From Methanobacteriota archaeon (GTDB taxonomy: Archaea; Thermoplasmatota; Thermoplasmata; SG8-5; JAGLSY01): a DNA stretch of 64,000 bases. The notes beneath the pieces were generated by a model. That model searched no databases. It saw nothing but the letters and a program-made list of their open reading frames with translations, and had not been told where the DNA came from. Made by a program: the position numbers and the translations under genes. How positions within the stretch are numbered: the stretch's first letter is position 1; every line of letters starts with the position of its first letter. Positions 1 to 64,000 of this stretch are shown here, piece after piece. The stretch is from positions 618,139 to 682,138 of the forward strand of contig JAEHCO010000001.1 in assembly GCA_020697715.1 (NCBI GenBank), read 5' to 3'.

Positions 1-1034
1 TCCATGTAGTGATGATAACCGGTGACCACAAGCTCACAGCTATGTCCATTGCAAAGCAGATGGGTATAGCATCCGAGGATTCTATCTCCCTCACAGGTGT
101 CGAACTTGACAATATGTCCGATGAACAATTATATGATGTTGTGGAGAAGGTGGCGGTGTACGCCAGGGTCTCGCCAGAGCACAAGATGAAGATAATCGAA
201 GCCTGGAAAAAACATGGCCAGATCGTCGCAATGACCGGTGATGGTGTTAATGACGCCCCCGCTCTGAAATTGGCAGATGTCGGGATCGCGATGGGGATAA
301 CAGGGACCGATGTTTCCAAAGAGGCTGCGGAAATGGTCTTGACCGATGATAACTTTGCTTCAATAGTTGGTGCGGTGGAAGAGGGGAGAAGATGCTTCGA
401 TAATATCCGTAAATTCTTAAAATACACTTTGACATCCAACTCGGGCGAGATATGGGTGATGTTGATGGGCCCTTTCATAGGCATGCCACTGGCATTGCTT
501 CCATTACAGATATTGTGGATAAATCTGGTGACAGATGGATTACCAGGCCTCGCTCTGGCCTTCGAGCCTACAGAGCGGGACACAATGAGCCGATCCCCAT
601 ATCATCCAACAGAGGACATCATAGACAAGAGAATGAAATACCATATACTCTGGGTCGGAATATTGATGGGAAGTATATCCCTGGGCGTTGGTTACTATGC
701 TTGGAAGACCGCGGATCCTCTGTGGCAGACGATGATATTCACCACCCTGACTCTATCTCAGATGGGTCATGTAATGGCAATTCGTTCCGGTCGTGAATCA
801 TTATTCACCGTAGGTGTGTTCTCTAACATGAAGCTAATAGCAGCAGTTTCATTGACCTTCGTACTTCAATTGATGGTCATATACATGCCTTTCATGCAGG
901 AGATATTCAAGACCATCGCTCTACCCATTGATGTCCTGATCTATTGTCTGGCTCTGAGTACGGTAGTGTTCTGGGGTGTGGAATTGGAAAAATGGATATA
1001 TCGAAGAAGGGCTAGATCTTCAGAGCAGGGCTAA
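1..1034 (+). CDS. P-type cation-transporting ATPase (Ca2+/SERCA-like), C-terminal part, truncated by the window edge
   Basis: MITGD, ARVSPEHK, TGDGVNDAPALK and QILWINLVTDGLP motifs followed by C-terminal TM helices. Confidence 0.93.
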   Translation, partial: HVVMITGDHKLTAMSIAKQMGIASEDSISLTGVELDNMSDEQLYDVVEKVAVYARVSPEHKMKIIEAWKKHGQIVAMTGDGVNDAPALKLADVGIAMGITGTDVSKEAAEMVLTDDNFASIVGAVEEGRRCFDNIRKFLKYTLTSNSGEIWVMLMGPFIGMPLALLPLQILWINLVTDGLPGLALAFEPTERDTMSRSPYHPTEDIIDKRMKYHILWVGILMGSISLGVGYYAWKTADPLWQTMIFTTLTLSQMGHVMAIRSGRESLFTVGVFSNMKLIAAVSLTFVLQLMVIYMPFMQEIFKTIALPIDVLIYCLALSTVVFWGVELEKWIYRRRARSSEQG

Positions 1035-1134
1035 ATCAAATAACTTATATCTGATAACATTCTCCGTAGTTGCGCACATATGGAATGCACATATGCAAGT
1101 ATGAGCTTCAGGTGTGTGATCAGGAGACTGAACC

Positions 1135-2415
1135 ATGCTGGACATAAAGTTGATCAGGGATAACCCGGACATCATCAGGGCTGACCTTCGCAAGCGAAAG
1201 GATGAGGATAAATTGCAGGTTCTCGAGGACATTCTGGCGGATGATGCCAAATGGCGAGAATCAAATATCAAGGCTGATGAGCTCAAAGCCAGCCGTAATA
1301 AAATATCCAAGGAGATCGCCAGCATCAAGAAAGCTGGCGGTGATGCCTCTAAACAACTTGACCAAATGAAGGACATCAATGATGAGATCCAAAAGCTGGA
1401 TGAGGATACCAGATATTTGAAAGATTCAGTTGACAGCAAGAAAATGATCTTGCCTAACATTCTCCATGAGAGCGTGCCAGTGGGCGAGGATGATCAAAAG
1501 AATGTCGAGCTCAAGAAGTGGGGACAGCCCCCGGAATTCGATTTCGACCTGAAACCACATGCGGAATTGGCCGAAGATCTCGGTATCGCGGACTTCGACC
1601 GCGCCGGCAGGGTTTCCGGCGCGGGTTTCAATTACCTCATGGGCGACCTGGCCTATCTCGACCTGGCCATCATAAATTTCGCAGCCGAGTTCATGATCGG
1701 TAAGGGCTACACACTTGTTGAACCGCCTTTCATGCTCAAGCGCAAACCGTACGAAGGCGTGACCGATATGGGCGACTTTGAGGATGTGATGTACAAGATA
1801 GAGGGCGAAGACCTGTATCTCATTGCCACTTCCGAGCACCCGATGGCCGCCATGTTCCAGGGTGAGATAATGGATGAGGAAAAAATGCCCATGAAACTGG
1901 TCGGTTTCTCGCCATGCTTCAGGAAGGAGATCGGAGCACATGGCGTGGATACAAAGGGATTATTCCGCATGCACCAGTTCAACAAGATAGAACAATTTAT
2001 ATTTTGCAAACCGGAAGATTCCTGGAAGTATCATGAGGAGCTCCTGGCAAACACCGAGGAAATGTACCAATTACTTGGGATCCCATACCGCGTGGTCAAT
2101 GTCTGCACCGGAGATATTGGCAACCTGGCAGCTAAAAAGTACGATATCGAGGCATGGTTCCCGAGACAAGACAAATATGGCGAGGTCGCATCATGCTCCA
2201 ATTGTACAGATTACCAGGCCAGGCGACTTGGAATTAGAATGGGCAAGGTCGGCGGCAAGGATAAGAAATCCATCCCACACACATTGAACAACACCGCACT
2301 GGCCACCTCCCGAACCATGGTGGCCATTCTGGAGAACTACCAGAACGTGGATGGTACAGTTACCATCCCCGAGGTCTTGCGCAAGTACATGGGCGGGAAA
2401 GAGCTTATTCAATAA
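1135..2415 (+). CDS. serS: Seryl-tRNA synthetase (bacterial/eukaryotic type)
   Basis: MLDIKLIR N-terminus with coiled coil, LIATSEHP, FRKE motif 2, SCSNCTDYQARRL, HTLNNT. Confidence 0.97.
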   Translation: MLDIKLIRDNPDIIRADLRKRKDEDKLQVLEDILADDAKWRESNIKADELKASRNKISKEIASIKKAGGDASKQLDQMKDINDEIQKLDEDTRYLKDSVDSKKMILPNILHESVPVGEDDQKNVELKKWGQPPEFDFDLKPHAELAEDLGIADFDRAGRVSGAGFNYLMGDLAYLDLAIINFAAEFMIGKGYTLVEPPFMLKRKPYEGVTDMGDFEDVMYKIEGEDLYLIATSEHPMAAMFQGEIMDEEKMPMKLVGFSPCFRKEIGAHGVDTKGLFRMHQFNKIEQFIFCKPEDSWKYHEELLANTEEMYQLLGIPYRVVNVCTGDIGNLAAKKYDIEAWFPRQDKYGEVASCSNCTDYQARRLGIRMGKVGGKDKKSIPHTLNNTALATSRTMVAILENYQNVDGTVTIPEVLRKYMGGKELIQ

Positions 2416-2443
2416 TCATGCAAAGCGATGATCATGCGAACAT

Positions 2444-2553
2444 GCCCCGTCTGATTGAACCGATAGAACCAAGGAGGGCGGGGTACTATATTCAATGAGT
2501 ATGCGGGTGACAGTTCTCTATTCGAAACCCCGTCCAAAGGGCGGGGAGGTCCA
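2444..2553. mobile_element. Possible IS200/IS605/IS607-like end remnant (non-autonomous)
   Basis: Two related hairpins CCCCGTC..GGCGGGG (2444-2484, 2528-2546); the second reads GAAACCCCGTCCAAAGGGCGGGGAGGTCCA, resembling archaeal TnpB-element right ends. Confidence 0.4.
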
Positions 2554-2648
2554 TCTCTCTAAAATTCTAAACACGATGAGCAGGTTTCTTCTCCAAACTA
2601 CCGAAACCCACATATAATTCATAGACGGTATACGGGGTCGGTGTTAAT

Positions 2649-3989
2649 ATGCCCGTATGCCCGCTTGAATTCAGATATGGCCGAGAAGAGATGAAGAGGA
2701 TTTTCGATGAAGAAGTACGTCTGCAGCTGATGCTGGATGTCGAGGCAGCTATTGCCAGGGCCCACGCGAAGGTGGGGAATATCGACAAAGAGCACGCGGA
2801 CATCATCACCCAAAAGGCCAATAGCCAGATAGTGAAATTAGAGCGTGTTTGGGAGATCGAGAAGGACACCAACCACGACATAATGGCCATGGTCAAAGCA
2901 CTCACGGAACAATGCGGGCCAGCAGGGGACTATGTCCATCTGGGAGCCACCTCCAATGACATCGTGGATACGGTCACAGCGCTGCAGTTCAACAAGGCCA
3001 TAGAGATGATCATCGACGATCTGATGATACTGGAGCATACGATGATCGACCTAGCGGAAGAACACAAGCACACGGTCATGGTCGGTAGGACCCATGGCCA
3101 GTTCGCCATACCACTGACATTCGGAATGAAGATCGCGGCCTATGCCCTGGAGACACATAGGCATCTCCAGCGTTTGGAGGAAGCCAGATCCCGGATCTGC
3201 GTCGGGAAATTGAGTGGCGCGGTGGGCACAGGAGCGGCATTGGGCGAGCATGCGAAGGATCTGCAAACTATAACCATGGAGGAACTTGGACTCGGATATG
3301 AAGAGGCCAGTCTTCAGTTAGTGGGCAGGGACAGGTATGTGGAATTTATCTCGATATTGGCAAATATCTCGGCCTCTCTAGAAAAATTCTCGGTGGAGAT
3401 CAGAAATCTCCAACGCAGTGAGATAGGCGAGGTTGCCGAGGCTTTCGATAAAGCCAAACAGGTCGGTAGCTCCACCATGGCGCATAAGAAGAACCCGATC
3501 ATGTGCGAGAACATCACTGGATTGGCAAGGGTCCAGCGAGCTTTCATAATTCCGACATTGGAAAATTCACCACTTTGGCATGAGCGAGATCTATCAAATT
3601 CATCTGCCGAGCGTTTTACATTGGGCCACAGCTGTGTGCTGGTGGATGACATGCTGGTGAAGATGAACAAGGTCTTCGCCAATCTCGCGGTCTTCCCCGA
3701 GAAAATGAAAAAGAATATCGAGATGAGCAAGGGCTTGATCATGGCTGAAGCCCTGATGATGGCTCTGGTGAAGAAAGGAATAGGCCGCCAGGACGCGCAT
3801 GAAGTAACTCGCCGAATATCCATGAAATGCATTGACGAGGGGCATGATATTCGAACCGGCGCGATGCAGGATGAGATCATATCCGATCTATGGACACCGG
3901 AAGAACTGGACGTCATACTGGACGCGGCCAATTACACCGGAAGGGCAGCGGAGATCGTTGATGATGTCGCGGACATCATCAACGGATAG
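2649..3989 (+). CDS. purB: Adenylosuccinate lyase
   Basis: HLGATSNDI, GRTHGQ and SSTMAHKKNP fumarate-lyase signature. Confidence 0.96.
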   Translation: MPVCPLEFRYGREEMKRIFDEEVRLQLMLDVEAAIARAHAKVGNIDKEHADIITQKANSQIVKLERVWEIEKDTNHDIMAMVKALTEQCGPAGDYVHLGATSNDIVDTVTALQFNKAIEMIIDDLMILEHTMIDLAEEHKHTVMVGRTHGQFAIPLTFGMKIAAYALETHRHLQRLEEARSRICVGKLSGAVGTGAALGEHAKDLQTITMEELGLGYEEASLQLVGRDRYVEFISILANISASLEKFSVEIRNLQRSEIGEVAEAFDKAKQVGSSTMAHKKNPIMCENITGLARVQRAFIIPTLENSPLWHERDLSNSSAERFTLGHSCVLVDDMLVKMNKVFANLAVFPEKMKKNIEMSKGLIMAEALMMALVKKGIGRQDAHEVTRRISMKCIDEGHDIRTGAMQDEIISDLWTPEELDVILDAANYTGRAAEIVDDVADIING

Positions 3990-4064
3990 ACTAGTGATAG
4001 ACTAGTACTGCATTGGTAAAAGTTTATATCCATATCTTTATTCCTAGTTCTATCTAAACTGATT

Positions 4065-4138
4065 GGGCACATAGATCAGCTCGGAAGATCGCTGCCTTCG
4101 CAAGGCAGAGGCCGCGGGTTCAAATCCCGCTGTGTCCA
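4065..4138 (+). tRNA. tRNA-Ala(CGC)
   Basis: Full cloverleaf, acceptor GGGCACA/TGTGTCC with G3:U70 alanine identity pair, anticodon arm CTGCC-TT-CGC-AA-GGCAG, T-loop TTCAAAT, followed by a T-run. Confidence 0.96.
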
Positions 4139-7100
4139 TTTTTTTTCTTCCCCTTCTTTCTCCCCAATAAGACAAATGTGGCCACTACCATGGCAATGGC
4201 CAATCCCACGAGCATGATGATGAAGAATTGATTGTCGGTCTCTGTCGTCGTAATAGGCAGGTCGTCAGTCTCTGTCGGGGTGGGGTAAACAGATAGATCG
4301 ACGGGCAATACTGTCAATGAGATCTGATGCTGTCCATCCAAGAATCCGTCCATGGAGGCATTTATAGAGACTATACATTCCTCAGTGTGATTCACTTCGG
4401 TGGCGGTTATCCTCAGTTTGAGATAGCCCTGGGAATTCGTGGTTCCGTTTGGAGGGTCTATGATCATCCGCGCACCATCGAGCTCGACCATGACAAACGC
4501 GCCGGCAACGAGGCTCCCATGCGGGTCGGTGACCTGGATGTGGATGTCCGTGTACCCCGCCTGGCTGGGGGAGAGCCAGTCCTCTATCACATCCGTATCT
4601 GGATTGGCCTCGACATAGAGAACGGCGTAATTCTCCGGGTATACCCGTATTTCCGATTCCTTACCCTCGGCATCCTGGTAGCCGTCTTTTGATACGGACA
4701 ATATGGATACCGTCACGGATGTTCCGTTGGTCGAGTTCTCCCCGGGAGGGACATCGGGCGCGATGAAGGATGTGGTGAAGTAACCCTGCCCATCTGTAAA
4801 TCCGGTGTATGCGGACAGATTTCCTGACGAGGACTCCATGGTGACAAGTGCGTGGCTGATGTATTGGCGGTCCTGGTTGGTCACCCTCACTTTCACCTGG
4901 GACGTGGAATTCGATATGGTTTGAATAGGTATCGTGGTGAAGCGGGCATTCAGCCAGTCCTTATCAGGAGGCCTTATGCTGGCTATGGTGCTGGGGTTCA
5001 GAAGAGAACCGGAGCCATCGTCGACATAGCCCAAGAAGGTATCGGACCTGTGAACCTCGTATTTGTACTGATAATAGAGATGCTCCTTCGGTAGATCATA
5101 TGCCAGGGCGGTGACCGCGTCCTGGACAAGCTGAACTTCCGCACCCCGGTCAATTGTGAACATGGCTTCCTCTATCAACCGGTCATACGATGCATTCTGA
5201 TATCCGTAGATGTTTAGACCATCCTTTATATTATCAGAATGGAAAGAGCTGAAGAAAAAGTTTTCAGGTCTTTTCAGGTACATGCTCGGGAATCCCTCCT
5301 CTTCGACACCGGAAGAACCACCCCGGGTTCCGGATTTGGTAAAGAAACCCCAGATTTTTGATTCTCTCTGGGAAAACGTATCATTCACAATGACATACCA
5401 GGAGTAATAAGTGGAGGGTTTAAGATCCGGCCACGAGACAAGAGCTTGAACACCCTCATCGGTGTCCCAAAAGATTATGTCAGTATCTATTACATTGTTG
5501 GTCGAAGCATCATAAAATGTGACAGTTATAGGGTCTCCGTCAGGATCCGATACAAAAACGCGTAAACGTGCTCGATCTGGATCGACACGATTCTCCCCGT
5601 CTTTCGGAAAAGGACTACTGTCATAGGTGGTGGAGTATAGAATAATTCTGGGCGGGTCATTATATAAATAGGGGTGATAAACGGGTACAGTCTGTATCTG
5701 GGAGGGGGTTTCATATTCCTGTGCCACAATGCACATATCGAATTCCTCGGCGAAGATCCTTGCCCATAATCCACCAATTCCCATTGGAACAAGCTCTATG
5801 TTGATCCCGACTTTAATCATCTCTTGGGTCACCATGGTGCCGATCTGGAACATCAATGGATCGATTTCTTGCTCGGAAATAAGCAACTGGATCGTGCCGC
5901 CAGGGCCACTGCCTATGGTGGTGCCATCCGGATTGAGCCACCAATTGCCATTTCCTGGAGGTAATGATGGGTTTTCCAGCAGATACCCTGCTTTTTCCAG
6001 AATACTCACTGCTTCGTAGGGGTCGAAAGCATATCGTGGAGCATAGGTATTTTTCCAATCATAGAACAAGCCGATGCTTTCTCCGTCGGAGGCGAGATCC
6101 CCGATAGAATCTATTGTCTCGTCATCCACACAATGGGCGATGGCCCTTCTGAGGGGCTTTCCGTGATCAATACCTGATGCTGGCCATTCCATCAGATCGT
6201 ATCCAAATGACTTCCTTCTCATATTGTATATAACATCGACCATCACCGCACCTTTCAGATAATTGAACTCCAGATCGGGATTACTCGAAAACTGATTGAG
6301 ATCTGACTGAGGCATTGTCCATCCTATGTGATCGAGATTGTTATTTTCCAAGTCTATTATAGCTTGATCTCGGTTATCATAGAACCTGAAAGATATCTCA
6401 TCGATAGTAGGTTGGGATGCGAAGATATCATACTTGTATCCGGGTTTGTAAAAATGCTCCCTCCACGTGACTAAAGTTAACCGGTCATCCTCCATCCCCA
6501 TCCACTTGAAAGGGCCGCTCCCGATGGGCTGATTATTGCTCCAAGATACAGCAAGTGATGGTTTCCAGGCAGAGCCATTCAAGGAACCGTCATAACCTTC
6601 ATCATACCAGATCTTTTCCTCATCTTCCTCCTGGTTGGATATCTCGCTCCCCCAAATGTGATAGGGTAGGATAGGTAATGAGAGATAATGCAAGAAAACA
6701 CTGTAATGCGGTTTCTGCAAAACGAATTTCAACGCGGCCTTGGATGAGTCCTCCGATTCCCAGACTATGTCGATTGACAGCCATTGAGTATCGGAATAGT
6801 TATTTTCATCTATCAGCGGATGTCCAAGAGACGAGTATTGGGAAGTTGCCTGGGCATGGAAGGAGAACATTATATCACGTATGCTCATCTGCACATCATC
6901 ATGCCAGTACACGTTCTCAAAATCATAGAATATGATAATCTCCGGCTTGCTCTGATTCTCCCAGAGGATCTTTCTGTTGTAGCCGAAATTGTCCACAGTG
7001 CAATCCTCCCAGGTTATGCTTGAAGAATTGCGGGACTCATTAGCAGAGCCCACTGCTATATACGGATCAAGGCGGTTGGTTTCCTGATTGTATTTTATGG

Positions 7101-7308
7101 CTCCCTCGTAAACGAGACCGAGCACTTTCCCGCTGACCTTGTCGTCCACGAGAGGATTGGTATTATATATTTGATTAATGGCGCAGCGGAAGGTAATAGG
7201 GGCATCATTGTCTTGGTCAAGATCGTCTTCCTGGCCGACACCTATTTGAAAGCCAGATAGCAAAACCGCCAATATGATGAAAGTGCAGGTCACCTTTCGT
7301 AGCCACAT
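4120..7308 (-). CDS. Family-5 (OppA/DppA-like) ABC solute-binding protein with an inserted beta-rich domain, Ig-like stalk and C-terminal TM anchor
   Basis: Signal peptide from MWLRK (ATG 7308), PIGSGPF and LRRAIAHCVD SBP5 motifs, clear paralogy to 8846-11902, hydrophobic C-terminus plus KKGKKK. Confidence 0.8.
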   Translation of the reverse strand: MWLRKVTCTFIILAVLLSGFQIGVGQEDDLDQDNDAPITFRCAINQIYNTNPLVDDKVSGKVLGLVYEGAIKYNQETNRLDPYIAVGSANESRNSSSITWEDCTVDNFGYNRKILWENQSKPEIIIFYDFENVYWHDDVQMSIRDIMFSFHAQATSQYSSLGHPLIDENNYSDTQWLSIDIVWESEDSSKAALKFVLQKPHYSVFLHYLSLPILPYHIWGSEISNQEEDEEKIWYDEGYDGSLNGSAWKPSLAVSWSNNQPIGSGPFKWMGMEDDRLTLVTWREHFYKPGYKYDIFASQPTIDEISFRFYDNRDQAIIDLENNNLDHIGWTMPQSDLNQFSSNPDLEFNYLKGAVMVDVIYNMRRKSFGYDLMEWPASGIDHGKPLRRAIAHCVDDETIDSIGDLASDGESIGLFYDWKNTYAPRYAFDPYEAVSILEKAGYLLENPSLPPGNGNWWLNPDGTTIGSGPGGTIQLLISEQEIDPLMFQIGTMVTQEMIKVGINIELVPMGIGGLWARIFAEEFDMCIVAQEYETPSQIQTVPVYHPYLYNDPPRIILYSTTYDSSPFPKDGENRVDPDRARLRVFVSDPDGDPITVTFYDASTNNVIDTDIIFWDTDEGVQALVSWPDLKPSTYYSWYVIVNDTFSQRESKIWGFFTKSGTRGGSSGVEEEGFPSMYLKRPENFFFSSFHSDNIKDGLNIYGYQNASYDRLIEEAMFTIDRGAEVQLVQDAVTALAYDLPKEHLYYQYKYEVHRSDTFLGYVDDGSGSLLNPSTIASIRPPDKDWLNARFTTIPIQTISNSTSQVKVRVTNQDRQYISHALVTMESSSGNLSAYTGFTDGQGYFTTSFIAPDVPPGENSTNGTSVTVSILSVSKDGYQDAEGKESEIRVYPENYAVLYVEANPDTDVIEDWLSPSQAGYTDIHIQVTDPHGSLVAGAFVMVELDGARMIIDPPNGTTNSQGYLKLRITATEVNHTEECIVSINASMDGFLDGQHQISLTVLPVDLSVYPTPTETDDLPITTTETDNQFFIIMLVGLAIAMVVATFVLLGRKKGKKKNGHSGI

Positions 7309-7431
7309 AGTTGGGCTAAATGAAATATGATAGATAAACATATTGCATGTTGTAGAACATGACATACAATAGCCATCATGTCCAGAAATGTTTATAATAG
7401 AGTGGTCGATTCAAATGTGGGTACATCATAC

Positions 7432-8739
7432 ATGACACTGGGTAAGACAAAACATAAAAATTTAACGAATTTCCTGCCGATCACTTTGGGAATTCTCATT
7501 GTCATGATCCTGCTCATTCAGATCCCCGCAGCATCAGCCCAGACCGCGAGCCCGTTTATAGCCAGGGAACAATATGAAAGGATCCCATTTCCTGCCGGAG
7601 CCCTTGTCATTCCGATGGATGAGAAGCAGAATGACATCATAAAGAGCTTCGGACTGGTCCACGCACTTCTGAGAAATGATACACCGTGCTATAGGCTTAT
7701 AGGTCCACCTGACTCGATAATTCAAACCGAGGAATTTCCCACGGGTGCCAATTACTCTGGGGGCCCCATAATTCTCATAGGTCACGATGCCTTGCTGGTG
7801 GCGGATGTGATGGGTAAATTCCCCAGCGTGACTTTGCACACTGTCACTTCCGTGTTCATTTCGGATCGTGTGTACATTATCGAGAGGGCGACAAATATCC
7901 TGGTGGTTGGCAGAGAAGATGAGGATTATATGCAACACAGCTTTTCAAAACAACTTCTCCAGGAAATGATGATCCCATACGAATCCAAGCAAATATGGCA
8001 TCTGGATCCGGATGTGGACTTGTTCAATTATGATCTGATAATCATAGAAAATCCGGGAGCCAATGGAGATATGAACCGCGATCTCCAGATGGGAATAAAG
8101 ACTGCGACGGACAATGGAAAGAATTTTGTTTTCATAGGAAAAGCAATGAGGGACCTACCATCGATATTCCCCGGTTGCTTCGGTGTGATGGCACTTAATG
8201 AGAATATGGAGTTCACCGCACAGTTCAATCATACGGGTGAATCGCCCGCACAGTATGCTGGCCCCACTACCATGAATGTCACTACAAGCAATGTTGTGGC
8301 CGTAACCCCTGGATCTGTGGAACTTAAACCCCTGGTATACGCGGATGCCAATGGAAGCCAAATACTATTCGCTTCATATTTCAGATATGGAAAAGGCATG
8401 ATCGAGACCTTTTCCTTTGATCCTGAGGATCAGTTGATGGTGGACAAGAATATGTACGATCTTGCCTGCATATTCTATGGCAATGGATTAGTTCAGGCTC
8501 CACCCGCACCATTGGTACCACCACTCCCAATGGCGCCATCTGGAATGCCGATCCCTACTCCCGCATTGCCGCCGCCACCGCCGCCACCACCGCCACCACC
8601 GCCAAGCGTACCGATGGCAACAGCCATCCCAGCACATTATCTATTCGCGGGTTTTGCTGGCCTTGCTTTGGGTGATAGGATGAAGAACAAGAGCAAAACG
8701 AAGACCGCTGTAAGGCAGAAGATCAAGATCAGTACATGA
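7432..8739 (+). CDS. Secreted/membrane-anchored hypothetical protein with poly-proline linker
   Basis: N-terminal signal peptide, Pro12 run at 8569-8604, hydrophobic segment and basic tail; start inferred. Confidence 0.65.
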   Translation: MTLGKTKHKNLTNFLPITLGILIVMILLIQIPAASAQTASPFIAREQYERIPFPAGALVIPMDEKQNDIIKSFGLVHALLRNDTPCYRLIGPPDSIIQTEEFPTGANYSGGPIILIGHDALLVADVMGKFPSVTLHTVTSVFISDRVYIIERATNILVVGREDEDYMQHSFSKQLLQEMMIPYESKQIWHLDPDVDLFNYDLIIIENPGANGDMNRDLQMGIKTATDNGKNFVFIGKAMRDLPSIFPGCFGVMALNENMEFTAQFNHTGESPAQYAGPTTMNVTTSNVVAVTPGSVELKPLVYADANGSQILFASYFRYGKGMIETFSFDPEDQLMVDKNMYDLACIFYGNGLVQAPPAPLVPPLPMAPSGMPIPTPALPPPPPPPPPPPPSVPMATAIPAHYLFAGFAGLALGDRMKNKSKTKTAVRQKIKIST

Positions 8740-8845
8740 TGTTCAGACGATCATTATTTTCTTAATCAAAACAACCTTCCACAAAACACTGTACCAATTT
8801 CTTTAAGTATCTTTATTCCAATATTTGATTGATGGTGGAAGATTT

Positions 8846-11800
8846 ATGATTGTAAAATCTATAAAATCAAATTCTAGGTCGGTAAAAAGCAAGGGATTCG
8901 CAATTCTTTCAGTGGCCTTTGTGTTTCTCATGATAATTGGGGTTTTCTCACCTGTCATCTCAGGCACAGATGCGGGTACGAACACAGGCACGAGACAGCA
9001 AGACCAGGATTACATCCTGCGAGTGGCCATGCAGGATGATATCAAGACCCTGAATCCCCTTGTCACGAGCGATTCATGGACCTGGAATGTGATCGAATAT
9101 ATTTACGACAAGCCAGTGAAGTCCGACCCCATCACTGGCGAGCTCATCCCTTACATAGCCGTGGGTTCTGCCAGTGGCACTGGAAAGGGATTGAATGACG
9201 TATGGGGTTGGGAGGATCTGAACACTGGTGTATTCGGCAACACACCAGTGGCTGATTGGGAGCCCGGTATGACTGGTGTCTCTGAGGCCACGATATTCTA
9301 TGACTTCACCAATGTCACATGGCATGATGGTATGCAGATGTCCATCAGGGATATTCAGTTCGCTTACCATGTACAAGCCCTATCGCCCACTGGCTCATCA
9401 GATGTCAATTGCCTTATGGACCTGGGCGGGGAGTTCGGTACGAATTATTCAAATACCAATTATCTACATATTCAGAAGGTTTATGAGAGTGCGGATGGGC
9501 TTCAGGCGGCTCTAAGGTTCGAGATCCAGACGCCTTTTGAAAGCTTCTTCAGGAGCACTTTATCTGTTTTACTATTACCATATCACGTATGGGGAAGTAC
9601 TGTGTCTGGACAAGCTTATGATAATACGATGATATGGTGCGATCCAGGTTATTCAGTTGACAATGTCATGGCTTGGGATGTTTCAGATGCTCTGGCCTGG
9701 CATAATCCAACATCAATTGGCAGTGGTCCAATGAAGTACGATTCCTGGAATATGGGTGTTAGCTCAAAGATCATCACATACAGGGATCATTTTTACAGAG
9801 AGAACTGGAATCCAGATTACGATATAAACGGAATTGCAAAACAACCCACCATCGAGGCAATTGTCTTCAAGATATACAAGACCGCGGAGCAAGCGGTCTT
9901 GGCTTTGAGAAATAATGATATAGATTACATAGCCTGGTCCCTTCCGCCAACCTTTGTTCAAGAGGTAATAGATGAGCCAGATATAGGCATCAAACAGTCC
10001 ATGAGCAGTGGCTTTTACTACATGGGCTACAATATGAGACCCAATAAGAGATCCTTCGGATATGATGATAATGGTGTGGATGTGGGCAAGCCACTAAGGA
10101 AGGCTATCGCTCATTGTATTGACAAAGATTTGATAGTTCAAAGGCTACTTCTGGGCTTTGGCTCACCAGGAGACGGTCCCATATCCGCGACCAGTGAATG
10201 GTACAATGATTCGATCCCACAGTACGACTTTGATCCCGAAGAAGCAAAGACGATCTTGGAGAATGCGGGCTATCAATTGACAAATCCAACTATCGACCCT
10301 GGCCAAGGTAATTGGTGGCTCAATCCAGATGGCTCCAATATCGGAAATTCAGAGGGCGGTAAGATAGAGATATTGACACCACCTGCAGATTATGATCCGA
10401 TAAGAGCACAGGCTGGTTTGATGATCGCCATGCAGATGCAGGAGATCGGTATCTATGCGGAGTCCATCGCTATGGACTTCGGGACCATCGTAAATCATAT
10501 CGACTATCGGGACTTCGATATGTACATTCTGGGATGGAACATCAATAGCGCTCCACCAAATTTCATGTACGCGTTCTTCCATTCGGACAATGCAGCTGCT
10601 GGCCAGAACTACCCAGGATATTCCAATTCAAGTTTCGATGCGATAATAGACACTGCCAGAGCATCCGGTGACGATGCTCTGAGGCTGGAGCTGATCAATG
10701 ACGCCCAGGCCGCCATCGCATACGATCTGCCATACGACGTTCTCTACTTCAAGACGAATATCGAGGCCTATCGCTCGGACAGGTTCACGGGCTGGGTGTC
10801 GGACTCATCTGGCTCGATCTATAACTGGAGATCCATTCTCGAGTTGAGACCGCCATCGAATATGTGGTTGGAAGCAAATTTTGTCAATGTAGCTTCTTCT
10901 ATCGGATCCAATGCGACCACCGATGTAGAGGTGCTTGTCACTAAGAATAGAATAGAAGTTGATAGCACCATCACAAGAATGCCTGTTGATAATGCATTTG
11001 TCAGGCTGGCGGTGTCAGATGGGTCGCTTTCCGCATACAGCGGGACAACAGGTTCAAATGGGGTCTTGAGAGTCACTTTCACAGCCCCCTATGCACAACG
11101 TGTCAATGAATTCAATAGCTATGGATCAAGTGTGCTTATCGAGATCGCGAGTGCGGAATTATATGGTTACGATGACGCCCCTAGTAAAATAACCATGCTG
11201 ACCGTATATCCAGACGACATTGATTTTCTCACAGTCCATATGGAAGCAGAACCGATGACCATCGATGATACAGATGCGACAGGAGCTCTCGGCATCTCAA
11301 ATATAGTTGTCTCAGTAACAGACCGATCGAATGATCCTATCATTGGAGCTGAAGTGACAATACAATTAGATTCTTTATATTCCCCATCTCCCTCTATTTC
11401 TCCAGTACTTGCCACCACAGGCTCAGATGGAACTGCGGTATTTACCTTTGAGGCTGCGGAGCTATGGGATGAAGAGGATAGGGAATATTCTGTAAGTGTT
11501 TTGGCCACCAAGGACGATTACGAAAGTGGAACTCAGTCCATTGTGATCAATGTCGTCGATGCACATATTTATATTCCTCCGAACTCCGACATAGATGGAG
11601 ATGGTGTGAATAATACGGATGATGATTTTCCAACTGATCCAGCAGCCTCTGTCGATACTGATGGTGATGGAAAGCCAGATGATTGGAATGAAGGCTATAC
11701 GGCTGAAGATTCCACTACTGGTCTTATTTTGGATGAAGATGATGATGGTGACGGCATCCCGGATGATGAGATCCTATCATTGGATTCAAATTCAGGTGAT

Positions 11801-11902
11801 GATGATGAAACCAGTTTGGTCGGAACATACTGGTGGTTGATCGTCATCCTCATTGTTGTCTTTGGCATTATGATCGCTATATATTTCTTTAAAGAACTAT
11901 GA
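8846..11902 (+). CDS. Family-5 ABC solute-binding protein with Ig-like domains, Asp-rich DxDxDG repeats and C-terminal TM anchor
   Basis: DIKTLNP, IGSGP and LRKAIAHCIDK motifs; DIDGDG/DTDGDG/DDDGDG repeats near 11588-11770; terminal TM helix. Confidence 0.85.
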   Translation: MIVKSIKSNSRSVKSKGFAILSVAFVFLMIIGVFSPVISGTDAGTNTGTRQQDQDYILRVAMQDDIKTLNPLVTSDSWTWNVIEYIYDKPVKSDPITGELIPYIAVGSASGTGKGLNDVWGWEDLNTGVFGNTPVADWEPGMTGVSEATIFYDFTNVTWHDGMQMSIRDIQFAYHVQALSPTGSSDVNCLMDLGGEFGTNYSNTNYLHIQKVYESADGLQAALRFEIQTPFESFFRSTLSVLLLPYHVWGSTVSGQAYDNTMIWCDPGYSVDNVMAWDVSDALAWHNPTSIGSGPMKYDSWNMGVSSKIITYRDHFYRENWNPDYDINGIAKQPTIEAIVFKIYKTAEQAVLALRNNDIDYIAWSLPPTFVQEVIDEPDIGIKQSMSSGFYYMGYNMRPNKRSFGYDDNGVDVGKPLRKAIAHCIDKDLIVQRLLLGFGSPGDGPISATSEWYNDSIPQYDFDPEEAKTILENAGYQLTNPTIDPGQGNWWLNPDGSNIGNSEGGKIEILTPPADYDPIRAQAGLMIAMQMQEIGIYAESIAMDFGTIVNHIDYRDFDMYILGWNINSAPPNFMYAFFHSDNAAAGQNYPGYSNSSFDAIIDTARASGDDALRLELINDAQAAIAYDLPYDVLYFKTNIEAYRSDRFTGWVSDSSGSIYNWRSILELRPPSNMWLEANFVNVASSIGSNATTDVEVLVTKNRIEVDSTITRMPVDNAFVRLAVSDGSLSAYSGTTGSNGVLRVTFTAPYAQRVNEFNSYGSSVLIEIASAELYGYDDAPSKITMLTVYPDDIDFLTVHMEAEPMTIDDTDATGALGISNIVVSVTDRSNDPIIGAEVTIQLDSLYSPSPSISPVLATTGSDGTAVFTFEAAELWDEEDREYSVSVLATKDDYESGTQSIVINVVDAHIYIPPNSDIDGDGVNNTDDDFPTDPAASVDTDGDGKPDDWNEGYTAEDSTTGLILDEDDDGDGIPDDEILSLDSNSGDDDETSLVGTYWWLIVILIVVFGIMIAIYFFKEL

Positions 11903-11935
11903 GCGACCATGAACCATAAATAAGAATACACCTTG

Positions 11936-11981
11936 ACCTGTAAACAAGACTACAAATTACCTGTAAACAAGACTACAAATT
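11936..11981. repeat. Perfect 2 x 23 bp tandem duplication
   Basis: ACCTGTAAACAAGACTACAAATT occurs twice in tandem. Confidence 0.95.
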
Positions 11982-12168
11982 GAATGATAAACATATTGCC
12001 AAATATAATGTTAAATATTTCGACTACTTTATAACAACCCGACATCTATATATATAGATAGTGTAATAAAAGGTGGTGGAAACAAGTGACTTTTCGTAAG
12101 AGGTCATTAGTGGATGGGCTAATCAGTGGGCGAAGTGGTCACTTAGAGTGAGAAAGGGGTGAAACCGA

Positions 12169-13869
12169 TTGGTGCTCAAAAAAGCTTTAATGAAAAAATT
12201 CCTAAAGGCGGGTTCTAAATCACTTAAAGTGAAAGTTCCTATAGGCGAGAAGCTTAAAGAGCAAGAATATAGAGCTGGAAGAGGCTCTGAGATCACACCC
12301 ATTCCTGATCTTGTTGGTTCTAAATTTGAAGAGAGAGAGGTATATCCGATAAATGAACCTTTTAGTTATGCTCGTATTAAATATGATACTGAAAAGAGCG
12401 AATACATTTACGAGGTCATTGAACCCACCACCACCCCCAAAGAGAAGGAGATCATTAAACTTATAATGGACACCTTCGAAAAGGCACTGGAATATGAAAT
12501 GGACAAGATGGGATTAAATGACAAAAGAGAGTATCTGAAAGGCGCGATCAATAGTTTCGTAACCTCAAGAGGCCTAAAAATAGATCCAAAGACCAAAGAA
12601 AAGATAGATTATTTCATATTGAGGGACTTCGTAGATTATGGACCCATAGATTCTCTCATGCACGATGATAAGATCGAAGATGTTTCTTGTGATGGGACCG
12701 CAGTCCCCCTCTTTGTCTTTCATCAGAAATACGAATCCATCAAGACTGCCACACTCTTCGAGGATGAGGATGAACTGAACAGTTTTGTTGTTCAGTTGGG
12801 TCAGAGATGTGGAAAGCAGGTATCTGTTTCCATGCCTATTCTGGATGGAACAACTGGCGAGGGTCACAGGGTACAAGCGACGTATTCTACAGAGGTCACT
12901 ACCAGAGGTTCTTCTTTCACCATAAGGCGATTCAAGGAAAAGCCTTTCACGCCTGTTGACCTTATTAAATTCAATACAGCATCTCCCGAAATGGTTGCCT
13001 ATATGTGGCTGGCCGTCGAGCTTGGGAAATCCATGCTGGTTGTTGGAGGCACTGCCAGTGGAAAGACAGCTACATTGAATGCTGCAGCTCTTTTCATCAG
13101 GCCAGGTGCGAAGATAGTTACCATGGAAGATACTAGGGAATTGAACCTGCCTCACGAGAACTGGATACCAGGTACGACAAGGACTGGCCAGGGTGAAAGG
13201 GATGCGGAAGGAAAGGCCGAGGGCGAGATCGATATGTACGAACTCGTTAGGGGCGCATTAAGGCAGAGGCCGAACTACATCATAGTGGGAGAGGTCAGAG
13301 GTAAAGAAACATCCACTATGTTCCAGGCAATGGCCACAGGTCACACCACCTATTCCACAATGCATGCGGATTCGGTCAAGTCCATGGTCAATAGGTTGGA
13401 AAATCCGCCGATCAACACTCCAAGGATATTGCTTACAGCTCTTAATTTCATAGTCATTCAGAAGCATGTGAGGGTCAGGGACAGTGTCGTTCGTAGGATA
13501 ACGGAGATCGTAGAGCTGGTTGCCTATGAAGCAGATACCAATGAGATCGTCACCAACACCACATACCTTTGGGATCAGCGCAGTGATTCCTTCCTGTACA
13601 AGGGTCACAGTTTCATCCTGGATGGTATGATGGAGATAAAGAATCTCACCCATGATGAGATGGATGCGGAATTCAAAAGAAGGGTGGACATCATCAATTA
13701 CATGGTGGAAAAGGACATCACTGATTTCATCGAGATCGCCAATATCGTAGTTGCATATTACAAAGAACCACTTGAGACCGTCCAGAAGATAAGGGATGAA
13801 ATGGGATGGGTCGTGGAGGCCGTCTTTACTGGTGGCGATGAAGAGGAGGGATCGATCTTTGGCTCATGA
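12169..13869 (+). CDS. Type IV pilus/type II secretion ATPase (FlaI/TadA/VirB11 family), copy 1
   Basis: Walker A GGTASGKT, EDTRE Asp box, LRQRPNYIIVGEVRG, His box TGHTTYSTMHA. Confidence 0.92.
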   Translation: MVLKKALMKKFLKAGSKSLKVKVPIGEKLKEQEYRAGRGSEITPIPDLVGSKFEEREVYPINEPFSYARIKYDTEKSEYIYEVIEPTTTPKEKEIIKLIMDTFEKALEYEMDKMGLNDKREYLKGAINSFVTSRGLKIDPKTKEKIDYFILRDFVDYGPIDSLMHDDKIEDVSCDGTAVPLFVFHQKYESIKTATLFEDEDELNSFVVQLGQRCGKQVSVSMPILDGTTGEGHRVQATYSTEVTTRGSSFTIRRFKEKPFTPVDLIKFNTASPEMVAYMWLAVELGKSMLVVGGTASGKTATLNAAALFIRPGAKIVTMEDTRELNLPHENWIPGTTRTGQGERDAEGKAEGEIDMYELVRGALRQRPNYIIVGEVRGKETSTMFQAMATGHTTYSTMHADSVKSMVNRLENPPINTPRILLTALNFIVIQKHVRVRDSVVRRITEIVELVAYEADTNEIVTNTTYLWDQRSDSFLYKGHSFILDGMMEIKNLTHDEMDAEFKRRVDIINYMVEKDITDFIEIANIVVAYYKEPLETVQKIRDEMGWVVEAVFTGGDEEEGSIFGS

Positions 13870-14875
13870 GACAGTTGATGCATTCTCAAAGCTCGATACA
13901 AAGGGCAGCCATCTCAAGACCAAGAGAACCAGAAAATATGAGGAGGTCGAGCGTGGCCCTCATATCATCAGGTTAAAGAAAGGTTCGGTGCCAACATACA
14001 TAAAACTGACACCCTTCCAGGAGTTCTCATGGGGATTAATGGGCAATTATGCCAAGAATAAATACAAGGCTGATGAGGATCTTGAGAGCAATCTGATGAA
14101 AGCCCATATGCCGATAAGGCCAGAAGAACATATGGCAGTGGCCTACACGATGGCTCTTATTATGGGAATTGTTGGCGCCATAATGCTGATAGTTATTCCT
14201 ATCGTCCTATCTTTCCTGGACATGCTGGTCGTGGGAGTTCTGATAGGCGTGATGGCCGTGGTATTGCTTCCAGTAATGGGCTTCTTCGGTGTCAAAAGTT
14301 CCCCTGGTGGGAAAGCGAAATCCCGGGGAAGGGATATCGATAAAAGGATTTCGGGAGTTATGAGTTTCATTTCCGCCATGGCCTCGGCCAATGTTCCGGT
14401 CGATGTCATTTTCAAGGAACTATCCAAGCAGGATGTGTACGGTGAGATCCAGAACGAGGCTGAATGGATAACACGAGACACGGAGCTTCTTGGTATTGAT
14501 ATTCTCACAGCCATCAGGAGAGGCTCACTGCGTTCACCATCAATTAAATTCCAGGATTTCCTTCAGGGTGTTGTAACAACCACGACATCTGGAGGTCAGC
14601 TGAAGCCTTATTTCATCATGAAGGCCGAGCAGTTTGAGAAGGAGAATAAATTAATGATGAAGCAGACCATGGAAACCATGGCCATGATGGCCGAGAGTTT
14701 CGTCACAGTGGTCGTGGCATTTCCACTTTTCTTAGTGGTCATACTTGCCATTATGGCTATCATCGGAGGCAATGCGGCTTCCACTACCAATATATTGTTC
14801 ATGGTCATAGGGATCATGATACCAGCATCACAATTTGGTTTCATATTCGTAATCTGGAGCATAAGTCAAGAGTAG
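13859..14875 (+). CDS. Type IV pilus membrane platform protein (T2SSF/TadB-TadC/FlaJ-like) 1
   Basis: TM pair, cytoplasmic GspF-like region (RSPSIKFQDFLQG), C-terminal TMs; TTG start after GAGGAGG. Confidence 0.85.
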   Translation: MAHETVDAFSKLDTKGSHLKTKRTRKYEEVERGPHIIRLKKGSVPTYIKLTPFQEFSWGLMGNYAKNKYKADEDLESNLMKAHMPIRPEEHMAVAYTMALIMGIVGAIMLIVIPIVLSFLDMLVVGVLIGVMAVVLLPVMGFFGVKSSPGGKAKSRGRDIDKRISGVMSFISAMASANVPVDVIFKELSKQDVYGEIQNEAEWITRDTELLGIDILTAIRRGSLRSPSIKFQDFLQGVVTTTTSGGQLKPYFIMKAEQFEKENKLMMKQTMETMAMMAESFVTVVVAFPLFLVVILAIMAIIGGNAASTTNILFMVIGIMIPASQFGFIFVIWSISQE

Positions 14876-14888
14876 AGGTGCAGAAAGA

Positions 14889-15917
14889 ATGGCAGCAACC
14901 AAAGAAGAAATGAGGAAACTGGCGATCGCCAGTAAAAAGGACCACACCAGGACAGTTATAGTGGTGGGTGCCATCATATTCTCAGCATTTCTGCTAGTCG
15001 GCATATTGAACTTAACAGAGCAGATCGACACATCATTCAAGTCATTAGAACTAATAGATAATAACGAGGACGGAATTATAGATAAATGGGATGCGAACTC
15101 CGGATATGATAGTGATGGTGATGAAGTACCGGATCAAGGGCAAACGCCTATGATGAGATTCTTAAATCTATTATTTTTAGGTGCGGCTTTCCTTTTTGGC
15201 CCTTGGGCTTTCTATGCCTCATCCAAAGCGAAGAACATCGAAGCTATCGAGAGAAGGATACCTGATTTTCTTAGAGATGTGGCTGAAGCAGGTCGATTTG
15301 GTATGACACTGGCCGATGCTATCGTTGTCGCTTCATCTGGTAGATACGGTAAACTCACGCCCGAGATCAAGAAGATGGCAGCCCAGATCGAATGGGGTAT
15401 CACAGCCACTGAGGCACTGAGGCTCTTCGCAGATAGGATGAATACCGCATTGGTGAACAGAGTTGTCGCGATCGTCATTAAATCCAGTGATGCTGGTGGC
15501 AGTGTTGCGGATGTTCTTACAATGGTGGCTCACGATACCAAAGAAGAACAGCTATCACAGCAAGAGAGGGAGATCACGATGAGTACCTACCTGGCTGTTA
15601 TTTACATAGCTTACTTCGTGTTCCTGGTCACTATTATAATTCTTAATGCCACTTTCCTTCCAAAGATAAGGATCGCGGGAATGGCGGTAGCAAGATCGGC
15701 AGAGGCCGCGGGTCTAGGCAGTGCGAATGTCGGAGGCATGTCATTGGATGTATCAGCTATACCCAATATCGAGGTAGCTTTCTTCCTGGCATCCATGATC
15801 CACGCTGTCGGAGACGGTGTGATGGCTGGCGTACTCCAGAATGGCAGGATATCTGATGGATTGAAGCACAGCTTCATATTGATATTCCTTGGAATACTGA
15901 TATTAACATTTACATGA
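14889..15917 (+). CDS. Type IV pilus membrane platform protein (T2SSF/TadC-like) 2
   Basis: IPDFLRDVAEAGRFGMTL and YGKLTPEI GspF-family motifs, multiple TMs. Confidence 0.88.
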   Translation: MAATKEEMRKLAIASKKDHTRTVIVVGAIIFSAFLLVGILNLTEQIDTSFKSLELIDNNEDGIIDKWDANSGYDSDGDEVPDQGQTPMMRFLNLLFLGAAFLFGPWAFYASSKAKNIEAIERRIPDFLRDVAEAGRFGMTLADAIVVASSGRYGKLTPEIKKMAAQIEWGITATEALRLFADRMNTALVNRVVAIVIKSSDAGGSVADVLTMVAHDTKEEQLSQQEREITMSTYLAVIYIAYFVFLVTIIILNATFLPKIRIAGMAVARSAEAAGLGSANVGGMSLDVSAIPNIEVAFFLASMIHAVGDGVMAGVLQNGRISDGLKHSFILIFLGILILTFT

Positions 15918-15928
15918 GGTGACATGAA

Positions 15929-17755
15929 TTGGCAGATGCAGCAGAGAAGAAATCCATGAGCGACCACCAAAAAGAACTAGAGGCCATAGATGATGAGAAG
16001 AAGTCGGCCGAAGAGAAATTGAACGAGCTCAAGGATGAAGAGGCCAAGACTGAGGCCGAACTCGAATCTTTAGAAGAGCGTAAGCAAGCATCTACTTTCT
16101 CAGCCTTCGATGACCTGAAGAAAAAATACATGACCATGCTAAGTGGCAAGAAAGCGATCAAGGTCAAAGTATCAAAGGGGGCCAAGGAGAGATCCAATAT
16201 CAAGGATGTCACCACAATACCCAAGATAAGGGAGAAACATTTACAGGAGATCGAGATAATCCCAGTTATCGAAGGATACTCGTATGTCAGGATCCTTTAT
16301 GATAATATATCCAGTGATTATTTCTATGAGTGTATCGAACCTGCTCTGAAGGAAGAGGAGGAGGATGTCCTCGAGGTTCTCAAGGAAATAATGGTGGACA
16401 CCCTCGCGCATATAGAGGATGCTACTGAAGAGGTCAGAGAGCAATACCTGAGAGAAGGTGTGGACAGCCTGCTCAAAGATATGGGAGTTACATTGAATCC
16501 CATATCCAAGGAAAGGGTGATCTATTACATTTTAAGAGATTTCATCAGATATGGCCCTATCGATGTTCCAATGATCGAAGGGGGCGTGGAGGATCTTTCT
16601 TGTGATGGTGTCGGTGTGCCTTTCTATATTTATACAAGGCAGTATGGTTCCATTCAATCAAATATCAAGTTCGATACAGCCGAGAGTTTGGATGCCTTCG
16701 TCGTATGGCTGGCCCAGAAGTGTCAGAAGCACATATCCGTGGCAGAGCCCATGCTCGATGCCACCATTCCAGATGGCTCCAGGCTGAATGCCACCCTGGG
16801 AACTCATGTTACAAAAAGAGGTTCTTCATTCACCATCAGGCGATTCAAGGAAGATCCTTTCACACCACTTGATCTAGTAAGGTTCAAGACCATGTCGCCG
16901 GATATGATGGCCTACATATGGCTGTGTATTGAGAATGGGAAGTCCATTCTCGTTTGCGGTGGTACTGCGAGTGGTAAGACCACGACGCTGAATGCGGTTC
17001 TGATATTCATTCCGGCCCAGATGAAGGTCGTTAGTATTGAGGATACGAGAGAATTGAACCTGCCCCATGAGAACTGGGTGCCATTGCTTACAAGATCTGG
17101 CTTTGGCGGTAAGGATGCCACAGGAAAGGCGGCTGGAGAGATCGATATGTTCGATCTTCTAATGGCGGCTTTGAGGCAGAGGCCACAGTACATGATGGTC
17201 GGTGAGGTAAGAGGTTCAGAGGCCAGTGTGGTCTTCCAGGCAATGGCCACAGGTAAGAGCGCGTACACCACTTTCCACGCGGAGAATGTCCAGGCAATGG
17301 TGAACAGGATGGAACAGCCCCCGATCGAAATTCCGAGGGCATTGCTCACGGCTTTGGATCTTGTTCTGATGCAGGCTCAAGTGAAGGTGGGAGATGGAAT
17401 GACACGACGTGTGAAGTCTCTCACGGAGATCTTCGGCATGGATCCAGATTCTGGAGATCTGATCACGAACTCCGTATATACATGGAATCCAGCGGATGAC
17501 ACATTCAATTACAGTGGACACAGCTACATTTACGAGAACATAGCCGATAGTAAGAACTGGACCCAGAGGGAGATGATGCGAGAGGTCAAGCGTCGTATCG
17601 ACCTGTTGGAATACATGAAACTCATTGGTATCAAGACGAACCGCCAACTTGCCAAGGTCGTATCCGCATACTATACCAACCCAGAAGTTACTATGGAAGA
17701 TGTCAAGGTCGTGCTGGCAGGTGGAGAATCAACCATACTCACTCATTTAAAATAA
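15929..17755 (+). CDS. Type IV pilus/type II secretion ATPase, copy 2, with N-terminal coiled coil
   Basis: Walker A GGTASGKT, EDTRE, LRQRPQYMMVGEVRG; TTG start after GAGGTG. Confidence 0.92.
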   Translation: MADAAEKKSMSDHQKELEAIDDEKKSAEEKLNELKDEEAKTEAELESLEERKQASTFSAFDDLKKKYMTMLSGKKAIKVKVSKGAKERSNIKDVTTIPKIREKHLQEIEIIPVIEGYSYVRILYDNISSDYFYECIEPALKEEEEDVLEVLKEIMVDTLAHIEDATEEVREQYLREGVDSLLKDMGVTLNPISKERVIYYILRDFIRYGPIDVPMIEGGVEDLSCDGVGVPFYIYTRQYGSIQSNIKFDTAESLDAFVVWLAQKCQKHISVAEPMLDATIPDGSRLNATLGTHVTKRGSSFTIRRFKEDPFTPLDLVRFKTMSPDMMAYIWLCIENGKSILVCGGTASGKTTTLNAVLIFIPAQMKVVSIEDTRELNLPHENWVPLLTRSGFGGKDATGKAAGEIDMFDLLMAALRQRPQYMMVGEVRGSEASVVFQAMATGKSAYTTFHAENVQAMVNRMEQPPIEIPRALLTALDLVLMQAQVKVGDGMTRRVKSLTEIFGMDPDSGDLITNSVYTWNPADDTFNYSGHSYIYENIADSKNWTQREMMREVKRRIDLLEYMKLIGIKTNRQLAKVVSAYYTNPEVTMEDVKVVLAGGESTILTHLK

Positions 17756-17958
17756 TTCATACTTCGATCTCGACTATCTAATATCTTTACTAATATGATA
17801 TATTATGATATCATTAATGATTATAAGATGTAATAGAGTCTTATGATATATACTATACAGCTAATGCACAAATTGCTCAACAATCATTCTTGTTTTTAAG
17901 ATAAAGTATGTAAAAAAGTATATAGATGATGATGTGTTCCGCCCCATTGGTGAAATAA

Positions 17959-18126
17959 ATGGATGAAGACGTGGTCTGTACATCTTGTAAGATCCCTTTG
18001 ATCGAAACAGGTAGTTCCGTATTCAAATGCCCCAGTTGTACCAAAATCACAATTGGTAGATGCATCAGATGCAGGGATCAGAGTGTTAGCTATGAATGCC
18101 CAGAATGTGGATTTCAGGGTCCGTAG
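17959..18126 (+). CDS. Small Zn-ribbon protein (DUF1610/HVO_2753 family), 55 aa, absent from the ORF track
   Basis: Manual translation MDEDVVCTSC...FKCPSC...GRCIRCRDQSVSYECPECGFQGP with four CxxC motifs; conserved position upstream of EF-1beta. Confidence 0.93.
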   Translation: MDEDVVCTSCKIPLIETGSSVFKCPSCTKITIGRCIRCRDQSVSYECPECGFQGP

Positions 18127-18135
18127 GTGATATAT

Positions 18136-18402
18136 ATGGGAGATGTAGCAATAACTTACAAGGTCATGCCAGACGGATTGGAAGTAGATCTGGTAGAATT
18201 GAAAACCAATCTAACTGAAGAATTGACCAAGATATGTAGAGTGAACAGTATAGAGGAAAGACCACTGGCTTTTGGACTGAAAGCATTGATCGTTCAGGTC
18301 ATCATGAAGGATGGCGAGGGCGTGGTGGACAAGCTGGAACAGTTAATACGTGATGTTCCCGGTGTCCAGAATGCCGATGTAGAAGACATGGGTCTTATCT
18401 GA
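18136..18402 (+). CDS. ef1b: Translation elongation factor 1-beta
   Basis: MGDVAITYKVMP and PLAFGLKAL motifs. Confidence 0.95.
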   Translation: MGDVAITYKVMPDGLEVDLVELKTNLTEELTKICRVNSIEERPLAFGLKALIVQVIMKDGEGVVDKLEQLIRDVPGVQNADVEDMGLI

Positions 18403-18464
18403 TAAAGCATACCAGCGATATTCAATTATTTCTATATGCTCTATTTCCAAAGGTAGGCTATGCC

Positions 18465-18830
18465 ATGGGCAAAAAGGGAAGATACGCTAAGCAGAAGGAC
18501 CGGCGAAAGAAGATCGCCAGTGAAAGAATATCCATCCTCATGGAATTGGCTGATAAGGAAGCCATATCTGGCAAATTGGATAGGGCTAGTCGATATGGAT
18601 ATCTGGCAAGGAAGATCGGAAAAAAATATAATGTACGCTTGCCAGGTACCTTCAAGCATAAATATTGCAAGCACTGTGGCACATACCGGGTACCATCAAG
18701 AAACACCCGGGTTCGAATATCGCGTGGCCACATAACCACACATTGCCTGGAATGTGGTGACATATACAGAAGACCATACATAGTGAATGGAAATAGATCA
18801 ATAAAGGAAAGTGAACTCAATGGACAATAA
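18465..18830 (+). CDS. rnp4: RNase P protein component Rpp21
   Basis: IASERI, YCKHC and HCLECG Zn ribbon. Confidence 0.9.
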   Translation: MGKKGRYAKQKDRRKKIASERISILMELADKEAISGKLDRASRYGYLARKIGKKYNVRLPGTFKHKYCKHCGTYRVPSRNTRVRISRGHITTHCLECGDIYRRPYIVNGNRSIKESELNGQ

Positions 18831-19080
18831 GACCAAAAGAGAATTGAGGGGCAAGGCGCAATCCATACAGCCCACGGTTCGTGTCGGAAAGTCCGGGATC
18901 ACGGAACAGTTGATCGATGAGATCAAGAGCCAGCTTTCCAATAAAGAACTCATAAAGATCAAGATACTTGGCTGTGACAAGAATGAAGTTAAACTAATTG
19001 CCACAGAATTATCCACCCACACCAAAGCAGAGCTCATAGATGTCAGGGGCAATACGATGGTCCTTTGGAAAAAGGGTTAA
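18820..19080 (+). CDS. YhbY/CRM-domain RNA-binding protein
   Basis: VRVGKSGIT, ELIKIK, VRGNTMVLW. Confidence 0.92.
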   Translation: MDNKTKRELRGKAQSIQPTVRVGKSGITEQLIDEIKSQLSNKELIKIKILGCDKNEVKLIATELSTHTKAELIDVRGNTMVLWKKG

Positions 19081-19166
19081 ATATCCTTGGCTGTTTGTCA
19101 ACCCGAGGCCAACCATATATTGGTCTCGTCTCGCTGTTAAGGTAGTGGGGTAAATATACGCACAAT

Positions 19167-19250
19167 GCGGGGGTACCCGAGCATGGCCAAAGGGGCTAGG
19201 TTGAGGGCCTAGTGGTTAGTCCTTCGAGGGTTCAAATCCCTTCCCCCGCA
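19167..19250 (+). tRNA. tRNA-Leu(GAG)
   Basis: Acceptor GCGGGGG/TCCCCCGC, anticodon arm CTAGG-TT-GAG-GG-CCTAG, long variable arm, TTCAAAT. Confidence 0.95.
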
Positions 19251-19435
19251 CTTTTTCTTTTACCTTCGCTGCGCTGGCTCACCCTCCAAAAGAAAAAGGC
19301 GCACAAATCGAATCAAGCCAATTGGCTTGATCAAAATAAATGCGTAGGTTCCATAGGTAAAGTCGCATTTAAAAAAAGAAAAATCGGGTGAGCCTGCTCG
19401 CTCAGTAAGTATGTACCTTCCTTGCATTGCAAGAC
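19251..19435. repeat. tRNA-adjacent structured element, copy A (with internal two-hairpin module)
   Basis: Homologous to 57664-57790 with compensatory changes; module 19310-19377 is homologous to 54531-54594. Confidence 0.85.
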
Positions 19436-19534
19436 AACCAGTAAATTGAAAAGCTTTGTAGATGTAAAATATTAAAACGAGAAGAGCATTATGGGATTGT
19501 AATATCTACCTATTGAAAGGATGGAGATGTAAAA

Positions 19535-19840
19535 ATGAATCAATACGATATCAAAAGAGGACATTTTGGAAATATCGAGGGCGATAAACTTAAAAATTTG
19601 ATGAAAGACATATTTGGAAATGCCAAGAAGGATGGCGACAATTTTGTATCCACTTATGGCGCGCTTGACAAGCTCATTGTCGGATTCGATGGAAAGAAGA
19701 AGCTCAATGTCGAGACCGTGATGAACCCGAATGTCGATAATGATGTGGCTTCAGACACTATCAAGCAGTACAATGATTTTCTTCTGAGAGCAACTGGCTT
19801 CACATCCAAAGAGCGCAAGAAGAGAGCGAACAAAGCTTGA
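19535..19840 (+). CDS. Conserved archaeal hypothetical protein (DUF5611-like)
   Basis: YDIKRGH N-terminus, YGAL, ATGFTSKERKK C-terminus. Confidence 0.7.
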   Translation: MNQYDIKRGHFGNIEGDKLKNLMKDIFGNAKKDGDNFVSTYGALDKLIVGFDGKKKLNVETVMNPNVDNDVASDTIKQYNDFLLRATGFTSKERKKRANKA

Positions 19841-19883
19841 TCCAATATTCCGTCAAGCTTTAGCCTTTTTTCTTTATGCTAGC

Positions 19884-21350
19884 TCACGTCCTGTACGTAC
19901 TTGGCGACAGCACAATTAGCCCTGTCAATATCTCAAGTCTACCTATCCACATGCAGAATGTCAGTACTATCTTCGCAAAGGAATTCAAATTATGAAATCC
20001 CTCTCCTGGCATGAAGATGCCGAGTCCGGAATTGGCCAAGCAGCTGGCGACTGCGGATAATGATGTCTCGATACCAACACCAGTGCCACAGATCAATACT
20101 ACAGCCACTACAAGCACAAGTAGGTAGCTGAAGAAGAGCAATTGCACCCGTGCCACCACTTTTTCCGGGATCACTCTGTTATTGAATTTCACTGCCAGGA
20201 CGGCTCTTGGATGGATGGATTTCAATATACCATTCTTCATATTTTCCAGAAGAATGAGTATTCGGGATATCTTCAATCCTCCACTTGTTGAGCCAAGTGT
20301 CGCTCCTACCAACATTGCGAGGATGATGAGCGCATACACGATAGGTGGCCATTGAGCGATACCATCGGCTGTTGAGAACCCACTAGTGGTTCCCGCAGAT
20401 ACGATCTGGAACATTCCTTTTCTGAAAGATTCTCCAAATCCAAATTCACCAGAAAGATACAGTGCGAATATCGAAATGAAAGCAAGCATCCCGATCCAGA
20501 TGAGGAAAGCCCTCAGTTCGGGATCCATTATCACTTCCTTGTACTTACCAGTGATAACTCTGTAATGGAGGATGAAGTTCGTACTGCCTATGATCATGAA
20601 CATCATGACTATCAGTTCCACACCAGGACTATCGTAGAATCCGATATTGTCCGAGTGCACGGAGAACCCGCCAGTGGACAAGGTGGAAAAGGATGTCGCC
20701 ACTGAATCAAATGGAGACAGCCCTGCTATCAACAATAGAATTATCGACAGTAATGTGAATAGACCATACACACCCCACAGTATCCTCGCTGTTTGGTGTA
20801 ATTTGGGCTTGAGGCGGGTGACAGTCGCACCTGCCACCTCGGCCTTGAAGAGATGCACTCCCCCCTCTAAGAAACGTGCCAGTATCACGACACTGAAGAC
20901 TATGATACCCATACCGCCAAGCCATGTGGTCACCGCCCGCCACATGAGTATGCTGTGCGAATGAATGTCTATATAATCTCCATTGGAAGGGTCCAATATT
21001 GTGGCTCCAGTCGTTGTGAAGCCAGACATGGACTCGAAGTAAGCATCAATTGGGCTGGTGATGGAACCGGAAATGAGGAAAGGCAGAGCTCCCAAAGCAG
21101 CGATGACCAACCATCCGATCCCCACGACCACGAAGGCCTCCCTTTCTCTAAGGTCTTGTCCCCAGTCCTTTGTGTAATACCACATGGTGGTTCCTAAAAC
21201 AACAGATAGCAGCATGGGCAAGACGTATGTCTTGAACAGGAAGATCCCAGATTCTCCGTAGATGGCTCCTGTTATCAGGGGGACAAAAAATGCAAAGCTG
21301 AAAAGAAGAATGATATACCCCATCACCGCAATTATGCCATCCTTTCTCAT
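19884..21350 (-). CDS. trkH: Trk potassium uptake membrane protein
   Basis: FESMSGFTTTG, WLGGMG, STGGFS, STSGGLK and WIGRLE motifs. Confidence 0.95.
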   Translation of the reverse strand: MRKDGIIAVMGYIILLFSFAFFVPLITGAIYGESGIFLFKTYVLPMLLSVVLGTTMWYYTKDWGQDLREREAFVVVGIGWLVIAALGALPFLISGSITSPIDAYFESMSGFTTTGATILDPSNGDYIDIHSHSILMWRAVTTWLGGMGIIVFSVVILARFLEGGVHLFKAEVAGATVTRLKPKLHQTARILWGVYGLFTLLSIILLLIAGLSPFDSVATSFSTLSTGGFSVHSDNIGFYDSPGVELIVMMFMIIGSTNFILHYRVITGKYKEVIMDPELRAFLIWIGMLAFISIFALYLSGEFGFGESFRKGMFQIVSAGTTSGFSTADGIAQWPPIVYALIILAMLVGATLGSTSGGLKISRILILLENMKNGILKSIHPRAVLAVKFNNRVIPEKVVARVQLLFFSYLLVLVVAVVLICGTGVGIETSLSAVASCLANSGLGIFMPGEGFHNLNSFAKIVLTFCMWIGRLEILTGLIVLSPSTYRT

Positions 21351-21357
21351 ATGATCC

Positions 21358-22752
21358 TCAGCCTTTTCTCGAACGCATGAATAATTTATCGATCTTCTTC
21401 AAGGATTCAGTGCCAGCAAATATGATCAATCGATCCCCTGGTCTCACAACATCAAATTGTGTGGGTCTGAGAACAGTGCCACCTCTTATGACCGAGCCAA
21501 TGAAGCTATTGTTCGGTAGCTTCACCTTGCCGAACTCTTTCCCAACTATCCACAGATCATCGGAGACGAAGACCTCCAGAACCCGTGATTCATTTGATGG
21601 CAAGCTTGTTATCTGCTTCGTTGTGGGTCTTTTCTGACCAGGCTTTGCAATATGTTTCAACATGGTATTGGCAGTTATCATCCTCGGGCTCAAAGCAACC
21701 GTGATGCCTATCTGCTCGAATAGTGGAATTAGATCCGGATCCTCTACCAAAGCCATTGTCTTCCTAACTCCCAATCTCATTGCGATCAAGCATGCCAGCA
21801 TATTGAACTCACTGCTTTCGGTGGTGGCTACGAAAGCTCCAACATCCTCGATACCCTCCTCTTTAAGGGCCTTATCATCAATGCCGGATATGTGGATCGT
21901 CAGAGCTTTTTTCAATTGTGTAGCTGCTTCTTCACATTGCTCTTCACATTCATCCATCAGGAGTATCAATCTTGACAACTCCAGGCTTTGGGCAAGGTTG
22001 ATCCCGATATCATTGGCTCCCATGATCATTATCTTGTCCATGCCCACTTCCATCTTTTCTCCCACAACAGTACTGACACTGATCTCCAATCTGAAGGCCG
22101 TTTCCACTTCGGGTATCTTATTCTTGGAGTCGATGGTAACAAATATCTTGTCCCCTGGCCTGAACTTACCTGCCAGATCAGGATTAACAACAATACCGGA
22201 TCGTGCTATGGCGGAGATCAGGCAGCCTTTGGGCAAGGTCACTCCATCTATGCCTATTGATGTCAGAGGGCTGTTCTCCGGTAATATGAAATTTATAATC
22301 AATCCGCCTTCTTTGGTCACGACCTCGCTTTCTACCAGAGAAGGAAGCAGAAGCATTTTAGCCATGTGCTTCGCCGTCACCCTGTCCGGGCATATAGCCA
22401 GGTCGATTCCGAAAAGATCCAATTTGCCAGAGATCATATTCTCCGGCATGTAGTCTCTATCATTTATCCTGGCCATTGTTCGGCATCCTTTTGTTTTGGC
22501 AATTATGGAACTTATTATATTCACTTCATCAGAGCCAGTTGCTCCGATAAAAATATCAGCCGAACTGATGCCAGCTTCTATTAAAGTTGATAGACTTGCA
22601 GCATTTCCATTGATGGATAGCACATCCATGCTTTCAAAGACACTCATTCTTTCTTTGTTCTTTTCAATGACTGCGAGATTATGCCCTTCCTCTAATAGCG
22701 TCTCGGTTATCTGGAGACCAACTTGCCCCATCCCTGCAATGACAATATACAT
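21358..22752 (-). CDS. trkA: Trk potassium uptake NAD-binding subunit
   Basis: IAGMGQVG Rossmann motif, two RCK N/C repeats, adjacent to trkH. Confidence 0.92.
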   Translation of the reverse strand: MYIVIAGMGQVGLQITETLLEEGHNLAVIEKNKERMSVFESMDVLSINGNAASLSTLIEAGISSADIFIGATGSDEVNIISSIIAKTKGCRTMARINDRDYMPENMISGKLDLFGIDLAICPDRVTAKHMAKMLLLPSLVESEVVTKEGGLIINFILPENSPLTSIGIDGVTLPKGCLISAIARSGIVVNPDLAGKFRPGDKIFVTIDSKNKIPEVETAFRLEISVSTVVGEKMEVGMDKIMIMGANDIGINLAQSLELSRLILLMDECEEQCEEAATQLKKALTIHISGIDDKALKEEGIEDVGAFVATTESSEFNMLACLIAMRLGVRKTMALVEDPDLIPLFEQIGITVALSPRMITANTMLKHIAKPGQKRPTTKQITSLPSNESRVLEVFVSDDLWIVGKEFGKVKLPNNSFIGSVIRGGTVLRPTQFDVVRPGDRLIIFAGTESLKKIDKLFMRSRKG

Positions 22753-23022
22753 TCACAGGTTCAATACAGTAAAGGATTAAAGGGTTTTCATGTCCTCAAT
22801 TCATCTTCCTCTTGTCTGGATTGAATTTATGTATCAGTGGAAAAAGTGGATTTTTTAAAACAGTCATATATAATACTTTCTCAAATTAGCTATTTTTTGA
22901 AAATAATGTTGTTATTTTTCGATATAATGCATTATATTATTAATAAATAACACGTACGCATGGGAATGTTTATATATAATAACGTTTTCGGAGGTGAGCT
23001 ATCCAACATTTGACTCAGGTGT

Positions 23023-23182
23023 GGGCCCGTAGCTCAGCTAGGTTGACTTTCGCGAATGAAGATCCGCGTAAGTCCTAGAAAGAGCATCTGGCTTTTATCT
23101 GACCAATGTATGCGAACGGATGCTATTCGTTGGTTGGAAAGATACCAGGTGGTCAAGGGTTCGAATCCCTTCGGGCTCGCCA
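23023..23182 (+). tRNA. tRNA-Lys(TTT) with two introns (D-loop ~23045-23079; canonical 37/38 at 23098-23143) and encoded CCA
   Basis: Acceptor GGGCCCG/CGGGCTC-G-CCA; D stem GCTC/GAGC split by a hairpin insert; strict BHB at the anticodon (helix CTTT/AAAG, bulges TA|T and AT|A). Confidence 0.9.
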
Positions 23183-23251
23183 AACCTATATGAGAAAAGT
23201 GTGGATACTAAAAGAGGAGTTGATTATTCAATTTAGTTTGGAGGCGGTAAT

Positions 23252-23506
23252 ATGGAATTCAATGTACTCGAACATGAAATGGTGCCGGAGCATCATCTTC
23301 TTTCGGAAGATGAGGAGAAGGCAGTTCTAAAAGGCTATAAGATCGGAAAGGACCAGCTCCCGAAGATCAGAAAGAATGACCCTTGTATCAAAACACTGGA
23401 ACATATAATCGGTGATGAGATATCTGAGGGTAGAGTGATCAAAGTCGTAAGGTTGAATCCCATCGCTGGGGTGTCAGTGGCTTACAGAGTAGTAATAAGA
23501 GGATAG
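23252..23506 (+). CDS. rpoH: RNA polymerase subunit H (Rpo5)
   Basis: HEMVPEH, QLPKI..DP, YRVV. Confidence 0.96.
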
Positions 23507-23514
23507 GTGTTCCA

Positions 23515-26500
23515 ATGAGAGAACTTGTTCAAGCCTTTTTTAAGGACAGAAGCATTGTAAACCATCATATCGCATCTTACAACGATTTCCTGCCAACAAT
23601 AGATAATCCCAATAGCAGGATGCAGCAGATCGTGGACAATATTAGGGTATCAAAGGACGAGATCCTGAGGGGAGTTATCCGCCTGGACTCGGACAAGACC
23701 GATGGCAATATTGTTGATGTGAGGATAGGTAGAAAGAGGGACAAGAATGGTGCAATAGATGCCCATTCCAAACCCACATTGTACATAGGTTCACCAAGGG
23801 TCAAAGAGGCCAATGGTGCGACCAATCCATTGACTCCGATGGAAGCCAGGTTGAGGAACCTCACCTACATGGCCCCTATTGAACTGACGGTCACTATTAT
23901 AGAGAATGGCATCGAGCGGGAACCCGAGGGTGTCCATATAGGTAATTTACCAGTCATGGTCAAATCAAAGAAATGTAACATCCATGACAATAATATCGAC
24001 CTCATGTTCAAATTGAAGACCGATGAGGAATTAGCCAGGATGTCTCCAAGTGAGAAGCTCAGCGGTGTTGGCGAGGATCCATGTGATTCTGGTGGTTATT
24101 TCATCGTTGGCGGAACAGAACGTGTTCTCATATCCCTGGAAGATCTGGCTCCTAACAGAGTTCTTGTGGAATACAGCGAAAGGTATGGAACAAGGACCGA
24201 GGTCGCCAAGGTGTTCTCACAGAAAGAAGGATACCGTGCTCTTACTTTGGTTGAGAAGAAGAGAGACAGTGTTCTGTATGTCTCAGTTGCCGCAGCCTCC
24301 GGTAAAATACCACTTATTTTGCTAATGAAGGCACTGGGTCTGGAAAGTGATGAGGATATTTACAATGCCGTTGTATCTGATCCTTCAATGGCCAATATCC
24401 TTTATGCGAACATAGAGGAGATCCAGGACCCAAAGCACTGCCCTCCAGATGGTGTTTTCACCACAGAAGATGCGATCTTGTGGTTGGAGAAGAAGTTCGC
24501 TACAGGTCAGGCAAAGGAATACAGGATAAAGAAGGTCGAATCTATATTGGACAAATCATTATTGCCTCATCTTGGAGATGCTCCTGAGGATAGGTTGAAG
24601 AAGGCAATTTTCTTAGGAAGGATAGCCAGGACCGTGCTCGAACTCTCCCTCGACATGAGGGGAGAGGATGATAAGGATCATTATGCTAACAAGAGACTGA
24701 AGCTATCTGGAGACCTGATGGAGGATCTATTCAGGGTGTCATTCACCAATCTCGTAAAGGATCTCAAATACCAACTTGAGAGAGGATATGCCAAGAAGAA
24801 GAGCATGAAGATAAGCTCCGCTATAAGACCGGACTTACTCACGCAGAGACTTCTACATGCACTTTCTACTGGTAATTGGGTCGGTGGACGAGCTGGTGTT
24901 TCCCAGCTTCTCGATAGGACATCCAATATGAGCGCGCTCAGTCATTTGAGAAGGGTCACATCCCCATTGACCAGGACCCAGCCGCATTTCGAGGCCAGGG
25001 ATCTTCACCCCACCCAGTGGGGCAGATTGTGTCCAAATGAGACACCAGAAGGTCAGAATTGTGGTCTTGTCAAGAACTGCGCTTTACTTGTGGATGTTTC
25101 CGAGAGATCGCATGAGCACATTGTCAAAATGCTTCTGCAGGATCTTGGCATAAAAGAGGTCAAGGGTCAGCAGACCAAGAGCACCAAGGTGTATGTCAAT
25201 GGTGACCTGATAGGTACACATGACAGACCAAAGGACCTTGTCGAGGAAGTACGCCAGAGAAGAAGAAGCGGCATGATCTCCAATGAGGTCAATCTCCGAT
25301 ATGACGAGGATATGAACGACGTTATAATCAACTGTGATGAGGGAAGGTTGAGAAGGCCCCTCATCGTGTCCAAAGATGGAAGGCTTCTATTGAACAAGAA
25401 ACACATGGATGGCCTGAACTCGGGGAAGATAAAGATACAGGATATTGTCCGTGAAGGTATAATCGAATGGCTGGATGCGGAAGAGGAAGAGGATACTTAC
25501 ATCGCTGTAAGAGCCTTCAATTCACCAACCCAGTGTGATCACTGTGGCCATCTGCTTTCCAGTACAGATACGACCTGGGAAAATATTGGAGTTCCTGATG
25601 ACGTAGTGAAGCTCAAGTGTAAGCATTGTGAAAAGATCATGAAGGTGGAGAAGCTCCTCAGGGACGATCACACACATATGGAGATCGACCCCATGCTCAT
25701 TCTGGGTGTGGCAGCAGGTTTGGTTCCGTATCCGGAACACAATTCATCACCAAGGATCACAATGGGTTCAGCTATGGCCAAGCAGTCCCTTGGACTCAGC
25801 AGTTCGAATTACAGGATAAGGCCAGATACCAGGGCTCACCTCCTTCACTACCCACAGAGACCTATGGTACAGACAGAGGTCATGAACTTCGTGAACTTCA
25901 CAAAGAGACCTGGTGGCCAGAATTTCGTGGTTGCTGTCGCAACTCACCATGGTTACAATATGGAGGATGCTCTTGTCATGAGCAAGTCATCCATCCAGAG
26001 AGGTTTAGGACATTCCACCTTCTTCAGGACATACAAGGCTGAAGAGAGGAGATATCCAGGTGGCCAGGAGGATCATTTCGAGATACCTAGCCCGGATGTT
26101 CGAGGTGCAAGGGCCGATCTTTCTTACAATAGTCTGAATGAAGATGGCCTGATAAGTCCAGAGACCAATATCAAAGGCGGAGATGTCCTCATAGGTAAGA
26201 CATCGCCACCAAGGTTCCTTGAAGAGGACACGGATTTCCTTACTCCTCAGAAGAGAAGAGAAACATCGGTCACAGTTCGCCCCGGAGAAAAAGGCTGGGT
26301 TGACAGTGTGATGCTCACAGAGACCGAGAATGGAAGCCGCCTTGTAAAGGTCAAGGTCAGGGATCCAAGGATGCCCGAGCTTGGTGACAAGTTCGCATCC
26401 AGACACGGTCAGAAAGGTGTTATTGGACTTCTTGTAGATATGGAGGACATGCCCTTCACGGAAAGTGGCCAGACCCCCGATCTTATAATCAATCCACACG

Positions 26501-27119
26501 GTATTCCATCACGTATGACCGTCGCTCACGTTCTTGAGATGGTGGGCGGAAAGATGGGATCGATGAAAGGACGCTTCATTGACGGAACTTCTTTTAGTGG
26601 AGAAAAAGAAGAAGTTCTCAGGCAGGAACTTGTCAATCATGGTTTCAAACACAATAGCAGGGAGGTCATGTACGATGGTCGTACTGGCCAGTATATCAAT
26701 GCCGATATCTTTGTCGGCGTCATCTATTATCAGAAGTTGCATCACATGGTAGCTGGAAAACTGCATATGCGATCCAGAGGTCCAGTACAGATATTGACCA
26801 GACAGCCAACAGAAGGAAGGTCAAGACAGGGTGGACTGAGGTTCGGTGAGATGGAACGTGACTGTCTCATAGGACACGGAGCCGCAATGGTGATCAAGGA
26901 CAGATTATTGGATGAATCCGATGGAACGACCCAGTATGTTTGTGGAAATTCAGCCTGTGGCCATATAGCTATACTTGACCGCAGAGGTGTTCTGAGATGC
27001 CCGGTCTGTGGAAATAATTCAAGTGTCCACCCGGTTCAGACCAGTTATGCCTTCAAGCTACTGATGGATGAATTACTATCGCTTGGCGTCGCCATGCGTC
27101 TTCAACTGGAGGAATTGAA

Positions 27120-27123
<4 letters not shown>
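23515..27123 (+). CDS. rpoB: RNA polymerase subunit B (Rpo2, unsplit)
   Basis: [34 protein letters not shown]. Confidence 0.98.
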
Positions 27124-31307
<4,184 letters not shown>

Positions 31308-31308
<1 letters not shown>

Positions 31309-31583
31309 TGGATCTTAACAAAGCCCTAAGAACTGCAGCCAAGAGTGGTAAATTACTATTTGGAGCAGACCAGGCAATGAAAGCCATCGAAACAAAGGAA
31401 GCCAAATTGATAGTAGTGGCCAGTAACTCTCCAAATCCGGAATTGAAAGAGCAGAGTGAAATACCATTCATGGATTTTCCGGGAACCAATATGGAACTCG
31501 GATCAGCCTGTGGAAAGCCATTTTCAATATCAGTAGTGACGATTCTTGATCCTGGCGAATCCCAGATATTGTCAAATAGGTAG
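31308..31583 (+). CDS. rpl30e: 50S ribosomal protein L30e
   Basis: ELGSACGKPF, DPGES; operon position. Confidence 0.95.
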
Positions 31584-31588
31584 ATCCA

Positions 31589-32014
31589 ATGTCTGATATA
31601 GTACTCGACAATCAAACTCTCCTTCACATCACATTATTCGAGAGAATGACCCGAACCACCATAAAGGACTGTGTTGAGACCGATGACAGGATAATCTTTG
31701 TCGTGAAGGCAGGCCAGATAAGCAAGGCTGTTGGAATAAAAGGTGAGAATGTATCCAAGCTAAGGAAACAATTATCCAAGACCATACAGATAGTCGAGTA
31801 CTCGGAAGATCCTGTCCAGTTCATAAAAAGTGTATTTCATCCTTATGAGGCCAATGCAGTGGATATAGAGCAGCGCGGTGACCTGACACATGCGACGGTC
31901 ACCGTCAACCCTCTCCTTAAAGCAAAGGCCATAGGCAAGGCGGGACGAAACCTGAAGATAGCTAGGGACATGATCTACAGGCACCATAAAATACAAAGCG
32001 TAAGCGTAGCGTAG
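31589..32014 (+). CDS. nusA: Archaeal NusA (two KH domains)
   Basis: AVGIKG and AIGKAGRN KH motifs; operon position. Confidence 0.93.
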   Translation: MSDIVLDNQTLLHITLFERMTRTTIKDCVETDDRIIFVVKAGQISKAVGIKGENVSKLRKQLSKTIQIVEYSEDPVQFIKSVFHPYEANAVDIEQRGDLTHATVTVNPLLKAKAIGKAGRNLKIARDMIYRHHKIQSVSVA

Positions 32015-32098
32015 CTTTGTATCAATTCTGAGTGTAAGCGTAGCGTAGCTTTGTATCAATTCTGAGTGTGAGTGTGGCGTAGCTTTGTATCAATATTG
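31997..32098 (+). repeat. 3 x 34 bp tandem repeat containing the nusA 3' end
   Basis: Units start at 31997, 32031 and 32065, consensus AGYGTRAGYGTRGCGTAGCTTTGTATCAATWYTG. Confidence 0.93.
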
Positions 32099-32149
32099 AA
32101 TGGATCCACTCATATGGTATCAATTTTAATTATGATATAGCATCAATGC

Positions 32150-32698
32150 TCATTGTGATGTGTGTTCCATCGCTTTTTCTATAAATCTATCTGGCTCATT
32201 GACATCGATCATTATCTCATCAGCCAGTTTTCCCATTACGGACTTGAACCGCCTGGCCTCTTTCAGTTTTATTTTCACCGAATTGCTCTTGGATGTGGCC
32301 ATGGAAATAATTGGCTTTCTAAGACTGGGGGTGACACCGTACCCCAGTGACAATGCATCTGCCCTTTCCACCTTCAGAATATCATCCCAGGGGATCTCTA
32401 TTTTGAACAGGAAGCCCTGTCTAAGCACCATGCGATCATCAGATATGCCGTGCCTGGTCAATATCGGCGATATTCCAAACATTATGAGATAGATAATGTA
32501 CAGGACGATGAAAAGCCCCACATACAGCATGTCGGGAAAACTAATGGCCACGATGGCTATGATGGAAATAAATAAGACTGATATGTACACACTTCTTATG
32601 AAGAAAAGTATATGCTCGTAATCAAATTCATCTTCCATATGGGTCACAAGGTGATAAGAATTTTCAGGTTTAAAATGATTGTTCATCATTCTGGCCAT
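32150..32698 (-). CDS. Membrane protein, two TM helices plus probable bacterial PH-like domain
   Basis: Two hydrophobic helices, then LRQG..F...IPWDDI and DVNEPDRF; start uncertain. Confidence 0.65.
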   Translation of the reverse strand: MARMMNNHFKPENSYHLVTHMEDEFDYEHILFFIRSVYISVLFISIIAIVAISFPDMLYVGLFIVLYIIYLIMFGISPILTRHGISDDRMVLRQGFLFKIEIPWDDILKVERADALSLGYGVTPSLRKPIISMATSKSNSVKIKLKEARRFKSVMGKLADEIMIDVNEPDRFIEKAMEHTSQ

Positions 32699-32705
32699 AA
32701 AAAAT

Positions 32706-32737
32706 AATTAATGCGAGTTTTTATACTCGCATTAATT
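32706..32737 (-). terminator. Hairpin terminator downstream of the pilin gene
   Basis: Perfect 13-bp inverted repeat AATTAATGCGAGT/ACTCGCATTAATT with a T-run on the minus strand. Confidence 0.6.
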
Positions 32738-32757
32738 CGACTTAATATGTTTCATAT

Positions 32758-33276
32758 TCACATATTAAGCAGGCTGCCACCACTCATCTGGATCTGTTCT
32801 CCTTCTGCATTGACGATCGTTATTGTGTATTCACCAGGCTGTGCATTGGCCCAGGTCAATGTTATGTAGTCACCAGTGTTTATTTGAGAGTTGTCTCCAA
32901 GATCAGTTGATATTGCAGTGATGACCTGTCCAGAGCCATCCTGATCTACATCAGTTGCTGTCGGTGGATTGGCATCAAACGATAATTCATAACTAGTAGA
33001 ATTAACACCAGCTATTTTTATTGTTATATCCGTCCACTTGATATCTTTGCTGAATGCTCCAAATTTCATTATCGCAGTCGTTGAAGAGTCCTTTTCCAGT
33101 TCGACCCAATTTCCTGTTGGAGCTATACTTGTATCATTGTCAAATTCCATGACCATGACGTACAATACAGCTGCTAATACCACAGTTATCGCGACCATCA
33201 AAATGGTGGCTATAACTGGAGACACTCCATCTGAATCCTTTCGGATCCTCCATATATTTTTTATTTTTCTTTTCAT
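32758..33276 (-). CDS. Archaeal type IV pilin (class III signal peptide, DUF1628-like)
   Basis: Basic N-terminus, cleavage site DG|VSPVIATILMVAITVVLAAVLYVMV, beta-rich globular domain; ATG 33276 after AGGAGG. Confidence 0.92.
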   Translation of the reverse strand: MKRKIKNIWRIRKDSDGVSPVIATILMVAITVVLAAVLYVMVMEFDNDTSIAPTGNWVELEKDSSTTAIMKFGAFSKDIKWTDITIKIAGVNSTSYELSFDANPPTATDVDQDGSGQVITAISTDLGDNSQINTGDYITLTWANAQPGEYTITIVNAEGEQIQMSGGSLLNM

Positions 33277-33560
33277 TTTTTGTCCTCCTGCAGTTTTTTC
33301 CTGCAAGTAAGACTTTGTGACCAAGCATATTTAACACCAGTCTTGACATGTCAAAATTATGGTGGTATTTTGCAAGAAAGGTGGGAAGGTCAAGCCTCTG
33401 AATCGCCCTCCCCCTCAATATCAATACTCCCCCCACCCCACTCCTCCTCTGACAAAACCCGGCCCCCCTTTTGTCTGGTCGGAGTGGATATAATATGCTA
33501 AATGGGAGATGATGTTCTTTCTCCAATAGATATATGCAATAAAAGGTAGATATAGAATCA

Positions 33561-35894
33561 ATGAAGAGGAAGAGATTGGCCACAGTGGAAGAGGCGATCC
33601 TGGTATATTTGATAGGCTTCTCCAAATACAGAGAAGAGGAAGATGTTCCTTTGTCAGTTAGCCAGATAGGTATTTCTCGTAGCCTGAGTATCAGGAGAAG
33701 TCATATCTCCACCTCTCTGGATTCGGCGAAGAAAAGGGGCTTCGTGGAGGAAAAGAAGTGCCGAGTCAAAGGCGAGCCCAGGAAGAGGAAATCATATTTT
33801 TTGACAGAGATTGGCTCTACCAAGGCCATAGAGCTCGAGAAATTATTTTTGGAGCAAGAGGTAAATGCCATTATGAGGGATGGAGAGGAATTTCAAGGTC
33901 GTATAAGCGAGTTTCTTGAAAAAATAGATAATTCATCCAATCTGGCCAGGATACTCACCCATACTTATGAAGGAACCGTACACCTTTCAGAGATATCCGA
34001 GTCAGATGAAAGCCAGAAGATGTCCAAAGAAATTCCCAATATTTCTTTGTTAATTGGTCGTGAAGATGAACTGACTGAGATAGATAAGGTGGTCTCAGGC
34101 AAGTCCAATATCATGGTAGTGACTGGCATAGGTGGCATTGGAAAGACAGCCTTGCTAGCTCATACTTTAAATAATTCCAAACACACATCTGAGGTTTTCT
34201 GGTTCGATGTGGGTGAATGGAGTAGTATAAGGAACACATCCATGCACCTTGGGAATTTCCTGGATGGGAAAGGTAGTTCGAGATTGAAAAGATATATGTC
34301 GGCCCATGAAAATCCAGATATGGCGGATATATATGATATCCTTGTGAATCTGGATGTCCCGTTGATACTGGCATTTGACGATATACACAATTCCAGTCTG
34401 AAATTTCAATTATTCTTGAGAATGCTGGTTTCGGCAGGTCTGGAATCTAAGAATATGAAATTATTTCTTCTCGGCAGGAGTGACCCAGGAATTCTTGAGA
34501 ACAAGCATTTGCATGATCCTCGATCCGTCAGATCAGACCTTGCAGGACTTTCGGAAGGGTCCAGTATTGAACTGTTGAAATTGAGAGGATTCACGGAGGG
34601 TCAGGCCAAGGTCATTGCAGAAAAATCCGGTGGTCACCCATTATACCTATCTCTGATAAAGGATGCAAATCCAGGCGCGATTGATGATATAGAGAAGATA
34701 CTGGCTAATGATATTTTTAATCAGTTGAAAGATGATGAAAAGGAAATCTTGGCTCGCCTGTCTGTTTTCCGCGAACCTGTTAATTCAGATGCGATCGTCC
34801 TAGATAATGATGATTTTGATATCTTGGAAGATCTGGCCGGCCGGTCACTGGTAATGAAGAATGATGGCTGGTCCACACATGGTCTTCTTCGTAATTTCTT
34901 CTACGATCGCCAGCTTTTGAGAACCCGGCTGTCATTGCATGAGATGGCATCGGAATATTACAATTCAAAAAGGCTGGTAAGTGATAGAATCGAAGAGACC
35001 TATCACTTGATCAAGGCTCATGATGCAGAGACCGCGATATTCCTGATGAGGACAGAGGGAAAAAGCTGGCTGAAGCAAGGTTATCAGGATGAGATCGTCA
35101 ATCTCTTTGAAATGATATCAAATACAGATATGCTGGATGATGTGAATGAGATTGAGAATGCATTTGAATTGAATATGCTGGCAGGTCTGGCACATACTCG
35201 AATGGGCAATTGGCCAATATCTAAAAGATTACTCTCTCAGGCATTGGGGCTGGCCAGTGTGATGGATGATGACATAATGGAGGCCAGAGCCCTTCATCAA
35301 CTAGGCGTGATTTTGTATCGAAGAGGAGACCTGGAGGAAGCTTTGGAGCAGTTTGTCGATGCAATAGAATTGGTAAAGGAACAGTCCAAACTGAGATCCG
35401 AGATCGATAATAGTATGGGCGTGATATACTGGAGATTGGGTAAGCCAGAATTGGCCAGAGCCTCCTATGAGGAAGACCTGGCCATATCTCGAGATCGGAA
35501 TGATCTTGAGGGCATTGTGCGCGCCCTCAATAATCTTGGAATACTTCATTGCGAGGCCGAAGACCATGACAGGGCTCTTGAGCTGTACGCGGAAGCGATG
35601 AAGTTGGCTGAGAGAGACGGGGATCATAAACTCGTCTCGATCCTCTATAGCAATATTGCGGATTCTTACAAATCCAAGGGAAATATGGCCGAGGCCAGAA
35701 GATTTTATGAAAGGTGTGTCCAATTGTCTGAGGATCTTGGGTTCAGGTGGCAGATCGCTGAGGCATACAGAGGTATGGCCGAGGTCATTCCAGATGAACG
35801 TGATACATACTTGGAAAAGTCATTAGCTATCTTTCAGGGTCTGGGGGCGAAGGAGGACATCATTTCTGTCAAGAAAATGATGGATATGGAATAA
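33561..35894 (+). CDS. wHTH + STAND-type P-loop ATPase + TPR-repeat protein (probable regulator)
   Basis: N-terminal wHTH (YFLTEIG), LIGREDEL, Walker A GIGGIGKT, Walker B LAFDD, GHPL motif, TPRs (ALNNLG, LYSNIA). Confidence 0.85.
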   Translation: MKRKRLATVEEAILVYLIGFSKYREEEDVPLSVSQIGISRSLSIRRSHISTSLDSAKKRGFVEEKKCRVKGEPRKRKSYFLTEIGSTKAIELEKLFLEQEVNAIMRDGEEFQGRISEFLEKIDNSSNLARILTHTYEGTVHLSEISESDESQKMSKEIPNISLLIGREDELTEIDKVVSGKSNIMVVTGIGGIGKTALLAHTLNNSKHTSEVFWFDVGEWSSIRNTSMHLGNFLDGKGSSRLKRYMSAHENPDMADIYDILVNLDVPLILAFDDIHNSSLKFQLFLRMLVSAGLESKNMKLFLLGRSDPGILENKHLHDPRSVRSDLAGLSEGSSIELLKLRGFTEGQAKVIAEKSGGHPLYLSLIKDANPGAIDDIEKILANDIFNQLKDDEKEILARLSVFREPVNSDAIVLDNDDFDILEDLAGRSLVMKNDGWSTHGLLRNFFYDRQLLRTRLSLHEMASEYYNSKRLVSDRIEETYHLIKAHDAETAIFLMRTEGKSWLKQGYQDEIVNLFEMISNTDMLDDVNEIENAFELNMLAGLAHTRMGNWPISKRLLSQALGLASVMDDDIMEARALHQLGVILYRRGDLEEALEQFVDAIELVKEQSKLRSEIDNSMGVIYWRLGKPELARASYEEDLAISRDRNDLEGIVRALNNLGILHCEAEDHDRALELYAEAMKLAERDGDHKLVSILYSNIADSYKSKGNMAEARRFYERCVQLSEDLGFRWQIAEAYRGMAEVIPDERDTYLEKSLAIFQGLGAKEDIISVKKMMDME

Positions 35895-35962
35895 GCCTAC
35901 CAGATATAGTTTGATGGAATAGATGTGGCAAATATCTTGTTTTGATAAATATGATTTTTATC

Positions 35963-37324
35963 TCAGGAAGCCAGCTGCTCGCCCACGATCCTGTCAATGG
36001 CAGTTAGAAAATCATTTTCCTTCTTCGACGGGACCTTCGCGCCGGAGGCGATATTATGTCCGCCTCCGCTACCCCCGGCCTCGGCAGATGCCTGTTTACA
36101 TGCTGTTCCTAGATCCAGGCCAATGTTCACAAGTTCACGTGTCGCTCTGGCAGAGATATGCGATGTATCATCACCTGTAAATAATCCGATTATGGGTTTG
36201 GACTTGTCAAAGATATATAGAGCTCCAAGGCCAGCTATCACGCCGGAATATGAGCTATCTCGGACATGCACATATTGAATATTATCCATCTGAACCGGAG
36301 GCTCTTCTTCAATTGCCAGCATGCTGTCCATTATCCAGTCAATATGTTCCTTCTGAACTGATCTGGCTTCTTCCAATGCTTCCTTAGAGCCCAAAGCCAG
36401 GCTCAATCCCAGGCTATATTTTTTCTTCCTGCCACAGGCATTGAGCAGTGGTACAAGCTCATCCACATACATGCCCCAATCATACAGCCAATATCTATTG
36501 GTAACGAGCTGATCTATCGCTTCAACACTGGCACCTTGCTTTAAAAGATGAAGTGCCAGGGTGGAGGATAGATGTCTCATCTTTTCCTCTTCAAGTGATT
36601 TGAGGGTGGATGTCTCATCCAATCCCATGCTTTCAAGGAAGGACATGACCTCTTTCTTATTGCCACTGAGTCCCTTGAAATAGGGCTCTGGATGATTGAG
36701 AAGACTACTGTATATTGTTTCTCCTCTTAGATCTAGCACCTTCTCCTTTTTGATAAGCTCTCGAGCAACTGCCCGATTGACGAAATGATCATTATAACCT
36801 CTGAAACCACCCAGGTTCTGCCGGTCGCCAACTGCTCCTGCCAGGGCAAGAGGCGCGAGGTCCCAGTTCTCTTTATCGAGGGCGACTGCGAGGAAGAAGC
36901 TCATGGTCGCTCCACATGCTTCCCTGGCACCATCGAATCCAAAAAGATGTGGGTTCAGGTGTATGACTGGCTTGTCTCCTTCTTTTTGGGGTGCGTGATG
37001 GTCAACCACTATCACATTCCTGTCCAGGGTTTCAAGCTCCTCAATGAAGCCACTCCCCATATCTGAGAAGAGCAGAAGATCGAAATCCTCATTCTTGATA
37101 TCATCCAGAAATCTTCCATCCACTTTCGGTGTGAGAGTTATGTGGAAGGCCTTATTGGCTCGTGTCAAAGCTTTGGCAAGGATAGCGGCAGAGCTCATTC
37201 CATCGGGGTCATAATGAGAAATAAGTCTTATCAGGCCATTTGTTTGCCTGATAAGAGCAGATGCCTCGCCGAGCCTCTCTGAGAAATTCTTGCTGAATTC
37301 CAGATCAAGGGATTTGTCGGCCAT
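35963..37324 (-). CDS. DHH phosphoesterase, RecJ/GAN(Cdc45)-like
   Basis: HYDPDG, DMGS, VDHH, GGGHNIASG; downstream of rps15 as is typical in archaea. Confidence 0.9.
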   Translation of the reverse strand: MADKSLDLEFSKNFSERLGEASALIRQTNGLIRLISHYDPDGMSSAAILAKALTRANKAFHITLTPKVDGRFLDDIKNEDFDLLLFSDMGSGFIEELETLDRNVIVVDHHAPQKEGDKPVIHLNPHLFGFDGAREACGATMSFFLAVALDKENWDLAPLALAGAVGDRQNLGGFRGYNDHFVNRAVARELIKKEKVLDLRGETIYSSLLNHPEPYFKGLSGNKKEVMSFLESMGLDETSTLKSLEEEKMRHLSSTLALHLLKQGASVEAIDQLVTNRYWLYDWGMYVDELVPLLNACGRKKKYSLGLSLALGSKEALEEARSVQKEHIDWIMDSMLAIEEEPPVQMDNIQYVHVRDSSYSGVIAGLGALYIFDKSKPIIGLFTGDDTSHISARATRELVNIGLDLGTACKQASAEAGGSGGGHNIASGAKVPSKKENDFLTAIDRIVGEQLAS

Positions 37325-37325
37325 C

Positions 37326-37784
37326 TTACCTACTCAATTCGATCTCGGCTGTCTTGATAGAGTATTTCCAATCCTTGGAGATCACTCCAGTGGATTTATA
37401 ATATCTTTCTAGGCGCCTTATCTTTGCCTCTATAAGCTGCAAACTCCTCTTATTGTGAGTGTCCTTTTTATTATCCTGGATATGGTTGTTAAGATTGACT
37501 GCCTTGGTCATAAGGTTGCTTATGTCCTCGGGTAGTTTCATTATTATACCATTCTCGGTCATGATCTGTGTGATGGATTTTCCTGTGGCCAATTTGACAT
37601 CTGGAACTCCATATTGATCTCTCAGAACTGTACCGATCTTGGCACTGGAGTCTCCCTCCCCTGCCATCTTGGTTATTGTCTCAACTATCTCTTTCTTATC
37701 CATTTGAACCCATGCTGGGTTCTCGTATATCAGTGGGCGGGTGGAGGAAGATTTCCCCTTTCGCCTTGCATGCATCCTTGCCAT
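37326..37784 (-). CDS. rps15: 30S ribosomal protein S15
   Basis: MARMHARRKGKSSS, LRDQYG, IEAKIRRL. Confidence 0.97.
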   Translation of the reverse strand: MARMHARRKGKSSSTRPLIYENPAWVQMDKKEIVETITKMAGEGDSSAKIGTVLRDQYGVPDVKLATGKSITQIMTENGIIMKLPEDISNLMTKAVNLNNHIQDNKKDTHNKRSLQLIEAKIRRLERYYKSTGVISKDWKYSIKTAEIELSR

Positions 37785-38043
37785 TTTATATCTCTCCATT
37801 TCATTCCGATATTTTGAATACGTGAATTTATTCATGCATTCAAAGCTTCAAATTTTTCGAAGCTCTGAATACGCGAACCAGGTTCTTGCACTCAAAACTC
37901 ATCCATGTCCATATTGCAGGCCATGGTGCCTATTATAAGGCTGAAGTATTCGGTAGTAACAATTTCTTGTATTTAAGACTGATTGCTGGAAATGAGATAA
38001 ATAAGGCATTAAGCTAATCAATGATTAGTGTATGGAATAATCT

Positions 38044-38313
38044 ATGTCGAAAATACTGAAAGTATATGCCTCCACATGGTGCATACATTGCAAATTGACT
38101 GTGAAATTCTTGAAAGAGAATCACATACCTTTTGAATATAATAATATAAATGAAGTGGATGATGATACACTTCAGAAGATAATTGAAGTAAATGGCGGAG
38201 TTGATTGGGTCATTCCCACCATGGAGTTCGATGGGCAATGGAACCCGGGAAAGGTATTCAATAAGGAAGTTTTAATAAATGACCTGCGAGCTATGGGGAT
38301 AGATATTGATTGA
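38044..38313 (+). CDS. Glutaredoxin/NrdH-like redoxin
   Basis: WCIHC motif and cis-Pro motif IPT. Confidence 0.85.
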   Translation: MSKILKVYASTWCIHCKLTVKFLKENHIPFEYNNINEVDDDTLQKIIEVNGGVDWVIPTMEFDGQWNPGKVFNKEVLINDLRAMGIDID

Positions 38314-38333
38314 AGCCAGTGGTGTGATAGTAA

Positions 38334-38663
38334 GTGTCGGGCAAAAGGATCCAAAGAGAAAAAACAACCATAAAAGCCATGTTCAGGATATTCTGCAATA
38401 AGAATCATGGAAATGGTAAGGAGCTATGCCCGGATTGCTCGAACCTTCTGAAATATTCGGAAGACAAGCTGGACAAATGCCCCTTTCAGGAAAAGAAGGC
38501 TCCTTGCACCGATTGTCTAATCCATTGCTATGCGGAACCCATGAGGACCCAGGTTCGAGAAGTGATGAGGTTCTCTGGGCCAAGGATGTTATCACGACAT
38601 CCTTGGTTGGCCATCATGCATCTAGTTGATGGCAGGCGTTCACCCAAAGATAAAGAGAAATGA
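38334..38663 (+). CDS. YgbA-family Cys-rich protein
   Basis: REKTTI..M..IFC...H, CPDC, CP...K..C..C..HCY, MRFSGPRML..HP. Confidence 0.88.
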   Translation: MSGKRIQREKTTIKAMFRIFCNKNHGNGKELCPDCSNLLKYSEDKLDKCPFQEKKAPCTDCLIHCYAEPMRTQVREVMRFSGPRMLSRHPWLAIMHLVDGRRSPKDKEK

Positions 38664-38774
38664 TGGTATATTGATACCCAAATATACAACAAATGATGGT
38701 ATATTGATACCTAAATATACAACAAATGATGGTATATTGATACCTAAATATACAACAAATGATGGTATACTGAT
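38658..38774 (+). repeat. 3.5 x 33 bp tandem repeat at the ygbA/ybaN junction
   Basis: AAATGATGGTATATTGATACCYAAATATACAAC at 38658, 38691, 38724 and a partial unit at 38757. Confidence 0.95.
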
Positions 38775-39189
38775 GAATGAAGATACACAATGTGAAGAAG
38801 GAAATAAACTCACCAATATCATCTGGGTGATCGCCGGAACGATATCCCTGGCTTTTGGAATAATAGGCATCGTATTACCATTGCTTCCAACAACCCCCTT
38901 TCTTCTTCTCTCGGCAGCCTGTTATTGCCGAGGCTCTGAAAAGATGCACACATGGTTACTTGAGCATAAATTATTTGGAAGGTATATCAGGGATTACCAG
39001 GAGAAAAGAGGAATAAGGAAAAAGGCCAAGATAACAGCCATTGTCACCATGTGGGCCTCCATACTGTTATGTGCTTGGTATCTGGGTTATTCAGAGATCA
39101 TGCCTGATAAAATTCTATATGTCCAGATCCTTTTGATCATCATAGCCTCGGGAGTTACAATTCATTTGCTAAAACTAAAAACATTGTAA
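38773..39189 (+). CDS. YbaN/DUF454 family membrane protein
   Basis: GIIGIVLPLLPTTPFLLLSAACY.R.S signature. Confidence 0.9.
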   Translation: MNEDTQCEEGNKLTNIIWVIAGTISLAFGIIGIVLPLLPTTPFLLLSAACYCRGSEKMHTWLLEHKLFGRYIRDYQEKRGIRKKAKITAIVTMWASILLCAWYLGYSEIMPDKILYVQILLIIIASGVTIHLLKLKTL

Positions 39190-39347
39190 TTATCAATGAG
39201 GGCTACATTAACCTAAACAGCATTGAACGATACCAGTACAATGGATAACATTATCTTACAAATTAGTCGTGGATTCTCAATTATGATAACTGCCAGACCT
39301 GGCAAAAACTACTAATAATATGGAGTTAATGCTTCGGCCGATATCAA

Positions 39348-40313
39348 ATGGATGGCAGTCTAAAAAGTAAATCAAAGAGCGTGCTTATCGAGCTCTCAAG
39401 GATCAATGAATGGGCGATCATCTCAATCAGCCTTACATTATTCGTTTTCTTACCGAATATGTATGTGACCAATGAAGGAACCATCACATCCGAGATCATA
39501 TTGGAGCTTTTCACATCAGCGGGTCTGTATATCGCCCTGGCCATAGTCTTCACAGCTCAGATATTCCTATTTGCCAGTAATGATTATTATGACAGGCATG
39601 TCGATGCTCTGGATGAGGGAAAAAGACAGAGAAATCCAGTATGTGCGGGACGGGTGACTGAGAAGCAGGTCAAAGGACTTCTCATCGTGACCGCCATCGT
39701 ACCAGTGGCCCTTTCATTATACTTCAATTTATACGCCTTTATATTGACATCTTTCACTATCTTTGTTTTCTTCTTCTATACCGCTGAGCCTCTCAGGTTC
39801 AAGAGCAAGGTGGGACTTGATGTATTGAGTCATGCGACACTTATCAACTCATTTCCATACATTTTCAGTCTTGTCGCCCTTGGATATTATGTTCCAGGCA
39901 TAATCTTTCTTCTTGTCATCATAATGCTTCGAAGTGCCATCGCTCAGCTACTTCAGGAGGTCAGGGATCATGATATTGACAAGAAGGCCGAGACAAATAC
40001 CGTGATCTATCTGGGACAGAAAAAGGCAGTATGGCTTGTTTTCTCCATATACTTGACCATGACCATCGGGACAGCTTTACTTCTTTTGACATACCAGTTA
40101 TTTGGAGTGGGCATATCTCCTTTCTATCTGTTCGTGATGTTCATCACCCTTTCATATGCTCCCACCTTCTATAAACTGGTCAAAGCAGATGATTATTCAG
40201 AGATAATCGAAAAGCAGTGGATGGGGCAGGGCAGGACGAACAGGCAGCTCGGTCTTTCCTATGGTCTGCCAGTAGGTGTCTATCTCTTCATACTGTTCTT
40301 TGTATTGTTGTGA
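39348..40313 (+). CDS. UbiA-family prenyltransferase
   Basis: NDYYDRHVD first Asp-rich motif, YTAEPLRFK, EVRDHDID second motif, multiple TMs. Confidence 0.88.
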   Translation: MDGSLKSKSKSVLIELSRINEWAIISISLTLFVFLPNMYVTNEGTITSEIILELFTSAGLYIALAIVFTAQIFLFASNDYYDRHVDALDEGKRQRNPVCAGRVTEKQVKGLLIVTAIVPVALSLYFNLYAFILTSFTIFVFFFYTAEPLRFKSKVGLDVLSHATLINSFPYIFSLVALGYYVPGIIFLLVIIMLRSAIAQLLQEVRDHDIDKKAETNTVIYLGQKKAVWLVFSIYLTMTIGTALLLLTYQLFGVGISPFYLFVMFITLSYAPTFYKLVKADDYSEIIEKQWMGQGRTNRQLGLSYGLPVGVYLFILFFVLL

Positions 40314-40356
40314 TATTTCAATAATTATAAATACCAATTATCCGCTTCATAATACA

Positions 40357-41529
40357 ATGGGACAGGAATTTCTGGAGCGTGGAATAACAGCCAAAGAGAG
40401 AATAATCATTCACCTAAAGGATCATTGGAACTTCAGAGATGAGATGGAATGTCCCTTCGAGATCACGCAGGCTGGTATATCGGAGAACACTGGTCTTACA
40501 CTATCTCATATTCCCCGGAATATAAAGAAAATGAAAGACGAAGGCCTTGTGGTAGAAGGCAAGGCCTATGTGAAAGGTAAGAGCAGGAGATACAAAGTAT
40601 ACCATCCGACCCAAAAGGGTCTGAAGCTTGGCAGATCCTTGATCAAGGAGATCGGGAAGACCTCTGCCATTTACAATGATGAGAGCATGCTGGTGCTGGA
40701 TATCCTGAAAATGGAAAAGGAGCCAGCTATGGCTGTTCTCGCCTCGCTTTTGGGAGAATCCTCTGAAAGATCAGTCACTAGGAAAAAGAAACTGGGATAT
40801 CATGGAAATATCCCGGACACCGATGGTTTTGTGGATAGGACGGAAGAACTTGAGGAATTGAATGACCTTTTCTCATCAGATGTCACGAAGCTCATTATGA
40901 TATACGGTAGCCAGGGTTATGGGACCAGCATGCTGGCATCCAAGTTCATAAAAGATATCGGGAGTCAGTGGAATTGCATTATCTGGGTGGATATCAAGAA
41001 GAAGCTGGACGACACACTGGAACAGTTGTACAGTCATCTTACCGCATCCGGGCTAGATGGTATTACAAAAGAAATGATATCCGATCCTCACGCTATCATC
41101 TCATATCTGGCAGATAAGAAGATGGTAATTGTCTTTGATGGATATTTCGATGTGGGCGAGGCCAGCGTGGAATATTTCTTTGGCCTTGTGGAGAAATTGA
41201 AGGAGGTCAATGGGCTGAAGATGATCGTGACCGCCAGGGAGGACACCGCTTCCTACAATCGTTTCTACACGATAATGGACATCCATGATTCCAGTGTTCA
41301 GGAGATCCATGTCAAGAGGATGGATATGACATCCTGTCGCGCACTGCTCGGAGTGAATGATCTGGAAGATGATGCATTGAGGAGGCTTTACGCTTTCACA
41401 AGGGGAAGTCCATCCATAATGAAGACACTGGCCAGTAATGACATAAATTATATCGAGGAGAGGACCAGCTTTTCCAGAGAGGAGATAAAGCTGATGCTTC
41501 ACCTGAAGACCCTGAGGATCGATAATTAG
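40357..41529 (+). CDS. wHTH + degenerate STAND ATPase protein (no TPR)
   Basis: Paralogous N-terminus to 33561 (ITQAGIS..., RYKVYHPTQKG), FVDRTEEL, Walker A-like GSQGYGTS, IVFDG, GSP. Confidence 0.75.
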   Translation: MGQEFLERGITAKERIIIHLKDHWNFRDEMECPFEITQAGISENTGLTLSHIPRNIKKMKDEGLVVEGKAYVKGKSRRYKVYHPTQKGLKLGRSLIKEIGKTSAIYNDESMLVLDILKMEKEPAMAVLASLLGESSERSVTRKKKLGYHGNIPDTDGFVDRTEELEELNDLFSSDVTKLIMIYGSQGYGTSMLASKFIKDIGSQWNCIIWVDIKKKLDDTLEQLYSHLTASGLDGITKEMISDPHAIISYLADKKMVIVFDGYFDVGEASVEYFFGLVEKLKEVNGLKMIVTAREDTASYNRFYTIMDIHDSSVQEIHVKRMDMTSCRALLGVNDLEDDALRRLYAFTRGSPSIMKTLASNDINYIEERTSFSREEIKLMLHLKTLRIDN

Positions 41530-41541
41530 ATCATATCCAGC

Positions 41542-41973
41542 TCAAATATCGAACAAGACCTGGACAGTGTTTTTCACCATATCGATTTCCAGCATGTGGT
41601 ATGTCACGGCCTTGATCTCGGTCTTCAAAGAGTGCTTGTCCATATTCAGAGTCTCGCCCCGGATGATGGCATTCAGTTTTTTGGTTGAGGAACCCTCATT
41701 GTCCAGAATGCCCACCTCGAACTCGGAGAATATGGTATCTTCGACTTCGAACAGGTACAAAAGCTCGGAGAGCCAGTCGACCAAAAGCTGCTCCATATCT
41801 GGAGCCTCGATCTCCACCTTGAACTCCTTATCATCGCCAACCTTTTCCACATCGGTGATCTGGGAGAACATGGCGAAAGCCGCATTTTGAAAGGCCTCCG
41901 GTATACTATCACCGAAGGCTTTGATCGCGATGTCCGCTGTATGATCGATGGTCTCGAACCTTTGGTCCACCAT
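41542..41973 (-). CDS. Archease
   Basis: DHTAD, WLSELLY, IKAVTYH, C-terminal LFDI. Confidence 0.95.
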   Translation of the reverse strand: MVDQRFETIDHTADIAIKAFGDSIPEAFQNAAFAMFSQITDVEKVGDDKEFKVEIEAPDMEQLLVDWLSELLYLFEVEDTIFSEFEVGILDNEGSSTKKLNAIIRGETLNMDKHSLKTEIKAVTYHMLEIDMVKNTVQVLFDI

Positions 41974-41975
41974 GC

Positions 41976-42488
41976 TTAGAGTCCTTTTGCATATTCGAAT
42001 ACATTTCCAGCGGCCAGGATATCCTTTTGGACAGTCGAAAGGGGCATGGTCCTGCCTATGACGAGGCCATCCTTTTCCATGGTGCCAGAGTCTGTATCGA
42101 TGCTTACAATATCTCCGGTAGAAAGCGCGGAGATGTCCAGTTCTTTGATAGTGAGTATCGGATAGCCCGAGTTGATGGCATTTCTTTTGTATATGGCCCC
42201 GTATGAATTGGCCAGTATGCAGGTGACTCCCAAATTATCAAAGCAATCCACCGCCTGCTGTCTTGATGAGCCAGAACCGAAGTTCGCACCCACTATGACG
42301 ATATCCTGGGGTTGAGCTTTCTTCGCGAAATCCTCATATCCCTTCAGATTGTCAAAGGTGTATTGCCCCATCTGGGACTTGTCGGTTATTGCCAGATATT
42401 TGTTATGGTAGATCATATCCGTATCGATATCGTCCATCAGCTGTCCATCCTCGAATATGAGCCAGATCCTTCCTTTGTATACAGTCAT
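41976..42488 (-). CDS. Aconitase-family (LeuD/HacB-like) dehydratase small subunit
   Basis: DDIDTD, NFGSGSSRQQA, IYKRNAIN.G. Confidence 0.9.
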   Translation of the reverse strand: MTVYKGRIWLIFEDGQLMDDIDTDMIYHNKYLAITDKSQMGQYTFDNLKGYEDFAKKAQPQDIVIVGANFGSGSSRQQAVDCFDNLGVTCILANSYGAIYKRNAINSGYPILTIKELDISALSTGDIVSIDTDSGTMEKDGLVIGRTMPLSTVQKDILAAGNVFEYAKGL

Positions 42489-43738
42489 CAAACCACCTCT
42501 TCCTTAGTCGCTATGCGGCCAAGCAGAGCGGAAGCCGCCGCAGTCTCTGGAGAAGCCAGATATGTGAATCCCGCTCCTTGCTTTCCAGTGAAATTTCGAT
42601 TGGAGGTGGAAACCTGCACCTGTCCTTCACCGGTCATACCGATCTGACCGGATGCACATCCTCCACATCCGGGATTCGAGATAAGGAAGCCAGCGTCCAT
42701 CAGTGTTTCAAGCACGCCTTCCTTCATAAGTCTGATATAGCCACGCCTTGTAGCTGGAACAACGGAGCCGAATACCCCTGGCTTGATCCTCTTGCCTTTC
42801 ACGACATCGGCAGCTGCCTTGATATCCTCGTACCTGCCATTGGTGCAGGAACCGATGAAGACCGAATCAACTTGTACATCGTTGACTGTTTCAACATCCA
42901 CGACATCGTGGGGTTTTCCAGGTCTTGATATCTGTGGTTTCAAGCCATCGATATCAACGGTCACATTGCCAGAATAAACAGCGTCCGCATCTGGGGCGAT
43001 GCCCTGAACGGGCGAACCACGTGCTTCACCACATTCCTTCAGCACAAGGTCATTTGGCTGGAGAAGGGCGATTATCGAGCTCATCTCGGTCGCCATGGAT
43101 GCCAGTGTTATCCTGCCAGAAAGATCGAGCTTGTCGATCGAAGGCCCGAAGAATTCCTGGGCCTTGCCCAAAGCGGTCTTCGTTCCCAGGGTTCCGACGG
43201 TCTTCAATGTCAGATCCCTTGCAGTGCAATTTGCAGGCAAGTCGCCTTCGACATCGATCCTCACGGTCTCTGGAACCTCGAACCATGTCTTGCCAGCCTT
43301 GAAAACAAAGGCAATGTCCTGATCGCCCATTCCCTGGCCGAAAGCCCCTATGGCCCCAAGGATATTGAGATGGGAATCTGTGCCGACCCCGGTCTCTCCA
43401 GGAGCGAGCAAGCCTTCCTCGATCATTACATGGGAGCCGATACCCGCATCCACATCATACACACGCACATCCTGTTCCTTGGCGTATTTCCTGCATATGT
43501 GTTGATTATTGGCATACGCGATGGTATTGGCCGGCACATTGCAATCGAAGGTGAAGTATGTCTTTGAACGATCATTCACCTTTTCTCCGGGGTAATATGT
43601 GTTCATGTTCTTGACCACATTCGCTCCTCCAAAATCTCTGGCCGATCTCACATCGATACCGATCCATATTATCTTTCCTGGCTCTGCGTCTTCATCAGAA
43701 TGCTGTTGCATTATTTTCTCGATCATGGTTTGACCCAT
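42488..43738 (-). CDS. Aconitase-family (LeuC/HacA-like) dehydratase large subunit
   Basis: GTDSH, FIGSCTNGR, PGCGGC, STSNRNF.G. Confidence 0.92.
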   Translation of the reverse strand: MGQTMIEKIMQQHSDEDAEPGKIIWIGIDVRSARDFGGANVVKNMNTYYPGEKVNDRSKTYFTFDCNVPANTIAYANNQHICRKYAKEQDVRVYDVDAGIGSHVMIEEGLLAPGETGVGTDSHLNILGAIGAFGQGMGDQDIAFVFKAGKTWFEVPETVRIDVEGDLPANCTARDLTLKTVGTLGTKTALGKAQEFFGPSIDKLDLSGRITLASMATEMSSIIALLQPNDLVLKECGEARGSPVQGIAPDADAVYSGNVTVDIDGLKPQISRPGKPHDVVDVETVNDVQVDSVFIGSCTNGRYEDIKAAADVVKGKRIKPGVFGSVVPATRRGYIRLMKEGVLETLMDAGFLISNPGCGGCASGQIGMTGEGQVQVSTSNRNFTGKQGAGFTYLASPETAAASALLGRIATKEEVV

Positions 43739-43982
43739 ATAATGACCTCCTATTCCGAGTTCATTATGCGATATTGTGAATATCACTCAATGAATTCCGA
43801 ACCCTGAAATGAACAGGTTGCTTAATAACTTTACACTGAATGAATTTCACATTTTTGTATATGATCTATCAATAATTCATAAACGAAACTATATTAATCC
43901 AATAAGGGAATGTCCATGTCAAGGGAGTTAAGTGGAATTTATGTATTCCAGATAACTTATAATATATCGGAGGAAAAGAAAA

Positions 43983-45416
43983 ATGATAACTTTTAGTGAC
44001 AAACAGCTGAAAACGCCAAAGATGCAGAGACCCGTGTATCTTGTCACTGGTGGAATGTCCAAGTTCGCAAGGGCATTTCCTGACAAGAGAACCGAGGAAT
44101 TGGTCATTGATGCAATGACAGAGGCAGCGGAGTTCATAAACATGACACCTGCCCAGCTGAAGAAGTACATCCATACTTGCTACTACGGCCATTTCGCTGA
44201 CCATTTTGGCGATCAGCTTCTTGGTGAGTCTGTGATACACGACCGTCTTGGACTTGATCCGCTCGGCAATATAGGTGTGAAGACTGGTGGAGCCACAGGC
44301 GGCTCGACCCTGTGGGAAGCCTACAAGACTGTGGCATCTGGCTACTCGGACTGCACACTGGCTATGGGCTGGGAGAGAATGGATGAAGTGCCAACAGATG
44401 AAGGGAACAATTACATCTCCTTCGCCGCGGACAAGGACTGGGAAACACCAATGGGACACATATACACTGGCTACTACGCGGTCATGGCTCAGAAGTACTG
44501 GCAGGTCTTCGGAAAGGAAGAGGATTCTTTCAGAAGGACCATGGCGGAGATCGCGGTAAAGAATCGCGGCTATGCGAGAATGAACCCACATGCCCAGGGA
44601 CCGATGAAGATAACAGTCGAAGACGTTATCAACTCGCCAGTTGTGGCATATCCATTATTGGCATTGGACTGCTGTCTGATGAGTGTTGGTGCCGCATGCG
44701 GTATACTGGCTGATGAGAAGACAGCATATGAGATGACCGACAATCCATTGAGGATAGACATTGGCGCTGGTAGCCATACCTTGAGGGTGGCTGACAGGCG
44801 GAACATGGAGATACCACTTCTGCCAAATGAGACAAAGGACCAATACGCGGACCTGGCTCAGAGATTCCCTGGAAGCGACAGATACCCTGGATTCACAGGA
44901 TTCCTGGCAGCTAGAGTTGCCGCTCACTATGCTTACAATATGACCGGCATAAAGGATCCGACAGAAGATATGGACCTGGTCGAGTTGCACGATGCTTTCA
45001 CGATAAGTGATATCCAGACATACGAGGATATTGGTATTCGTCCATACGGTGAGGGAAGGACATACGTGGAATCAGGAGACTGTTACCACACCAACCCGAA
45101 CACGGGACAGCCAGGTAAATTACCGGCTAACTTGAGCGGTGGACTTATCGGAAACATGCACTCTGTTGGAGCAACTGGCATCATGCAGGTTCTGGAAGTT
45201 GGACATCATATCTGGAACAGATGGGCAGAGATGCACGGTGATGAGGAGAAATGGGCCAGGTTCGACAGGCAGAAACCAGAGGACTGGATAGATCTACAGG
45301 TCAAGGGCGCGAAGCGCGGTCTGGCCATCAGCCATGCGGGTGTGGGATCACATGTCACATGTACCATCCTTCAAGATCCAAAGCATGTTCTTCCAGGAGG
45401 TATGTTCGATGAGTGA
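43983..45416 (+). CDS. Thiolase-like protein (SCP2/Ltp2 type) lacking the N-terminal catalytic Cys
   Basis: ELHDAF, NLSGGL and HSVGATG motifs; GGATGG where CASG is expected. Confidence 0.82.
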   Translation: MITFSDKQLKTPKMQRPVYLVTGGMSKFARAFPDKRTEELVIDAMTEAAEFINMTPAQLKKYIHTCYYGHFADHFGDQLLGESVIHDRLGLDPLGNIGVKTGGATGGSTLWEAYKTVASGYSDCTLAMGWERMDEVPTDEGNNYISFAADKDWETPMGHIYTGYYAVMAQKYWQVFGKEEDSFRRTMAEIAVKNRGYARMNPHAQGPMKITVEDVINSPVVAYPLLALDCCLMSVGAACGILADEKTAYEMTDNPLRIDIGAGSHTLRVADRRNMEIPLLPNETKDQYADLAQRFPGSDRYPGFTGFLAARVAAHYAYNMTGIKDPTEDMDLVELHDAFTISDIQTYEDIGIRPYGEGRTYVESGDCYHTNPNTGQPGKLPANLSGGLIGNMHSVGATGIMQVLEVGHHIWNRWAEMHGDEEKWARFDRQKPEDWIDLQVKGAKRGLAISHAGVGSHVTCTILQDPKHVLPGGMFDE

Positions 45417-46011
45417 TTGCGACTGCCAGAAAGATAGAGGTACAGTGAAGGTCGTGAATGGAAGATACAAGCCAAGTGGCAAGTTCCATTTCCCACAGCC
45501 AAACACACCCATCAGGAACGAACAGGGTGTGTTGCTGGGTATAACGAATCCACGTGACATCGTCCACATGCATTCGTATGGCGGCGAGGCCATCTTCTTC
45601 GAGAGCCTCGGCAAGGGAAAGCTGATGGCATCCAGGTGCGATAATGCCGATTGCGAGACAACCGGCTCCATCTACATGCCTTTCAGGATACACTGCCCAG
45701 ATTGCCTGTTCAAGAACACTGTCGTGGACATAACCGACAGGGCGAAGGCCAATTCCATCGTGCACTCGTTCATGATCACCGAGAGGACCGGGGCTTTCAA
45801 CACCCTGCCGACACCCATCAAGTTCGTGAACATCGAGTTCGATGGGGTATGCACCATCCTAATGGGTGCATTGGTCAGGGGCGAGCCAAGCATCGGTATG
45901 AAGGTGGTTCCGATATTCAAGACACAGAACCCGGAATACATCATCACCGACATGCTCTGGGTTGCTGATGGAACTCCAGCAACAGATCTTCCAGAAGGAT
46001 ATTCCTTCTGA
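45409..46011 (+). CDS. DUF35 Zn-ribbon/OB-fold partner of the thiolase-like protein
   Basis: FFESL..GKLMASRC...C, PFRIHCPDC, OB-fold; overlaps the thiolase stop. Confidence 0.85.
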   Translation: MSDCDCQKDRGTVKVVNGRYKPSGKFHFPQPNTPIRNEQGVLLGITNPRDIVHMHSYGGEAIFFESLGKGKLMASRCDNADCETTGSIYMPFRIHCPDCLFKNTVVDITDRAKANSIVHSFMITERTGAFNTLPTPIKFVNIEFDGVCTILMGALVRGEPSIGMKVVPIFKTQNPEYIITDMLWVADGTPATDLPEGYSF

Positions 46012-46050
46012 TCGATAAGCAGTAAGCGAACAGAAGAATGCCAGGCGGAA

Positions 46051-46082
46051 ACAAACGCCTGGCTCCCTTTTTACTTTTGATA
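46051..46082 (+). terminator. Hairpin + T-run terminator
   Basis: CCAGGCG-loop-CGCCTGG followed by CTCCCTTTTT. Confidence 0.65.
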
Positions 46083-46333
46083 TTTTACAAACAGAGCATG
46101 AACTATGCAGAGCATTTTCTCTATAATTTGTATGCGGATCAATGTAAGCATGCCTCGTCTGGATTATTCATCAGGGCGAAGCTCGGCTTGCCGAGATTCT
46201 GAAAGCTCAGCTTTGCTGAGATTCAGGGTACTACATTCGATAAATATTCGAGTGACAAATACGGAGTGCTTACTTTTCGAAAACCCTGCCAGGAGCTAAA
46301 CGATGGGCAGGGATGCTCAAAATTAAAAACCAT

Positions 46334-46367
46334 AAAAGGAAAGGGTCGGACGCCCGAAAGCGCCCGA
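46334..46367 (-). terminator. Hairpin terminator of the surface-protein gene
   Basis: Minus strand TCGGGCGC-TTTCGG-GCGTCCGA then CCCTTTCCTTTT. Confidence 0.6.
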
Positions 46368-46390
46368 ATTTTCTATTGTCCATTACCTAC

Positions 46391-48712
46391 TTAATCCATT
46401 GGTGGTGGAGGTGTGTCCTCTACATTATCGGACTGGAAGGATTCCTCAGGTGCGAAAGATGTTTCTGTTTCTATTCCGCCCTTTGGGTTCGCCTTCTTGA
46501 ACTTCTTCACCATTATCACGGTGTAGGCGATCAGGAAGATAGATCCTACCAAGACCAGTATGATCATCGCGTAGTAGAACATACCTACTGTCGATCCTCC
46601 AAAGCCAGTTGACTTCAATGAGACACCATGGGTAACAGTGTCGCTGCTTCCGAAGGAATCTGTGTAGGAAGTTGCGAAGCTCATGACATAGACATGACCG
46701 CTTGACATGTCCTTGTTGGCCTTCATGTCGATCGAAACATCATAGCTCTCACCTGGTGCGAGATCCGGTATGTACATTGGAAGTGCATCGGCTGTTGGAG
46801 CTCGGATGTCACCGTTTATCTCATTTGTCTCTCCGGCGAAGCCGCCTATGTTGGGCATTCCGATAGCGATGTTCCTAGCTGTGTCGTCACCGTTGTTGAC
46901 GATGGTCAAGGTCAATGTGAAGTCAGCACCGTTCTTGATCTCACCTGGAGCCACTGTTGTGATCTCCAGCTTTGGACCGACACCTGAGATGGTCACTCTT
47001 GCATCGAGTGTTGTAGATATTGACTCGCCCATGTCCATGTTAACGCCAGTTATAGTAACTGGAACTGAATGAACACCGGAAGTTGCTCCTGGTGCGAGGT
47101 TCACCATAAGAATGGCTGTAAGTGTGTTACCTGCTGTAAGTGTTCCTGGCAGAATAGCTTCCTCTGAGGAGGTTGATTCTGGATCAACAACATTCAGGAA
47201 TGGTGATGTCGCACTGTTTGTTTCGATGGTGAGAGCCACATTGCTGAAATCGATGTTTCCGAAATTCATAACATCGAGTTCCAGTCCATTATCTATGATC
47301 CTTCCACCAAGTGATAGTGTGTTTGTGCTTGTCAGCATGATATCCATCGTGGTGTCTGTGACATCTATCCAGATGAATGGGCCTTTGACATCGCTTGTGT
47401 CAGAATCGAGTGTGAAGGAATTACCGTCCATGTTCACACGTGGAGCATATTCTGCGCCTGACATTGTCCAGTCAATAGCGGTATTCTTGTAAGTGTCTGT
47501 ATCTGGATCTATGTACATTCCCCAGAACTGGAACATGACCTTGTGCATTCCCTCTGGAATGTAAAGATCGATACCGACATTCATGGTCTCGGAGTGTGTA
47601 CCACCGACTGCTATATTGCCAAGTTCTAACCAGGCATAGCTGACTGTGTGGCCATCTTCCCAGTGGTCTGCTGGCATGTATGTGAAAGCATCACTGGCTG
47701 GGTCAAGCTGAAGCTTGACGTCCAATAGATCCACTGTTCCGACATTCTCAAATGTCAGAGCCCAGGTAGCTAAAGGAGTTCCCTGTGCGAGTGTATCAAC
47801 TGCCACGGTCACTTCCAGCATTGCCAGATGACCGACTATGAAATCGATCTCGCCGTATTCGATACAAGCGACACCGTTCTCGGTCGTGTATGTCAATACG
47901 TAATCCGCATCATAGGCACCGGAGTCTGTTATTGGAGATACGGATACCATGTACCAGAAGTTCTCAGATTCCCAGGAATCGATAGTTCCAATATACATCG
48001 CACTGCTCTCTGTAGCTGTGTCATCGTACCATGTGAAGTCCCCACTTGGGAGATCGATCTCCAAAATTGGATCGACCATACCTTCATCACCTGGCATGTT
48101 GTTATTTGCATTCAAGAGAGCATTGACATTCTTGTTCTTGTCGCCAGGAATAAGACCACCGACATCGTTGATCTGTGCCCTGTACTCGATGTCGAAGAGT
48201 ATGTTACCCTCGATTGTGAAGTCATCTGAGAAAGAAGCACTCTCATTCCAGTAGACGAAAGTAATTGAAAGATTGTATGTTCCTGGTACTGCATCTCCTC
48301 TGATGTCGAAGCTGAACCAGAAGTCATCCCAATCACTGTTGAATATCTGACTATCTGTGTCCACATTGTTTGAAAAGTCCTCGAAAGGAGTTGAAACTGG
48401 GTTGCCATTTTCATCCTCTATATTTGTGTCTATGGTCATCTCACAGTCAATTATAGTGTCGCCGTCATCCTCAGCTACATCCGGGAATCCGCCTACATTC
48501 CAATTCCAAACAGTTACAGAGAAATCAACATCCTCCATACCTGGGAAATAGGGGTCGTTATTATCCAAAGATGTGGATGTTATCTCCACCCCTCTCATAT
48601 CCTGTGGCTCAAATATCTCTTCCGCACCGGCCAATGGTATCAAAGCTGAAAGTCCTGAAAAGACCATAGCTACGACAATTGCCAGTGATAATATCTTTGC
48701 TGTTTTCATCAT
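46391..48712 (-). CDS. Cell-surface/S-layer-domain protein (COG1361-like Ig folds) with C-terminal TM anchor
   Basis: Signal peptide, repeated N.G...A.N / L.PG beta-sandwich motifs, acidic composition, C-terminal TM; start approximate. Confidence 0.75.
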   Translation of the reverse strand: MMKTAKILSLAIVVAMVFSGLSALIPLAGAEEIFEPQDMRGVEITSTSLDNNDPYFPGMEDVDFSVTVWNWNVGGFPDVAEDDGDTIIDCEMTIDTNIEDENGNPVSTPFEDFSNNVDTDSQIFNSDWDDFWFSFDIRGDAVPGTYNLSITFVYWNESASFSDDFTIEGNILFDIEYRAQINDVGGLIPGDKNKNVNALLNANNNMPGDEGMVDPILEIDLPSGDFTWYDDTATESSAMYIGTIDSWESENFWYMVSVSPITDSGAYDADYVLTYTTENGVACIEYGEIDFIVGHLAMLEVTVAVDTLAQGTPLATWALTFENVGTVDLLDVKLQLDPASDAFTYMPADHWEDGHTVSYAWLELGNIAVGGTHSETMNVGIDLYIPEGMHKVMFQFWGMYIDPDTDTYKNTAIDWTMSGAEYAPRVNMDGNSFTLDSDTSDVKGPFIWIDVTDTTMDIMLTSTNTLSLGGRIIDNGLELDVMNFGNIDFSNVALTIETNSATSPFLNVVDPESTSSEEAILPGTLTAGNTLTAILMVNLAPGATSGVHSVPVTITGVNMDMGESISTTLDARVTISGVGPKLEITTVAPGEIKNGADFTLTLTIVNNGDDTARNIAIGMPNIGGFAGETNEINGDIRAPTADALPMYIPDLAPGESYDVSIDMKANKDMSSGHVYVMSFATSYTDSFGSSDTVTHGVSLKSTGFGGSTVGMFYYAMIILVLVGSIFLIAYTVIMVKKFKKANPKGGIETETSFAPEESFQSDNVEDTPPPPMD

Positions 48713-48972
48713 TTTAATCACCTTTATTTTTTCATTATATTTTTTCATATCTCATTCTAATGCAATAAATTTATTTTGCATCCCATTCCTTATTGCTCTT
48801 CAATTTAGCTAAAATCTTACTTATATATAATATTATCGTAAGTTTTTATATATATGTCACACACGAGAGACCTATAGCCAGCATATCTAGAAGAAAGGGA
48901 GGAAACCCAACCCAAGCTGAATATATTTGATAATTCAATAACATTTTATAAGCAGTCCCCAATCACTATCTG

Positions 48973-50247
48973 ATGACCGATTTCCAGAGGCCAAGAGGCA
49001 CGAGGGACTTTCCACCAGAGGAGATGGAGCAAAGGCGCATTGTGGAAGATGGCTTGAGAAAGGTAGCTCGCTCCTTCAATTTCGGAGAGGTCATGACACC
49101 CACTTTCGAGAATACGGAACTTTTCGTGGCCAAGTCTGGCCCCGGTATCATTGATGAGATATACGCTTTCAAGGACAAGGGCGATCGAGAGATATCCCTG
49201 AGGCCGGAATTGACGGCCGCGGTCATGCGGTATTATGTGAAGGAGCTCCACACCAGGCCTAAACCTCTCAAGCTCTACTACATGGGTAATTGCTTCAGAT
49301 ATGAGCGTCCCCAGAAAGGTAGGTATCGAGAATTCTGGCAGTTCGGGGCAGAGATCATCGGCGCACCATCACTGGAGGCAGATGCCGAGGTACTGGCACT
49401 GGCTTATTATTGTGCTGTGGGATCCGGAGCCGTGGTGACCGATATCAGGATCGGCCACTTAGGAGTTATGAAGGCCCTTTTTGAGAAAGCCCAGATCGGG
49501 GATGACCTGCAGGCGGATATACGCCGCTACCTGGACAAGAAGGATTTTGATGGATTGGATGCTTTCTTTGCAGAAAAAGGATTGAGCCCGGAAACACTGG
49601 GCACTCTCACCGAGCTTGTCAATCTTCATGGTAACAGGAATATTCTGGATAAAGCTCAGGAGCTCATGGGCGGAGATTGCGCAGACATCGTTTACCTTAA
49701 AGACCTGGCCAGAAGGCTGAATTCCTATGGGATCCAGGATTCTCAATATTCCATCGACTTGGGAGTTGCCCGAGGTCTGGATTACTACACCGGTATGGTG
49801 TTCGAGATAGATGCTGCGGGTCTTGGAGCCGAGAGCCAGATATGTGGTGGTGGAGCATACTCACTATCTGAGACCTTCGGAGGCCAGCAGATATTCTCAA
49901 CAGGATTTGCCTTTGGATTTGATAGACTTATACTGGCGCGCTCTTCAGATGAAGAAATTATTCCCAAGCTGGATATCTATTTCATTCCAATTTCAGATGA
50001 TGCCAGGCTGAAATGTCTGGAGCTAGCCACCGAGCTCAGGAAGGCCGGGGTATCAGCGGATATCGACCTTCTTGGAAGAAAGGTCGGCAAGGCCTTCGGA
50101 TACGCGGACACCATAGGGGCAAGGACAGCCATCGTGATAGGGGATAAGGAATTAGCCGAGAAAAAGGTCAATGTCAAGGACATGGCGACTGGAGATCAGA
50201 CCCCGGTGGAATTCTCAAGATTACTGGATCATTATCAAAATAAATAA
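48973..50247 (+). CDS. hisS: Histidyl-tRNA synthetase
   Basis: PRGTRD, LRPELTA, FRYERPQKGRYREF, RGLDYYTG. Confidence 0.98.
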   Translation: MTDFQRPRGTRDFPPEEMEQRRIVEDGLRKVARSFNFGEVMTPTFENTELFVAKSGPGIIDEIYAFKDKGDREISLRPELTAAVMRYYVKELHTRPKPLKLYYMGNCFRYERPQKGRYREFWQFGAEIIGAPSLEADAEVLALAYYCAVGSGAVVTDIRIGHLGVMKALFEKAQIGDDLQADIRRYLDKKDFDGLDAFFAEKGLSPETLGTLTELVNLHGNRNILDKAQELMGGDCADIVYLKDLARRLNSYGIQDSQYSIDLGVARGLDYYTGMVFEIDAAGLGAESQICGGGAYSLSETFGGQQIFSTGFAFGFDRLILARSSDEEIIPKLDIYFIPISDDARLKCLELATELRKAGVSADIDLLGRKVGKAFGYADTIGARTAIVIGDKELAEKKVNVKDMATGDQTPVEFSRLLDHYQNK

Positions 50248-50264
50248 ATGAGAGTGAATTGAAC

Positions 50265-51149
50265 ATGAAACTCACACCACTGGCATCTGACTCCATGGGT
50301 GCCAGGGCGATGTGCTTTTTGGTGGAGACGGATGACATTCGGATAGTTATCGACCCAGCTGTCGCGCTTGGCCCGATCAGGTTCGGACTTCCACCACATC
50401 CTAGGGAGCTGGCAAGGTTCGAAGAGCTCCAGAATAGGGTGTTTGAAGAGGTGCGGAAGGCCGATGTCACCACAATTTCCCATTATCATTTTGACCATCA
50501 TGACCCTGAACATCCAGATATATACCAGGGCAAGCGGATGCTGATAAAACATCCGCTTGAAAATATCAATAAAAGCCAGACAAAACGATCCAAGGATTTT
50601 CTGAAGCTAATAGATGGAAAGCCCAAGTCCATCGAGCACGCGGACGGCCAGACCTTCAAGTTCGGAGATACAAAGATCGAATTCTCCGAGGCCCAGGCGC
50701 ATGGTACGAATACCAAGTTGGGGTATGTGATCCAGCTTGCGGTGACTGATGGTGATATGACATTCGTGCACACTTCGGATGTCGAGGGCCCCAGCCTGGA
50801 TGATCAACTGGATTTTATCCTGAAGCAACAGCCGGATGTGCTGGCCTGCGATGGACCAATGACCTACTTGATGTACAAATATGGTAGGGCGGCGCTGGAA
50901 AGATCCATCAACAATCTAAAGAGAATTATCGACGAAACACCTGTCCAACACATGCTTCTGGACCATCATCTGTGTCGGGATGGCAAGTGGCGGGAGAAGA
51001 TGGTGGATGTTATCAAGCACGGGGAAGGGAACGACTGCAAAGTCCAAAGCTTTGCAGAGTATGCTGGCCTTGATGAAAGTCTGCTGGAATCACAGAGGAA
51101 GATACTGCATGAGGAAGAACCTGATGAATTAGGCAATCCTCTTAAATAA
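50265..51149 (+). CDS. Metallo-beta-lactamase-fold hydrolase (UPF0282-like)
   Basis: DSMG.R, SHYHFDH, HTSDVEG, DHHL.RD. Confidence 0.85.
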   Translation: MKLTPLASDSMGARAMCFLVETDDIRIVIDPAVALGPIRFGLPPHPRELARFEELQNRVFEEVRKADVTTISHYHFDHHDPEHPDIYQGKRMLIKHPLENINKSQTKRSKDFLKLIDGKPKSIEHADGQTFKFGDTKIEFSEAQAHGTNTKLGYVIQLAVTDGDMTFVHTSDVEGPSLDDQLDFILKQQPDVLACDGPMTYLMYKYGRAALERSINNLKRIIDETPVQHMLLDHHLCRDGKWREKMVDVIKHGEGNDCKVQSFAEYAGLDESLLESQRKILHEEEPDELGNPLK

Positions 51150-51179
51150 TTTCATGCACTTACACTATTGGGAGTTACA

Positions 51180-51410
51180 ATGTTAACATGCTTTGTTCTA
51201 ATAAACGTGAATGCGAAGATGGAGGACGATGTCTACAATGGCCTGTCGGCCATAAAAGAGGTCGAGGGTATCAGAGAGGTCTTTGGCCAGTATGATATCA
51301 TTTGCCGTGTGGAGGGTAAGAACCTGAAGGCCATACGCAAGACGATCATCAATGATATCCGAAATGTGCCTGGCATCACGGCCACCACCTCGCTCATGAC
51401 AGCGGAATAA
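51180..51410 (+). CDS. Stand-alone Lrp/AsnC ligand-binding (RAM) domain protein
   Basis: FVLIN, VFGQYDII, IRNVPGI..T.S. Confidence 0.88.
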   Translation: MLTCFVLINVNAKMEDDVYNGLSAIKEVEGIREVFGQYDIICRVEGKNLKAIRKTIINDIRNVPGITATTSLMTAE

Positions 51411-51527
51411 GCCAGTTGGAGCTGTTTCTGGCTTCTCGATGACATAATATCGGTAATGATTCACTCTTAACTAACATAATATTTTATATCACATTATATA
51501 TCACTTTCAAAGCCAGTAGGGGATACT

Positions 51528-54179
51528 ATGACGGAATATGATAGAAAGAAGATCGAGGAGAAATGGCAGGGCCTTTGGGATGAGTGGAAACTATATCATT
51601 TTGATAAGAACTCGGACATGCCAGTATACAGTATAGACAATCCCCCCCGATATGCGTCCGGCCCGCTTCATGTCGGCCACGCGATACATTACACGCATAT
51701 TGATTTCGCGGCCAGGTTCCGGAGACAGACTGGCCACAATGTCATGTTCCCGCTCTGTATCGACGTCAATGGAATGCCCATCGAAGTGAACGTGGAAAAG
51801 AAGCATGGCATCAAGATGCGTGACTATCCACGCCAGGATTTCATCAAGCTCTGCACGGAATTTGCAGATAATAATATCGATCTCATAACTGATCAATTCA
51901 AACTGCTGGGAGACTCCATGGACCCCTCCATCTTCTACAGGACGGATGCGGAGTATTATAGAAGGCTCACGCAGATATCTTTCATCAAGCTTTACAAACG
52001 CGGTCTGATATACAAGGGACTGGCTCCGGTCAATTGGTGTCCGAGATGTGGAACCGCTCTCGCAGACGCGGAAGTGGAGTACCAGGAAAAGAAGACCAAG
52101 CTGAATTACATTCATTTCGGTGTCAAGGACATGGACGAGGACGTTCTTATCGCGACCACCAGACCGGAGCTGATATGCGCGTGCCAGCTTATTGTCATCA
52201 GCCCGAAGGATGAGGAAAAACAGCATCTTATTGGAAAGAAGCTCATCACACCGATCTATGGAAAAGAGGTGGAGATCGTCGCCGATCCGAAGGTCGATCC
52301 CGAGTTCGGTACTGGCATCGTCATGGTCTGCTCCATCGGGGATAAGGAAGATCTGGAATGGATATACAAGTACGAGCTTCCTATCGAGAAGGGAATTGAT
52401 GAGAATGGAATGATGACCGAGCTTGCTGGTAAGTATCAGGGCATGGAGACCGAGAAGGCCAGGGAGGCTATGATCGAAGATCTGAAGAAAGATGGATTAC
52501 TGGTCAAGCAGGAGCCCATGGAGCACAATTCCGGCGGATGCTGGAGATGTCACGCGACCATCGAGTTCATACAAACACCTCAATGGTTCCTCAAGACACT
52601 GGATGCCAGAGAGGACATGGTGAAGATGGCCAATGAACTCAATTGGAATCCGGAGTTCATGAAAATACGACTTTTGGATTGGATCAATTCCATCAACAGG
52701 GACTGGGTGATATCCAGGCAGAGATATTTCGCCACTCCGATCCCACTTTGGGAATGCAATTCCTGCGGCGAAGTGGTTTTGCCAGCGGAAGGAGATTGCT
52801 ATGTCGATCCAACAGTGGACGCTCCTCCAGTTGACAAGTGCCCGGATTGCGATAGTGGACTTACTGGCTGTGAGGAGGTTTTCGACACCTGGATGGATTC
52901 ATCAATATCTCCATTGTATTGCTCCTTCTGGGAAAGGGACGAGGAATTGTTCAAGAAAATATTCCCCATGAGCTTGAGGACGCAAGCCCATGATATCATA
53001 CGAACATGGGCCTTTTACACCATGCTTAGAAGTAATTACTTGGCTGGCGGCAAGCCCTGGAAGAGCATGATGATCGATGGCTTCATACTAGGGCCGGATG
53101 GAAAGCCCATGCACGCTTCCGATGGCAATGTGATCGATCCACTGGACCTACTGGCGGAGTACGGCACAGATGCCTGGAGATACTACAGTTCCACTGTCCC
53201 GATAGGAGAGGACAGTGCGGTACGTGTGAAGGAGATCGTTCATGGAACCAGATTCAATGCAAAATTGTGGAACATTCACAAGTTCATAAGCAAGGCCGCC
53301 AGGCCAGGTATGTCCATCCAGCCCGATGAGCTCAAGACATCGGACAAGTGGATATTGACCAAATATTCCAGGCTGGTCCAGAATGTGACCAAGCACTATG
53401 AGCAATTCAGATTCGACAGAGCGATCAAGGAACTGGAGCAGTTCGTCTGGCATGAGTTGGCCGATCATTATCTCGAGATGGTCAAGCACAGGAACATGGA
53501 GGATGACGACGCGCTCGCGCTCACATTGTACGAGATCGGATTGGGAACCACGAAGATGCTGGCCCCCATCATCCCGCATATCGCGGATGAGATCTACGAG
53601 CTTTATTATCAAGAAATGGATGGCAAGAAGAGCATAACTATTTCAGAATGGCCAGGCACTTCGATCGATGATCAGGATGAGCTTGAGAGAGGCGAGATAT
53701 TGAAGGATATAATCGCGGCTGTCAGGAACTGGAAGTCCGAGAAGGGCATGGCCCTCAATGCGGAAATAGGTGTTCTGGAGATAATCGGCGAGAATGTGAA
53801 TAACATCCTCGGTTGCGAAGGTGACATCGCTGGCACCCTGAAAGCCAAGGACGTTCTGATGCTTGGCGAAAGAGAACTTATCGAGACACCGGTAGCCATC
53901 AAACCCAAGCACTCGGTCATGGGCCCGAAGTTCAAGCAGGATGCGAAGCACATTGTGGATATTCTCAGCAAGCTGGACCCGGTTGACGGCGCGAGAGCTT
54001 TGGAAACTGGAGAGCTGGACATCAAATTACTATCTGGCAATACAGTGAAGATAGAACCCGATATGGTGGACATCATCAAGGTCCCGACCATCGACGGCAA
54101 AGAAGTACAAACTGTTACAGTGGGCGATCTGCTCATCATCATCGGCCAGTACCAAGAGGCCACGATCACGACCGAGTGA
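51528..54179 (+). CDS. valS: Valyl-tRNA synthetase (archaeal type)
   Basis: HVGH (HIGH), DWVISRQR, DTWMDS, PMHAS (KMSKS-like). Confidence 0.93.
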   Translation: MTEYDRKKIEEKWQGLWDEWKLYHFDKNSDMPVYSIDNPPRYASGPLHVGHAIHYTHIDFAARFRRQTGHNVMFPLCIDVNGMPIEVNVEKKHGIKMRDYPRQDFIKLCTEFADNNIDLITDQFKLLGDSMDPSIFYRTDAEYYRRLTQISFIKLYKRGLIYKGLAPVNWCPRCGTALADAEVEYQEKKTKLNYIHFGVKDMDEDVLIATTRPELICACQLIVISPKDEEKQHLIGKKLITPIYGKEVEIVADPKVDPEFGTGIVMVCSIGDKEDLEWIYKYELPIEKGIDENGMMTELAGKYQGMETEKAREAMIEDLKKDGLLVKQEPMEHNSGGCWRCHATIEFIQTPQWFLKTLDAREDMVKMANELNWNPEFMKIRLLDWINSINRDWVISRQRYFATPIPLWECNSCGEVVLPAEGDCYVDPTVDAPPVDKCPDCDSGLTGCEEVFDTWMDSSISPLYCSFWERDEELFKKIFPMSLRTQAHDIIRTWAFYTMLRSNYLAGGKPWKSMMIDGFILGPDGKPMHASDGNVIDPLDLLAEYGTDAWRYYSSTVPIGEDSAVRVKEIVHGTRFNAKLWNIHKFISKAARPGMSIQPDELKTSDKWILTKYSRLVQNVTKHYEQFRFDRAIKELEQFVWHELADHYLEMVKHRNMEDDDALALTLYEIGLGTTKMLAPIIPHIADEIYELYYQEMDGKKSITISEWPGTSIDDQDELERGEILKDIIAAVRNWKSEKGMALNAEIGVLEIIGENVNNILGCEGDIAGTLKAKDVLMLGERELIETPVAIKPKHSVMGPKFKQDAKHIVDILSKLDPVDGARALETGELDIKLLSGNTVKIEPDMVDIIKVPTIDGKEVQTVTVGDLLIIIGQYQEATITTE

Positions 54180-54184
54180 TGTGA

Positions 54185-54487
54185 ATGGCCAGCATAACCA
54201 AGGAACAGGTCGTAGATGTCCTGAACACGATCATCGATAAGGAGCGTGGCAGGAGCATGTGGCAGATGGGACTTGTAACCCATCTGGCCATCGACCTTGA
54301 CAACAATATTTCTATAACTGTTGAACCGACCAATCCAGCATGTCCCATAGGCCTGAAGATGGCCTATGATGCGAAAGTGGCTTTGATAAGCATGGCGGAT
54401 GTGGGAAAGGTGGATGTGAAGATCATCGGGCACAAGCACGCGGATGAGATGAATAAAATGCTGGTAGACCTTGAAGACCAATCGTGA
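54185..54487 (+). CDS. DUF59/SufT/PaaD Fe-S assembly protein
   Basis: L..IID.E, MGLV, T.P.CP motif. Confidence 0.85.
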   Translation: MASITKEQVVDVLNTIIDKERGRSMWQMGLVTHLAIDLDNNISITVEPTNPACPIGLKMAYDAKVALISMADVGKVDVKIIGHKHADEMNKMLVDLEDQS

Positions 54488-54530
54488 TTATTTAATATTC
54501 CGAGACCTTTCACCTCCACAATGGGAGGCT

Positions 54531-54594
54531 GAGTCAAGCAAGCTTGACAAAAAAGATGCGTAGGATAAATGGATATAGTCGCATCTTAAAAAAA
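54531..54594. repeat. Solo copy of the two-hairpin module found inside element A
   Basis: GTCAAGC-AA-GCTTGAC, A-rich spacer, AAGATGCG-TAGG..AGT-CGCATCTT, A-run. Confidence 0.8.
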
Positions 54595-54640
54595 CCTAAT
54601 ACCATGAAGGTTTAATAATCCTTATTCATTCTCATCCTCA

Positions 54641-57331
54641 ATGGGAGATAAAAAGAACAACACTCCGAGTTCGCCCAAGGGCGACACTCCGAGTTCACCG
54701 AAAGGTGATACTCCGATGATGAAGCAGTATTTCTCTATCAAGAATGAGCATCCAGAGGCCATCCTCTTTTTCAGGATGGGAGATTTTTACGAAACATTCA
54801 GCGATGATGCTGTCATCACTGCCAGGGTGCTTGGAATAACACTTACTTCTCGTGGCCGTGAGAAGGGCGCGGACATCCCACTAGCTGGCATCCCGTATCA
54901 CGCGCTGGACACTTATCTTCATAAGATGGTCAAGGCCGGCTACACAGTGGCCATATGTGAACAGATGGAGGATCCGAAGAAGGCCAAGGGCATTGTCAAA
55001 CGCGGGGTTGTTCGTATAGTCTCCCCTGGTACGGTCGTCGAGGATTCCATGCTGTCTGGTAGTTCGAATAACTTTCTGGCCTCCGTGAGCATGGGGAAGG
55101 TGAAGGGCAAAGGCAAGGGAAAGGATAATGAAAGCTTCGGGCTGGCACTGGTGGACATATCCACGGGCGAGTTCCTGACCACCCAGATAGAGGATGAGGA
55201 TGTCCTGAGGAATGAATTGATAAGATTCCAGCCATCGGAGATAATATCCGATCCAGATACAGGCACACTTCTACAAAGACTGGTCGGGGATGATATAGCG
55301 ATCCCCCTGACAGGTGTGGATGCTTACTTTTACGACCTGGATAATGCCCAAGATAAATTATTGAAATTATTCAAGGTCAAGTCACTGGCTGGCTATGGAT
55401 GCGCCAGCCAATCACTCGCTATCTCCGCTGCTGGGGCTGTGATCGCCTATCTGGAAGGCATGCAGATGGCCGCCTTGGGGCAGATAGGTACTTTGAGAAC
55501 TTACAGCAATAAGGATTTCATGGTGCTGGATGCCACCACTCTCAGGAATTTGGAATTATTCAATAATATTCGAGACAGAAGCGAGAAATTTACACTTATA
55601 GAATTACTGGACAGGACGAAGACACCTATGGGGAGTCGGAAGATACGGCAATGGTTGGCGCAACCATTGCAGAACATCGGCCAGATAAATGAAAGACTGG
55701 ATTCTGTCGAATGGCTCACTGATAATCGACTCACCAGGATCGAATTGCGTGACTATTTTGACGAGATCCGGGACATGGAAAGACTAGTGGCCAGAGCCGT
55801 GCATGGAAGTGCGAATGCTCGGGACATGCACGCCCTCAAGAACTCGCTTCAGACCATTCCCCGTATACAGGCTCTTTTCAATGGCGTGATAGTTCCCAGC
55901 CAGATGCAGCATTCGATAGACACTATCAATCCACTGGATGATCTGACGGATATGCTGGAAAAGGCCATAGTGGACAAGCCCCCGCTCGGGCTCAAGGATG
56001 GCGGCATCATCAAGGACGGTTTCAATGCCGATCTGGATGAATTAAAGGAATTGGCATCCAGTGGCAAGAAATGGGTGGCCGATCTCGAAGCGAAGGAACG
56101 AGAGCGAACTGGTATAAAATCACTCAAGATCAAGTACAACAAGGTCTTCGGATATTTTCTGGAGGTCACGGTAAGGTACGCGGACAAGGTTCCTGAGAAC
56201 TATATCAGGAAGCAAACCCTGAGCAATGCAGAACGATTTATAACTCCCGAACTCAAGGAAAAAGAAGCTCAGATACTATCGGCCAACGATAGACTGGTCG
56301 CCCTAGAATATGATACATTTTGCGATGTGAGGAATTGGGTGGCGGAGAATTCGGCCAGCCTGCAGAGCACGGCCAGAGCCCTTGGAAAACTGGATGTCTT
56401 CTCATCACTGGCTGATATTTCCGAATTGTACAGATATTCGAGGCCGAAAATGGTCAAGGGCAATACACTGTCTATCATCGAAGGACGACATCCAGTTGTC
56501 GAGAGGATGTTACCCGAGAGATTCATTTCCAATGACACGAAGCTGGATGATAAGAAAAATCGACTTATGATACTAACTGGTCCCAATATGGCGGGTAAGT
56601 CCACTTATATGAGGCAAGTGGCACTCATCACTCTCATGGCGCACATAGGTAGCTTCGTTCCTGCCAGGAGCGCGAATATCGGCATCGTGGATCGGATATT
56701 CACCAGAGTGGGAGCTTATGACGATCTCACCCATGGCCAGAGTACCTTCATGGTGGAGATGACCGAGGTCGCCAACATTCTGAATTCAGCCACCAAGAAA
56801 AGCCTGATCATCCTCGATGAGATAGGCCGTGGAACGAGCACTTTCGACGGTCTGAGCATCGCGTGGGCGGTTGCGGAATATATCGAGAGCAAGCGCGTGG
56901 CGGCCAAAGCGATATTCGCCACGCATTATCATCATCTCACCGAGCTGGAAGAACTGCTGGGCGGTGTGGTGAACTACAATATCGCGGTGAAGGAAGATAA
57001 AGATGACATCATCTTCCTTCGAAAGGTCATACCAGGCAGCACCAATCGCAGTTACGGTATCCAGGTCGGTAAGCTGGCTGGACTTCCTATCGAGGTGGTC
57101 GAGCGCGCGAAGGAGATCCTGAAAAGGATCGAGGCTGAAGCCGTTATGGAACTGGAAGATGGTGGAGCCAAGAGAGGAAAGAGGCGGCAATACACCCAGC
57201 TGGTATTGTACGACCAGCCGGAGAATGATAACCCCGCAGTTAAGGAATTGAAGGAACTGGACCCCGACCACATGACCCCGATGGAAGCCCTGCACAAGCT
57301 CCAGGAGCTGAAAAAGAAAGTGGGAAAATAA
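54641..57331 (+). CDS. mutS: DNA mismatch repair protein MutS (MutS1)
   Basis: TPMMKQY, GDFYE, GPNMAGKST, STFMVEM, DEIGRGTST, ATHYH. Confidence 0.98.
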   Translation: MGDKKNNTPSSPKGDTPSSPKGDTPMMKQYFSIKNEHPEAILFFRMGDFYETFSDDAVITARVLGITLTSRGREKGADIPLAGIPYHALDTYLHKMVKAGYTVAICEQMEDPKKAKGIVKRGVVRIVSPGTVVEDSMLSGSSNNFLASVSMGKVKGKGKGKDNESFGLALVDISTGEFLTTQIEDEDVLRNELIRFQPSEIISDPDTGTLLQRLVGDDIAIPLTGVDAYFYDLDNAQDKLLKLFKVKSLAGYGCASQSLAISAAGAVIAYLEGMQMAALGQIGTLRTYSNKDFMVLDATTLRNLELFNNIRDRSEKFTLIELLDRTKTPMGSRKIRQWLAQPLQNIGQINERLDSVEWLTDNRLTRIELRDYFDEIRDMERLVARAVHGSANARDMHALKNSLQTIPRIQALFNGVIVPSQMQHSIDTINPLDDLTDMLEKAIVDKPPLGLKDGGIIKDGFNADLDELKELASSGKKWVADLEAKERERTGIKSLKIKYNKVFGYFLEVTVRYADKVPENYIRKQTLSNAERFITPELKEKEAQILSANDRLVALEYDTFCDVRNWVAENSASLQSTARALGKLDVFSSLADISELYRYSRPKMVKGNTLSIIEGRHPVVERMLPERFISNDTKLDDKKNRLMILTGPNMAGKSTYMRQVALITLMAHIGSFVPARSANIGIVDRIFTRVGAYDDLTHGQSTFMVEMTEVANILNSATKKSLIILDEIGRGTSTFDGLSIAWAVAEYIESKRVAAKAIFATHYHHLTELEELLGGVVNYNIAVKEDKDDIIFLRKVIPGSTNRSYGIQVGKLAGLPIEVVERAKEILKRIEAEAVMELEDGGAKRGKRRQYTQLVLYDQPENDNPAVKELKELDPDHMTPMEALHKLQELKKKVGK

Positions 57332-57341
57332 GGGGTCCATC

Positions 57342-57450
57342 TAACAAACATTATAATAAGTGACTGATTTTACAGGTGATATCTCATATTTTTACTGATA
57401 ATGTGAAATCCTTAACAAACATTATATTAGGGAACGGATTTCACAGGTTA
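57342..57450 (+). promoter_or_regulatory. Imperfect 2 x ~38 bp direct repeat (71 bp period) containing TATA-like boxes upstream of tRNA-Leu(TAA)
   Basis: TAACAAACATTATA..A.....GATTT.ACAGGT at 57342 and 57413. Confidence 0.55.
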
Positions 57451-57537
57451 CACCCACTGGGTTAGCTATCCTGTGGGTTAGTCTCAGAATGGGCTAACCC
57501 GCATCGGTCAATAGCTTTCCAATGGGAATAACCCGAT

Positions 57538-57663
57538 GCGGGGATAGCCAAGCCTGGCCAACGGCGCAGGACTTAAGATCTAAAGTCTACAAGAGTTCAT
57601 CGATAGGATAAGATAAGTTATCCTGTCCTTAGTGGTTCGAGGGTTCGAATCCCTTTCCCCGCA
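57538..57663 (+). tRNA. tRNA-Leu(TAA) with canonical 37/38 intron (57578-57619)
   Basis: Acceptor GCGGGGA/TCCCCGC, CAGGA-CT-TAA-G|intron|A-TCCTG; BHB helix CTTA/TAAG with bulges AG|A and TT|A. Confidence 0.94.
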
Positions 57664-57790
57664 CTTTTTTCTTTTAGACCTCGCTGTGCTGGCTTGGGCT
57701 CCAAAAGAAAAAAGACGCACAAATAAAGAAACTCGCCCAAGCCTGCTCGCTCGGCAAGTGTACGACCTGCCTTGAATACTAGGCAGGTCG
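57664..57790. repeat. tRNA-adjacent structured element, copy B
   Basis: Homologous to 19251-19435 but lacks the internal module. Confidence 0.85.
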
Positions 57791-57860
57791 GTTGAGGTAT
57801 AATATCAACAAAAGATTAACATATGGTAACATAATTTGCCTATTCGAATAGAGGAACAAT

Positions 57861-59234
57861 ATGAAACAAGCAGATGTCGCGATAATCGGAGCTGGCTCTG
57901 GCGGTTACACCTCCGCCCTCGAGCTTGCGAAGGCTGGTAAAAAGGTCATCCTTATCGAGAAAGGCAGGGTTGGAGGAGCCTGCCTAATTCGTGGCTGCAT
58001 ACCGTCAAAGGCATTTGTTCATGCTTCCAATATCGTTCACAAGGGCAAGAGGTCCAGTGAGATCGGCATTCAAATTGGCGAGCCAGTCATTGACATGGTT
58101 CGCATCCAGGAATGGAAAGAAAGCATTGTGGACAAGATGGTCAAAGGCATAGAGGGGCAATGTAAGAAAGCGGGAGTGGATGTCCTTCATGGAACTGCCA
58201 AGCTAGTTTCTGATAAGAGTCTGGTCGTGCAGTTCGATGATGAAAGACCAGATGAGGAGATCGTTACTGATAATATCATACTAGCCACAGGAGCCAGCCC
58301 GAGAGAGGTTCCTGGATTCATTATCGATGAGAAGATGATAATGAGCTCCACTGGCCTTCTTGATCTGAAGGAGATACCTTCCTCCATGGGAGTTATTGGC
58401 GGAGGGGTCATCGGTCTGGAGCTGGCCACTGTAATGGCCAAACTCGGCTGTGCTGTCACGATAATCGAGATACTGGATGATATCCTTCCCTTCTCGGATG
58501 ACGATGTCACCCGGACCATAAAGAAGGGCTTGAAAACACTGGGCATAATTTTGCTCACTGGAAGCCAGGCCAAATTAATTGGCACTGATGAAAATAGTGT
58601 CAAAATCGATATCCAGAGCTCATCAGGATCGGAGATCATGGAATTCGAGAAAATACTCATCGGCGTGGGCAGCCGGCCTAACATAGATGGGATCGGCCTC
58701 GAGGATGTTGACATTCTTCTTGATGAAGATGGTTTTGTCAAGACCGACAGTATGCTGAGGACAAGTATCCCTAATGTCTTCGCAATCGGAGACATTAGGG
58801 GCAATCCTATGCTGGCTCATAAAGCCTCCATGGATGGCATTCGGGTGGCGAACACCATTCTGGGAACTGGGATAGAAAATGAACCAGTCATCCCATACGT
58901 TCTCTTCACCGAACCAGAACTGGCGAGTGCGGGATTACATGAATGGGAGGCCAAGGAAAAGGGTATTGAATATCAGACAAAGCGCTATTATCTGGCAGCC
59001 CTAGGCAAAGCATTGGCCATGAACGAGAAGGATGGCTTTGTCAAGATCCTGATAGATCCTCAGGGAAAGATGATCGGGTGCACGATAATTGGCCCCGAAG
59101 CTTCCAACCTCATTTCCGAGGTCACACTAGCTATTGAAAAAGGTCTCACTGCCAAAGAGATATCAAATATCATCCATCCTCACCCCACACTATCAGAGGG
59201 AATATGGGAGAATGCCAGGCATCTATCTGAGTGA
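57861..59234 (+). CDS. lpdA: Dihydrolipoamide dehydrogenase
   Basis: GAGSGG, GGACLIRGCIPSK redox disulfide, GGGVIGLE, HPHPTLSE. Confidence 0.93.
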   Translation: MKQADVAIIGAGSGGYTSALELAKAGKKVILIEKGRVGGACLIRGCIPSKAFVHASNIVHKGKRSSEIGIQIGEPVIDMVRIQEWKESIVDKMVKGIEGQCKKAGVDVLHGTAKLVSDKSLVVQFDDERPDEEIVTDNIILATGASPREVPGFIIDEKMIMSSTGLLDLKEIPSSMGVIGGGVIGLELATVMAKLGCAVTIIEILDDILPFSDDDVTRTIKKGLKTLGIILLTGSQAKLIGTDENSVKIDIQSSSGSEIMEFEKILIGVGSRPNIDGIGLEDVDILLDEDGFVKTDSMLRTSIPNVFAIGDIRGNPMLAHKASMDGIRVANTILGTGIENEPVIPYVLFTEPELASAGLHEWEAKEKGIEYQTKRYYLAALGKALAMNEKDGFVKILIDPQGKMIGCTIIGPEASNLISEVTLAIEKGLTAKEISNIIHPHPTLSEGIWENARHLSE

Positions 59235-59239
59235 TCTTT

Positions 59240-60787
59240 CTATTGTGGTATCTGGCTTTTTAATTTCCTTCTTTGCCTTCTCTGCTTTTTTATCAACTTA
59301 TTAAGATAGCTCTTGGCCCATACATAAGATACGATCGAACCAATGACATTGGCCAGGACCAGACCCCACCATACACCTTCAATGCCCATGTCCAGTGTGA
59401 AAACAAATATCACTGCCAATAATGGGGTGAGTATCACCGTGCGAAGAAGTGTGAGTATGAGTGCTTTCGTGCCCTCGCCCACTCCCTGGAACATGGAGGA
59501 TGATAGCATACCCCATGCCACACCCGGGAAGAAGAGTGCGGATATCTGGAAGAACACGGTCAGACCGGGAGTCAGTCTTGCCGAGGCATCGGCCGTGGTG
59601 AAAACTCCAGCTATCTGGGCGGCAAATATCATAACAATAAGCATGACGATGAATTCGAAGATAAAACCTATCTTGATGGAATAGTCCAGTGCTGTGTTCA
59701 CGTTCTTATATGCCCTTCGACCGTACATGGCTCCGGATACGGATATGACCGCCGTCGCTATTCCTAACAATGGCAGTACTCCAAGCATGGATATCCTCCA
59801 GCCAGTGGTGAATATCGCCACCCCGTCATTTCCAGCCACCATGACGATGATCACATTGAGGAATATCATATTGATGGACATGGAAAGCTGCTGAACTGAA
59901 GCTGGTAAACCAACTTTGAATACGTCTTTGACGATGCCCTTATTGAACTTGAAGTTCTTGAACCTGATATCCAGATAGGTATCCCTTTTTATGAACAGCC
60001 AGTAGAAGAGCATGGCGGATGTCAAAGCCATTGAGATCAATGTAGCCCATGCAGCACCCGTGACCCCCAGCCCAAACCCGAATTCCCCGAAGACACCTGG
60101 AGTTCCAGGTCCGAAGATGAAGATCGGATCAAGAACGATATTCAATACACCGCCTAATATCATGGCCAGCATGGCCTTTTTCACATCTCCCTCTGACCTT
60201 AGAAGTGCATTGGAGATATTGGCAAAGAAGATGATAATGGCTCCTGCAAATAGGATCTGGGAATAATCCGTAGCCCAGTCGATCACAATTCCTTCGGCCC
60301 CCATGCCTACGTATATAGACCTGATGAAGAGCATGAAGGGTATCGTGACCACTAAGGCCAGGATCACCATGAAGACCATGGTGTGGCTCGCGACACTGTC
60401 AGCCCCCTTCTTATCATCCGCGCCTATCCTACGGGATACGGCGGCTCCTCCTCCAACACCCAGGCCAGTGGCCAGTGCTATGAGTAGGAAAAAGAAAGGG
60501 AAGAAGAAACCCACGGCGGACAATGCCTCGGGTCCGAGAAATGATACCCATATGGCATCCACGAGATTGTACACGGTCTGGATGGACATGGCGATTATCA
60601 TCGGGATCGCTAGTTTGATAATGGCCTTTTTTGGATCGCCAAGCAATGTCTTGACACCAGAAGTATGCCCTCCTTTTGGTTCCACATTCTCATTCTTCGA
60701 TATTGTGGATGTAATATCCCCTTCTGAACCTGCTTGAGGCTCAGCAATAAGATCATCACTGGATACTTCATTATCGTTACTTGACAC
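59240..60787 (-). CDS. MATE family efflux transporter
   Basis: KLAIP, YNLVDAIWV, NIVLDPIFIF, GVTGAAWAT; about 12 TMs. Confidence 0.93.
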   Translation of the reverse strand: MSSNDNEVSSDDLIAEPQAGSEGDITSTISKNENVEPKGGHTSGVKTLLGDPKKAIIKLAIPMIIAMSIQTVYNLVDAIWVSFLGPEALSAVGFFFPFFFLLIALATGLGVGGGAAVSRRIGADDKKGADSVASHTMVFMVILALVVTIPFMLFIRSIYVGMGAEGIVIDWATDYSQILFAGAIIIFFANISNALLRSEGDVKKAMLAMILGGVLNIVLDPIFIFGPGTPGVFGEFGFGLGVTGAAWATLISMALTSAMLFYWLFIKRDTYLDIRFKNFKFNKGIVKDVFKVGLPASVQQLSMSINMIFLNVIIVMVAGNDGVAIFTTGWRISMLGVLPLLGIATAVISVSGAMYGRRAYKNVNTALDYSIKIGFIFEFIVMLIVMIFAAQIAGVFTTADASARLTPGLTVFFQISALFFPGVAWGMLSSSMFQGVGEGTKALILTLLRTVILTPLLAVIFVFTLDMGIEGVWWGLVLANVIGSIVSYVWAKSYLNKLIKKQRRQRRKLKSQIPQ

Positions 60788-60892
60788 GCTTCAGGATAAT
60801 CCAGTGTCATATTTAATAGATAGCGCTAACGATATATATGATTCACATTCAGTATCCTTGCAAAAGCACTGCTCTCATCTATATTTCAAAGC

Positions 60893-61021
60893 TCAAAACA
60901 CATCTTCATCCTTTGGGTTGAAGAGTATGAGGAACCTTGGAATATCTTGACAGAGATCCATTCCCCCCTGAAGCTTACCTATCTGATATTCGAGATCATT
61001 AGACATCTTGATGGTCATCAT
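60893..61021 (-). CDS. Possible 42-aa hypothetical peptide
   Basis: Manual ORF MMTIKMSNDLEYQIGKLQGGMDLCQDIPRFLILFNPKDEDVF fills an intergenic gap; no motif. Confidence 0.3.
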   Translation of the reverse strand: MMTIKMSNDLEYQIGKLQGGMDLCQDIPRFLILFNPKDEDVF

Positions 61022-61225
61022 CACTTTTAATTTATTGTAATAAGGTACTTAAATATCTTTCTGTAGCCAGTTAACCAAATGTGATGTAAAAATCGAGGTG
61101 AAATAACATATTATTGACGCCATGTGGCATAAACGATCAATGGAAGATCATTATATGGGCCCGCTAAATTTGCCCAAGGCTTGCTTGGGGGATAATTCAT
61201 TAATCTAAAGCTATATCTCGCTCTG

Positions 61226-61879
61226 ATGTCAGATAGTGCCACACCCATGAAAAGAAAGGAGCTGGAGATCAAGCTCCAGTCACTCCGGAGCTTGGATGCT
61301 CCATCTGCAAGATTGGAACAATATCCCACACCTGCCAAGATCGTCTCGGACATACTTTTCATCGCCAAATCCCTCGGAGACATAGATGGGAGGAGCATAG
61401 CTGATCTGGGGTGTGGCAATGGTGTATTCGCTATAGGCGCTAGCCTGATGGGAGCTGAAAAGGCCATCGGTATAGATATTGATAAAGCGGCCGTGGAAGT
61501 GACTCGCAAGAATGCTCTTGACCTTGGATTGGACATCGATCTGATGGCTATGGACGTTGGGTCATTCGATAAGAAGGTGGATGTGATATTCCAGAATCCT
61601 CCATTTGGCTCCCAGAAAAAGCACGCGGACAGAGCTTTTATAGAGAAAGCTCTGGAGTTGGCAGATGTGGTGTACACCATACATATGGCCGAGACCGAGG
61701 AATTCATAGGCAAGATGTCGAAAAGCCTTGGTTTCAGTGTGGATGTGAAAACATATTTCAGATTCGAGCTAAGACATTCGCAGAAGTTCCACAAGAAGGA
61801 AAGGGCTTTTATCGATGTGGTCATGTTCAGGCTGGTGAGGGACGAAAGCTCGACCATAAGGAGAGATTCTGATGAGTGA
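61226..61879 (+). CDS. METTL5-like (COG2263) RNA N6-adenine methyltransferase
   Basis: LEQYPTP, DLGCGNG, NPPFG. Confidence 0.92.
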   Translation: MSDSATPMKRKELEIKLQSLRSLDAPSARLEQYPTPAKIVSDILFIAKSLGDIDGRSIADLGCGNGVFAIGASLMGAEKAIGIDIDKAAVEVTRKNALDLGLDIDLMAMDVGSFDKKVDVIFQNPPFGSQKKHADRAFIEKALELADVVYTIHMAETEEFIGKMSKSLGFSVDVKTYFRFELRHSQKFHKKERAFIDVVMFRLVRDESSTIRRDSDE

Positions 61880-62441
61880 TAAAACGAAGGAATTGGTCAT
61901 GCCAGGGGATGTCCTATCCACAACGGAGGAATATCTTCCTGGAGAAGGCACTTACGTGCATGGGGACAATATATGCTCCGCCCTTACAGGGAAACCATAT
62001 TTTGATGAAGATTCTAAATCAGCCAGTGTGATATCTCTAAATAATCCCGCTATACCGGGAACAGATGATATCGTGTATGGTGTGATTACCAATATCAATC
62101 CAAAGATGGCGATCGTCTCCATATTGGCGATAGAAGGAATGGGAAGGCAGCTGGCTGTGGAAAAAAGAGCCAACCTTCATGCATCAAAGATGGCTCCTGG
62201 AGGTAAGACCAAACCTCGCTCTCTGTTCAAGGAGATGGAGATCATAAGAGCGAAGGTCACCCAGGATCATCCATCCATTCAATTATCGACCATCGATCCA
62301 GAGTTCGGAACCATCAAAGCATACTGCAAGAGATGTAGAGATGTCCTTCAGGTGAAGGGCAAGGAGCTATGGTGTGTGAAATGCGATACCAAAGAAGGTA
62401 GGAAGATCGCGGATAATTATGGCCTGGCTTATGATGAGTGA
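61872..62441 (+). CDS. csl4: Exosome RNA-binding subunit Csl4
   Basis: VMPGD.L...EE..PGEGTY, S1 domain, C-terminal Zn ribbon CKRC..CVKC..E.RK. Confidence 0.93.
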   Translation: MSDKTKELVMPGDVLSTTEEYLPGEGTYVHGDNICSALTGKPYFDEDSKSASVISLNNPAIPGTDDIVYGVITNINPKMAIVSILAIEGMGRQLAVEKRANLHASKMAPGGKTKPRSLFKEMEIIRAKVTQDHPSIQLSTIDPEFGTIKAYCKRCRDVLQVKGKELWCVKCDTKEGRKIADNYGLAYDE

Positions 62442-62504
62442 TATCTGGAATAGTCGAAAGTAATATGAACCTCTGATAATATATACTCTGATGTAGGGAG
62501 ACAC

Positions 62505-62684
62505 ATGAGCGTCAGCACAGATGAATTATTGATGGAGATCCGGCAGCTTAGAGCCGAGATGCAGCAGATGAGGAATATAGTGAACTCACTCGTAAGTATC
62601 ATAATCGAGATCGAGGGTGGGGACGAGGATTCGGAGATGTTCCTTCCAGATGGTGCAGAGAACAATTACCTCATGTACAATTAG
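62505..62684 (+). CDS. 59-aa hypothetical protein: coiled-coil N-terminus, acidic tail ending in MYN (absent from the ORF track)
   Basis: Manual translation MSVSTDELLMEIRQLRAEMQQMRNIVNSLVSIIIEIEGGDEDSEMFLPDGAENNYLMYN; AGGGAG upstream; stop 6 nt before glyA. Confidence 0.75.
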   Translation: MSVSTDELLMEIRQLRAEMQQMRNIVNSLVSIIIEIEGGDEDSEMFLPDGAENNYLMYN

Positions 62685-62690
62685 GATACC

Positions 62691-63890
62691 ATGATCGAAG
62701 TTTCAGAGATCATACAAGCTCATGACCAGTGGCGTTCGAAATGTATCAATCTAATACCTTCGGAGAATATTTTGAGTCAAAATGTTAGAAAGGCACTATC
62801 GACGGATATGGCCAGTCGTTATACACTTCCAATAAATCAGGAGATACACGGTTCCTTTGTGGAGAATGCCTATCGGGGAACTCGAGGCCTTGACGAGGTG
62901 GAGAGATATGCTAATGAACTGGCCTCAGATATCTTTTCAGCCAAACATGTGACCTTCGCGCCATTGTCCGGACATATAGCCGCAATGGGCGCTCTCCTAT
63001 CATTATGTGAGAAAGGTGATACGGTAATGGCCATTTCTTCAGATAATGGAGGATATGATGGCTATGGGGCAGATTACCTACCGGATATGCTTGATATGAA
63101 GGCAGAAACACTGCCCTTTGATAGCGGGCAGTGGAATGTCGATATAGAACGTGCTATCGAAAAGATCCATGATACCAAACCAAAGTTGGTCATGCTGGGA
63201 GCCAGCTTCTTCCCTTTCCCACATCCGACAAGAGAATTATCAAAGGCCTGCAAGGAAGTGCACGCATACCTGGCATATGACGGATGCCATGTCTTCGGGC
63301 TTATCGCGGGAAAGGAGTTCCAGGACCCACTGGCAGAGGGAGTGGATCTGATGATCGGCAACACTCACAAGAGCTTTTTCGGCCCCCAGGGCGGCGCATT
63401 GCTCACCAATGATGATGAGATATTCACCAAGGTGAAGAAGAACATGACATGGCGCACTGTGGACAATATTCATTGGAACAGGATCGCTGCCACGGCCCAG
63501 TCCCTTGTCGAGATGAAGGAGTATGGGGTGAGATATGCCACACAGGTGGTCAAGAACTCCAAAGCTCTGGCAAAGGCTTTGGATGACCTTGGACTTCAGC
63601 CATTGCTTCGTGATAGGGGATACACAGCCTCTCATCAGGTATTGCTGGATTCGGCGATAATCAAGGAAAAGTGGGGCATGGATCTCAATTCCATGGCGGT
63701 CGCTCTTGAACAGAATAATATCATCACGGACGCGGTTGGAAGATTAGGAACAAATGAGATCACCCGACTCGGCATGAAAGAGGATGACATGCATATTGTC
63801 GCTAAAATGATCATAAAGGTATTAGATGGCGAAAATATTGCCAAAAACGTCAAAAATCTGAGAAAATCCTTTGAAATCTCCTTTTTTTGA
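62691..63890 (+). CDS. glyA: Serine hydroxymethyltransferase (archaeal type)
   Basis: INLIPSEN, THKSFFGPQGG PLP-lysine motif, RLGTNEITRLGM. Confidence 0.93.
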   Translation: MIEVSEIIQAHDQWRSKCINLIPSENILSQNVRKALSTDMASRYTLPINQEIHGSFVENAYRGTRGLDEVERYANELASDIFSAKHVTFAPLSGHIAAMGALLSLCEKGDTVMAISSDNGGYDGYGADYLPDMLDMKAETLPFDSGQWNVDIERAIEKIHDTKPKLVMLGASFFPFPHPTRELSKACKEVHAYLAYDGCHVFGLIAGKEFQDPLAEGVDLMIGNTHKSFFGPQGGALLTNDDEIFTKVKKNMTWRTVDNIHWNRIAATAQSLVEMKEYGVRYATQVVKNSKALAKALDDLGLQPLLRDRGYTASHQVLLDSAIIKEKWGMDLNSMAVALEQNNIITDAVGRLGTNEITRLGMKEDDMHIVAKMIIKVLDGENIAKNVKNLRKSFEISFF

Positions 63891-64000
63891 TCAATAATAT
63901 TTTGAAAACATAGAATAAAGCTCAAATTATTGCCATGTATCTTCCTATATTACGAAAATCAGCAAGGCAATATGGATTGAAGAGATATTGTTTTATACCT

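Follow-up and report, generated by a model that had tools for sequence, protein, structure and literature searches.

A dispersed structured repeat at archaeal gene ends, possibly mobile DNA that may double as a two-way terminator

Two stretches lying directly behind tRNA-Leu genes in a 64 kb window (the whole stretch of archaeal DNA analysed) belong to a dispersed non-coding repeat family, here family E, which at about even confidence we take to be a non-autonomous mobile DNA repeat that may also work as a two-way terminator. In kind we read the family as closest to MITEs and REPINs. The similarity between the two stretches (copies A and B) is far beyond chance, and a covariance model (R1), built from 41 other or overlapping members of the family, matches exactly copies A and B within the window and nowhere else in it. 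Across the genome holding the window (G000, 93.8% complete) nhmmer finds 19 full-length copies and 7 fragments, and there are covariance-model matches in 33 of 151 genomes sampled across the class, so the non-autonomous mobile element that an earlier note on this DNA had offered as one option fits a dispersed family of this size. In bacteria small structured repeats (REP/REPIN, Correia, ERIC) have been studied at length, and keyword literature searches found neither family E nor a REPIN-like system described for Thermoplasmata-type archaea. Family E gives a candidate on which the idea of mobile two-way terminators in archaea can be tested, and it may be what a single-copy Y1 transposase of archaea acts upon.

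Copies A and B and the family E unit

The features in the window, all on the plus strand, are as follows.

19167..19250, +, tRNA-Leu(GAG), called by ARAGORN and by Rfam RF00005 (48.3 bits), last base A19250
19251..19405, +, family E, copy A, long form (nhmmer; R1 match at 70.3 bits, E 2.9e-16)
19251..19261, +, copy A P1 5' arm CTTTTTCTTTT, an oligo-T tract (sequence, P1 covariation)
19264..19284, +, copy A long hairpin, 5' side: outer helix CTTCGC, linker TGCGCTG, P2 arm GGCTCACCC
19276..19284, +, copy A P2 5' arm GGCTCACCC (sequence, covariation)
19288..19298, +, copy A P1 3' arm AAAAGAAAAAG, within the hairpin loop; an oligo-T tract on the minus strand
19309..19374, +, module M nested in copy A (66 nt), made up of the hairpins ATCAAGCC/GGCTTGAT and AAATGCG/CGCATTT
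19386..19405, +, copy A long hairpin, 3' side: P2 arm GGGTGAGCC, linker TGCTC, outer helix GCTCAG, which is the element end
19386..19394, +, copy A P2 3' arm GGGTGAGCC (sequence, covariation)
19421..19433, +, small hairpin CTTGCA/TGCAAG, locus-specific flank outside family E
54542..54594 (G000:C11:672680-672732), +, module M on its own, outside any E (blastn, 81% identical across 54 nt)
57538..57663, +, tRNA-Leu(UAA) with an intron after the anticodon loop (Rfam RF00005, 41 bits)
57664..57754, +, family E, copy B, short form (R1 match at 106.4 bits, E 7.3e-26)
57764..57789, +, hairpin GACCTGCC/GGCAGGTC, locus-specific and outside family E, also in the orthologue in the related genome G003

Each copy begins one base past the tRNA discriminator (A at 19251, B at 57664), the P1 and P2 arms are complementary in both copies at the coordinates given for them, and the conserved linkers align between the two, all as the earlier note had it; the R1 match over copy A spans 19249-19405. 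Copy B has the P1 arms T6CT4/A4GA6 and the P2 arms GGCTTGGGC/GCCCAAGCC, and the intron-bearing tRNA-Leu(UAA) at 57538-57663 that precedes it is not called by ARAGORN. The claim that both copies end in a 3' hairpin does not hold, as the hairpins at 19421-19433 and 57764-57789 are locus-specific flank that cannot be aligned between A and B, and the conserved unit closes at ...GCTCGCTCRG, at 19405 in A and 57754 in B. An insertion of some 60 nt proposed for copy A is indeed there, only it is a separate 66-nt two-hairpin module (M), missing from copy B in the A/B alignment and found elsewhere in the genome, stand-alone or nested within E, with compensated stems. The unit of the family is about 90 nt with defined ends, and the long form, with its nested M, about 155 nt. 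Partial copies retain HMM positions 37-90 or 56-90.

No Rfam family accounts for these sequences, in line with the earlier note, which had recognised none: with Rfam 15 nothing in the window except tRNAs attains a gathering score, and in a relaxed scan of 19150-19480 the non-tRNA matches all have E of at least 1.3 and lie far under the gathering score. A viral carrier was considered and rejected, since the lone exact-pattern match in IMG/VR is coding sequence without the T-runs and P2 and is a chance match. By BLAST the family has matches in 21 of 41 relatives, and in the class-wide covariance-model census, with up to 28 scored candidates per genome, it is present in every sampled genome of eight families (f1, f2, f3, f4, f6, f12, f15 and f19) and absent from the sampled genomes of 21 other families of the same class. 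Some positions are common to species at about 85% DNA identity and others differ. At one locus (L052) E is present in G000 and lacking in G003 and G001; at another (L049) it is present in G000 and G003 and the site is empty in G001; and at locus B it is present in G000, G003 and G004 and again the site is empty in G001, which is without E at both tRNA-Leu loci.

Fold, covariation and a possible role in termination

The main fold of E is a 5' T-run followed by one long imperfect hairpin. Beyond P1 and P2 there is a third, outer helix (CYTCGC/GCTCRG and variants), and so P2 is the top of this long hairpin, while the 5' T-run pairs with the A-run of the loop, which gives each strand an oligo-T tract. 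Over 41 distinct copies P1 and P2 still covary, bearing out the earlier claim of a maintained structure. In the alignment used (A2, which holds 41 of the 42 distinct copies, the long-form copy L198 being left out) the helices contain 121 double-change cells against 44.5 in shuffles, with none of 500 shuffles as high, the paired cells amount to 78.6% against 69.2% in shuffles, and every slid register scores lower. RNAalifold recovers the long hairpin unaided, and folding z-scores are −3.4 on the plus strand and −3.6 on the minus strand. Overall a structure that is selected or maintained is supported; covariation within inverted repeats is also possible without selection, via templated repair inside the hairpin. 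The earlier note had set further copies with uncompensated changes as grounds for giving up the structure, and in part such copies exist, some P2 arms being mispaired; overall 81.9% of P2 cells pair. Chimeric P2 helices, in which an A-type 5' arm is joined with a B-type 3' arm, are present in L043 and in the G003 orthologue of copy B, and such broken or chimeric arms in some copies count against our preferred reading.

(C)CA plus the T-run at the 5' side and GCTCGCTCGG at the 3' side form the ends of E, and neither is an inverted repeat of the other; E has its inverted repeats further in, the hairpin beginning some 15 nt from the 5' end. At the 5' side the junction is precise, and at the 3' side it comes with 0-52 nt of filler. 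In the main subfamily ...CA stands before the T-run in 12 of 12 copies, the 5' end (...CCA plus the T-run) has 1-3 nt of microhomology with C-rich targets, and the CCA is foreign to the native gene sequence in six loci. The heptamer CCCCGCA, proposed as a target, is at most a loose preference.

By crude ORF calls E lies mostly between converging genes: the ORF on the 5' side is directed at E in 13 of 17 cases, as is that on the 3' side (again 13 of 17), eight of the latter within 30 nt. Nearly all copies, at these gene ends, bear tracts of T5-7 on both strands, each tract broken by a single C, and the sequence of E has the run of at least five T at a gene 3' end that characterises archaeal oligo-T terminators. 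Archaeal transcription termination is reported to rely on U-tracts (PMC8716108). In copy A the tract CTTTTTCTTTT at 19251-19261 would serve as a terminator for rightward transcription, and the minus-strand oligo-T of AAAAGAAAAAG at 19288-19298 as one for leftward transcription. With oligo-T on each strand, E may be tolerated or kept as a two-way archaeal terminator between converging genes, and at both tRNA-Leu genes it might just supply or replace the T-run terminator.

Duplicated gene tails, a candidate enzyme and the competing readings

About half of the copies are flanked by direct duplications of the 3' end of the neighbouring gene, 23-123 nt in length. Such duplications accompany 12 of the 19 copies of G000, 12 of the 22 of G003 and 7 of 23 from other relatives; the seven G000 copies without a duplication include A and B. 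Differences between the two tail copies could be assigned to codon positions in 25 of 29 duplicated loci, those with an adjacent ORF of at least 150 nt, and fall 14/8/57 on positions 1/2/3 (79 in all), with 50 synonymous against 22 non-synonymous codons. The third-position bias has p = 2e-12 against one third, and p = 4e-7 against 44%, a rough estimate of our own for a neutrally decaying spare copy. In 12 of the 25 loci the duplication has its outer edge no more than 2 nt from the stop codon, and at two tRNAs this edge lies 4-5 nt past the gene end, the duplication there covering the T-loop to the gene end. At one locus (C11:474596) the spare copy has five synonymous states common to the sister species, and the working copy is without them; at another (L050) the tail copies are identical within species and different between species. 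Foreign origin of the gene next to E was considered and rejected, as its divergence from G003 is not locally raised at three loci, and a small ORF starting at the junction of E and spare copy was likewise discarded after two loci were checked by hand, one being in frame and one out. Tail duplications reaching to the stop codon, their two copies differing at synonymous positions, make up a reproducible footprint that bears on how gene ends are reshaped by recombination and mobile DNA.

An IS200-type Y1 transposase is the sole candidate partner found for E. The single Y1_Tnp gene of G000, at C1:16308-16796 on the minus strand, scores 116 bits as an NCBIfam IS200/IS605 transposase, and 23.8 bits on the REP_Tyr_transpos (RAYT) model, below its cut-off of 80. 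Proteins closely related to this Y1 (identity of 50% or more) are encoded in 20 of the 151 genomes, all 20 of which carry E, and in none of the 118 genomes without E; the 20 span just six families and so provide few independent contrasts. A close Y1 is missing from 13 of the 33 E-bearing genomes; nine of these belong to f12 and f15, and four of the nine are at least 90% complete. Whether copies lie beside a HUH/Y1 gene was examined, as the earlier note had suggested, and there is no E next to the Y1 gene in G000, in genomes of its order except G003, or at 11 loci of f6; the exceptions are a long-form E about 290 nt from the gene in G003 and E-like repeats within about 600 nt of it in G037. What normally marks a MITE-IS or REPIN-RAYT pair is thereby missing. 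Nor did a repeat model give a convincing match near the Y1 genes of 32 loci, which lie in incomplete MAGs. The idea that the Y1 gene sits within an intact IS with E-like ends was dropped, as the G000 gene lies between msrB and tRNA-Phe and the repeat model gave nothing convincing beside the f6 Y1 copies, which share their coding part alone (67-88% identity) and so look like old paralogues. Other enzymes were sought as well: RVT_1 and DDE_Tnp_1 were not found in G000, the E-rich family f1 gave no rve match and no TnpB-type match above the family cut-off, an IS1634 transposase (NF033559) was found in none of G000-G004 and nowhere in f1, and G000 has a single Phage_integrase (tyrosine recombinase) match. 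In the BLAST set 3 of 21 E-bearing relatives have RVT_1, and 3 of 21 have NF033559 matches, of which that in G018 alone is above cut-off.

On the preferred reading of E as a mobile repeat, recognition or maintenance would act on the hairpin, most likely in single-stranded form as DNA, and E would be moved in trans, the most plausible agent being the single-copy IS200-type Y1 (HUH) transposase of the lineage. It would land at gene ends, using the 1-3 nt of microhomology at its precise 5' junction. IS200/IS605 transposition proceeds without target duplication, and the 23-123 nt duplications of many copies count against this route.

On another reading, one we think unlikely, E together with its neighbour's gene tail has been spread by recombination without a dedicated transposase. 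Entry would be through recombination inside a conserved gene end of a related genome, either as Campbell-type integration of a small circle or by homology-facilitated illegitimate recombination with the 5' end of E free, and the incoming copy would keep the gene intact, the resident tail remaining as a second copy. The third-position bias of the tail copies (57 of 79), duplication edges near the stop codon or tRNA end, where conservation between lineages stops, the sister-species states in the spare and not the working copy at C11:474596, and the precise 5' junction set against a filler-bearing 3' one all suit such an origin, and direct repeats around E would be expected to release such circles by recombination. 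Left unexplained by it are the spread of E to new loci and the copies that have no duplication, A and B included; at the three loci proximity to E does not raise the divergence of the neighbour gene from the sister species, the L050 pattern is explicable by gene conversion or re-duplication alone, and neither a circle nor a donor was seen. A related version, in which E plus a gene tail would form a miniature integrative cassette and mobile two-way terminator, passed between lineages by gene-end recombination and tied to the vertically kept IS200-type Y1, we likewise regard as improbable at present. A second tail copy of functional grade would allow E to be tolerated inside the 3' ends of essential genes, tRNA genes too, and if true the cassette would be an archaeal analogue of REPIN-RAYT systems, set apart by the outcome of its insertion.

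A function in RNA is quite unlikely in our estimate: E would be a cis-acting 3'-end or terminator RNA, or a pseudoknotted small ncRNA whose P1 spans the P2 hairpin, and would have been copied to many places in the genome and kept for a role in the transcript (3'-end formation, stability, tRNA-trailer processing). Three helices covary, P1 with register-compensated changes, the stems of module M are compensated too, the fold is stabler than shuffles, and E sits at transcript 3' ends, directly behind tRNA genes at three independent loci. However on both strands every helix has one arm or both downstream of an oligo-T tract, so an archaeal polymerase stopping there would leave the whole structure untranscribed, and the fold is about equal on both strands, as a DNA palindrome would give. 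Rfam has no match, and the family has traits of mobile DNA in its tandem arrays, its chimeric copies, its placement at contig ends and its flanking duplications. A SINE-like retroposon, very improbable in our view, would have the minus strand of E ending in the A-rich tail AAAAGAAAAAAG, with a nicked target priming the copying and a second nick at variable distance yielding duplications of variable length. It would account for a precise junction with microhomology at the A-rich end and an imprecise, filler-bearing one at the other, for the variable length of the duplications (23 to 123 nt), and for T-run targets such as tRNA trailers, which match the tail; against it stand the failure to find RVT_1 in G000 and its presence in just 3 of 21 E-bearing relatives, partial copies that keep the end opposite the A-rich tail, which is the wrong end for 5' truncation, and a third-position bias that it does not predict. 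That E is dedicated to tRNA-Leu trailers, as a ribozyme, a processing signal or an element specifically targeting tRNA-Leu 3' ends, goes back in part to the earlier note and is scarcely credible, the copy census having largely refuted it; there was also no pointer towards a ribozyme. Two different tRNA-Leu genes in the window do have E right after the discriminator, and at locus B the orthologous sites of G003 and G004 carry the element. Yet 17 of the 19 G000 copies are not behind a tRNA in the same orientation, a same-strand tRNA precedes just 5 of 71 distinct copies (three independent loci, one with a different tRNA), and G001 lacks E at both tRNA-Leu loci. In a metagenome set of contigs with the identical tRNA 3' 23-mer and a trailer of at least 100 nt, none of 113 carries E on the same strand after the tRNA, which, the 23-mer occurring also outside the clade, shows merely that E is no general companion of that tRNA end.

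Likeness to known systems

Several known systems resemble E in some features and differ from it in others. As bacterial REPIN/RAYT systems are portrayed in published accounts, E resembles them in being a short intergenic hairpin repeat in tens of copies, in persisting largely vertically over a whole lineage, in being co-distributed, though not in all genomes, with a mostly single-copy HUH/Y1 transposase, and in having a structure more conserved than its sequence. Vertically inherited hairpin repeats, intergenic and numerous, are among the marks of a REPIN-RAYT system, and E is of this sort, with orthologous copies common to G000 and G003. In contrast the host lineage of E is archaeal, the candidate Y1 scores as IS200/IS605 and below the RAYT cut-off, its gene is not flanked by E, E has long flanking duplications, and E is one long hairpin plus a T-run where a REPIN is two inverted REPs with a GTAG-type head. 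With the miniature elements of IS200/IS605 it has in common a hairpin plausibly recognised as single-stranded DNA, a constant left junction (the ...CA before the T-run in the main subfamily) and a TnpA (Y1) gene in the same genome, but an intact IS with E-like ends was not found, there is one hairpin and not one per end, and the duplications at about half of the copies are something that peel-and-paste does not make.

To our knowledge IS1634/IS1549 are the sole insertion sequences that make long direct repeats of variable length, and in this E is like them; unlike them it has no terminal inverted repeats, and there is no IS1634-family transposase in G000-G004 and no DDE_Tnp_1 in G000. Correia, ERIC and RUP are intergenic MITEs of bacteria which carry terminators or promoters, and E, small, structured, non-coding and at gene ends, may similarly supply transcription signals, but has neither terminal inverted repeats nor short fixed-length target duplications, the hallmarks of classical MITEs. 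Nor was a related autonomous IS sharing the ends of E found beside the 32 Y1 loci of the incomplete MAGs. Integrative elements that target the 3' ends of tRNA or protein genes carry a replacement gene end, and the T-loop to the gene end of a tRNA is the classic integrase crossover region. The arrangement at E, an intact gene with one tail copy, then the element, then a displaced second tail, is alike, and both tail copies look descended from functional alleles. In contrast to such elements E is only about 100-150 nt and non-coding, the gene end differs at each locus, and the genome has one tyrosine recombinase match. The arrays, and a structure kept better than the sequence, also bring integron attC sites to mind, with which R/L boxes in the hairpin, an attI platform and an integron integrase would be expected. 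E copies are also found at contig ends and as tandem arrays; the family breaks assemblies at contig ends and may mislead the annotation of tRNA trailers or ncRNAs.

Anatomy and structure of the E repeat

Both tRNA-Leu genes of the window are directly followed by a copy of E, a dispersed hairpin-forming repeat of ~90 nt with a long form of ~155 nt; copy A lies at 19251-19405 and copy B at 57664-57754. The genes are:

19167-19250, + strand, tRNA-Leu(GAG)
57538-57663, + strand, tRNA-Leu(UAA), intron-bearing, Rfam match

The intron of the second gene, of ~40 nt after the anticodon loop, causes the ARAGORN default scan to miss a gene that Rfam finds, and introns occur in many tRNAs of the window's own genome (G000), as fits an archaeon.

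Alignment of the two trailers bears out the shared blocks listed in the earlier note, starting at the base after each discriminator. The helix P1, a T-run paired to an A-run, is T5CT4/A4GA5 in copy A and T6CT4/A4GA6 in copy B, and the hairpin helix P2 is GGCTCACCC/GGGTGAGCC in A and GGCTTGGGC/GCCCAAGCC in B, both as had been described. The unit common to both copies stops at GCTCGCTCRG (19405 in A, 57754 in B), and the sequence beyond it is locus-specific, so that the small 3' hairpins previously counted as part of the element do not belong to it. The insertion seen in copy A is a 66-nt module (M, 19309-19374) of two hairpins nested in the loop, and accounts for the greater length of A. Module M also stands alone at four other loci of G000, one of them in the window (54542-54594). 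As a repeat in its own right it is ~70 nt long and has two compensated hairpins (TCAAAC.../...GTTTGA and AAATGCG.../...CGCATTT) and then an A-run; besides the window locus it is found at C11:472621, C22:214159, C22:279161, C12:219 and C29:70398, being alone at four loci (one directly adjoining a tRNA 3' end) and nested in an E loop at three.

From 5' to 3', E consists of a subfamily-specific tip (CCA, GGAAGC or GCG), the T-run and one long imperfect hairpin, the loop of which carries the A-run complementary to the T-run and a conserved A-rich stretch. Covariation was counted over 41 distinct copies (alignment A2) for P1, P2 and an outer helix, CCTCGC/GCTCGG, which has the variants CCGAGC/GCTCGG, GGTTTTC/GAAAACC and GCTTTC/GAAAGC. 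Paired cells make up 78.6% against 69.2 ± 0.6% in shuffles, double changes occur in 19 of the 27 pairs, and double-change cells number 121 against 44.5; none of 500 shuffles reached the observed values and every slid register scored lower. Each position of P2 has 12-15 double changes, and in P1 the single C of the T-run shifts in step with the G of the A-run. Given no structure, RNAalifold finds the outer helix together with three linker pairs and the P2 core, and single sequences fold more stably than their shuffles, with z = -3.4 on one strand and -3.6 on the other. The structure of E is real and also imperfect, with 18% of P2 cells unpaired and chimeras of P2 types at locus L043 and in the orthologue of copy B in the related genome G003. 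No Rfam family matches E. Shorter, core-only relatives (G004 C92:2700-3050; G003 C50:563-600, or L198:54-91; G037 L194:1-370) are without T-run and A-run and comprise the outer helix, TGCGCTGG, a short hairpin/loop, CTGCTC and the outer helix again, which suggests a wider E superfamily.

Distribution, gene ends and the tRNA link

BLAST and profile searches of G000 (2.12 Mb in 34 contigs, 93.8% complete) found 19 full-length copies of E and seven fragments. Several of the copies are found where a contig ends, and C29:70255-70811 is a tandem array. A covariance model built from the 41 distinct copies matches the window at exactly the two reported copies. E was found by BLAST in 21 of 41 related genomes and by the covariance model in 33 of 151 genomes of the class, namely in all sampled genomes of eight families and in none of 21 other families, with copy counts resting on the best 28 scored candidates per genome at most. 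In an exact-pattern search of a species-level genome collection the assemblies with several matches were MAGs titled Thermoplasmata, Thermoplasmatota, Methanobacteriota or Methanomassiliicoccales archaeon, and isolated hits in high-GC bacteria seem to be chance matches. Many copies are common to species differing by ~15% in DNA. Others are not: E at L052 (C11:818070) is present in G000 and absent in G003 and G001; at L049 (C22:239289) it is in G000 and G003, and G001 has an empty site with the converging genes ~25 nt apart; and at the locus of copy B it is in G000, in G003 as the long form and in G004 as a different subfamily, the site in G001 being empty. Gain or loss of copies therefore takes place over the time in which species come to differ by ~15% in DNA. 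A separate repeat family of ~185 nt (L050:1205-1392; G000 C22, ~214,900-215,090) adjoins the E copy at C22:215160, and G003 has 14 or more additional matches to this family, with identities of 66-85%.

The idea that E is a tRNA-Leu device did not survive the wider census. Of the 71 distinct copies whose 5' end is intact, just five have a same-strand tRNA upstream, namely A, B and its two orthologues, and one copy behind another tRNA; three copies have an opposite-strand tRNA just downstream. The same tRNA 3' 23-mer occurs in 113 metagenome contigs examined, and in none of them is it followed by E. In the G003 orthologue of locus A the tRNA is followed by CTTTTTTCTT and hairpin arms are absent, and loci A and B of G001 have neither that sequence nor the arms. 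The association of E with tRNA-Leu genes is incidental or, at the most, reflects a mild preference for such targets.

By crude ORF calls, the ORF on the 5' side is directed toward E in 13 of 17 cases and that on the 3' side likewise in 13 of 17, with its stop codon within 30 nt of the 3' end of E in eight. Since P1 pairs a T-run with an A-run, an oligo-T tract is met on each strand, and U-tracts of this kind are relied on for archaeal termination (PMC8716108). E may in this way act as a back-to-back terminator, and at both tRNA-Leu genes would supply the T-run directly after the discriminator.

Duplicated gene tails around E

A direct repeat of 23-81 nt flanks 12 of the 19 copies in G000, its upstream copy ending 0-14 nt before E and its downstream copy beginning 0-52 nt after; in G003 such repeats, of 24-123 nt, flank 12 of the 22 copies retrieved, and in other relatives seven of 23. 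The repeated sequence is the 3' end of the gene converging on the 3' side of E. Read in the direction of that gene, the order is intact gene and tail, filler, E, spare tail (the second copy of the gene's 3' end) and then native DNA downstream. E joins its flank precisely at the T-run end, where there are 1-3 nt of microhomology, and the filler lies at the other junction. At two copies the gene concerned is a tRNA, and the repeat covers its 3' part from the T-loop and another 4-5 nt beyond it; in the C29 array the repeat is promoter-like and not a gene end. There E is duplicated together with a promoter-like word, GTACCAATTCCTTTATATATTACACAAAA, whose core resembles a TATA box (G000 C29:70200-70870); the word recurs downstream of the copy at C11:483456 (C11:483590-483640).

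How the two tails came about can be approached through the 25 loci with a clear ORF, in 12 of which the outer edge of the repeat is within 2 nt of the stop codon. Working and spare tails have 79 differences, distributed 14/8/57 over codon positions 1/2/3, with 50 synonymous and 22 non-synonymous codon differences; tested against an even split the third-position bias has p = 2e-12, and p = 4e-7 results when a rough 44% estimate for a neutrally decaying spare copy is taken as the expectation. These differences do not fit a model of simple staggered cleavage with neutral decay afterwards. At C11:474596 all five changes are synonymous and the spare tail has the sister-species state at all five, and at L050 each of G000 and G003 has two identical tails, which differ between the two species, a pattern that indicates gene conversion or repeated duplication. 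We conclude from these comparisons that the two tails probably descend from two functional alleles, and therefore that recombination with DNA of another lineage, together with gene conversion, may play a part. This footprint of E is unusual. In G003 (L198/L270, C50:510-3857) two tRNA-Phe genes ~480 nt apart have a long-form E between them and a gene for Y1, an IS200-type (HUH) transposase, adjoining; the layout is that of a gene end duplicated around E, here with the whole tRNA duplicated.

Known systems and candidate enzymes

E is best read as a small structured mobile repeat, in working most like REP/REPIN sequences, IS200-derived hairpin elements and bacterial terminator-bearing MITEs. A classical MITE, however, has terminal inverted repeats and a short fixed duplication, and E has neither. 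Integrative elements in the 3' ends of tRNA and protein genes leave an intact gene, the element and a displaced gene tail, which is the layout of the E loci, but E is ~100 nt and non-coding. IS1634 and IS1549 have long direct repeats of variable length, documented with no mechanism proposed (PMC2266710). E shares such repeats; the transposase family of these elements was not found in the E-rich family f1. A limited keyword search of the literature found no description of E. Its footprint of gene-tail duplications merits follow-up.

Searches of the 93.8% complete G000 found no reverse transcriptase and no DDE_Tnp_1 transposase; the genome has one tyrosine recombinase and one Y1_Tnp gene. RVT_1 occurs in three of the 21 E-bearing relatives, and f1 gave no match to rve or to the IS1634 transposase and no TnpB-type match above the family cut-off. 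The Y1 protein of G000 is an IS200/IS605 transposase by NCBIfam (116 bits) and scores 23.8 bits on the RAYT model, below the cut-off of 80; REPIN-RAYT systems, in contrast, have a RAYT-class transposase flanked by the repeats, and the Y1 here is neither. Close relatives of it (50-76% identity, the next-best class having at most 39%) are mostly single-copy and occur in 20 of the 151 class genomes, all 20 of which carry E, and in none of the 118 genomes without E. Of the 13 E-bearing genomes without a close Y1, nine belong to families f12 and f15 and the other four are incomplete genomes from the order. At the loci examined E was not seen flanking the Y1 gene, except in G003 (~290 nt away) and in G037, where E-like repeats lie within ~600 nt. 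Target duplication is not known from Y1 transposition. Because of the 13 exceptions, the span of just six families among the 20 carriers, the lack of flanking E and of a known target duplication, the Y1 enzyme is named as the best available candidate mover of E and not as a finding. Genomes of family f6 (G066, G023, G048, G075) have 3-16 Y1 genes each, in clusters (e.g. G066:C1:40007-51255 and C138:2925-9519). These genes are only 67-88% identical among themselves, the similarity reaching little beyond the coding part, and they resemble old paralogues, not active IS copies.
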